Virus genome (UHGV): UHGV-0284389 | From: a virus | Direction: 5' to 3' (one strand) | DNA length: 10,812 nt | Shown: piece by piece, positions 1 to 10,812 of the stretch | Numbering within the stretch: position 1 is the first letter of the stretch | How the letters are laid out: each line of letters starts with the position of its first letter | Translations under genes and position numbers: made by a program | The notes under the pieces: generated by a model | What the model was told of the DNA's origin: nothing | Database searches by the model: none | What the model saw: the letters and a program-made list of their open reading frames with translations, nothing else

Positions 1-67
1 AGTTCTGGTCAACGACCAGTTGAGCGGATTCGCGTTTAAACTCTGCGCTGAAATTTCTTTTTTTCAT
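1..67 (-). CDS. IS3-family transposase OrfA (IS911 InsN-like), N-terminal fragment, 3' end outside window
   Basis: ATG at 67-65 (minus); translation [22 protein letters not shown] matches the remembered IS911 OrfA start; the reading frame runs off the window edge. Confidence 0.75.
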
Positions 68-139
68 TATGACACCTGTGTTGTTCTGAGGTGAGCATAT
101 CACCTCTGTTCAGGTGGCCAAATTCAGTAAACCACTTCA
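1..139 (-). mobile_element. IS911-like (IS3 family) insertion sequence, left end plus start of orfA; continues beyond window start
   Basis: Minus strand reads 5'-TGAAGTGGTTTACTGAATTTGGCCACC... from position 139, an IS3-family TG... terminus, followed by an ATG at 67-65 encoding [23 protein letters not shown] recognise this from memory as the IS911 OrfA N-terminus; not verified by search. Confidence 0.8.
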
Positions 140-1539
140 ATCAGGCTGTCGATGATGAATAACTGGATCCCGTATCGGCGGCGAGCGTAGTCGAATATTT
201 CGATCAGCCTGTCGGCTTTCGCCGTTCCGGTCAGGCCAAACACCCAAAGTCTTTCGTCATAAAATTTAAATGCAGAGTCAATTTCCAGCACTGGCGGCAT
301 CTTGCAGCACGTCGCCTGACGGGTAAGTCGCTTAAGGAGAATGCCTGGCTTCAGCTCAAGTGACGCGATGCACGTCTTCACACCCTGACGCATTGCCTCA
401 AGTGCCATATGCCCGACAACCTCCGTTTTTCCGTGACCGTTCACACCATTGACCAGCGTCAACTCGGCCTCACGGAACTGGAATTTATCTGCCAGAGATT
501 CCCACGGTGGATTAAACAGATACTGCTGCTTGCCGTAGAAAGCGTTGATAGTGTCCTGGTAAAACTCTCGCGCGCTGTAGAGTTCTTCAGGATCGAAGTA
601 GGATGCCGTGCCGATGTACTGCCAGATTTCATCCTCGGTAACACCGTTCATCAGGCATTCGTTGATGTCTTTGTACGGCAGAGTAACAAGACGGCAACGA
701 TGTTCACCGAGTCGGCTTGCGATTTCCCTTGCGGCTTCACGACCAACATCATCAACGTCCATCGAGATGAATATTTCCTCAAACCTGTCGAGATTGTGAT
801 ACTCAAACTCAATCCACTGCTGCTTAGCGCCTTTCCCGCCACCAAACGGCACGGATAACGCCGAGATGCCGTATTGCGCATAGCTCATACAATCAATTTC
901 GCCTTCGCAAAGTACAACCGCCCTCACGCCAGCGTCCAGAGCCTGCCATCCGAACAGACAAGGTTCGCAATCACCTTCTGCCATAATGACTTTCTTCCCG
1001 TCCGGGCGCTCAGTGCTGATTCGCTTGACCTGCAACAACTCACCATCGCGTTTGTACGGAAGCACCAGAGCATCCAGTTCTCGCTCTCCATTCCACACCT
1101 TGCCGCTGACAACCTCGTAGCGCTTTACGACTTCTGGCGATATGCCACGCGATTGCAGGTACTCAAGATGGGATTCTGTTCTGGTAACGTAGCGGGCGAT
1201 TTTCTTGCGATCAGGTCTGGAGAATTTCTTCTCACGTTTGGCATCGAAATGGTGATCGTCATCCTTGATACCGAGAAATGCTTTCGCTTCCTGCATAGCC
1301 TGATGCAGGTTAATTCCACGACATGCCATCCACAAATCAAGCATGTCACCGCCGTCTCCCTCAGCGAAATCAGCCCATTTTTTCTTGCCGCTAAGGTTGA
1401 CCTTAAGGCTGTTTCCCTTGTCACCGTTGACGTTACCGGCAACCCACTCATGCCCATCTTTCTTGCCGTTTGGCAACAGGTGCGGAGCCACCCTGTCAAC
1501 CTGCGCCCAAAGCAGGTCGCTAAGTTCACTTGGAGTCAT
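124..1539 (-). pseudogene. T7 gp4-like bifunctional DNA primase-helicase, C-terminally truncated by the IS911-like insertion
   Basis: 471-aa ORF. The central TOPRIM region (VVLCEGEIDCMSYAQYGISALSVPFGGG...MDVDDVGREAAREIA...LPYKDINECLMNG) aligns with the T7 gp4 primase core, and Walker A (GVNGHGKT) and Walker B (LFIIDSL) helicase motifs follow. The frame ends 4 codons after Walker B with residues EVVY-stop encoded by IS terminal sequence (junction at 139). Helicase motifs H3/H4 and the arginine finger are missing. RBS GAGG precedes the ATG at 1539. Confidence 0.8.
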
Positions 1540-1646
1540 TACGCTGACCTCAGATCGAGACGGTTAAACCAGAACTCAACGAATGCAGAACTAAGCCAGC
1601 CATGGTTATAGCCAGCGATAAGTAACGATTTGATTCTGGATTTCAT
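1539..1646 (-). CDS. small hypothetical ORF (35 aa) between the O-like gene and the primase-helicase gene
   Basis: ATG at 1646-1644 sits 3 nt after the O-like stop; its stop overlaps the primase-helicase start (TAATG). Translation MKSRIKSLLIAGYNHGWLSSAFVEFWFNRLDLRSA. No recognisable homology; RBS weak. Confidence 0.25.
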   Translation of the reverse strand: MKSRIKSLLIAGYNHGWLSSAFVEFWFNRLDLRSA

Positions 1647-1649
1647 GGT

Positions 1650-2510
1650 TCACCTGTCGAAAAACACGTAGCCAGTTTTCGATACGGTGATTGCGGATGA
1701 TGGTTTGGATTGTGGTTGAATAGTTTCTGGCTTCTCGTCGTTCCAGCGTTGACCGTTCAGGTAGCTTGATGGTAACAACCTGTCGAATCCGAACTGCTTA
1801 CCATTCCTGCATGCGATGTCTTCTGCCAGCATCGTGGCAAACTCGCTTGCCGTACCCCTGGTAGTTTTACGCCATTCCCTGAACTGTGTTCTGAATGCCG
1901 AAGCTGCGTTTTTCTTCCCGGCTTTCCGCATGCCTGCACACCAGAATATTTCCTCGAATGCCTTGTCGGTTTCTTCGTGACGGTCAGATGATTTTTCACA
2001 CTCAGTCCGAACACTTTCGGACATAGTGTTTTTATTATTTCTTTTTTCTTTTGTAATAGTTTCTTTTGTGTGTCCCTGTTTTGGTGACAGCGCTGTCACC
2101 GTTTTGGTGACACTTTTTGTCACCAATGCAGTGACATTATCACCAGAGTAGTGACACCCTTCGATTTGCCATTCCTCGATGTTCTTGTTAGGCCCGATTT
2201 GCTGGCCTTCGCGAAGGATAACCTTCATCGCGATAAGCTCATTCTTGGCCTTGTTTACCTTCTGTCTTGGCAGCCTGGTAATTTGAGCTAACTGACTATC
2301 AGAGATGCGATCCATCTTTTTACCGTAGCCGTATGTTTTACGGCATATGGCGTGGGCAACCTTGCTCTGATTTTTCGTTAAATCTGCGCCGATAAGCTCT
2401 TCATACAGGGCATTTGCAAGACGGGTATAACCATCTTCAACTTCTGCCACACGACGCTCCACAGGCCGTTGTGAAGGCCTTAAATGTGTTACGGTTGCAA
2501 GATTACTCAT
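1650..2510 (-). CDS. phage replication initiator, lambda O-like (replisome organiser), with origin iterons embedded
   Basis: 286-aa ORF sitting between cII and the helicase gene, as O does in lambda. The N-terminal segment ([58 protein letters not shown]) resembles the O N-terminal DNA-binding domain; a repetitive VT-rich linker is encoded by the iterons; the C-terminal motif is [34 protein letters not shown] upstream. Confidence 0.7.
2028..2072. promoter_or_regulatory. AT-rich tract flanking the iterons (candidate DNA-unwinding element of ori)
   Basis: TTTTTATTATTTCTTTTTTCTTTTGTAATAGTTTCTTTTGTG lies immediately next to the iteron array inside the O-like gene. Confidence 0.5.
2083..2157. repeat. 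iteron array of a putative phage replication origin (inverted GGTGACA/TGTCACC half-sites at ~20-25 bp spacing)
   Basis: GGTGACA at 2083-2089 and 2106-2112; TGTCACC at 2094-2100 and 2118-2124; GTGACA at 2131-2136; ATCACC at 2139-2144; GTGACAC at 2151-2157. All lie inside the O-like coding region, as in lambda ori. Confidence 0.65.
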
Positions 2511-2649
2511 GACCTTTCTCCTTCTGCATCAGCTTCACTTTTTCCAACTCAGCCCGGAATCGACCAGGCTGCTTGAAGCTGGACAGGAAGCGATCACGTA
2601 GTATGTGTTTGTGAATTTTGTCCTGGTAAGGACTGAGTTGTTTTGTCAT
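2503..2649 (-). CDS. small basic hypothetical protein (48 aa) between cII and the O-like gene
   Basis: ATG at 2649-2647 with a strong RBS (AGGAG, 6 nt spacing); its stop overlaps the O-like start. Translation [48 protein letters not shown]. No recognised homology. Confidence 0.45.
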
Positions 2650-2654
2650 AATGA

Positions 2655-2726
2655 CTCCTGTGGATTGATCCAGTCTTTCTACATCAGGCCTCGAAGAATT
2701 CGCCGTTCTTCGGGGCTTTTTCTTTT
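2655..2726 (+). ncRNA. oop-like antisense RNA candidate, ending in a strong intrinsic terminator opposite the cII 3' end
   Basis: Plus-strand hairpin CCTCGAAGAA-(TTCGCCG)-TTCTTCGGGG (2689-2715) followed by CTTTTTCTTTT. A candidate -10 CATAAT at 2647-2652 lies upstream. Position and orientation mirror lambda oop RNA, which is antisense to the cII 3' end. The 5' end is a guess. Confidence 0.4.
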
Positions 2727-2965
2727 GTCAGGTAATCGGCAAGCCGCTTAGTCAATTCAGCCATTTCATCGTCTTCGATTCCGTATTCCAGAACAGCAAG
2801 CATCATGCTTACCTGCGAGAAGAAACCATTCTTCCATCGGCTTACCTGATATTCAGGAACCCCCATCGCTCGAGCGAATGTCTTCTGCCCCATCAGTGCC
2901 AGTTTGTTCAGCAAGGCTGACTCGATGCGAGCCGCTTTCTTGCTTTTAGTTGCAATAGTACCCAT
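2684..2965 (-). CDS. cII: CII-like transcriptional activator
   Basis: 93 aa. [58 protein letters not shown] parallels lambda CII ([59 protein letters not shown]). RBS AAGGA; lies downstream of cro and nutR. Confidence 0.85.
2689..2726 (+). terminator. rho-independent terminator (10-bp stem, 7-nt loop, U-run)
   Basis: Stem 2689-2698 pairs with 2706-2715 (one G-U), followed by the T-rich run 2717-2726. Confidence 0.6.
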
Positions 2966-3041
2966 AGATAATTTCCTTAATGATTAGATAGAGTTGGCTT
3001 CGCAAAGAAACGCAAAACCATAGAGATTTGTTTCTGGTAAT

Positions 3042-3073
3042 GCCCTTTTTCAGGGCGGGGATGTGTAAGAGCG
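3042..3073 (-). promoter_or_regulatory. nutR (boxA CGCTCTTA at 3073-3066, boxB GCCCTGAAAAAGGGC at 3056-3042)
   Basis: Minus strand reads CGCTCTTACACATCCCCGCCCTGAAAAAGGGCAT, nearly identical to lambda nutR; located immediately downstream of cro. Confidence 0.85.
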
Positions 3074-3081
3074 TTAATAAC

Positions 3082-4410
<1,329 letters not shown>

Positions 4411-4485
4411 TGTAGTCGGAACCTGCAACCACTAATCCCCACCTCAATCTCAGTAACCCAAAAACAAACTATTTTCCGTTTAAAA

Positions 4486-4553
4486 ACAATGGAGTTTGTT
4501 TTTCACGCCCCTTTTTACAATATTTCTTGTTTACAACATACAATCTTTCTTGT
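4486..4553. promoter_or_regulatory. 434-type left operator (three ACAA-N6-TTGT sites: 4486-4499, 4517-4530, 4540-4553) with PL promoter
   Basis: Sites ACAATGGAGTTTGT, ACAATATTTCTTGT and ACAATCTTTCTTGT. Candidate PL -35 TTTACA (4530-4535) and -10 TAATTT (4553-4558), 17-bp spacer. The inferred start near 4565 is where the lambda-like leader ATCAGCAGGACGCACTGACC begins. Confidence 0.8.
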
Positions 4554-4597
4554 AATTTTAAGCCATCAGCAGGACGCACTGACCACCATGAAGGTGA

Positions 4598-4628
4598 CGC
4601 TCTTAAAAATTAAGCCCTGAAGAAGGGC
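4598..4628 (+). promoter_or_regulatory. nutL (boxA CGCTCTTA at 4598-4605, boxB GCCCTGAAGAAGGGC at 4614-4628)
   Basis: Sequence identical to lambda nutL boxA/boxB, within the PL leader upstream of N. Confidence 0.9.
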
Positions 4629-4785
4629 AGCATTCAAAGCAGAAGGCTTTGGTGTGTGTGATACGAAACGAAGCATTGGCCGGAAGTGCGAATCCGGATT
4701 AGCTGCCAATGTGCCATTGCGGGGTGTTTTCGTTCAGGACTACGACTCCCACACACAACCAAAGCTAACTGACAGGAGAATCCAG

Positions 4786-5118
4786 ATGGATGCACAAACA
4801 CGCCGCCGCGAACGTCGCGCAGAGAAACAGGCTCAATGGAAAGCAGCAAATCCCCTGTTGGTTGGGGTAAGCGCAAAACCAGTTAACCGCCCTATTCTCT
4901 CGCTGAATCGCAAACCGAAATCACGAGTAGAAAGCGCACTGAATCCGATAGACCTTACAGTGCTGGCTGAATACCACGAACAGATTGAAAGCAACCTGCA
5001 ACGTATTGAGCGCAAGAATCAGCGCACATGGTACAGCAAGCCACGTAGTGAAATGGGTGTGACCTGCTCAGGCCGCCAGAAGCAACGCGGAAAATCAATT
5101 CCAGCTTATTACGATTGA
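4786..5118 (+). CDS. N: antitermination protein N (lambda-like)
   Basis: 110 aa. MDAQTRRRERRAEKQAQWKAANPLLVGVSAKPVNRPILSLNRKPKSRVESALNPIDLTVLAEYH... is near-identical to lambda N, including the arginine-rich boxB-binding motif; the C-terminal ~25 aa diverge. RBS AGGAG. The track ORF 4654-5118 is an upstream in-frame extension. Confidence 0.93.
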   Translation: MDAQTRRRERRAEKQAQWKAANPLLVGVSAKPVNRPILSLNRKPKSRVESALNPIDLTVLAEYHEQIESNLQRIERKNQRTWYSKPRSEMGVTCSGRQKQRGKSIPAYYD

Positions 5119-5125
5119 GGTAGTC

Positions 5126-5263
5126 ATGCTCAAGAAAGTCAAACGCCGACTTTACAAAGAAGGTAGATATTCATGCCAATTGCCAAAATGCGACACAACA
5201 AAATGGAGTGTCGATGATTGGTGTAACTGGATAGATAGATACGGAACTTGGTGGGATAAATAA
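5126..5263 (+). CDS. small Cys-containing hypothetical protein (45 aa) immediately downstream of N
   Basis: ATG at 5126 with GAGG RBS 5 nt upstream. Translation MLKKVKRRLYKEGRYSCQLPKCDTTKWSVDDWCNWIDRYGTWWDK (3 Cys, Trp-rich). It occupies the lambda ral position but I see no sequence similarity. Not in the ORF track because it is under 60 aa. Confidence 0.4.
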   Translation: MLKKVKRRLYKEGRYSCQLPKCDTTKWSVDDWCNWIDRYGTWWDK

Positions 5264-5317
5264 CAGGTAACTTAAGCGTATTTACTTTCGCAGCAAACCA
5301 CTTATTTGAGGTGAGAT

Positions 5318-5788
5318 ATGACAAAATCATGGAGCGTACCTTTTCCTGAATCAGAAACTGAACATGATGGAATGCCTGTTTTCTGGAGATTCCAAGCGAC
5401 AGTTGAAGAAGGTGGAATCAAAATATTCGCACTTCAATATATAGCTTTTCATCAGACAGAGCATTATGCATGGTTGGTTCCTGCGCATTGGATTGTTAAT
5501 TTTAAACCAGCACCAAATCAGTGGTTACAGGAATGGAAACAAAGGAGAAATAGATATGCAATTAAGAAAGTAGCAAAAAATGCAGAAAGATCTTTTGCAT
5601 TCCCAACGAAGAAACTTGCCATTGAGAGTTTATTGCGCCGGAAGAAATACCATTTAATGAGAATCAAACAAGATTTGGCTGTTGTATCAACTCTTGTTGA
5701 TGGGATGAAGAATATTGATACATCAACACCAGATATTGAATATAACTTTGGACACAACCAAGAAACAGAAAATTGGGTATTTTATTAG
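5318..5788 (+). CDS. hypothetical protein (156 aa), low-GC moron in the PL operon
   Basis: Good RBS (GAGGTGA, ATG at 5318). By eye the GC content is well below the flanking genes. The C-terminal half is K/R-rich; no predicted TM segment. No homology recognised. Followed by its own intrinsic terminator at 5893-5918. Confidence 0.6.
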   Translation: MTKSWSVPFPESETEHDGMPVFWRFQATVEEGGIKIFALQYIAFHQTEHYAWLVPAHWIVNFKPAPNQWLQEWKQRRNRYAIKKVAKNAERSFAFPTKKLAIESLLRRKKYHLMRIKQDLAVVSTLVDGMKNIDTSTPDIEYNFGHNQETENWVFY

Positions 5789-5802
5789 TACAAATAAGCA
5801 CT

Positions 5803-5830
5803 GTGTATTCATTCCAACGAGTGAATACAC
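5803..5830. other. perfect 9-bp inverted repeat hairpin (GTGTATTCA...TGAATACAC)
   Basis: 5804-5812 pairs with 5822-5830, 9-nt loop, no U-run on the plus strand; intergenic after the moron. Confidence 0.4.
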
Positions 5831-5892
5831 GGAGCAATGTCGCTCGTAACTAAACAGGAGCCGACTTGTTCTGATTATTGAAAATCTTCTTT

Positions 5893-5918
5893 GCCCTCCG
5901 ATGTGAGGGCCTTTTTAT
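5893..5918 (+). terminator. rho-independent terminator
   Basis: GCCCTC-(CGATGT)-GAGGGC followed by CTTTTTAT. Confidence 0.7.
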
Positions 5919-5982
5919 ATGCATACCAATAACGCTTCACTTGAGGCGTTTTCGTTATGCAATCAAACAGAAGGAGCATCCT

Positions 5983-6153
5983 ATGCAACAGTTCGCTATT
6001 GCAGGGGCGGCATCGGTTCGCCCTTTCAACCCAATTTTATCGGTACAGCATTCACGAAAAAATATTTTAACCGGAGCAGACTTTAAACAACCAAGAATGA
6101 AAAGTTTGCTCGAAAAGCTTTGGGATATTTTGAAACAACAAGGCCGTCCATGA
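5983..6153 (+). CDS. cIII: CIII-like protein (FtsH protease inhibitor homologue)
   Basis: 56 aa from the ATG at 5983 (RBS AAGGAG, 6 nt spacing): MQQFAIAGAASVRPF...KSLLEKLWDILKQQGRP. Compare lambda CIII MQYAIAGWPVAG...RKLRDGWKRLIDILNQPGVP. The track ORF 5878-6153 starts inside the upstream terminator and is probably an artefactual extension. Confidence 0.6.
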   Translation: MQQFAIAGAASVRPFNPILSVQHSRKNILTGADFKQPRMKSLLEKLWDILKQQGRP

Positions 6154-6257
6154 GTTTTACAGATAACTGGTCAGACGAAGAATTCATTCGTCAGATGAAC
6201 AAAATGCTCAATCAGCACAAAGAACAGGAGAAAGATGATGATTCTGACTCTGAATGA
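6150..6257 (+). CDS. small acidic hypothetical protein (35 aa), overlapping the cIII stop (kil position)
   Basis: ATGA overlap with the cIII stop. Translation MSFTDNWSDEEFIRQMNKMLNQHKEQEKDDDSDSE. No homology recognised; may not be expressed. Confidence 0.3.
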   Translation: MSFTDNWSDEEFIRQMNKMLNQHKEQEKDDDSDSE

Positions 6258-6546
6258 TAAGCGTGAAATATCGCAAATAATCGCAAGTTTTACTGATGAA
6301 GATTACGAACGAATCAACAGTGAAGTTGATCGCCTCTGCAAACGTTGCGACCCAATAAGCGAAATGCTTCGCTCATATAAACCAGATGAACATACTAAGG
6401 ATGCTATCGACTGGCTGGAAGATGATGATTGTAACTATCAGGAAAAAGCCGCTGAATGGTTCTGGGATGCAATAACCGAAAGAGTTAAGGCTGAATATGC
6501 CTTCGCAATATTCAAACGCAGACACATTTTTGGAGAAGCTGCATGA
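6235..6546 (+). CDS. acidic hypothetical protein (103 aa) immediately upstream of recT (gam position)
   Basis: RBS AGGAG 6 nt upstream of the ATG; its stop overlaps the recT start (ATGA). MMILTLNDKREISQIIASFTDEDYERINSEVDRLCKRCDP... Not similar to lambda Gam by eye. Confidence 0.6.
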   Translation: MMILTLNDKREISQIIASFTDEDYERINSEVDRLCKRCDPISEMLRSYKPDEHTKDAIDWLEDDDCNYQEKAAEWFWDAITERVKAEYAFAIFKRRHIFGEAA

Positions 6547-7445
6547 GCAATATCGTTGAATTCGTTAAACAGCAGGAGCAGTTATTCTGCGGAGCATTGA
6601 CTGAACAGACGGTGACATGGGCTAAGGAAAGCCAGTTTGCAATTCAGTATTTCCAGAAAAACGATTACCTGGCTAAAACGGCACTGGCAAATCCAACCAG
6701 CGCACAGAACGCCATCATCAATGTTGCGGCGATCGGCATCACCTTAAACCCGGCCAGCAAACTGGCTTATCTGGTTCCTCGCGACGGCATGGTGTGCCTT
6801 GATATCAGTTACATGGGATTACTTCATCTTGCGCAATCGACAGGATCAATTAAGTGGGGACAATGCAAACTGGTGTACTCAAACGACACCTATGAATCAA
6901 ACGGCCTTGATTCAGCACCAACTCACAAATACAACGCATTTGGTGAGCGAGGCTCTATTGTTGGTGGTTATTGCACGGTTAAAACAGCAGATGGTGACTA
7001 CCTGACTGAAGAAATGAGTCTGGCAGAAATTAAAGCTGTGGAAGCAACGAGCAAGGCAAAGAATGGACCGTGGAAAACATTCTGGGAAGAGATGGCGCGT
7101 AAAACAATAGTTAAACGCGCCAGCAAATACTGGCCTAAAGCCCAGCGACTGGATAATGCCATTCACCTGCTTAACGAAGATGAAGGTATGCATCAGGAAC
7201 CAGTTATGCCACACAAATCAGAGGAAGATATCCGTGAAGATGAGCGGAAACGCCAGCAGGAAATAATGGATAAAGCACAATTTCTTTGCGATGAAATGGC
7301 TCAGGCAGAAAACATGGACGATTTGAAGCGATATTTTGCAGAAGCATATCGCCTGACATCTGGAATGAAATTGCAGCAGAACGTACAAGCCATTTACATA
7401 GAATGCAAAGCGAAACTGGAGGTTGCCAGTGAGCAAACTGTATGA
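6543..7445 (+). CDS. recT: RecT-family single-strand annealing protein (recombinase)
   Basis: 300 aa. The motif GPWKTFWEEMARKTIVKRASKYWP matches RecT GPWVTHWEEMAKKTAIRRLFKYLP. Sits at the bet position of the PL operon. Confidence 0.85.
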   Translation: MSNIVEFVKQQEQLFCGALTEQTVTWAKESQFAIQYFQKNDYLAKTALANPTSAQNAIINVAAIGITLNPASKLAYLVPRDGMVCLDISYMGLLHLAQSTGSIKWGQCKLVYSNDTYESNGLDSAPTHKYNAFGERGSIVGGYCTVKTADGDYLTEEMSLAEIKAVEATSKAKNGPWKTFWEEMARKTIVKRASKYWPKAQRLDNAIHLLNEDEGMHQEPVMPHKSEEDIREDERKRQQEIMDKAQFLCDEMAQAENMDDLKRYFAEAYRLTSGMKLQQNVQAIYIECKAKLEVASEQTV

Positions 7446-7911
7446 AATAGCCAATGAATACGCAAAGCTGATGGATTCAGATTTAGAGCCAGAGATGATT
7501 GCTGACACAATAGCAGGCATGGAAGGAGAATTTACCGATAAAATAGAGCAACTTCTTGCCATTATTAAAAATGAATCTGGTTATGCTGAACGCCTCAAGG
7601 ACGAGGCAAAGTCACTGAATGAACGAGCAGCAGTAATTCAAAATAAGATTGACAGCATTATGGCGTATATAGCGTCATCGCTTGAAATGGTTGGCAAGAA
7701 AAAGATTCGAGCAGGTATTCACCAGGTAACAATCCGCAAACCGTCAGAAACTGTAGAAATCATCGACTCAAGCGCCCTTCCTCCTGAATACGTTGAGTTT
7801 GAAACGACAATTAAAGCCGACAAGTTGGCAATCAAACACCAACTAAAAGCAGGAATAAATATCCCCGGTGCTCAACTCAAAGTTGGGAAACCTTCACTTC
7901 TTATCAAATAA
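7429..7911 (+). CDS. Siphovirus Gp157-like protein
   Basis: Probable GTG start at 7429 (RBS GGAGG 7 nt upstream; the track uses TTG at 7423). The N-terminus SKLYEIANEYAKLMD...EPEMIADTIAGMEGEF and predicted coiled-coil resemble the Gp157 family often found next to RecT/ERF genes. Assigned from memory. Confidence 0.5.
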   Translation: MSKLYEIANEYAKLMDSDLEPEMIADTIAGMEGEFTDKIEQLLAIIKNESGYAERLKDEAKSLNERAAVIQNKIDSIMAYIASSLEMVGKKKIRAGIHQVTIRKPSETVEIIDSSALPPEYVEFETTIKADKLAIKHQLKAGINIPGAQLKVGKPSLLIK

Positions 7912-7922
7912 CGGTATCGCCT

Positions 7923-8237
7923 ATGAAAAAGACTCCTTGGGAGAAATGGGAAGTCGGTTTCTTGCGCGAAGTAGCGGCAACAATGCCAGTTGAAGTTATC
8001 GCTGAAAAACTGGAAAGGACTGAAAAAGCAGTAATGGCGAAAGCAACAAGGATTGGCGCTGACATTGTTAGCCGACTTCGTGGAAGACGATGGACAAGAG
8101 CCGAAGTATCACTTTTCGGTAAGTTCTCCGCAGAAGAAATAGCAATTGCAACCTGCCGCTCAATTTATTCAGTGAGAGCTATGCGATACAAGCTAAAAAA
8201 ACTCGATGAAGAGAGAACAGGCATACAAATAAATTAA
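7923..8237 (+). CDS. hypothetical protein (104 aa) with an internal tandem duplication of a ~40-aa helix-rich motif
   Basis: Two similar segments: [40 protein letters not shown] and [38 protein letters not shown]. Possibly tandem HTH-like units. Confidence 0.55.
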
Positions 8238-8253
8238 CAAAGAGGAATTTACC

Positions 8254-8421
8254 ATGAGAGGGCTTGCATACAATCCCGGCATTCTTCCGGCAGAAATGAT
8301 TATTCGCCAACGCGTAAAGCCAATGCCATCGAGAGAGGAATTGCTTAAGAGAAATTCTTTTCCATCAGTGAATCAAAACAAATATCTGAATGCGATGTGG
8401 CGCAAAGGAGGCAACCAGTGA
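8254..8421 (+). CDS. small hypothetical protein (55 aa)
   Basis: ATG at 8254 with RBS AGAGG; its stop overlaps the next gene's GTG start (GTGA). [55 protein letters not shown]. Confidence 0.4.
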
Positions 8422-8861
8422 GCAAGATTGATTATCAGGCACTGCGTGCTAAGGCAGAAAAAGCAACGTGTGGTGAGTGGTCGCTCGAATATGGAGAGGG
8501 CCGATTTGATGGTGATGATGCACTAATTCATCGCGAGGCTGCTGGATATATTCCCATTTGCAGAATTGAAGGAGCGCATCCTGAAAGCGGTTTCGATGAA
8601 GATTTCCAAATGGAACAGCAGGCCAATGCTGAATTCATCGCCGCAGCCAGCCCAGCTACCGTGCTGGAATTACTGGATGAACTGGAAGCAGCAAAAAAGC
8701 GCATTGCAGAACTGGAAGCGCGGGAAATACTGCTCCCGGAACGTAGCAGCATGCTTCATCGAACAGATTTTCACGAGGATTACCAAACGGTAATGGCATA
8801 CAAAGTTTCTGAGGTCATCGCTGCAATCCGCGCCGCTGGCATTCGCATCAAAGGAGAGTGA
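8418..8861 (+). CDS. Ead/Ea22-like family protein
   Basis: Probable GTG start at 8418 with a strong RBS AAAGGAGG (the track starts at a GTG at 8397, which would lie in the RBS). Motifs CGEW...[16 protein letters not shown]...[36 protein letters not shown] are typical of Ead/Ea22-like prophage proteins. Confidence 0.6.
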
Positions 8862-8862
8862 G

Positions 8863-9054
8863 ATGGACGGACAAATATCAATCGTTCGACCAGGAGCATG
8901 TGACGATCGCGAAATACGAATAATTATTCGTCTGGCAATGGGGAAAGCAATAACTGCTCTCATTACCCCAGAAAATCTCGCATTAGCATTAACAGGAAAG
9001 TCAGACCTGCCAGTAGAGCTAAAGCTGCGAAATGTTGAGATTAAGGTGAAATAG
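8863..9054 (+). CDS. small hypothetical protein (63 aa)
   Basis: ATG at 8863 with RBS AAAGGAG; tightly packed between the ead-like and DUF551 genes. Confidence 0.45.
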   Translation: MDGQISIVRPGACDDREIRIIIRLAMGKAITALITPENLALALTGKSDLPVELKLRNVEIKVK

Positions 9055-9056
9055 CT

Positions 9057-9596
9057 ATGACCACTATTACCAAAGAACGTATCGAATTATTCATTAAAAA
9101 TCCGCTTGATAACGGGCTTACCCGTGGCGAACAAATGGAAGTGGCACGGATTGCACTGGCATCACTGGGAGCAGAACCTGTAAGCCAAACTTACAACTTT
9201 CCAGAATTAATCGAAGGCATGGAGGTTTCCATTGATGTAAGCACTTGTGATGCGGATTTAGGTAATCGCTATTTCGGTATCGTCACCGAGGCGTTAGAAC
9301 TTGATACTGCCAAGAATGGTTACATCCTCCCGGTTCAGGACGCAGAGCCAAACTTCGATATAAATGGCAACTCTCCGGTAACTCCGGATGGTTGGATAAG
9401 CTGTAGTGAGCGAATGCCGGAAGAAACGGGTGACATTATTGTTGTTTCTGATGGCATTGTAATGTCAGGGATTTCTTATTCTCGTCGTGACGGGTTCTAT
9501 ATAGCCGCATTGGAGTACGACGACGATGAGCCAATTGGCGGTGTAACCCACTGGATGCCGCTACCGGAACCGCCGCAGGAGGTTAACCGTGGCTAA
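9057..9596 (+). CDS. DUF551 domain-containing phage protein
   Basis: C-terminal DGWISCSERMPEETGDIIVV...GGVTHWMPLPEPP is the hallmark DUF551 motif common in enterobacterial prophage ea regions. Confidence 0.6.
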   Translation: MTTITKERIELFIKNPLDNGLTRGEQMEVARIALASLGAEPVSQTYNFPELIEGMEVSIDVSTCDADLGNRYFGIVTEALELDTAKNGYILPVQDAEPNFDINGNSPVTPDGWISCSERMPEETGDIIVVSDGIVMSGISYSRRDGFYIAALEYDDDEPIGGVTHWMPLPEPPQEVNRG

Positions 9597-9873
9597 CCTG
9601 CAACTTGCCGTCAAAGGTGAATACTTCGATGCCATGATTCGCAGAGAGAAAACTGAAGAGTATCGCCTGTGTAATGACTATTGGAATAAGCGCCTCGTTA
9701 ACCGTAAGTATGACCGCCTGATTATCACAAAGGGATATCCGAAGCGCGACGATTCCAGCCGTAGAATTGACGTCCCGTATGAAGAGTATGAAATAAAAAC
9801 AATCACACATCCGCACTTCGGTGATAAACCGGTAAAGGTGTTCGCGATAAAGGTGAATATCGACAATGAATGA
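9589..9873 (+). CDS. ASCH/PUA-like domain protein (hypothetical)
   Basis: GTG start with RBS AGGAGG 6 nt upstream, overlapping the previous stop. LQLAVKGEYFDAMIRREKTEEYRL...RLIITKGYP resembles ASCH/DUF3850-type small phage proteins; assignment is tentative. Confidence 0.4.
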   Translation: MANLQLAVKGEYFDAMIRREKTEEYRLCNDYWNKRLVNRKYDRLIITKGYPKRDDSSRRIDVPYEEYEIKTITHPHFGDKPVKVFAIKVNIDNE

Positions 9874-9945
9874 CAATCCTCGCACTCGCGTGGATTTCTT
9901 TTATCTGAACTCGCTACGGCGAGTTTTGTTTTATGGAGATGATAA

Positions 9946-10113
9946 ATGCACTTCCGAGTCACTGGTGAATGGAATGGAGAGCCATTCGACAGGGTTATCG
10001 AAGCAGAGGACATCAACGACTGCTATAACCACTGGATGATATGGGCGCAGATAGCGCATGCAGACGTAACCAATATTCGAATTGAAGAACTGAAAGAACA
10101 CCAAGCCGCCTGA
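9946..10113 (+). CDS. small hypothetical protein (55 aa)
   Basis: ATG at 9946 with GGAG RBS; the stop codon sits in the loop of the terminator at 10103-10128. MHFRVTGEWNGEPFDRVIEAEDINDCYNHWMIWAQIAHADVTNIRIEELKEHQAA. Confidence 0.4.
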   Translation: MHFRVTGEWNGEPFDRVIEAEDINDCYNHWMIWAQIAHADVTNIRIEELKEHQAA

Positions 10114-10128
10114 TGGCGGTTTTTTATT
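10103..10128 (+). terminator. rho-independent terminator
   Basis: AAGCCGCC-(TGAT)-GGCGGTTT followed by TTTTTATT. Confidence 0.7.
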
Positions 10129-10170
10129 GCCTGATTTGCAGGTTCGATTCCCTATTCAGAGATAGCACTC

Positions 10171-10371
10171 ATGCAACACGAACTACAACCTGATTCACTG
10201 GTTGATTTGAAATTCATCATGGCTGATACTGGCTTCGGTAAAACCTTCATCTATGACCGGATTAAGTCCGGCGACCTGCCAAAAGCCAAAGTTATCCACG
10301 GTCGAGCAAGATGGTTATATCGTGACCATTGTGAATTCAAAAATAAGCTCTTAAGCCGCGCCAATGGGTAA
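10171..10371 (+). CDS. AlpA-family / excisionase (Xis)-like DNA-binding protein
   Basis: 66 aa. LVDLKFIMADTGFGKTFIYDRIKSGDLPKAKVIHGRARWLYRDHCEF fits the AlpA/Xis winged-helix pattern (G.S..TIY..I..G.FP.P.K.G.R..RW). It sits at the distal end of the PL-direction operon where xis is expected. Confidence 0.55.
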   Translation: MQHELQPDSLVDLKFIMADTGFGKTFIYDRIKSGDLPKAKVIHGRARWLYRDHCEFKNKLLSRANG

Positions 10372-10707
10372 AATAGCGGGTAAAATATTTCTCACATCTA
10401 AAAAACACCATTCCAATCAATCCCCTGCTGCTTCAAGTAGATGTCTGCAGGGGACACCATATAAACGTTGCCCGCCATTCACCACGATGACCTAAACGCC
10501 AGCCAGAACGTATTCTTCTCGTAATCATAATTAGCCAACGATTTCAGTATGGTTAGTCCTGCCAGAAAGGAACGTGTCTTTGTCGATCACGCACACAATA
10601 AACCGACAGCAACGCGCATTTCTGCGTACAATACCTTCTGAATTTTTCAGTCACTAGCCGCGACCTTTTACAACCTTCTCTGGACGATACAGGAGCCAGG
10701 CGTTGAT

Positions 10708-10812
10708 ATGAAACAGATCACCCTCAGCGATATGCAGCAGCAGAGCGAAGCGGCAGCCAGTGCTCCGCGCCTGCGTGCCCATCGCAATTTTCATCCTGAA
10801 CTGAGCGACCCG
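10708..10812 (+). CDS. 5' fragment of an unidentified gene (possibly host or junction-proximal), continues beyond window
   Basis: ATG at 10708 (AGGAG 12 nt upstream, long spacing). MKQITLSDMQQQSEAAASAPRLRAHRNFHPELSDP. Does not resemble a tyrosine-integrase N-terminus. Confidence 0.3.
   Translation, partial: MKQITLSDMQQQSEAAASAPRLRAHRNFHPELSDP

Follow-up and report, generated by a model that had tools for sequence, protein, structure and literature searches.

Primase-helicases of the T7 gp4/Twinkle type (SF4/DnaB-like) combine a TOPRIM domain, a linker and a RecA-like helicase domain with the motifs H1, H1a, H2, H3 and H4, and the same architecture is found in the intact homologues of the phage protein described here. 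In SF4 helicases, as established by the biochemistry of T7 gp4 and DnaB, the NTP-binding site is located between subunits and requires the sensor in H3 as well as the arginine finger of the neighboring subunit, with H4 forming the central DNA-binding loop. The relevant orthologues from lambdoid and P22-like phages (Sf101, mEp043, ES18 gp61, epsilon34 gp52, SEN22, and Stx phages such as phi24B with its 'P' protein) are likewise encoded between an O-like gene and ninB, and in other prophages the intact gene is also followed by nin/Q genes, with ninB downstream. The insertion sequence IS911, in turn, is bounded by 36-bp inverted repeats, encodes orfA and orfB with a -1 frameshift and transposes via a circular intermediate in which the abutted ends are separated by 3-4 bp (PMC2909936).

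The stretch of DNA analyzed here (10,812 nt in total, hereafter the window) corresponds to one complete metagenome contig (ENA ERZ27264776 k141_19771), which sets the evidence base at one contig from one sample. The k141 format of the contig name presumably reflects assembly with MEGAHIT at a final k of 141. The genes on the contig make up the early region of a lambdoid/P22-like enterobacterial phage (Table 1). This region is mosaic, with matching segments that are 94-98% identical to isolated, functional phages such as Sf101, mEp043, HK633 and Sf6, and to many E. coli prophages. We consider it most likely (with a probability of roughly 0.85) that an IS911/ISEc52-type insertion sequence has integrated in the helicase half of the primase-helicase gene of this P22/lambda-like phage.

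Table 1. Features of the window discussed in the text. Positions are those of the window; L numbers denote the loci used for comparison.
Feature	Position	Strand	Remarks
Left end of IS3-family element, IS911/ISEc52 type	1..139	-	139/139 nt identical to K-12 IS911A (L006) and to the complete ISEc52 copy (L003), E = 2e-66
IS orfA, initial 22 codons	2..67	-	ATG at 67-65; identical to annotated ISEc52 and IS911A; called at L005 10746-10811
Terminal inverted repeat IRL, 36 bp, tip 5'-TGAAGTGG	104..139	-	Reads TGAAGTGGTTTACTGAATTTGGCCACCTGAACAGAG; identical in K-12 IS911A and ISEc52
IS-derived tail E468 V469 V470 Y471 and TGA stop	124..138	-	IRL sequence
Truncated primase-helicase ORF, 471 aa	124..1539	-	Residues 1-466 native, codon 467 hybrid, 468-471 from IS; PHROG 239
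IS/phage junction	139..140		139 is the final IS base, 140 the initial phage base; from the IS alignment and the intact site in L001
Predicted 3-bp target-site duplication, GAT on minus strand	140..142	-	Inferred; second copy beyond the contig; TTT/TTT precedent in L003
Walker B/motif H2, LFIIDSL, D464	142..162	-	Aligns with T7 gp4 VIILDHI, D424; last native motif
Walker A/motif H1, GVNGHGKT, K371	424..447	-	Aligns with T7 gp4 SGSGMGKS, K318
TOPRIM domain, residues 209-296	652..915	-	Pfam PF13155 Toprim_2, E = 7e-12; aligns with T7 gp4 primase (PDB 1nui, 1q57)
Lambda O-like replication initiator	1650..2510	-	Upstream partner gene, intact; PF04492 Phage_rep_O; PHROG 277 and 2365
Early-region genes			Ead/Ea22, DUF551, RecT, Gp157, N, S24-peptidase cI-like repressor, cro, cII, O-like initiator, primase-helicase

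The left end of the window, whose minus strand (positions 1-139) starts with TGAAGTGGTTTACTGAATTTGGCCACC..., agrees without any difference with the corresponding part of IS911 and ISEc52, including the TG tip, the 36-bp IRL and the start of orfA. It carries a 5'-TG...CA-3' terminal inverted repeat of about 36 bp, which matches those of known IS3-family members, and orfA, encoding an HTH regulator, starts about 70 nt inside the IRL, with 22 of its approximately 100 codons present and in the same orientation as the primase-helicase gene of the phage. Thousands of copies of this IS end are found in the chromosomes and plasmids of E. coli, Klebsiella, Shigella and other enterobacteria. The full ISEc52 copy used for comparison (L003) is 1,249 bp long, contains orfA and orfB and is annotated by PGAP as 'IS3-like element ISEc52 family transposase (programmed frameshift)'; its right end corresponds to inverted TGAAGTGGTCAACAAAAACTGGCCACC, and it is flanked by TTT on either side, representing a 3-bp duplication. 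This full copy, whose end is identical, also includes the orfAB transposase with its DDE catalytic domain, a part of the element that would lie past the end of the contig here. The window holds 11% of such an element, a part on which IS911 proper, ISEc52 and a chimera of both are indistinguishable. When three IS copies were aligned, their flanks (CTGAT, AGTTT and AGGGA) differed right up to TGAAGTGG. The copies thus diverge exactly at the T of TGAAGTGG, which identifies position 139 as the true tip of the element. The first-pass annotation had placed an IS911-like, IS3-family terminus at this position, and the identity of the end to K-12 IS911A and ISEc52 bears this out; a native phage origin of the terminus is contradicted by the exact IS tip, at which phage homology stops.

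Alignment with intact homologues pinned the break to codon 467 of a 626-aa gene. The closest intact gene, from E. coli K56-43-un, shows 98.9% nucleotide identity and encodes a 626-aa protein that is identical to the window ORF at 464 of 468 aligned residues (BLASTP), with homology ceasing at ...QLFIIDSL. Chance does not account for the match. The sequence at this point is CCTGATGAAATGTGGCATAGG in intact phages and CCTGAT/TGAAGTGGTTTAC in the window, where the slash marks the junction; the uninterrupted target site has the sequence CCTGATGAAATGTGG. Across the junction, the minus strand runs ...ATC GAC AGC CTG AT/T GAA GTG GTT TAC TGA ATTTGGCCACC..., such that codon 467 (window 141-139) is changed from ATG to ATT and Met to Ile, with AT contributed by the phage and T by the IS. 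Native sequence ends at residue 466, two residues past the Walker B aspartate, in agreement with an initial placement of the truncation just after Walker B, and the codon count also substantiates the claim that the last four codons and the stop are derived from the IS repeat. Residues 467-626 are missing from the window ORF. The C-terminal loss predicted at the outset is therefore real, but with 160 residues it is slightly larger than the 100-150 aa then estimated. The ORF keeps a good ribosome-binding site.

The most straightforward route to this arrangement would be the integration of an IS911/ISEc52 circle by copy-out-paste-in transposition, with an insertion point between codon positions 2 and 3 of Met467. 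A simple insertion of this kind would leave a 3-bp GAT duplication, and its far end, ...CCACTTCA/GATGAAATGTGG..., would restore an ATG-initiated ORF of 160 aa. The predicted far-end sequence comprises the IS right end, the GAT duplication and the rest of the gene (...GACCACTTCA/GATGAAATGTGGCATAGG..., also written ...TTGTTGACCACTTCA/GATGAAATGTGGCATAGG...).

At the protein level, the window ORF matches the DNA primase/helicase profile PHROG 239 with E = 2.8e-133, covering profile positions 11-479 only; the intact protein matches this profile too. Pfam domains Toprim_2, AAA_25 and DnaB_C (the latter slightly under its gathering score) are detected in the intact protein, and Toprim_2 alone in the window protein. 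The best matches among solved structures, which span residues about 165-539 of the intact homologue, are those of T7 gp4 (5ikn, 6n7i and 1q57, E about 1e-23), and the human Twinkle structures 8e2l (E = 6.5e-14) and 7t8b match as well. In the intact homologue, the H3 motif VTH(S)RK is aligned to gp4 H465, the H4 region of gp4 aligns with KGSGAITDLTDNLFIIWRN, and the arginine finger lies in LEKQRNGEG (KQRNG motif). We take LEKQRNGEG, which is located beyond the printed alignment, to be the DnaB-type KQRNG arginine finger and thus the counterpart of gp4 R522 and the corresponding residue of E. coli DnaB. H3, H4 and the arginine finger all fall within residues 467-626, so that they are present in the intact homologue and absent from the window ORF, as the first-pass annotation had anticipated. 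Unlike T7 gp4, the window copy ends after H2, and it very probably represents a truncated, non-functional member of the T7 gp4/Twinkle-type family, as judged from its sequence.

A further difference to T7 gp4 concerns the N-terminal region. Whereas gp4 possesses a Cys4 zinc-binding domain, the first 100 residues of the window protein (window 1240-1539) contain a single Cys, so that a Cys4 zinc site like that of T7 gp4 is lacking. The N-terminal domain retains the spacing G..W.DF..G.GGD..DL of the primase zinc-ribbon region, and the PDB matches begin at about residue 165-190. Putative primase activity is an annotation only, for the intact family as well, a situation similar to that of metazoan Twinkle.

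Without the γ-phosphate sensor His of H3, without H4 and without the trans-acting arginine finger, we infer that the truncated protein would not give rise to an NTP-hydrolysing, translocating hexamer. Based on the biochemistry of T7 gp4 and DnaB, which provides strong grounds for this assessment, the helicase is very probably dead, in line with the initial view that it is very likely non-functional. Apart from the primase-helicase, the O-like initiator is the sole replication protein of the module. Its gene contains four palindromic iterons of 19-20 nt (TGTCACC-N5-GGTGACA type, window 2071-2156) spaced 20-24 nt apart, which are adjoined by a T-rich tract (2030-2070). Window 2030-2156 is a lambda-style origin inside the initiator gene, as typical of lambdoid replication modules, so that a lambda O-type initiator with in-gene iterons takes the place of the T7-style origins of the T7 system. 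We found neither a lambda-P-type loader for host DnaB in the window nor an alternative helicase or loader beside the O-like initiator. The phage is thus probably unable to replicate its DNA unless complemented, for instance by another prophage in the same cell. Moreover, the 1.25-kb IS would come to lie between the pR operon and the downstream nin/Q genes, on which it may have a polar effect, while early rightward (pR) transcription would run into orfA, which has the same orientation.

Among the 134 homologues collected, 113 comprise 624-629 aa, and in these full-length proteins the last 158-161 residues are highly conserved, with VTHSRK, KGSGAITDLTDNLFIIWRN and LEKQRNGEG being near-invariant. 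A full 626-aa gene is present in the isolated plaque-forming phages Sf101, mEp043, APC_JM3.2, ES18, epsilon34, SEN22 and vB_SosS_Oslo, at 94-99.8% identity. Orthologues are thus 626 aa long, or 968 aa if they contain an intein (Stx/O157 phages), compared with 466 native residues in the window copy. None of the shorter entries examined (436-589 aa) combines an endpoint at residue 466 with a native stop codon. Four of them (P0093, P0125, P0131 and P0133) are fragments from contig ends in which the native sequence carries on, three (P0002, P0014 and P0117) terminate in short unrelated tails, and two (P0006 and P0038) are fused to long unrelated sequence. With the short forms examined being fragments, frameshifts and fusions, homologues do not naturally end at this position.

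Several side observations emerged from this survey. The 968-aa orthologue of E. coli O157:H7 Xuzhou21 (L002 2523-5429) has the same form as those of Stx2 phages, and the O157/Stx intein, with roughly 340 aa and Hint and LAGLIDADG homing-endonuclease domains (residues about 379-634), is located just past the Walker A region. Furthermore, there are N-terminal fragments with ends at residues 464-472 (P0093, P0125 and P0133) and C-terminal fragments 158-228 aa in length (P0135 and P0137-P0149); in many independent draft assemblies (E. coli, Salmonella and Citrobacter), the gene is broken no more than about 20 codons away from the truncation point. These clustered fragments are not due to the IS, because they continue in native sequence, and a mosaic or repeat boundary among co-resident prophages possibly lies behind the assembly breaks.

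The end of the contig itself can be explained by the assembly process. Positions 1-140 of the window are 100% identical to other IS copies, with 139 bases belonging to the IS and one flanking base being shared by chance. These 140 nt equal k-1, and the contig thus ends where a unitig of a k = 141 de Bruijn graph must end, given an IS that occurs in multiple contexts. The contig end is an assembly effect that carries no biological information, and since the contig stops within the repeat, it shows neither the far IS end nor the target duplication nor the 3' piece of the gene. In general, an IS at the end of a metagenome contig says nothing about the sequence beyond it and is not a sign of prophage domestication. 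Searches for the junctions gave a uniform result. When window 1-330 was compared by megablast with 5,426 complete E. coli genomes, no locus covering the left junction was returned; exact left-junction patterns were absent from GTDB representative genomes and JGI metagenomes, and the same two collections lacked the predicted right junction (IS right end + GAT + GAAATGTGGCA). The predicted 160-aa 3' product MKCGIG...TEY exactly matches P0135, which is found on 12 contigs (NCBI, JGI, Logan and ENA), not demonstrably from ERZ27264776, and a homology search with this product returned a 209-aa cluster representative as its sole hit.

Since the evidence comes from one contig and one sample, since the complete E. 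coli genomes lack the left junction and the remaining collections searched lack both, and since metagenome assemblies yield chimeras at repeats, it is conceivable that the assembler joined a phage contig to a non-adjacent IS end. Nevertheless, we regard such an artefact as very unlikely. Chimeras in assembly graphs form within shared sequence, whereas phage and IS share only a gapped resemblance of 8-10 nt, far shorter than k = 141. The join coincides with the terminal nucleotide of the IS, as do the ends of true transposition products, and the contig runs k-1 nt into the repeat, as expected of a true read-through junction. Both the need for reads to span the junction and the position of the join exactly at the IS tip argue that it is real. 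A less improbable alternative, albeit one that we still consider unlikely, is that the IS edges a deletion or rearrangement in which the 3' helicase segment, and perhaps the nin/Q and late genes, have been lost, leaving an IS-bounded prophage remnant. The contig provides no information past the IS, decayed alleles are known from complete genomes such as that of E. coli FORC_082, and an IS3-family element is present in the early region of YZ3-11, all of which would fit this scenario. On the other hand, the other 10.6 kb of the contig are free of decay, and the exact 160-aa product, which a gene caller would be expected to report next to a simple insertion with a GAT duplication, has been called separately on 12 contigs, albeit not demonstrably in ERZ27264776. 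As a deletion of this kind would be a sub-variant of IS integration into the helicase half, the truncation of the gene holds either way.

It is also possible to ask whether the 471-aa form is put to use. T7 gp4 N-terminal fragments keep primase activity in vitro, and the ribosome-binding site and intact TOPRIM domain of the window ORF would be compatible with a natural or selected short isoform of primase-only or regulatory function. This notion appears extremely unlikely, though, given that no homologue naturally ends at residue 466, that the stop codon is provided by foreign IS DNA and that the exact protein is limited to one contig. There is a similarly slim, if marginally better, prospect that selection has kept the truncated protein because it poisons the helicase hexamers of related phages in a dominant-negative manner, or because the lesion locks the prophage in the chromosome. 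If true, the dominant-negative subunit would mediate superinfection exclusion at the level of replication against related incoming phages. On this improbable reading, with pR transcription entering the co-oriented orfA, induction of the prophage would also be linked to transposition of the IS.

The insertion of an IS911/ISEc52-type element into the primase-helicase gene remains our preferred reading. What it does not sustain is the further claim of the first-pass annotation that the locus marks a defective, domesticated prophage: chromosomal integration, loss of the 3' segment and other decay are all without evidence, and the gene array is intact but for a single lesion, with the ORFs of the other 10.6 kb being dense and lacking signs of decay. 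The term 'domesticated' would mean that the prophage had been retained and selected over a long time, and with no evidence of this the claim is unsupported, even though a dead helicase alone would make the phage replication-defective. The absence of the junctions from the collections searched instead points to an insertion that is recent and private, and not to domestication over a long time. The lesion looks like a recent IS hop that is probably neutral or mildly deleterious. In this respect, it resembles the prophage genes of E. coli and Shigella that have been disrupted by an IS moving in from a chromosome or plasmid, although the window junction differs in that it was not found in the other collections searched. 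Nothing about the IS family, the gene family or the phenomenon is new, and the locus exemplifies damage of a kind that is routine in phages or prophages rather than a new system; its biological weight is small, as it adds another IS that knocks out an essential phage gene.

Other genomes show different kinds of damage in the same region. In E. coli FORC_082 (L008 2026-3234), the same gene is a pseudogene without its N-terminus, and O, cII, cro and cI (the immunity region) are deleted. E. coli YZ3-11 (L007 8232-9459) carries a frameshifted IS3-family transposase upstream of RecT, between early-left genes.

IS911 has a 'targeted' insertion pathway beside IR-like sequences (PMC9333248), and the sequence TGAAATGTGG beside the insertion point resembles the IS tip TGAAGTGG; in addition, a stretch of 30 nt that resembles IRR is located some 30-60 nt downstream. 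Of the shuffled targets, 9% reached the best local alignment score, and the IR-like stretch does not adjoin the tip. We therefore attribute these similarities to chance and rejected IR-targeted insertion as an explanation. The resemblance of TGAAATGTGG to TGAAGTGG does account for the fact that megablast matches to intact genes seem to start at 133-136 and not at 140.

Finally, the 471-aa IS-chimeric protein (P0001), found on one contig only, serves as the representative of a 260-member cluster at 90% identity in a large protein collection; most of the proteins grouped under it are fragments of the intact family that stop at contig ends. In this collection, fragments of the primase-helicase family are thus represented by a broken sequence, part of which is encoded by an IS.

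Follow-up and report, generated by a model that had tools for sequence, protein, structure and literature searches.

A probable ori-lambda-like replication origin with iterons of its own inside the initiator gene of a lambdoid prophage

In phage lambda the replication origin lies inside the gene of its initiator, O, right behind the part that encodes the N-terminal domain, and contains four 19-bp iterons of dyad symmetry with half-sites TCCCTC/GAGGGA. Footprints of the O protein on these iterons have been described (PMC7466680), and the N-terminus of O binds ori while its C-terminus binds the P protein (PMC2629481, PMC7466680); the lambda mechanism is also treated in PMC8022706. Iterons specific to their class are likewise found inside the initiator genes of other lambdoid phages, namely P22 gene 18, HK97 O and phage L gene 18, and GenBank carries a rep_origin feature at this place in ES18 (AY736146) and P22. 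The Stx phages 933W and P27 have six-iteron origins with lambda-type half-sites, indicating that the number of iterons varies within one class. We examined a locus of this design in UHGV virus genome UHGV-0284389, of which the whole analysed stretch of 10,812 nucleotides is referred to here as the window.

From its gene content and from Pfam/PHROG profile and DNA comparison, we assign the window to the early region of a lambdoid prophage. The cI-like repressor gene (3401-4033) and the genes for an N homologue, a cIII-like ORF, RecT, Gp157, Ea22 and DUF551 are on the plus strand, and the minus strand holds a cro-like HTH gene, a cII homologue (2684-2965), a 48-aa ORF of the DUF2740 type (2503-2649) and the O-like replication initiator gene (1650-2510). 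The last is intact and encodes 286 aa, with a match to Pfam Phage_rep_O (PF04492; aa 20-114, E = 1e-37) and one amino-acid difference from the O protein of phage mEp043 over those 286 aa; a stretch of 1,013 bp that includes the gene is 97% identical to mEp043, Sf101, SEN22 and vB_EcoP-720R6. Its N-terminal origin-binding domain (aa 1-118; 2157-2510, minus strand) is predicted to be a winged helix by an AF2 model, and its C-terminal domain (1650-2024, minus strand), presumed to recruit the replication partner, is of the ES18 type, being common to ES18 gp59, epsilon34 and g341c. Downstream, also on the minus strand, follow a 35-aa ORF homologous to ES18 gp60 and placed as that gene is (1539-1646; phrog_21848, E = 2e-28), and a truncated gene for a T7-gp4-like primase/helicase (140-1539; Toprim_2; phrog_239 primase/helicase). 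A consensus scan places a pR-like promoter, TTGACA-17-GAAAAT, between the cI-like and cro-like genes (3325-3353, minus strand), and it would drive cro-cII-O transcription across the origin. An Rfam search of the window returned no family match, so that the region is not explained by any known RNA family, an oop-like RNA included.

Directly behind the coding region of the O N-terminal domain we observe four 19-bp dyad-symmetric repeats of the form TGTCAC-N7-GTGACA, all recovered by both a repeat search and a pattern scan. Numbered in the direction of transcription and read on the minus strand, these are iteron 1, TGTCACTACTCTGGTGATA (2138-2156), iteron 2, TGTCACTGCATTGGTGACA (2118-2136), iteron 3, TGTCACCAAAACGGTGACA (2094-2112), and iteron 4, TGTCACCAAAACAGGGACA (2071-2089), the last of which has a degenerate right half-site, as does iteron 4 of lambda. 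Allowing up to two mismatches, the pattern TGTCACNNNNNNNGTGACA occurs five times in the 10.8-kb window, four of these in a cluster, against an expectation of 0.39, and five matches were reached in none of 200 dinucleotide shuffles. We treat the fifth match (1419-1437, two mismatches, in the primase gene) as chance, since it is isolated and has a poor right half-site. The iterons follow one another at 20, 24 and 23 bp in transcription order (23, 24 and 20 on the plus strand, as given by the repeat search), in line with the four inverted GGTGACA/TGTCACC units about 20-25 bp apart that the initial annotation had described, and it had also rightly set the array and the AT-rich tract inside an O-like gene. 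Upon examining the reading frame, we find that iterons 1 to 4 start in codon phases 0, 2, 2 and 1 and encode CH.., VT.., VT.. and LSP.., respectively; since the iterons are thus read in three reading frames, the repeat is a feature of the DNA and not of the peptide. The translation as a VT-rich linker, proposed in the same annotation, therefore holds for some half-sites and fails for others, given these phases. Two terminator-like matches, at 2082-2112 and 2005-2022, are the dyads of the iterons and of a palindrome caught by the hairpin scan and are not terminators. Identity of the dyads with LexA boxes or CRP sites was likewise rejected, as their spacing and sequence do not match the established consensus; that of CRP, TGTGA-N6-TCACA, differs from the TGTCAC-N7-GTGACA dyads in both respects.

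Next to the array lies an A-rich, strand-asymmetric AT tract (2027-2070, minus strand), the presumed unwinding element, with 31 A among the 44 nt of its coding strand. It is the segment of lowest GC content and lowest stability in the window: 40-nt windows starting at 2023-2030 have 15% GC, the minimum of a sequence that is 45.5% GC overall, and the 46 bp from 2022 form its least stable duplex by nearest-neighbour energy (z = +3.5). The tract had been noted as following the repeat units, which is correct in the direction of transcription, since the gene is on the minus strand, and its extent is 44 bp. It opens with the junction CACAAAAGA (2062-2070), which is conserved in all classes compared and from which the iteron starts lie at -86, -66, -42 and -19.

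Past the AT tract we detect a palindrome with 14-nt arms (1998-2029), made up of an inner stem, GTCCGAA-agtg-TTCGGAC, and an outer stem, ACACT/AGTGT. It is situated just beyond the interval delimited by the initial annotation and forms part of the same structure. Of the C-terminal module types that we compared, most have a short GC-rich inverted repeat of their own after the AT tract (GTCAGAG..CTCTGAC in lambda, CCCCC..GGGGG in P22 and HK97, GTCCGAA-agtg-TTCGGAC in the ES18 type), and a search for exact arms found no palindrome at this position in several module types. The variant GAGCGAA-gagg-TTCGCTC, found in the ES18 type and its relatives, has two inner-stem pairs altered on both sides, and one of these changes is a switch of serine codon from TCC to AGC that is matched in the partner codons. 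Across 11 sequences, 3 of the 12 pairs of the tested palindrome structure show double-sided changes, two of them in the inner stem, and pairing is 82.6%, compared with 13-45% when the partners are slid, figures that derive from few independent events. These observations lend modest support to the view that selection may act on the dyad of the palindrome. The outer stem showed no conservation beyond close relatives, and the claim is limited to the inner 7-bp stem.

When the locus is set beside the O genes of lambda, ES18, P22, HK97, Erwinia phage Midgardsormr38, Citrobacter phage Omnitron and Klebsiella phage RCIP0114, with two Erwinia phages compared for the position of the array, the same layout is seen each time. 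The iteron array begins a few codons past the conserved NKNIxEW at the end of the N-terminal domain, and it ends at the CACAAAAGA junction, after which comes an AT-rich tract. The half-sites are what differ: TCCCTC/GAGGGA in lambda and ES18, TTTACC/GGTAAA in P22, TTAGC/GCTAA in HK97 and RCIP0114, TGTTCC-type in Midgardsormr38 and Omnitron, and TGTCAC/GTGACA in the window. The likeness to lambda is close. The initiators are homologous, with N-terminal domains (aa 1-116) that are 53% identical (51% for P22 gp18); both origins lie inside the initiator gene right behind that domain; lambda too has four 19-bp dyad iterons, of which the first three stand at equivalent offsets from the junction, again 20 and 24 bp apart; iterons 3 and 4 have nearly the same CAAAAC core, the first 33 bp or so of the AT tract are nearly identical, and a palindrome lies past that tract in both. 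All the sequence features of a lambdoid origin, namely an O homologue, a dyad array, an AT tract and an inverted repeat, are thus present, and the assertion that the locus has the lambda ori architecture with different iterons is borne out, with the same place, junction and spacing and a half-site unlike that of every other class.

The differences from lambda concern specificity and partner. The window has TGTCAC/GTGACA half-sites and the helix motif LPRQKVN, in contrast to TCCCTC/GAGGGA and LPVKRCN in lambda, and so falls outside the lambda specificity group, which is defined by those half-sites and a lambda-type helix. The C-terminal domain of lambda O is unrelated to that of the window, which has no P and instead encodes the gp4-like primase/helicase downstream, so that it is not a lambda O-P replicon, with its lambda-type O C-terminus and downstream P, either. 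P22 and HK97 differ as well, with other half-sites, another C-terminal domain and a DnaB-like helicase as partner. What the window does contain is a module of the ES18 type, that is, the O C-terminal half with its palindrome, the small ORF and the primase/helicase, the latter truncated by an insertion sequence (IS). The DNA is about 90% identical to ES18 from the AT tract on, and positions 1540-2083 share about 90-96% identity with ES18, epsilon34 and g341c. ES18 itself combines this module with a lambda-type N-terminal domain and lambda-type iterons, whereas the window combines it with the TGTCAC cassette.

We therefore read positions 1998-2156 as the probable replication origin of the lambdoid prophage, an ori-lambda-like element inside the initiator gene that would carry a specificity cassette of its own, and we give this reading a probability of about 85%. 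The mechanism is drawn by analogy. As in lambda, dimers of the O-like protein would bind the four 19-bp iterons through the N-terminal winged helix, with the PRQKVN helix reading the half-site; the resulting O-some, a nucleoprotein complex, would destabilise the A-rich tract with the help of transcription from pR (PMC7466680), and the C-terminal domain of O would bring in the replicative helicase. The partner would most likely be the phage's gp4-like primase/helicase together with the 35-aa protein, rather than lambda P and host DnaB, and recruitment of a gp4-like helicase would free initiation from P and DnaB. A stronger version may be put forward only tentatively, and as a whole we consider it rather doubtful: the PRQKVN/TGTCAC pair would be fully orthogonal to lambda O/ori-lambda in spite of an identical array geometry, the gp4-like primase/helicase would be recruited directly without lambda P, DnaB, DnaC or DnaG, and the module-specific palindrome would be the helicase entry signal.

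Next, we investigated the N-terminal domain of the initiator. A search of the PDB by sequence found no solved homologue of this domain, and a single-sequence AlphaFold prediction was unusable (pLDDT 48.6), so we used an AF2 model built with a 30-sequence alignment, which reaches pLDDT 80-95 over residues 41-118 with a mean of 73 and is unreliable over residues 1-40. The model predicts a winged helix with helices at 46-58, 71-78 and 82-94 and a beta-hairpin wing at 98-107, and the best Foldseek matches in the PDB are winged-helix domains of the CRP and MarR types, at a weak E value of about 2e-3. Given the third helix at 82-94, L80-PRQKVN86 is predicted to cover the turn together with the opening turns of helix 3, the helix that usually serves in recognition. 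Residues L80-PRQKVN86 do not vary among the 57 unique N-terminal sequences of this class, PRQKVN is kept even by a member that is 49% identical, and among the matches listed the TGTCAC half-site occurs always with L/I-PRQKVN wherever the motif is readable (about 110 loci from viral and bacterial collections). The corresponding motifs of the other classes are LPVKRCN in lambda and ES18, MAPTKCS in P22, IHHTHVC in HK97 and RCIP0114, and ISRSKAN in Midgardsormr38 and Omnitron; HK97 and RCIP0114 have both iterons and helix motif in common, as do Midgardsormr38 and Omnitron. This pattern fits a PRQKVN helix that would read the TGTCAC/GTGACA half-site, the correlation being one within clades. Shared descent accounts for part of this co-occurrence of motif and half-site, the cassette being a single clade.

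To describe the occurrence of the class, we scanned IMG/VR with the iteron pattern and obtained at least 120 loci. In 90 of the 120 matches listed, the array comes right after a homologue of the O N-terminal domain that is 49-100% identical; most of these loci have four iterons and some five or six, so that iteron number varies within the TGTCAC class as it does in the Stx phages. Nearly all IMG/VR loci among the matches listed keep 20/24/23 as their last three intervals, the exceptions being two Arsenophonus loci and one other (L110) with 29 in place of 20, and truncated or divergent loci such as L067, L080 and L089. The comparison of iterons across homologous prophages, which had been suggested at the outset, shows that the half-site positions of 63 unique arrays among the matches listed are conserved to 90% or more, with the spacers of iterons 1-2 and the bases between iterons being variable. 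A stricter scan restricted to one genome per species gave 27 matches, and in 19 of these an O homologue was present, always with LPRQKVN; the array lies directly behind it in 18 of the 19, and the exception is a Klebsiella plasmid. The genera include Xenorhabdus, Enterobacter, Serratia, Arsenophonus, Tatumella, Erwinia, Pantoea, Rahnella, Providencia, Trabulsiella, Photorhabdus and Shimwellia. In E. coli, positions 2030-2230 of the window are matched at 90% identity or more in 175 of 5,426 complete genomes (about 3%).

The N-terminal domain and iterons are 99.6-100% identical in phages mEp043, Sf101, SEN22, vB_EcoP-720R6 and PhiR12_1 to PhiR12_5. By this identity, the putative origin of all these phages is the same, as a whole module in the first four and as the cassette in PhiR12_1 to PhiR12_5. 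The mEp043 record has CDS annotation only in this region and no rep_origin feature, the other matching phage records give only CDS product names under the match, and the Sf101 paper contains no discussion of an origin. A full-text search of the available papers for the iteron string yielded none that describes these iterons. The element is a common, previously unannotated variant of the textbook design and not a new kind of element.

Upon partitioning the class by what follows the cassette, we observe several different combinations. From the start of O to about 2038, PhiR12_1 matches the window with 100% identity and then continues with the lambda C-terminus, lambda P and ren, and ES18 is the reciprocal chimera, with the lambda N-terminus and iterons followed by the window-type C-terminus, small ORF and primase/helicase. 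Alignment with PhiR12_1, ES18 and lambda puts the module crossover at about 2038-2045, within the AT tract, the left part of which matches lambda and PhiR12 and the right part ES18. Among the matches listed, 30 of the 90 IMG/VR loci join the cassette to an ES18-type C-terminus (primase/helicase seen in 25), 17 join it to a P22-type C-terminus (14 with a DnaB-like helicase, and the helicase alone in one more), and nine to a lambda C-terminus (eight with lambda P, and lambda P alone in four more), with other or unassigned partners at the remaining 29 loci of this kind. An ES18-, P22- or lambda-type C-terminus beside a different partner gene was seen at none of these 90 listed loci. The chimeras and this co-occurrence indicate that exchange involves two units, the N-terminal domain with its iterons and the C-terminal domain with its helicase partner. 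In these alignments the AT tract shows cleanly as the apparent recombination joint between specificity cassettes and three helicase modules. The distinct initiator-iteron specificity postulated by the initial annotation is likewise supported at the level of sequence, by a half-site of its own, an invariant L/I-PRQKVN, and an N-terminal domain and iterons that swap together.

Whether this copy is active at present is a separate matter. The element may be an origin by descent that no longer functions here, the prophage being defective and its iterons and AT tract a recent relic; this disputes present activity only, and we give it somewhat less than an even chance. The primase/helicase gene is interrupted by an IS3-family insertion sequence (ISEc52-like), whose end occupies positions 1-139: these are 100% identical to IS3-family transposase loci, with thousands of such copies in E. 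coli, and all phage homologues begin to match at about 133-136. The homology to the 626-aa primase/helicase of mEp043 (mEp043_055, the homologue compared) and ES18 ends after residue 466, at FIIDSL, which leaves 160 aa of the helicase domain missing; the truncated ORF ends in IS sequence and covers positions 11-479 of 801 in the phrog_239 profile. With the primase/helicase truncated in this way, the origin is probably silent unless the helicase is complemented in trans. Against a relic, O is intact and one amino acid from mEp043 O, the missing helicase could come from a co-resident prophage, and the remainder of the prophage lies outside the window. The 99.6-100% identity of the iteron region to the isolated phages mEp043, Sf101 and vB_EcoP-720R6 further suggests that the insertion is probably recent.

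The repeats might also bind O and yet serve mainly as regulatory or titration sites, for copy control, exclusion of related phages or as a transcription roadblock. The extra iterons (five or six) in some members of the class would suit such a role, but the array adjoins the least stable DNA of the window and a palindrome, which is the layout of the lambda origin, and titration would supplement an origin function rather than replace it, so we regard this as very improbable. A still smaller chance is left to the idea that the repeats are a by-product of a V-T peptide linker between the two domains of O, with no role as DNA. The repeats do lie within coding sequence, parts of them translate as VT.K..VT, and GNVT coding repeats built from these DNA words occur in three unrelated contigs; however, the different codon phases give different peptides, the DNA half-sites are conserved where the encoded linker varies, the geometry is that of the lambda iterons footprinted with O (PMC7466680), and a peptide repeat would have no need of the internal dyad symmetry that each unit possesses. 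Least probable of all, we find, is that the dyads are operators of some other dimeric regulator, the prophage repressor/Cro or a CRP-like host protein, since, although dyad symmetry and a size of 19 bp are typical of operators and CRP-family proteins give the best fold matches to the O domain, the half-site tracks the recognition-helix motif of O, an operator would be expected between cI and cro at around 3300-3400, and immunity region and O cassette assort independently (HK633 and several E. coli prophages match the window from 2640 or 3040 on without the O region, and mEp043 has its O in common with the window and a different repressor).

With the locus read as a probable lambdoid origin, the textbook picture is unchanged, and the result will not surprise a specialist. 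The origin can now be marked in phages like mEp043, Sf101 and SEN22 and in about 3% of complete E. coli genomes, in which the gene is labelled only as a replication protein. Overall, a well-populated specificity class is added to the lambdoid initiator/iteron series, which now comprises five classes with a shared geometry and differing pairs of half-site and helix. Because the geometry is the same and the pairs differ, these five classes offer natural material for deciphering how the O winged helix recognises DNA, and the series is also useful for building orthogonal replicons of the lambda type.

Within the TGTCAC class, in which an O N-terminal domain carrying the L/I-PRQKVN motif is paired with TGTCAC/GTGACA half-sites, we found five- and six-iteron versions in L113, L029, L104, L150 and their relatives, with the extra iterons on the side distal to the AT tract, a parallel to the six-iteron version of the lambda class in Stx phages. 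Beyond the AT tract, the palindrome at 1998-2029 shows compensatory changes among related modules (GTCCGAA/TTCGGAC versus GAGCGAA/TTCGCTC), including a serine codon switch from TCC to AGC, and most C-terminal/helicase module types have a palindrome of their own at this spot. A lone iteron-like site, TGTCACCGTTGACGTTACC, with two mismatches, lies at 1419-1437 within the primase/helicase gene and is probably a chance occurrence.

Dense arrays of TGTCACC..GGTGACA-like dyads were also observed in the IMG/VR contigs L030, L040, L048/L085, L073, L078, L121 and L015, in which tblastn detected no homologue of the window's O N-terminal domain; other initiator families may have adopted a similar half-site, with these arrays serving as their origins or operators. 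Locus L140, from the Klebsiella sp. plasmid NZ_CP170105.1, encodes a homologue of the O N-terminal domain that contains LPRQKVN and has no iteron array behind it. The array matches are placed at another point of this locus, which suggests that its O gene is interrupted or rearranged.

A strong hairpin of 14 pairs followed by a T-run (2686-2718, plus strand) is antisense to the cII 3' end, the position of the lambda oop terminator, and had no match in Rfam. PHROGs and RefSeq call the 48-aa DUF2740/orf48-type ORF overlapping the O start (2503-2649, minus strand) a 'tail protein'; since the position of this ORF between cII and O is conserved, the label is evidently wrong. Three plus-strand ORFs (3958-4410, 5318-5788 and 6235-6546) have no Pfam match and fall only in PHROG families of unknown function. 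The first is directly downstream of the cI-like repressor; in lambdoid phages, accessory or exclusion genes are often located just downstream of the repressor.

Finally, the T7-gp4-like primase/helicase gene (140-1539) is broken after residue 466 of 626 by an IS3-family (ISEc52-like) element, whose end occupies 1-139, and because of this interruption the replication module of the prophage is probably defective.

Follow-up and report, generated by a model that had tools for sequence, protein, structure and literature searches.

The locus analysed here raises the question of what lies between the cII gene and the O-like replication gene of a lambdoid prophage, on the strand opposite to the pR operon, and what the short basic reading frame beside it is. 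The window (the whole 10,812-nt stretch from the virus genome UHGV-0284389) covers the early region of the prophage, with the pR operon drawn on the minus strand. A preliminary description, made from the sequence alone, had proposed an oop-like antisense RNA terminator and a 48-aa gene at this place. We consider it very probable that the plus-strand element represents a lambdoid pO-oop-tO unit in its short P22/BTP1 form, that the 48-aa reading frame is the DUF2740 gene known as orf48 in P22, and that the RNA would exert antisense control of cII as in lambda. The features that enter the argument are the following, in window coordinates.

124–1539, minus strand: gene for a 471-aa Toprim-domain protein, following O (Pfam)
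1650–2510, minus strand: O-like replication initiator gene (Pfam Phage_rep_O, E 1e-37)
2503–2649, minus strand: orf48 (P22 orf48, HK620 hkaW, Pfam DUF2740), encoding a 48-aa basic protein (Pfam profile match)
2624–2652, plus strand: pO, the promoter of oop (alignment with lambda pO and the P22, BTP1 and mEp043 loci)
2642–2674, minus strand: 33-bp lambdoid block comprising the pO -10, the RBS and ATG of the downstream gene and the oop 5' end (pattern match)
2660–2725, plus strand: predicted oop RNA, ~63–66 nt (homology to lambda oop, P22C-oop and the BTP1 locus; fold z = -5.6)
2684–2965, minus strand: cII-like transcriptional activator gene (Pfam Phage_CII, E 4e-30)
2686–2726, plus strand: tO, an intrinsic terminator with a 14-bp stem, a 5-nt loop and a U-run (terminator scan and folding)
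3082–3300, minus strand: cro
3401–4033, plus strand: cI repressor (Pfam HTH_3 and Peptidase_S24)
within 4654–5118, plus strand: N-type antiterminator (Pfam N36)

All of the pR-side genes (cII, orf48, the O-like gene and the primase/helicase) are encoded on the minus strand, and the oop element occupies positions 2624–2726 of the plus strand. Among phage records, the nearest are Sf101, mEp043 and vB_EcoP-720R6, with matches over ~37–52% of the window at ~97% identity. The Toprim-domain protein (124–1539, minus strand) is called primase/helicase in related records; it is not a loader of the lambda P type, nor obviously a DnaB-type helicase such as P22 gp12. Inside the O-like gene, at 2030–2156, there is a replication-origin-like structure with a layout resembling that of ori-lambda. 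It contains four iterons of 19–20 bp (2071–2089, 2094–2112, 2118–2136 and 2137–2156), each with the internal palindrome TGTCACC-N5-GGTGACA, and beside them an AT-rich tract with TTTCTTTTGT repeats (2045–2069).

The locus is identified by its promoter region. In lambdoid phages the oop locus is marked by a highly homologous 33-bp region (Hayes et al., PMC3349717), and the published pattern ACTGGATCnATCnACAGGAGTnATTATGnCAAA matches positions 2642–2674 exactly, with one match in the window and none in 200 shuffles. Alignment of 2560–2760 with lambda, phage L, BTP1 and mEp043 reveals the common block TTTGTCATAATGACTCCTGTGGATTGATCCAGT, which corresponds to the lambda pO -10 (TG before CATAAT), to the AGGAG and start codon of the gene downstream and to the 5' end of oop; in the alignment to these lambda elements the block extends over ~36 nt with 3 mismatches. 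The exact match to the 33-bp pattern, together with the homology to lambda, P22 and BTP1, confirms the earlier placement of an oop-like locus between cII and the O-like gene.

The pO promoter consists of a weak -35 element (TGGTAA, 2624–2629), a 17-nt spacer, the TG of an extended -10 (2644–2645) and the -10 hexamer CATAAT (2647–2652), which holds the complement of the orf48 ATG (2647–2649). The motif TGnCATAAT is invariant in lambda, P22, BTP1, mEp043 and the Erwinia phage Midgardsormr38, and the equivalent 29 nt are annotated as "promoter: oop" in the P22 reference record BK000583. A generic sigma-70 promoter scan places pO below its threshold, a miss that we attribute to the weak -35, where only 3 of 6 positions agree. 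The scan lists no other plus-strand promoter in the interval 2300–2650 that would give a longer RNA reaching over the orf48 start.

At the other end of the element, the segment 2686–2718 is the top-ranked terminator-like site of the whole window in a consensus scan. Its hairpin has 14 pairs (6 of them G-C), a loop of 5 nt and the tail TTTCTTTTGT. The RNA of 2660–2727 folds with -27.2 kcal/mol compared to -13.4 ± 2.5 in dinucleotide shuffles (z = -5.6), and 0 of 200 shuffles were equally stable. The stem spans the codons for the last 10 residues of cII and the stop codon, and is contained in the last 11 codons of the gene. The scan rank and the z-score bear out the plus-strand terminator that had been reported inside the 3' end of cII, whereas the 10-bp stem assigned to it was too short. 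A T-run is absent after the hairpin on the minus strand; since a U-run follows the stem on the plus strand only, tO should stop only plus-strand transcripts, that is, those antisense to cII. Existing annotation already covers the terminator, both in the phage L records and in the P22 record, where it is called "terminator: oop".

The RNA predicted between these signals would start at G2660 by homology to lambda, 7 nt after the -10, or at G2663 according to a P22 small-RNA read, and would end in the U-run. Counting 77 nt back from the lambda terminator leads to the G of GUUGAUAG, to which G2660 is the homologous base, and this count is consistent with the 5' pppG given for lambda oop in PMC3349717. 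The predicted RNA could pair with 24 nt of the spacer between cII and orf48 and with the final 42 nt of cII (2684–2725, including the stop codon). Its 5' end adjoins the orf48 RBS (2655–2659) without covering either RBS or ATG, in the same way as lambda oop adjoins the RBS of O. The further suggestion of an RNA complementary to the RBS and start of the reading frame is not upheld, as both candidate 5' ends lie outside them; it is the -10 of pO that overlaps the ATG.

Two homologous RNAs have been observed. Small-RNA sequencing of P22-infected Salmonella yielded a 63-nt P22C-oop, GAUUGAUCCAGUCUUUCUACAUCAGGCCUC... (PMC13397905), whose first 30 nt are identical to window positions 2663–2692, and OOP(BTP1) was annotated from RNA-seq of a lysogen (Owen et al. 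2020, PMC7067206). The coordinates of OOP(BTP1) are absent from the supplements of PMC7067206; the BTP1 sequence differs from window positions 2660–2727 in a single base (G2662 here, U in BTP1). These homologues, sequenced as 63-nt reads in P22 and by RNA-seq in BTP1, lead us to predict that a discrete oop transcript is made from the window sequence as well.

The structure of the element persists where its sequence does not. In a set of 79 related loci, four oop/cII-end types (window/BTP1, P22, lambda-like and HK022-like) occur next to the same orf48, and each type folds to a hairpin with a U-run, with z between -3.3 and -5.8. Between the window type and the P22 type the sequence of the inner stem is swapped and the pairing retained, and TGTCATAAT is also present in the distant Erwinia phage Midgardsormr38, together with a short leader and a lambda-like hairpin with a U-run. 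The hairpin types were folded separately, and a column-wise covariation count was dropped because the window and P22 stems are one base out of register in the ungapped alignment. A search of Rfam at both gathering and E-value thresholds returned no oop family; lambda's own oop was also without a match, and the silence of Rfam is therefore uninformative. The sole weak Rfam match, ctRNA_p42d, scored 19 bits against a gathering score of 50 and was dismissed as chance. A modest but useful contribution to Rfam, which has no oop model, would be a covariance model based on the four hairpin types.

The likeness to lambda is close in layout and looser in sequence. The lambda OOP RNA is the 77-nt product of pO-oop-tO (Krinke and Wulff 1987, 1990, as cited in PMC7067206 and PMC3349717), compared to ~65 nt here, and it overlaps cII by 55 nt (PMC3349717), compared to 42 nt here. 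Both elements are located between cII and the genes for replication and run antisense to the pR operon, with the terminator inside the 3' end of cII; in both, the promoter TGTCATAAT overlaps the start codon of the next gene and the 5' end GUnGAUnGAUCCAGU adjoins the AGGAG of that gene. The lambda terminator hairpin, however, is unrelated in sequence to that of the window, the -35 region also differs, and the 5' domain is shorter and less structured here, its stem-loop being much smaller than stem-loop I of lambda. The gene that follows the shared RBS and ATG is orf48 in the window and O in lambda.

The phage P22 provides a closer match, and Backhaus and Petri are said to have described its oop and orf48 in 1984. 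The layout cII(c1)-oop-orf48-O(18) is the same, and so are the first 30 nt of the RNA and the 8-nt overlap with the O-like gene; the Orf48 proteins are 85% identical. The inner terminator stem is GAAGAAU/GUUCUUC here and AAAACUGU/GCAGUCUU in P22, both of which pair, and the C-terminus of the P22 cII protein differs accordingly. The Salmonella prophage BTP1 is closer still in the transcribed sequence, which is the same but for the one base, and its terminator is identical. Its record differs in that orf48 is not annotated and the RBS reads AGGGG, and its host is Salmonella, in contrast to phages of the Escherichia/Shigella type.

The 48-aa reading frame starts with ATG at the right end of 2503–2649, and its RBS (AGGAG, the complement of 2655–2659) lies 5 nt upstream. 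It matches Pfam DUF2740 over profile positions 1–43 of 43 (E 9e-29, 99.4 bits compared to a cut-off of 27), and its stop overlaps the start of O; the reading frame with an AGGAG RBS picked out in the preliminary description is thus real. The description of it as unannotated proved wrong. The records of P22, HK022, mEp043, Sf101 and phage L all annotate the gene, which in RefSeq E. coli genomes bears the PGAP name "DUF2740 family protein". The remark that neither feature would appear in a standard CDS track accordingly applies to the RNA, which is absent from such tracks, but not to the reading frame, which is routinely annotated. A 331-nt test region (window 2450–2780) has at least a partial match in 1250 of 5426 complete E. 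coli genomes, approximately a quarter, and at least 80% of it is present in 139 of them.

The RNA is not a discovery either, as the P22 reference record BK000583 carries the oop promoter, the oop terminator and orf48 at homologous positions, and the phage L records carry the terminator. Neither the oop locus nor orf48 is new to the literature or to reference annotations. What we find is a standard oop locus in this prophage, left unmarked by generic pipelines, which matters little beyond annotation.

The conservation of the reading frame in related phages, which had been expected for a genuine gene, was also found. We collected 54 homologues of 47–48 aa from Escherichia, Salmonella, Citrobacter, Klebsiella and Pluralibacter, confined to phages and prophages of Enterobacterales, with an invariant core of 16 residues and a C-terminal GHE. 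The homologue in Midgardsormr38, 58% identical, has exactly 48 codons and agrees in position and in its overlap with O. The numbers of variable sites at the three codon positions are 19, 14 and 22, and comparison with P22 shows 7 non-synonymous and 6 synonymous codon changes; this pattern is weakly coding-like. Frames 2 and 3 of the coding strand contain 2–5 stops in every allele, and the antisense frames also contain stops, with the exception of one that is open in the Erwinia allele. Taken together, the evidence for selection on the Orf48 protein is moderate. AlphaFold2 predicts a two-helix hairpin with a mean pLDDT of 80, for which Foldseek gave no match in the PDB, as expected for a helical hairpin of 48 residues. 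NCBIfam has no family for Orf48, and none of the papers in the collection searched mentions DUF2740.

Many RefSeq phage records (mEp043, Sf101, HK620, SEN22 and the Erwinia phage among them) label orf48 as a "tail protein", and PHROGs family 1913 carries the same label. We rejected the PHROGs label as a mislabel in view of the fixed place of the gene in the early-right operon; given the fixed position of orf48 between cII and O, the name is almost certainly a propagated misannotation.

At its downstream end, the stop of orf48 and the start of the O-like gene share the 8 nt ATGAGTAA (2503–2510), an overlap present in the window and in 77 of the 79 loci examined. P22, HK022 and the Erwinia phage share the arrangement cII/oop-orf48-O. 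The O-like gene has an AAGGAG of its own inside orf48, 7 nt upstream of its ATG, and for that reason translational coupling between orf48 and O is plausible but not obligatory. The 147 nt of orf48 are identical at the nucleotide level in 68 of the 79 loci, and they are joined upstream to the four oop/cII-end types and downstream to two or three types of O N-terminus, in nearly all combinations. Bounded by the 33-bp pO block on one side and by the ATGAGTAA overlap on the other, orf48 thus appears from these comparisons to behave like a conserved linker between mosaic modules.

One could go further and suppose that orf48 is not a functional protein at all, and that its 147 bp are kept as DNA, providing pO and a linker of recombination homology between the cII and replication modules, with the frame open so that ribosomes reach O. 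Near-complete nucleotide identity in the midst of so many module combinations is what this scenario would lead one to expect, and the codon-position bias is weak, with no fold or function match for the protein. We nevertheless consider it unlikely. Exactly 48 codons, a strong RBS and the conserved core persist in the Erwinia phage at 58% identity, the two other frames of the coding strand are interrupted in every allele, the AAGGAG of O at its 7-nt spacing leaves no obvious need of coupling, and the predicted helical hairpin is a confident one.

The preferred reading, a pO-oop-tO unit directed against cII with a DUF2740 gene beside it, implies the following course of events. RNA polymerase would start at pO, an extended -10 promoter with CATAAT lying over the orf48 start codon, at about G2660, and would stop at the tO hairpin and U-run in the end of cII, giving an RNA of ~65 nt. 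This oop RNA could pair over its full length with the mRNA of the pR operon, in a stretch that begins with the final 42 nt of cII and reaches the base beside the orf48 RBS. In lambda, cII expression is lowered in an RNase III-dependent manner (Krinke and Wulff, as cited in PMC7067206 and PMC3349717). On the strength of the perfect complementarity and the analogy with lambda, we infer that the duplex of OOP and cII mRNA would be cut by RNase III here too, leaving less cII and biasing infection towards lysis. Orf48 would be a small helical protein encoded where the lambda O gene starts, and read in one operon with the O-like gene.

A different main role for the same RNA is conceivable, namely control of replication together with the ori iterons inside O, either through transcription from pO or through the OOP RNA itself. 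In lambda, oop expression combined with ori-lambda iterons on a plasmid silences theta replication, and the cII-antisense role alone cannot explain the silencing (both PMC3349717); in the window, an iteron-type origin (2071–2156) lies ~500 bp from pO, which is directed away from it. The P22-type module (orf48-18-12), however, escaped the inhibition (PMC3349717), so that the effect may be specific to lambda O/P, and the layout of the window is P22-like. Complementarity to the 3' end of cII, moreover, is kept across four unrelated hairpin types. We regard replication control as the main role of the RNA as quite unlikely, and return to antisense control of cII as the explanation that we favour.

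It is also possible to speculate that Orf48 is functional, a small protein through which the antisense control of lysis and lysogeny is linked to replication, although we judge this to be very unlikely. The duplex of oop and mRNA would end one base from the orf48 RBS. If the idea were true, the cut by RNase III near the orf48 RBS would create a new 5' end of the orf48-O-P message and could alter the output of Orf48 and O, and Orf48 could modulate origin firing or a host factor. DUF2740/orf48 itself is combined freely with different cII types and different O types.

The notion that no antisense RNA is made and that the hairpin at the 3' end of cII serves only to stabilise mRNA or to encode protein is scarcely credible: the hairpin does form in the sense mRNA too and does encode the cII C-terminus, but the U-run follows the stem on the plus strand only, a conserved extended -10 promoter lies 34 nt upstream (its -10 ends at 2652, the stem starts at 2686), and the homologous RNAs were sequenced in P22 (PMC13397905) and detected in BTP1 (PMC7067206).

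Several observations concern the surroundings of the locus. Downstream of cI and N, Pfam matched none of the three plus-strand reading frames 3958–4410, 5318–5788 and 6235–6546 (103–156 aa). On either side of the immunity region there are the hairpins GCCCTGAAAAAGGGC (3042–3056, minus strand) and GCCCTGAAGAAGGGC (4614–4628, plus strand), which we take to be the boxB elements of lambda nutR and nutL, respectively. Given these boxB hairpins and the N36 peptide domain in the reading frame 4654–5118, the prophage appears to combine an N/nut system of lambda specificity with a non-lambda repressor. Inside the 5' end of cII, TTGCTTTTAGTTGC (2940–2953, plus strand) has the form TTGC-N6-TTGC, which is the CII-binding motif of a pRE-type promoter, and the homologous place in the mEp043 record is annotated as a "lambda cII" binding site.

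Follow-up and report, generated by a model that had tools for sequence, protein, structure and literature searches.

In phage lambda the product of ral is established as an alleviator of type I restriction, through a mechanism that is specific to type IA enzymes, and the lambdoid early-left region in which ral lies has been described as an anti-defence hotspot. The spacer between ral and ea10 encodes PreS (LPR1), an Hfq-dependent sRNA of ∼88 nt that ends at the terminator tL2a and is processed to ∼68 nt; PreS activates the translation of dnaN, represses alaS, and has been detected during the lytic cycle, with none seen in lysogens (10.1101/2024.10.31.621285). Morons, by definition, carry their own promoter and terminator and can thereby be expressed while the prophage is repressed (PMC3594210, after Juhala et al. 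2000). HK97 Gp45 (AAF31125), L0079 of 933W (AAD25424), vb_24B_11c of phi24B and their orthologue in H-19B are all annotated as hypothetical proteins, and we found no relevant mention of this gene under any of its names in the literature that we searched.

We analysed a 10,812-nucleotide stretch of viral DNA (UHGV-0284389; referred to below, as a whole, as the window), in which an initial annotation had described positions 5318-5918 as a low-GC moron with its own terminator, inserted downstream of N.

The gp45-family gene and its surroundings

The window derives from a lambdoid prophage whose immunity is of the 434 type, and comprises its immunity and early region. Its minus strand carries a primase/helicase gene, an O-like replication gene, cII and cro, and its plus strand carries a 434-type cI (3401-4033) followed by the ORF of the 434 'repressor protection protein' (4030-4410), which matches phage 434 records at 95%. 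The operators of oL (Table 1) mirror three at oR (3311-3369), and the promoter pL, lying within or adjacent to oL, most likely drives the gene studied here. The records of lambda, 933W and phi24B also annotate a nutL site at the corresponding position. Beyond cIII come kil, RecT and other genes, with xis last.

Table 1. Positions in the window of the features discussed in the text, with the basis for each assignment
Feature	Positions	Strand	Basis
oL, three 434-type operators (ACAA-N6-TTGT)	4486-4553		exact matches at 4486, 4517 and 4540
nutL, lambda-type (boxA CGCTCTTA, boxB GCCCTGAAGAAGGGC)	4598-4628	+	read from the sequence
N antiterminator gene, lambda-type	4786-5118	+	PF11438 (N36), E 1.6e-26; phrog_271
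45-aa DUF5484 ORF, a small accessory cassette of its own that separates N from the gp45-family gene	5126-5263	+	PF17583, E 2.6e-12; phrog_1871
Leader with RBS (CCACTTATTTGAGGTGAGAT), backbone outside the exchanged unit	5290-5317	+	same leader before orf28-ral in J6
156-aa CDS, HK97 gp45 / 933W L0079 / phi24B vb_24B_11c family (PHROG 1636)	5318-5788	+	phrog_1636 match, annotated orthologues, J6 breakpoints, GC 0.361
14-bp hairpin immediately 5' of PreS	5801-5832	+	folding; identical in lambda, 933W and HK97
PreS (LPR1) sRNA gene	5829-5916	+	alignment to the lambda ral-ea10 spacer
tL2a, intrinsic terminator of the early-left operon, also terminator and predicted Hfq-binding 3' end of PreS	5893-5918	+	terminator scan, folding, published PreS work
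Second terminator-like hairpin, in the cIII leader	5931-5957	+	8-bp stem, then TTTTCGTT
cIII, right-hand neighbour and next backbone gene	5983-6153	+	phrog_550 (CIII), E 4e-22; annotated cIII in HK97

The 156-aa ORF with a ribosome binding site described in the initial annotation is present: it starts with ATG at 5318, and a Shine-Dalgarno sequence, GAGGTGA (5308-5314), stands 3 nt 5' of the ATG, with the end of its GAGG core 6 nt before the start codon. The encoded protein gives a full-length match to PHROG 1636 (E 2.1e-111; residues 1-156 correspond to profile positions 1-156), is 99% identical to P0001 and is 98-99% identical to the HK97, 933W, phi24B and H-19B proteins named above. The earlier statement that no homology was recognisable therefore falls, while all of the matches are to hypothetical proteins and none is to a characterised lambdoid early protein. 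PGAP also calls the gene 'hypothetical' (its name for ral is 'antirestriction Ral family protein'). The protein has no match in Pfam, NCBIfam or PADLOC; the best of the PADLOC-DB 2.0 defence models was Cas1_II, at a noise level (E 0.018, 12 bits over 45 residues).

The ORF is present in 598 of the 5426 complete E. coli genomes (11%), at 834 places and with 95-99% identity, and close relatives of the protein (55-99% identity) are found in Enterobacterales alone. Among the Stx phages examined, it is carried by 933W, phi24B, H-19B and many phages of the Stx1a and Stx2a records. In HK97, 933W, phi24B and H-19B the same protein is encoded at the same place after N and is followed by the same hairpin and terminator. 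The window differs from these phages in having the additional DUF5484 ORF between N and the gene, and in that cIII follows directly without ea10/ssb; we see no essential difference between its gene and the HK97 gp45 family. The DUF5484 ORF occurs in just 145 of the 5426 genomes, where it is unannotated, and is absent from HK97, in which N directly precedes gp45. The gene and the terminator are already in public records and the sRNA has been published; the gene is a catalogued hypothetical in a known hotspot.

The claim that the ORF has a lower GC content than the flanking genes was borne out. Its GC (0.361) and GC3 (0.274) are both the lowest among the 22 genes of the window, and only 0.8% of all 471-bp segments are equally low in GC (mean for the window 0.453, sd 0.037). 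The contrast is sharp on the left, where N has a GC of 0.509, but mild against the right-hand genes cIII (0.42), kil (0.38) and orf103 (0.41). Since these genes, and the DUF5484 ORF on the left (0.39), are also low in GC, the ORF is the extreme of a wider AT-rich stretch. Comparison with four homologues gave dN values of 0.20-0.34 with saturated synonymous sites, which indicates that the plus-strand frame is under purifying selection; two overlapping minus-strand ORFs (5518-5757 and 5664-5837) were dismissed on this ground. Together with the profile matches and the confident model described below, this shows the low-GC ORF to be real; it is also a mobile phage gene.

Boundaries of the exchanged unit and its terminator

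Both structured elements of the initial annotation were found downstream of the gene. The hairpin that it placed at 5803-5830 is covered by a 14-bp stem in which 5801-5814 pairs with 5819-5832 (dG -21.7 kcal/mol, z = -6.6, with 0 of 200 shuffles as good), and the canonical intrinsic terminator that it placed at 5893-5918 consists of the stem GCCCTC/GAGGGC (5893-5910) followed by CTTTTTAT (dG -10.7); the HK97 record labels the same site 'putative terminator'. The attribution of this terminator to the gene itself did not hold. Positions 5798-5918 align with the lambda ral-ea10 spacer at ∼96-97% identity (columns counted by hand), with a handful of mismatches and one gap in the T-run, i.e. the hairpin and terminator are the PreS/tL2a module of lambda. 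The stretch 5796-5920 is found at 3192 places in 2234 genomes, against the 834 places of the ORF, and is thus about four times commoner; in ∼74% of its places the ORF is missing. In strain NCTC11121 a 39-nt lambda-type spacer is inserted between the gp45 stop codon and the hairpin, and in A21005 the same 39-nt spacer stands before the gp45 leader. Because the spacer can separate the hairpin from gp45 in this way, the hairpin belongs with PreS and not with gp45. The Cronobacter homologue has a different terminator after it and no PreS. The hairpin and the terminator should therefore not be annotated as part of the gene.

The upstream boundary was located in a similar way. Strain J6 has the gene order N-DUF5484-orf28-ral-PreS, i.e. 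it carries orf28-ral where the window carries the gp45-family gene. Homology between the window and J6 extends to 5320, in the start codon, and restarts at 5798, 9 nt past the stop codon (95.9% identity over 5798-5920), and from these breakpoints we conclude that the exchanged unit is the CDS plus 9 nt, to 5797. The leader at 5290-5317 also precedes orf28-ral, in a slightly diverged form, in lambda and DEC5B; in lambda orf28 is preceded by CCAC(T)TATTTRAGGTGA-N3-ATG. As homology to both J6 and lambda reaches the ATG, the ribosome binding site belongs to the backbone. An alignment of six gp45 loci with four different left neighbours, in which the gene to the left is N, DUF5484 or a Nmad5-family gene, showed that the leader is invariant, with homology upstream of gp45 beginning ∼20 nt 5' of the start codon. 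A distance of 8 nt separates the stop codon of N from the gp45 ATG in GDSC2239.

The content of this slot varies from prophage to prophage: it can hold ral, the gp45-family gene, a frameshifted remnant or nothing, the last as in AGR6137, where sieB on the other strand is followed by PreS. The further cassettes around it (Nmad5, a TolA-like gene, sie, ea10/DUF2528) are variable as well. This variability between related prophages, together with the deviant composition, agrees with the earlier view of a horizontally exchanged accessory gene, and the gene does lie in the N-cIII variable interval, the ral/sieB neighbourhood to which it had been assigned. By count, ral occurs at 986 places in 875 genomes, compared with 834 places in 598 genomes for the gp45-family ORF, and among the loci examined each prophage carries just one of the two genes, never both. 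Since orf28-ral occupies the slot in most relatives, allelic replacement accounts for the arrangement better than simple addition. Taken together, these sequence comparisons identify the gene as an apparently bare coding-sequence cassette, which we read as a positional allele of lambda orf28-ral in the N-proximal slot of the pL operon. The two alleles, interchangeable between J6 and the window, share the slot, the leader with its ribosome binding site, the downstream PreS-tL2a module and, by this reading, early expression driven by pL; the identity of their flanks implies identical regulation.

These boundaries bear directly on whether the gene is a moron, i.e. an autonomous unit that is expressed from the repressed prophage and aids the lysogen, for example by superinfection exclusion as in the case of HK97 gp15. 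We regard this as very improbable. In common with described morons (Juhala et al. 2000; HK97 gene 15) the gene has a deviant GC content, well below that of N, is mobile, and is extra DNA relative to some relatives; a terminator follows it, and exclusion genes (sieB and a 'superinfection exclusion protein') are nearby. As for insertion between genes that are adjacent in related phages, the slot is empty in AGR6137 and filled by orf28-ral in most relatives. A promoter of its own is the first thing that the gene appears to lack. A simple sigma-70 consensus scan found no promoter-like plus-strand site in 4283-6155, and the conserved unit leaves no room for one, given the 8 nt available in GDSC2239 and a leader and ribosome binding site that are shared with orf28-ral; a weak or non-canonical promoter may nevertheless lie inside N or DUF5484. 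The terminator is tL2a/PreS, which follows ral in lambda and lacks the gene beside it in roughly three of every four cases. PreS, on the same strand and transcript just downstream, is undetected in lambda lysogens. The protein has neither a TM helix nor a signal peptide, unlike typical exclusion proteins. Relatives of the protein are also encoded by non-lambdoid phages, and some of these phages (from the BFVD matches described below) we take to be virulent. Without a promoter, terminator or ribosome binding site of its own, and in contrast to morons, the gene would be expected to be silent in the lysogen. The combination of low GC, ribosome binding site and terminator is therefore a misleading moron signature at this locus, where just the CDS is exchanged and the rest is operon backbone, and a promoterless allele, occupying the accessory slot next to N in the pL operon, is the better description of the gene.

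As such an allele the gene would be transcribed from pL alone, and it would therefore be silent in a lysogen under 434-type repression and be expressed in the first minutes of infection or induction. A terminator scan found no intrinsic terminator between N and 5893, nor between pL and 5893. Because tL2a is the first intrinsic terminator after pL, some expression of the gene may precede the action of N, although immediate-early timing is uncertain, as Rho-dependent termination is possible between N and the gene. Lytic-only expression is a measurement made on lambda PreS, not on this gene (10.1101/2024.10.31.621285). We hold the anatomy of the locus, and the logic of expression that follows from it, with high confidence.

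The protein and its possible role

The K/R-rich region mentioned in the initial annotation was confirmed, with 17 K/R in residues 61-130 (pI 10.9), i.e. around the middle of the protein, as was its statement that the protein has no TM helix, which follows from a maximal 19-residue Kyte-Doolittle mean of just 0.64. An exhaustive profile search gave 88 matches at E<=0.001, which include a few fragments or spurious repeat proteins and are mostly single-domain relatives of 130-170 aa. Among these relatives there was no Pfam family, source name or informative domain fusion. Of the three longer matches, one had a Cys-rich extension at its N-terminus and the other two were spurious repeat proteins; none was informative.

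We modelled the protein with AF2. A first run on a shallow alignment (pLDDT 58) was set aside; the deeper alignment gave a model with pLDDT 94.6 and pTM 0.82, containing strands at 19-30, 33-46, 50-55 and 83-86, two short helices and a helix at 98-130, and with the C-terminal tail also modelled at high pLDDT and carrying a conserved FGHNxETExWxF motif. The model thus predicts a soluble single-domain alpha/beta protein with a three-stranded sheet, a 33-residue helix and a packed C-terminal tail. It has no structural neighbour in the PDB, and no known DNA- or RNA-binding fold was detected; the matches in BFVD are all to uncharacterised phage proteins (Erwinia phiEa2809, Achromobacter phiAxp-3, Delftia RG-2014, rhizobiophages, Cellulophaga/Tenacibaculum and others), i.e. 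the search for remote homology left a confident model in a phage-only family. The residues conserved throughout the family are G33, E46, T47, K87 (98% K/R) and A101, and positions 24, 75, 76, 83, 84, 87, 92, 98, 108 and 109 are basic across it. In the 64 members compared, the net charge of residues 76-130 ranges from +4 to +12, with a median of +8, and no conserved catalytic-looking constellation was found. Basic helices of this kind also fit regulators, recombination accessories or RNA-binding proteins. As an orphan with a confident predicted fold, no PDB relative and a presence in 11% of complete E. coli genomes, the protein is a well-defined target for study.

Where the phage context of the relatives could be read, the gp45-family gene is among the early genes. 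In temperate elements it lies in the early-left, int-proximal operon: in Cronobacter the order is cI-N-X-cIII, and in Pectobacterium and Brenneria the homologue stands just before xis-int. In Marinobacterium and Pseudomaricurvus it is found among YqaJ, SSB, RdgC, (cytosine) methylase and int genes. Across 11 viral loci there was no recurrent neighbour or partner gene; in about half of these contigs the gene is within the first three after a divergent junction, and its neighbours include DUF6291 proteins and an MT-A70 methylase. Methylase genes adjoin three of the remote relatives.

The conserved basic face, together with the absence of a catalytic constellation, suggests that the protein works by binding rather than by catalysis. 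It would most likely act stoichiometrically at an early stage of infection, by binding either nucleic acid or an acidic protein of the host. If its partner were nucleic acid and its role directed at the phage itself, it might assist replication or recombination, or regulate early transcripts. The family-wide basic face, with its median charge of +8, is consistent with this, as are the position of the gene in an operon of recombination genes with YqaJ, SSB, RdgC, RecT and Erf and the presence of short DnaN-like genes nearby in two unrelated phages. However, no neighbour is conserved across the 11 viral loci, none of the known nucleic-acid-binding folds was recognised in the model, and lambda and many relatives do without the gene, which in this sense is dispensable. 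We therefore consider a phage-directed role of this sort fairly unlikely.

A role in counter-defence or host takeover, like that of Ral in the same slot, would be the most likely class of function. Four observations point to it: the gene and ral are allelic, the first intrinsic terminator of the early-left operon comes only after the gene, methylases are encoded beside three of its remote relatives, and the early-left region is an anti-defence hotspot. For counter-defence in general, which is argued from the position in the Ral slot, the early timing and the distribution of the family, our assignment is tentative, and we see it as possible rather than probable. Taking the parts together, we somewhat favour the reading in which the gene is a bare-CDS allele of orf28-ral, transcribed from pL and encoding an early binding protein with a counter-defence role.

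The protein could be more specifically a Ral analogue, i.e. an anti-restriction protein that relieves an unmodified genome, on its entry, of type I (or other) restriction. The gene is the exact positional allele of orf28-ral, each prophage examined has one gene or the other, and remote relatives often adjoin phage DNA methylases and often stand among the first genes after a divergent junction. Part of the mutual exclusivity is nevertheless due to there being one shared slot, and the slot can be empty. Moreover, the protein shows no similarity to Ral (BLASTP E = 23), has no PADLOC or other match, is 2.4 times larger (156 aa compared with 66 aa), and is linked by nothing to Hsd subunits; and whereas the activity of Ral is established, the product of this gene is hypothetical. 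We therefore judge a specific Ral analogue to be improbable. A broader proposal is that the gp45/L0079 family is a new-fold counter-defence (e.g. anti-restriction) protein that replaces Ral in roughly a quarter of the E. coli lambdoid prophages with PreS, among them the Stx phages studied here, and that its distant relatives do the same job in the early operons of non-lambdoid phages. This proposal is speculative and, in our estimation, rather unlikely. If the protein were a counter-defence factor, it would have a bearing on the spread of Stx phages between E. coli strains.

The PreS module downstream of the gene

The 5' end of PreS in the window was placed by measuring the published length of ∼88 nt back from the U-tail. 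As in lambda, the sRNA has a GC stem with a U-tail, and its unpaired seed is complementary to the leader of dnaN. Through its single-stranded stretch the window PreS is predicted to pair with positions -48 to -16 of the E. coli K-12 dnaN leader with a dG of -29.2 kcal/mol, a value reached by 0 of 1000 shuffles (mean -15.7, sd 2.4; z -5.5). The window PreS differs from that of lambda in having A for G at 5881, which gives an A-U instead of a G.U pair with dnaN, in a variant terminator loop, and in lying downstream of gp45 rather than ral. The backbone following the gene includes this sRNA, which in lambda boosts the host DnaN. Rfam 15 gave no match in 4000-7000, PreS not being among its families. 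The hairpin immediately 5' of PreS is possibly a processing or stability element.

The adjacency of the two raises the question of whether the protein could be a helper of PreS, i.e. a processing or chaperone factor for the sRNA or its hairpin. The protein is basic, and the hairpin and PreS lie directly 3' of the gene at all of the loci examined in E. coli and its phages. However, most copies of PreS stand without the gene, including that of lambda, in which PreS has been shown to be functional, and the homologues in Cronobacter, Pectobacterium, Brenneria and remote phages are without PreS. A helper function is therefore extremely improbable.

Two other candidates for this region were dismissed. 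The A/G polymorphism at 5881 either shortens or lengthens a 14-codon ORF (ATG 5836), whose frame is not conserved. The prophage anti-sRNAs AgvB and AsxR (Tree et al. 2014), considered for the structured 3' region, are sited at the PR' moron site and not here. The second hairpin, in the cIII leader, is not present in lambda and is common to HK97, CS18F and, in a diverged form, Cronobacter.

PreS and the hairpins around it

Downstream of the gp45 gene lies a module made up of a hairpin, the PreS sRNA (5829-5916, 5' end inferred; preprint 10.1101/2024.10.31.621285) and its terminator tL2a. The upstream hairpin (see table) may serve as a processing site, protect the 3' end of the upstream mRNA or be a palindrome bound by a protein. 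The second, terminator-like hairpin, which precedes cIII, is common to HK97 and E. coli CS18F, occurs in a diverged form in Cronobacter and is not present in lambda. This hairpin is possibly a terminator of the tL2b type, or else a structure in the cIII leader.

Within the single-stranded seed of PreS, the window has A at position 5881, where lambda, HK97, 933W and five E. coli loci have G. With this A, the duplex formed with the dnaN leader gains an A-U pair in place of G.U (dG −29.2 versus −28.7). No complete E. coli genome carried a PreS module 100% identical to that of the window, the highest identity being 98.4%.

Features of the window and of the compared loci
Feature	Coordinates	Position	Characteristics
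Rex-slot ORF	4030-4410 (listed as 3958-4410)	3' of the 434-type cI, same strand	phrog_2651 match
DUF5484 ORF	5126-5263	between N and the gp45 gene	45 aa; PF17583, phrog_1871
Hairpin	5801-5832	directly abuts the inferred PreS 5' end	14 bp; invariant from lambda to HK97
Second terminator-like hairpin	5931-5957	~25 nt 5' of the cIII RBS	8-bp stem + TTTTCGTT
Lambda-type spacer	L003 (NCTC11121) 2592-2640; L005 (A21005) about 2690-2745; lambda 34041-34086		terminator-like motif GGCCGCATAGYCGRCCTTTATTTTT...AACACTGCACTG

Module joints and the gp45 slot in other genomes

The lambda-type spacer lies 3' of gp45 in NCTC11121 and 5' of the gp45 leader in A21005, and both joints carry the hexamer GCACTG; the spacer looks like a short linker at which modules are swapped. 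In E. coli SCU-109 the slot immediately 5' of PreS (L012 1382-1746) holds a frameshifted 'hypothetical protein' pseudogene, which may be a decaying copy of a gp45-family gene.

Two unrelated phages with gp45-family members have a short DnaN-like (beta-clamp) gene within a few genes of them (L017 4865-5401; L022 4068-4619), annotated as such in Salmonella phage NX263 and recognised by a weak PF02768 match in an IMG/VR contig. In E. coli phages the gp45 gene adjoins PreS, an sRNA that raises host dnaN, and the recurrence of dnaN in both settings is probably a coincidence.

Flanking small ORFs

The DUF5484 ORF, found in 145 of 5426 genomes and without PGAP annotation in all sampled matches, is a mini-cassette in its own right.

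The rex-slot ORF encodes a hydrophobic segment at its N-terminus and shares 95% identity with Sf6 gene 38 and with the gene that phage 434 records annotate as 'repressor protection protein'. Its position directly after cI, in the same orientation, makes it the best candidate in the window for co-transcription with cI in the lysogen. In CS18F, the closest full-length relative of the window's N-cIII segment, an IS1A insertion interrupts rexA (L002 1-1513).

What the first reader, a model, noticed from the sequence alone, without database searches (positions are those of the whole stretch)
6150..6546. Acidic small proteins in the kil/gam position upstream of recT
Between cIII and recT, where lambda encodes Kil and the RecBCD inhibitor Gam, there are a 35-aa and a 103-aa highly acidic ORF with overlapping start/stop codons; neither resembles Gam by eye. 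The position and acidity (possible DNA mimicry) make the 103-aa protein a candidate nuclease inhibitor or host-takeover factor.
Basis: inference. Interest (0 to 1): 0.5.

Follow-up and report, generated by a model that had tools for sequence, protein, structure and literature searches.

The report
Unannotated Gam-like gene before recT
The 102/103-codon gene just upstream of the phage recombinase gene recT encodes an acidic helical protein whose predicted fold best matches lambda Gam, so it is most likely an unannotated, very divergent relative of the phage inhibitor of the host RecBCD nuclease. The 35-codon ORF in front of it looks like a conserved junction or leader sequence, not a Kil-like protein.

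Summary
Both ORFs exist as described. orf35 (6150-6257) overlaps the cIII stop. orf103 (6235/6238-6546) overlaps orf35 and the recT start. Both are acidic.

orf103 is a real gene. It belongs to a family of about 50 clusters (50% identity), 97-110 aa, in Enterobacterales phages and prophages. It is named 'hypothetical' everywhere and has no Pfam or NCBIfam hit. The family gene is almost always the first gene of the recombination module.

Best reading: a third sequence family of Gam-fold RecBCD inhibitors. This is inferred, not shown.

orf35 is the HK97 gp42.1/Sf6 gp30-type junction ORF. Its first 49 nt are almost identical DNA in many phages, and its 3' half carries the ribosome-binding site and start of orf103. 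Substitutions show no purifying selection. It is not Kil.

Verdict: a new member of a known kind, of moderate interest.

The parts
5983..6153 (+). cIII-like gene (56 aa). Its stop overlaps the orf35 start (ATGA).
   Evidence: phrog_550 'CIII' E 1e-22; sequence.
6150..6257 (+). orf35: HK97 gp42.1/Sf6 gp30-type junction ORF. The first 49 nt form a widely shared boundary sequence. The 3' part carries the ribosome-binding site and start of orf103.
   Evidence: phrog_17766 E 5e-16, phrog_2123 E 3.5e-10, Arf phrog_2445 only E 0.06, no Kil hit. Almost identical DNA in HK97, Sf6, H-19B and SPN9CC. The first 50 nt occur in about 1100 of 5426 E. coli genomes. 7 non-synonymous to 2 synonymous changes. 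Not annotated by PGAP.
6226..6230 (+). AGGAG ribosome-binding site for orf103, 4 nt before ATG 6235 and 7 nt before ATG 6238.
   Evidence: Sequence. The same AGGAGAAAG serves the arf-like gene in SPN9CC.
6235..6546 (+). orf103 (likely 102 aa from ATG 6238): acidic all-helical protein with a Gam-like predicted fold. Candidate RecBCD-type nuclease inhibitor and first gene of the recombination module.
6532..6546 (+). GGAG ribosome-binding site for recT plus the ATGA stop/start overlap, embedded in the conserved C-terminal G-E-A-A codons of orf103.
   Evidence: Sequence. C-terminal E-(A/V)-A is conserved across the family.
6543..7445 (+). RecT-family single-strand annealing protein (300 aa). There is no partner exonuclease in the window.
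   Evidence: PF03837 E 2e-33, phrog_148 E 2e-91; 57% identical to phi80 RecT.
7429..7911 (+). Sipho_Gp157/Mu Gam-like protein (160 aa from GTG 7429): a second candidate DNA-end protection or anti-RecBCD function in the module.
   Evidence: PF05565 E 2e-35, Phage_Mu_Gam E 0.01, phrog_253 E 1e-52. Zheng et al. 2025 class it as MuGam type in HK140.

Best explanation
orf103 encodes a small, acidic, all-helical protein with the lambda Gam fold. It is expressed from pL as the first gene of the recombination module and is translationally coupled to recT. By analogy with Gam it most likely forms a dimer that mimics a DNA end. It would then occupy the DNA-binding site of the host RecBCD nuclease (possibly also SbcCD), protecting phage linear DNA and rolling-circle ends and letting RecT-dependent recombination proceed. 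It is a distinct sequence family alongside lambda Gam (PF06064) and phi80 GamL (PF28165). What is shown: the gene is real and conserved, the predicted fold and local motif match Gam, and the genomic slot and its alternative occupants are those of gam. What is inferred: dimerisation, RecBCD binding and inhibition. orf35 is probably not an effector. It is a conserved junction ORF (HK97 gp42.1 type) that links cIII or kil to whichever recombination module follows and carries the translation start signals of the next gene.
Confidence: 0.65

Rival explanations
1. orf103 is a Gam-fold protein that does not simply block RecBCD. It might re-programme RecBCD as P22 Abc2 does, to supply the exonuclease this RecT module lacks. 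Or it might target another DNA-end-binding host enzyme or defence nuclease such as SbcCD.
For: The HK140-type module has RecT but no exonuclease. It already has a MuGam-like end-binding protein, so a plain blocker is partly redundant. phi80 GamL is annotated as inhibiting both RecBCD and SbcCD. The N-terminal helix differs from Gam's in the model.
Against: There is no similarity to Abc2. Many family members sit in modules that do have an exonuclease (YqaJ/exo or exoVIII), so supplying a missing nuclease cannot be the general role. Dewey pairs an ordinary lambda-type Gam with the same exo-less RecT-gp157 block.
Confidence: 0.13
2. orf103 is an accessory recombination factor acting on the phage recombinase or host SSB, like P22 Arf or Abc1. 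For example it could be a loader or chaperone for RecT. On this reading it is not a nuclease inhibitor.
For: It occupies the position that arf occupies upstream of erf in P22, HK97 and Sf6. It has an overlapping stop/start with recT.
Against: The same gene (95% identical) precedes an exoVIII nuclease instead of RecT in SEN22, with the mosaic border exactly at the gene end. A distant member precedes DUF3799. There is no similarity to the HK97 Arf-like protein, Abc1 or RacC. The best structural match is Gam, not a mediator protein.
Confidence: 0.1
3. The Gam resemblance is coincidental, a generic helical bundle. On this reading orf103 has an unrelated role, such as a regulator or another anti-defence function.
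Against: The top hit out of 48,164 chains is exactly the protein expected from the gene's position. A collinear motif, matching size and charge, and allelic replacement by true gam genes point the same way.
Confidence: 0.07
4. orf35 is a functional micro-protein in its own right (the gp42.1 family), for instance a small acidic host-takeover peptide.
For: It is present in 80 of 80 close relatives. It is annotated in Kapi1, HK97 and Sf6. It matches PHROG families 17766 and 2123. Its start is coupled to the upstream stop.
Against: Conservation of the first 49 nt is at the DNA level. Downstream of that the reading frame diverges or fuses differently in each phage. Changes are 7 non-synonymous to 2 synonymous. 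The acidic tail is dictated by the overlapping orf103 start. PGAP does not call it.
Confidence: 0.2

Closest known systems
Lambda Gam (Red-gamma; GamS, PDB 2UUZ/5MBV; Pfam PF06064)
   Different: There is no Pfam Gam match for any family member. Identity is about 15%. The N-terminal helix is predicted as two helices (6-17, 21-35), not one long H1. The C-terminal helix is longer. There is no long isoform. Here it is paired with RecT plus Gp157 and no Exo. Function is untested.
phi80/Lula GamL (Pfam PF28165, NCBI 'host nuclease inhibitor GamL')
   Same: It directly precedes a RecT of the same sequence type (57% identity). It has similar length and charge. It is itself a Gam-fold protein with a very different sequence (Zheng et al. 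2025, PMC12315714). The N-terminal LT.(Y/L).D.. pattern is similar.
   Different: hhalign probability is only 0.2-6%. GamL lacks the DDDxxYQE motif. In phi80, GamL is preceded by Mog/Agt, annotated as its antitoxin; no such gene is in this window.
Photorhabdus Plu-gamma (Plu2934)
   Same: It is a small protein upstream of an annealing protein and exonuclease. It has only marginal similarity to Gam, yet it functionally replaces Red-gamma in recombineering (PMC4381043).
   Different: Its partner is Red-beta-like, not RecT. I could not obtain its sequence, so relatedness to this family is untested.
P22 Abc2 (and Abc1, Arf)
   Same: They are small early-left-operon proteins that adapt host RecBCD or help the phage recombinase. 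Arf occupies the same position, immediately upstream of the annealing-protein gene.
   Different: No sequence similarity (hhalign probability below 2%). Abc2 binds RecC and modifies RecBCD; it does not mimic DNA. The fold match here is to Gam.
HK97 gp42.1 / Sf6 gp30 (PHROG 17766/2123) - for orf35
   Same: The first 16 codons are identical (the first 49 nt match exactly or with one change). The placement is the same: start overlapping the stop of kil or cIII, and running into the first recombination-module gene.
   Different: orf35 is shorter (35 aa) and ends inside orf103. In HK97 the same N-terminus is in frame with the Arf-like protein. In Sf6 and SPN9CC it overlaps it in another frame.

Membership tests
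Lambda Gam family (Pfam PF06064) | Sequence match to the Gam HMM above the gathering score (25 bits) | tested here: not met
   No hit at E <= 1 for orf103 or for any of 36 family members. Lambda GamS scores 217 bits in the same scan.
Lambda Gam family (Pfam PF06064) | GamS fold (helical, as in PDB 2UUZ) | tested here: met
Lambda Gam family (Pfam PF06064) | Detectable remote sequence homology (profile-profile) | tested here: inconclusive
   hhalign gives 26 collinear columns, E 1.3e-3 and probability 18%. This exceeds all 100 column shuffles. BLASTP E is 0.005.
Lambda Gam family (Pfam PF06064) | Gene position: pL operon, after cIII/kil, immediately before the annealing-protein gene | tested here: met
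   A lambda-type gam occupies the identical slot in phage Dewey.
Lambda Gam family (Pfam PF06064) | Acidic surface mimicking DNA; dimer; binds the RecBCD DNA site and inhibits it | not testable with these tools
   Only bulk charge could be compared (net -9 against -10). Dimerisation and RecBCD binding need multimer modelling or experiments.
phi80 GamL family (Pfam PF28165) | Sequence similarity to GamL | tested here: not met
   hhalign probability is 6% against the single sequence and 0.2% against the family profile. PF28165 is not in the local Pfam copy.
phi80 GamL family (Pfam PF28165) | Directly upstream of an SAP-4-type RecT | tested here: met
   (RecT 57% identical).
P22 Abc2 anti-RecBCD | Sequence similarity to Abc2 | tested here: not met
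   hhalign probability 0.7%; no tblastn hit.
Lambda Kil (Pfam PF06301) - for orf35 | Match to the Lambda_Kil HMM | tested here: not met
   No hit for orf35. Kapi1's separate Kil scores E 1.7e-20 and lies upstream of the orf35 homologue.
HK97 gp42.1/Sf6 gp30 junction ORF (PHROG 17766/2123) - for orf35 | Shared N-terminal MSFTDNWSDEEFIRQM, with start overlapping the stop of kil or cIII | tested here: met
   phrog_17766 E 5e-16, phrog_2123 E 3.5e-10; identical codons 1-16.
P22 Arf (PHROG 2445) - for orf35 | Sequence similarity to Arf | tested here: inconclusive
   E 0.062 over 22 residues only.

The most novel reading that the evidence does not exclude
orf103 defines a Gam-fold family that has diverged in target or mode of action. 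It could be a DNA-mimic adaptor that re-programmes RecBCD, or another end-processing or defence nuclease, to act as the missing exonuclease or loader for exo-less RecT modules. It would work together with the Gp157 end-binding protein. On this reading it is not a plain RecBCD plug.
Probability: 0.12. Interest if true: 0.65.

Novelty: new member of a known kind. Interest (0 to 1): 0.42.

Why it matters
If confirmed, this family would be a third sequence type of Gam-fold host-nuclease inhibitor. It is present in about 5% of complete E. coli genomes (265 of 5426) and in Salmonella, Citrobacter, Cronobacter, Pantoea and Erwinia phages, and it is labelled 'hypothetical' everywhere. That would revise the picture of lambdoid recombination modules: HK140-type modules would carry two anti-RecBCD functions. 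Modules with the family gene and no recognised RecBCD inhibitor (RecT+exo or exoVIII contexts) would then have one. It would also add candidate host-adapted Gam analogues for recombineering, and candidate triggers or targets for defence systems that monitor RecBCD.

Tried and rejected
Sequence-library searches found nothing.
- Pfam, NCBIfam and PDB-sequence searches, with the single protein and with the family profile, returned only noise.
- PHROG gives only 'unknown function' (phrog_3486).

- Foldseek against PDB with the first, weaker model (pLDDT 78) gave no significant hit and scattered UvsY matches at TM 0.3, which I rejected as noise.
- Foldseek against BFVD with the good model was uninformative. 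It gave one unnamed 107-aa hit and a weak Edno5 protein.

Profile comparisons with other candidate relatives were negative.
- hhalign against Abc2, Abc1, the HK97 Arf-like gp42, Rac RacC and the PF27050 protein found no similarity.
- hhalign against the GamL profile and against a merged Gam+GamL profile gave no signal.
- Global-mode hhalign against Gam failed.

Searches for more loci and for literature had mixed results.
With the distant member P0040 it found nothing in IMG/VR.
- The small ORFs upstream of distant family members looked Kil-like by eye. They hit only phrog_2180 (unknown) and not Lambda_Kil, so I do not call them Kil.
- I considered Mog/Agt ('antitoxin for Gam') homologues upstream of two distant members as support. 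I dropped this because Sf6, which has no Gam-like gene, has one too.
- The Chi count in the window is zero, which is uninformative at this length.
- The supplementary tables of Zheng et al. 2025 and the Rotman et al. 2012 paper are not held.
- The Plu2934 sequence was not obtainable.

Full report
**What is in the window.** The window is the immunity and early region of a lambdoid phage or prophage, with the pL operon on the + strand. The genes in order are:
- a cI-like repressor (3401-4033);
- N (4786-5118; PF11438, E 2e-26);
- a 156-aa protein of unknown function (5318-5788; phrog_1636);
- two terminator-like hairpins (5893-5950);
- cIII (5983-6153; phrog_550, E 1e-22);
- the two ORFs of the finding;
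- RecT (6543-7445; PF03837, E 2e-33);
- a Sipho_Gp157/Mu Gam-like protein (7429-7911; PF05565, E 2e-35);
- a D5-like regulator.

No exonuclease accompanies RecT.

orf35 (6150-6257) starts at an ATGA overlapping the cIII stop. orf103 (6235-6546) has a second ATG at 6238 and an AGGAG at 6226-6230. It overlaps orf35 by 23 nt in another frame and ends in an ATGA that is the recT start. orf35 has pI 4.27 and net charge -7. orf103 has pI 4.65 and net charge -9.

**orf103 is a real, conserved, unannotated gene.**
- It matches PHROG 3486 ('unknown function') at E 4e-59.
- A profile search of 1.8 billion cluster representatives finds 51 clusters at E <= 1e-3, nearly all 97-110 aa.
- A 36-member alignment reaches down to 25% identity with conserved length.
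- Every source names it 'hypothetical protein', in Escherichia, Salmonella, Citrobacter, Cronobacter and Pantoea. PGAP annotates the 102-aa form.
- The full orf35-orf103 segment occurs in 265 of 5426 complete E. coli genomes and in 203 IMG/VR contigs.
- About a dozen sequenced phages carry it: HK140, mEpX1, Kapi1, E212, Gally, Louie, SEN22, ENT47670, Midgardsormr38 and phiEt88.
- No Pfam, NCBIfam or PDB-sequence relative is detectable, even with the family profile or member by member.

**Context.** The family gene is almost always the first gene of the recombination module, usually with an overlapping stop/start:
- before RecT+Gp157 in this window, in Kapi1 and in 79 of 80 IMG/VR relatives; in the 80th locus only RecT was detected;
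- before RecT+exonuclease/YqaJ in Cronobacter ENT47670, Erwinia Midgardsormr38 and three distant genomic members;
- before an exoVIII/DUF3799 nuclease in SEN22 and one metagenomic member;
- once with a PF27050 gene intercalated.

Mosaic borders fall exactly on its ends. The SEN22 match stops at 6546, the Kapi1 match starts at 6150, and the SPN9CC match stops at about 6242. It therefore travels as a unit and is not tied to one recombinase. The conserved C-terminal E-(A/V)-A coincides with the ribosome-binding site and ATGA of the next gene.

**Sequence link to Gam.** After collecting the lambda Gam and phi80 GamL families, hhalign of the orf103 family against the Gam family aligns columns 57-82 with Gam 58-83. 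The match is collinear, with 38% identity, E 1.3e-3 and probability 18%. The score of 22.6 exceeds all 100 column-shuffled controls (mean 11.1, sd 1.9, max 15.3). Pairwise BLASTP gives 9/21 identities (TKDAIDWLEDDDCNYQEKAAE against [21 protein letters not shown], E 0.005). Pro40 and an N-terminal L-T-x-x-D-(K/R)-x-E pattern are also collinear with Gam and GamL. Against GamL or a merged profile there is no signal. Size and charge are the same in the three families.

**Positional alleles.** Phage Dewey shares N (97% identity), the 156-aa gene (98.8%) and the whole recT-gp157-regulator block (89% from window 6541 onward). Between them it has cIII, Kil, an 80-aa ORF and a lambda-type gam (74% identical to GamS), which ends exactly where orf103 ends. 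In phi80, gamL is annotated 'host RecBCD/SbcCD enzymes inhibitor' and directly precedes a RecT 57% identical to this one. In the loci examined, the orf103 family and Gam/GamL/Abc2 never co-occur.

**Literature.** Zheng et al. 2025 (PMC12315714) recognise four anti-RecBCD types in 325 lambdoid phages: Gam, GamL, Abc2 and MuGam. They note that Gam and GamL share a predicted fold despite unrelated sequences. They list HK140 as RecT plus MuGam only, so this gene was not counted. Wilkinson et al. 2016 (PMC5218532) show that a GamS dimer plugs the RecBCD DNA site by mimicking DNA. Yin et al. 2015 (PMC4381043) show that Plu2934, a small protein upstream of an annealing protein with only a marginal Gam match, acts like Red-gamma. 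That is a direct precedent.

**Mechanism proposed.** orf103 is a Gam-fold, DNA-mimicking inhibitor of RecBCD-type nucleases. It is made early from pL and coupled to recT. It would protect linear phage DNA and allow RecT-dependent recombination. The fold, motif, slot and allelic replacement are shown. Dimerisation, target and inhibition are inferred. My confidence is about 0.65. Three rivals remain: a Gam-fold protein with a modified target or an Abc2-like hijacking role (0.13), a recombinase accessory factor (0.10), and a coincidental resemblance (0.07).

**orf35.**
- It hits PHROG 17766/2123 (the HK97 gp42.1/Sf6 gp30 type), hits Arf only at E 0.06, and does not hit Kil.
- Kapi1 and 45 of 80 IMG/VR relatives have a separate Kil upstream of it.
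- Its first 49 nt are almost identical DNA in HK97, Sf6, H-19B and SPN9CC, and occur in about 1100 E. coli genomes. After that point each phage diverges into the ribosome-binding site and start of whatever recombination gene follows.
- Its DDDSDSE tail is the out-of-frame reading of the orf103 start.
- Among close copies, substitutions are 7 non-synonymous to 2 synonymous.

I read it as a conserved module junction or leader ORF. It may serve translational coupling, and it is not an acidic effector. A micro-protein role is not excluded (about 0.2).

**Verdict.** orf103 is a new, unannotated sequence family of a known kind, the Gam-fold host-nuclease inhibitors. It is of moderate interest, it is directly testable, and it has practical value for annotation and recombineering.

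Noticed in passing
window 7418-7431: The Gp157/Mu Gam-like gene most likely starts at GTG 7429 (GGAGG at 7418-7422, 6-nt spacing). That gives 160 aa, as annotated in Kapi1 and by PGAP. The ORF list's TTG 7423 is less likely. The gene overlaps the recT end by 17 nt.
   Followed up: partly
window 6543-8237: The recombination module has RecT and a Gp157/MuGam-like gene but no exonuclease and no SSB. 79 of 80 close IMG/VR relatives have the same layout (in the 80th only RecT was detected), and none has Exo, Gam, GamL or Abc2 within 3 kb. How DNA ends are resected for RecT is unexplained.
   Followed up: partly
window 5893-5950: Two tandem terminator-like hairpins with T-runs (5893-5910, 5931-5950) lie just upstream of cIII, in the tL1 position. 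Presumably they are read through by N antitermination.
   Followed up: no
window 5318-5788: A 156-aa ORF between N and cIII (phrog_1636, unknown function, E 2e-111) is 98.8% identical in DNA in phage Dewey. It has no Pfam or NCBIfam hit.
   Followed up: no
L007 2773-3732; L004 2265-3236; L019 243-1211: Homologues of phi80 Mog/Agt ('antitoxin for Gam', about 320 aa, charged coiled-coil) lie upstream of two distant orf103-family genes (55% and 40% identity). Sf6, which has no Gam-like gene, also has one (51% identity), so the association is not specific. There is none in this window.
   Followed up: yes
L009 584-961 (P0022); P0009, P0024: Chimeric proteins carry only the first 40-55 residues of orf103 fused to unrelated sequence (a DUF551 fusion, a GntP fragment, and an Ead/Ea22 neighbourhood). 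This suggests prophage deletions or recombination events inside this gene.
   Followed up: no
L011 4306-4629 / L012 2043-2366: In one distant lineage a 107-aa PF27050 (Phage_P22_Y8K6, phrog_1273, unknown) gene is inserted between the orf103-family gene and RecT-Gp157.
   Followed up: no
L002 3809-5199 (SEN22): In SEN22 the orf103 homologue (95% identical) is followed by an exoVIII-like nuclease and a 189-aa protein of unknown function (phrog_11517). The latter sits where an annealing protein would be expected.
   Followed up: no
window 3958-4410: An ORF just downstream of cI contains a signal-peptide-like stretch ([18 protein letters not shown]). It may be a secreted or lipoprotein moron in the immunity region.
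   Followed up: no
L004 3388-3504; L008 152-274; L011 3865-4017: Distant family members are preceded by 38-50-aa ORFs that resemble each other (A..(L/M)..EA...W..AM..L). They hit phrog_2180 (unknown) and not Lambda_Kil. They occupy the kil position.
   Followed up: partly

Follow-up and report, generated by a model that had tools for sequence, protein, structure and literature searches.

A torI excisionase gene at the probable attR end of a KplE1/HK620/Sf6-type prophage in Klebsiella pneumoniae argW

In phage lambda, int lies directly after xis and attP lies beyond int, and both genes are found together at one end of the prophage. A different arrangement has been described for KplE1 (CPS-53) of E. 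coli K-12, in which attP lies between xis and int (PMC2951348); this prophage begins with intS and ends with torI, the transcription of the two genes is uncoupled, and an autoregulated promoter within attL drives intS (PMC2951348, PMC3509656). The recombination directionality factor (RDF) of KplE1, TorI, has been characterised by experiment and is reported to be 100% identical to HkaC of HK620 and gp18 of Sf6 (PMC3509656). IntS binds TAAA arm-type sites, the motif that its P' arm-type sites have in common, as well as the core, and TorI binds five boxes on the P' arm of attL, with the recognition sequences GTTCG, GATCG and GTCCG, and directs excision (PMC2951348); IHF was included in the published in vitro excision reactions (PMC2951348, PMC3509656). 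The KplE1-type module and lambda share a small winged-helix RDF at the distal end of an N-antiterminated PL operon and heterobivalent Int arm-type sites, and an IHF role has likewise been published for KplE1. However, whereas lambda has the order xis-int-attP with sib retroregulation, attP splits torI and intS in the KplE1-type module, the KplE1 intS gene has its own autoregulated attL promoter and TorI binds the P' arm (attL), not the P arm.

We analysed a stretch of 10,812 nucleotides of the virus genome UHGV-0284389 (the window), which the ORF list together with Pfam and PHROG matches identified as the early region of a lambdoid/P22-like prophage. The minus strand carries a primase/helicase gene (124-1539), an O-like replication gene (1650-2510), a CII-like gene (2684-2965) and a Cro-like gene, and the plus strand carries a LexA-type cI repressor gene (3401-4033), an N-like antiterminator gene (4654-5118), a RecT gene (6543-7445), a DUF551 gene (9057-9596) and further small genes. 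The last small early-left gene is a 55-aa ORF on the plus strand (9946-10113) of no known function, which gave no Pfam or NCBIfam match and corresponds to a hypothetical protein beside torI in E. coli prophage annotation. This layout indicates that the plus strand is the early-left (PL) direction and that the torI end is the distal end of the early-left region. The prophage in the window has a full immunity, replication and recombination region; KplE1, by contrast, is a remnant of 10.2 kb that lacks cI. Our data very strongly favour the interpretation that positions 10104-10812 are the attR end of a lambdoid/P22-like prophage in argW of K. pneumoniae, with a recombination module of the KplE1/HK620/Sf6 type. 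This module is already known, and the locus departs from the published descriptions only in its host species. All of the module features that are visible in the window were found, and they follow one another as terminator, T-arm-like box, SD, torI, two GGGTAAAATA repeats, IHF-like site and inverted repeat, core and host DNA.

The initial annotation had recognised an Xis-like gene in this region, and the gene is real: the ORF at 10171-10371 (plus strand) is torI, which encodes an RDF (excisionase). Its 66-aa product is identical at 66/66 residues to TorI in PDB 1Z4H ('Tor inhibition protein') and matches PHROG 66, 'excisionase and transcriptional regulator' (E=2.7e-8). The match to Pfam HTH_17 fell below the cutoff, so the family placement rests on the PDB identity and the PHROG match. 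By its RDF, the 66-aa winged-helix protein TorI/HkaC/gp18, the locus belongs to the KplE1/HK620/Sf6-type module. The torI region was found in 2975 of 5426 complete E. coli genomes, with torI annotated in all of the matches listed, while the whole-window search found this phage at >=80% coverage in no complete E. coli genome. In comparison with KplE1 (PMC2951348, PMC3509656), the TorI protein and the 16-nt core are identical, the P arm of attR is the same, the target is argW and the prophage genes end with torI beside attR, as in the window; the difference lies in the host, K. pneumoniae, and in the right flank, which holds wbuC instead of dsdC or csc. The P22-like phages Sf6 and HK620 (Lederbergvirus) have the same succession of terminator, torI homologue, small overlapping ORF (gene 17/HkaB), attP core and int, and Sf6 DNA is ~96.5% identical where aligned (32% of the whole-window query), the match ending at 10463. 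However, these are phage-form (attP) genomes, whereas the window holds the integrated attR form, and their early-left genes are mosaically different.

The attachment site itself is well defined. The P arm and core of attR occupy 10348-10460 on the plus strand and overlap torI at its 3' end; attR-IHF2, a published primer for the attR substrate (PMC3509656), matches 10348-10367 exactly, so attR begins inside the torI 3' end. The 16-nt att core CTGCAGGGGACACCAT, the same sequence as the core duplication described in KplE1 (PMC2951348), lies at 10445-10460 (plus strand) as its sole exact match in the window. From a comparison with argW of E. coli and K. pneumoniae, it corresponds to the 3' end of tRNA-Arg(CCT) argW plus 1 nt. 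ARAGORN found no tRNA gene in the window, which holds tRNA fragments only, and a tRNA scan alone would therefore miss the att site. The core is the region of crossover, and the prophage/host junction falls at 10459/10460: the window, the circular 0H24 element and the attR of the E. coli lysogen elppa10 could be aligned as near-identical sequences up to ...CTGCAGGGGACACCA at 10459 and are unrelated beyond it. Megablast matches in E. coli covered query positions 1-564, corresponding to 9900-10463 of the window, and none reached further. The same boundary emerged from 80 IMG/VR loci encoding an identical TorI. The predicted prophage contig ends at most ~110 nt after torI in 29 of these 80 loci, and in all of the 41 loci that reach the core it starts 73 nt after the torI stop codon, as it does in the window. 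Beyond the core follow about six distinct flank types (14 sequence variants), including several host flanks and the phage P' arm. A core at a fixed position followed by varied flanks is the signature of an attachment site.

The P arm also contains candidate binding sites for the recombination proteins. Two direct repeats of GGGTAAAATA, candidate IntS arm-type sites recovered by the repeat finder, are located at 10366-10375 and 10378-10387 on the plus strand, the first of them overlapping the torI stop codon. The motif GGGTAAAA occurs four times in the window against 0.29 expected. The same motif is also present, in both orientations, in the P' arm of attL, and the repeats are kept in 10 of 10 diverged modules. 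Closer to the core is a perfect 8-bp inverted repeat, TCCCCTGC at 10421-10428 and GCAGGGGA at 10447-10454, with arms 18 nt apart; the right arm lies inside the tRNA-derived core, and the left arm abuts a weak IHF-like match, AATCAATCCCCTG at 10415-10427, which has one mismatch to the IHF consensus and is a candidate only, the count of such matches in the scan of the whole window being that expected by chance. The initial annotation had noticed this palindrome but placed it at 10424-10452. The inverted repeat straddling the core is kept across genera in diverged modules and covaries in Edwardsiella and Cedecea (L091, L102), where TCCCTG pairs with CAGGGA. It may act as a core-type site for Int, form an IHF flank or mimic an acceptor stem. 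The compensatory TCCCTG...CAGGGA pair occurs where the base of the tRNA acceptor stem differs (Edwardsiella, Cedecea).

Beyond the core, positions 10461-10812 (plus strand) are K. pneumoniae chromosomal DNA downstream of argW, comprising an intergenic region and the start of wbuC. Using a degenerate pattern derived from the ORF at 10708, we found K. pneumoniae ATCC 13883, in which an intact tRNA-Arg(CCT) gene is directly followed by sequence 98.9% identical to 10445-10812 (4 mismatches). Upstream of this tRNA gene, as in E. coli, is a homologue of yfdC whose product shares 82% identity with the E. coli protein, and the Klebsiella argW allele reads ...GGGCTAGTTGCAGG.... Judged from its sequence, the argW site of ATCC 13883 is an empty attB. 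The ORF at 10708 had been thought not to resemble an integrase, which is correct: its ATG at 10708 opens a WbuC-family cupin gene, of which the first 35 codons (10708-10812, plus strand) precede the end of the window. The full-length homologue of this ORF (160 aa) scored 144 bits against TIGR04366 (cupin_WbuC; cutoff 42), and the idea that the ORF might continue into a tyrosine recombinase beyond the window does not hold. A promoter-like site lies at 10603-10632 in the host intergenic region. E. coli was considered as the host and rejected, its matches to the right flank being just 73-78% identical WbuC cupin genes, plasmid-borne in 165 of 172 places. The prophage boundary is thereby fixed to the nucleotide (10459/10460) with K. 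pneumoniae as the host, which is useful for prophage delimitation.

Another element integrated in tandem at argW could in principle account for 10461-10812, with the host junction and the integrase lying further to the right. Such arrangements do exist, since in L106 and L108 an identical torI has, 264 bp beyond it, the gene of another tyrosine integrase (47% identity to IntS) and then a lacIZY/IS1 island, and in Hafnia a P4-like integrase, with a P4 cII-like gene beside it, comes after xis. Here, however, K. pneumoniae ATCC 13883 has the sequence right of the core directly after an argW that is intact and unoccupied, in the conserved yfdC-argW setting, the first gene is the WbuC cupin and not an integrase, and two other Klebsiella xis modules (L094, L104) have the same wbuC neighbour. 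We therefore regard a tandem element as extremely improbable and retain the junction of prophage and host. Tandem occupancy of argW was observed at L106/L108 (11115-12778) and in Hafnia (L087, 3001-4634); where a foreign integrase comes after torI, a reader expecting the lambda order could be misled the other way.

The initial annotation started from the order xis, int and att, which holds for lambda but not here, and offered two explanations for a missing integrase, a prophage/host junction with int elsewhere or a deletion of int that had left the prophage locked in. The first is borne out by the argW-derived core at the junction, the empty attB and the host wbuC gene at 10708. A lambda-type organisation was not found: the core lies 73 nt after xis and is followed by host DNA with WbuC, and in phage-form genomes int follows attP. 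In a circular 39.4-kb phage-form element (E. coli 0H24), torI is followed by a 250-bp gap and intS, and the Sf6 record has the order gene 18 (the HkaC/TorI homologue), gene 17, attP core and gene 16 (integrase). In the E. coli lysogen elppa10, the phage genes end with torI, beside the host csc/dsd genes, and intS lies ~43 kb from torI, beside tRNA-Arg and yfdC, with a P' arm after the tRNA identical to that of the circular form. Similarly, four IMG/VR prophage contigs (9.7, 32.7, 39.6 and 42.4 kb), those common to the TorI and IntS searches, have intS at one end and torI at the other, both pointing the same way. With attP between torI and intS, the lack of int after xis is the normal state of the prophage, and by analogy with these genomes we infer that intS of this prophage is probably still present, ~30-40 kb to the left of the window. 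A search of IMG/VR for the Klebsiella-type attL junction (argW allele plus TTTAT) returned a sole contig, which was rejected as a different element with an integrase 46% identical to IntS.

The prophage may also have moved recently. The same 10.3 kb of phage DNA (window 133-10460, compared with L106-L111) recurs at 99.9% identity in at least three chromosomal settings: an E. coli-type chromosome with the flank dsdC-dsdX-dsdA-emrYK-evgAS, a set of Klebsiella-like contexts and a tandem arrangement with another island; the wbuC flank of the Klebsiella-like copies is just 82% identical to that of the window. Such identity in different contexts argues for recent mobility and hence for a working integrase, and it seems that one phage lysogenises several genera at argW (E. 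coli-type, Klebsiella-like and, here, K. pneumoniae). These observations weigh against loss of the integrase by far-end deletion or decay, which would leave the prophage locked in and torI as an orphan excisionase. Consistent with such a loss, the window is without int, KplE1-type remnants down to ~10 kb exist (PMC2951348; the 9.7-kb IMG/VR contig), and in some diverged relatives, those of Edwardsiella, Mixta and Cronobacter, a P'-like arm comes after xis and the core but the next 3 kb hold no int, so that decay does occur in the family. However, a missing int after torI is the normal architecture and hence uninformative, attR is intact in its P arm, arm-type repeats and core, host DNA begins precisely at the core, and the window holds intact genes for regulation and replication (PHROG). 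Taking these points together with the evidence for recent mobility, we consider loss of the integrase very unlikely. A lone xis at a prophage end is thus the expected signature of argW-integrating KplE1/HK620/Sf6-type modules and not the sign of a crippled prophage. The P'-like arms of Edwardsiella, Mixta and Cronobacter contain GTTCG/GTCCG boxes (L091-L093, 3275-3330; L100, 3270-3330; L088/L090, 3275-3330) and are followed by IS1 or small host genes in place of an integrase; these loci may represent either genuine int loss or leftover att remnants.

The 336-bp gap after torI (10372-10707) had been described as containing no ORF, only short palindromes, and finding it to be conserved phage sequence was to speak against the initial annotation. 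This applies to half of it: the part at 10372-10459 is indeed conserved phage DNA, the P arm of attR, whereas 10460-10707 is host DNA. The gap lacks any ORF of >=60 aa, but a 43-aa ORF is present at 10364-10495, overlapping the torI stop codon and running across the att core. It lies at the place of Sf6 gene 17, the homologue of HK620 HkaB, to which it was matched by position only. The C-terminal third of the 43-aa ORF is encoded by host DNA in the prophage, and integration therefore changes its product. The second palindrome reported for the gap, CTGAATTTTTCAG, exists, but at 10638-10650 and not at 10648-10660; it has arms of just 4 bp and belongs to the host DNA.

Upstream of torI, the strong terminator of the initial annotation is present. 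The terminator scan placed it at 10103-10125 on the plus strand, between the early-left operon and torI, with an 8-bp stem (10103-10122), a UGAU tetraloop and a T-run to 10125; its folding energy is -13 kcal/mol (z = -3.5 against shuffles), and the stop codon of the preceding 55-aa ORF falls in its loop. The terminator is identical in the torI modules of Sf6 and E. coli, and in two of the six diverged modules with a T-arm box, the xis modules of Cedecea and Atlantibacter, a hairpin and T-run of different sequence occupy the same position. Our scan found no sigma-70 promoter between the terminator and torI, and the 'pI' annotated at this spot in Sf6 is a prediction by the depositors. A further hairpin that resembles a terminator, also followed by a T-run, is found at 9907-9926, upstream of the 55-aa ORF and ~200 bp before the main terminator. 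A mosaic joint lies directly after the terminator, at 10128-10133 of the window, where the Sf6 annotation has the boundary sequence bsq2; Sf101, mEp043, HK140 and others are similar to the window up to 10128-10133 and then diverge, and in Sf6, HK633, Kapi1 and others the similarity runs on to the att core.

The conservation of the terminator, in conjunction with the analogy to lambda, suggests that it may have a regulatory role. In the phage genome the early-left operon is followed by the terminator, torI (xis), attP and intS; the cut made on integration falls between torI and intS, which leaves intS beside argW at attL and torI as the last phage gene before attR in the lysogen. We propose that, by analogy with lambda, cI repression of PL and the intrinsic terminator would keep torI silent in the lysogen, and after induction PL transcription modified by N, for which the N-like gene at 4654-5118 is a candidate source, would read through the terminator. 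Following the work on KplE1, excision would be triggered by the synthesis of TorI, intS being expressed from its own autoregulated attL promoter, and TorI would turn a constitutively low IntS activity into excision. In a statement of PMC11551753 that cites Menouni 2013, Rho inhibition is reported to raise the copy number of CPS-53.

An additional element lies between the terminator and torI. The T-arm-like 16-mer TTGCAGGTTCGATTCC at 10136-10151 (plus strand) contains the TorI-box pentamer GTTCG and is identical to positions ~47-62 of the argW tRNA, that is, the end of the variable loop, the T-stem and the T-loop. It is unique in the window, where ~0.01 occurrences are expected with up to 2 mismatches, and it is found 35 nt before the torI ATG in 66 of 72 IMG/VR loci and also in Sf6 and E. 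coli. The torI/att module has its left edge here, at a mosaic joint where many phages lose similarity (10128-10133). The box was also located in L006 (12439-12454), L001 (6237-6252), L002 (1346-1361) and L087/L091/L096/L102/L105 (~2960-2985). Of 11 diverged xis lineages, 6 retain the 14-nt core of the box, CAGGTTCGATTCCC, although their flanks have diverged, and the other five lack it; the core is unchanged in the E. coli-type, Hafnia, Edwardsiella, Cedecea and Atlantibacter modules and almost unchanged in Serratia fonticola. In tRNA coordinates the box abuts the att core exactly, so that the 293 bp comprising torI and the P arm look as if inserted into a continuous 31-nt segment of the argW 3' end, and the box is a better copy of the left half-site of attB than is the phage's own attP. 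An explanation through RNA structure, including weak anti-SD pairing, was rejected (RNAalifold, -2.25 kcal/mol; no compensatory pairs). That the box is a functional DNA operator, and not the relic of a once-continuous tRNA segment, is a tentative idea that we think rather unlikely. If it were an operator, TorI, by autoregulation, or IntS could control the expression of torI, and the conserved T-arm/TorI-box element would be a possible regulator of excision. Published work of 2010 described the torI promoter region as uncharacterised, and our literature search found nothing relevant on a torI promoter or autoregulation.

A different layout was observed for the TorI homologue of Proteus, a 62-aa protein 74% identical to TorI (L098/L099, 3001-4338). 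There, xis is followed by neither GGGTAAA repeats nor an argW core, and a tyrosine integrase gene on the opposite strand overlaps the 3' end of xis.
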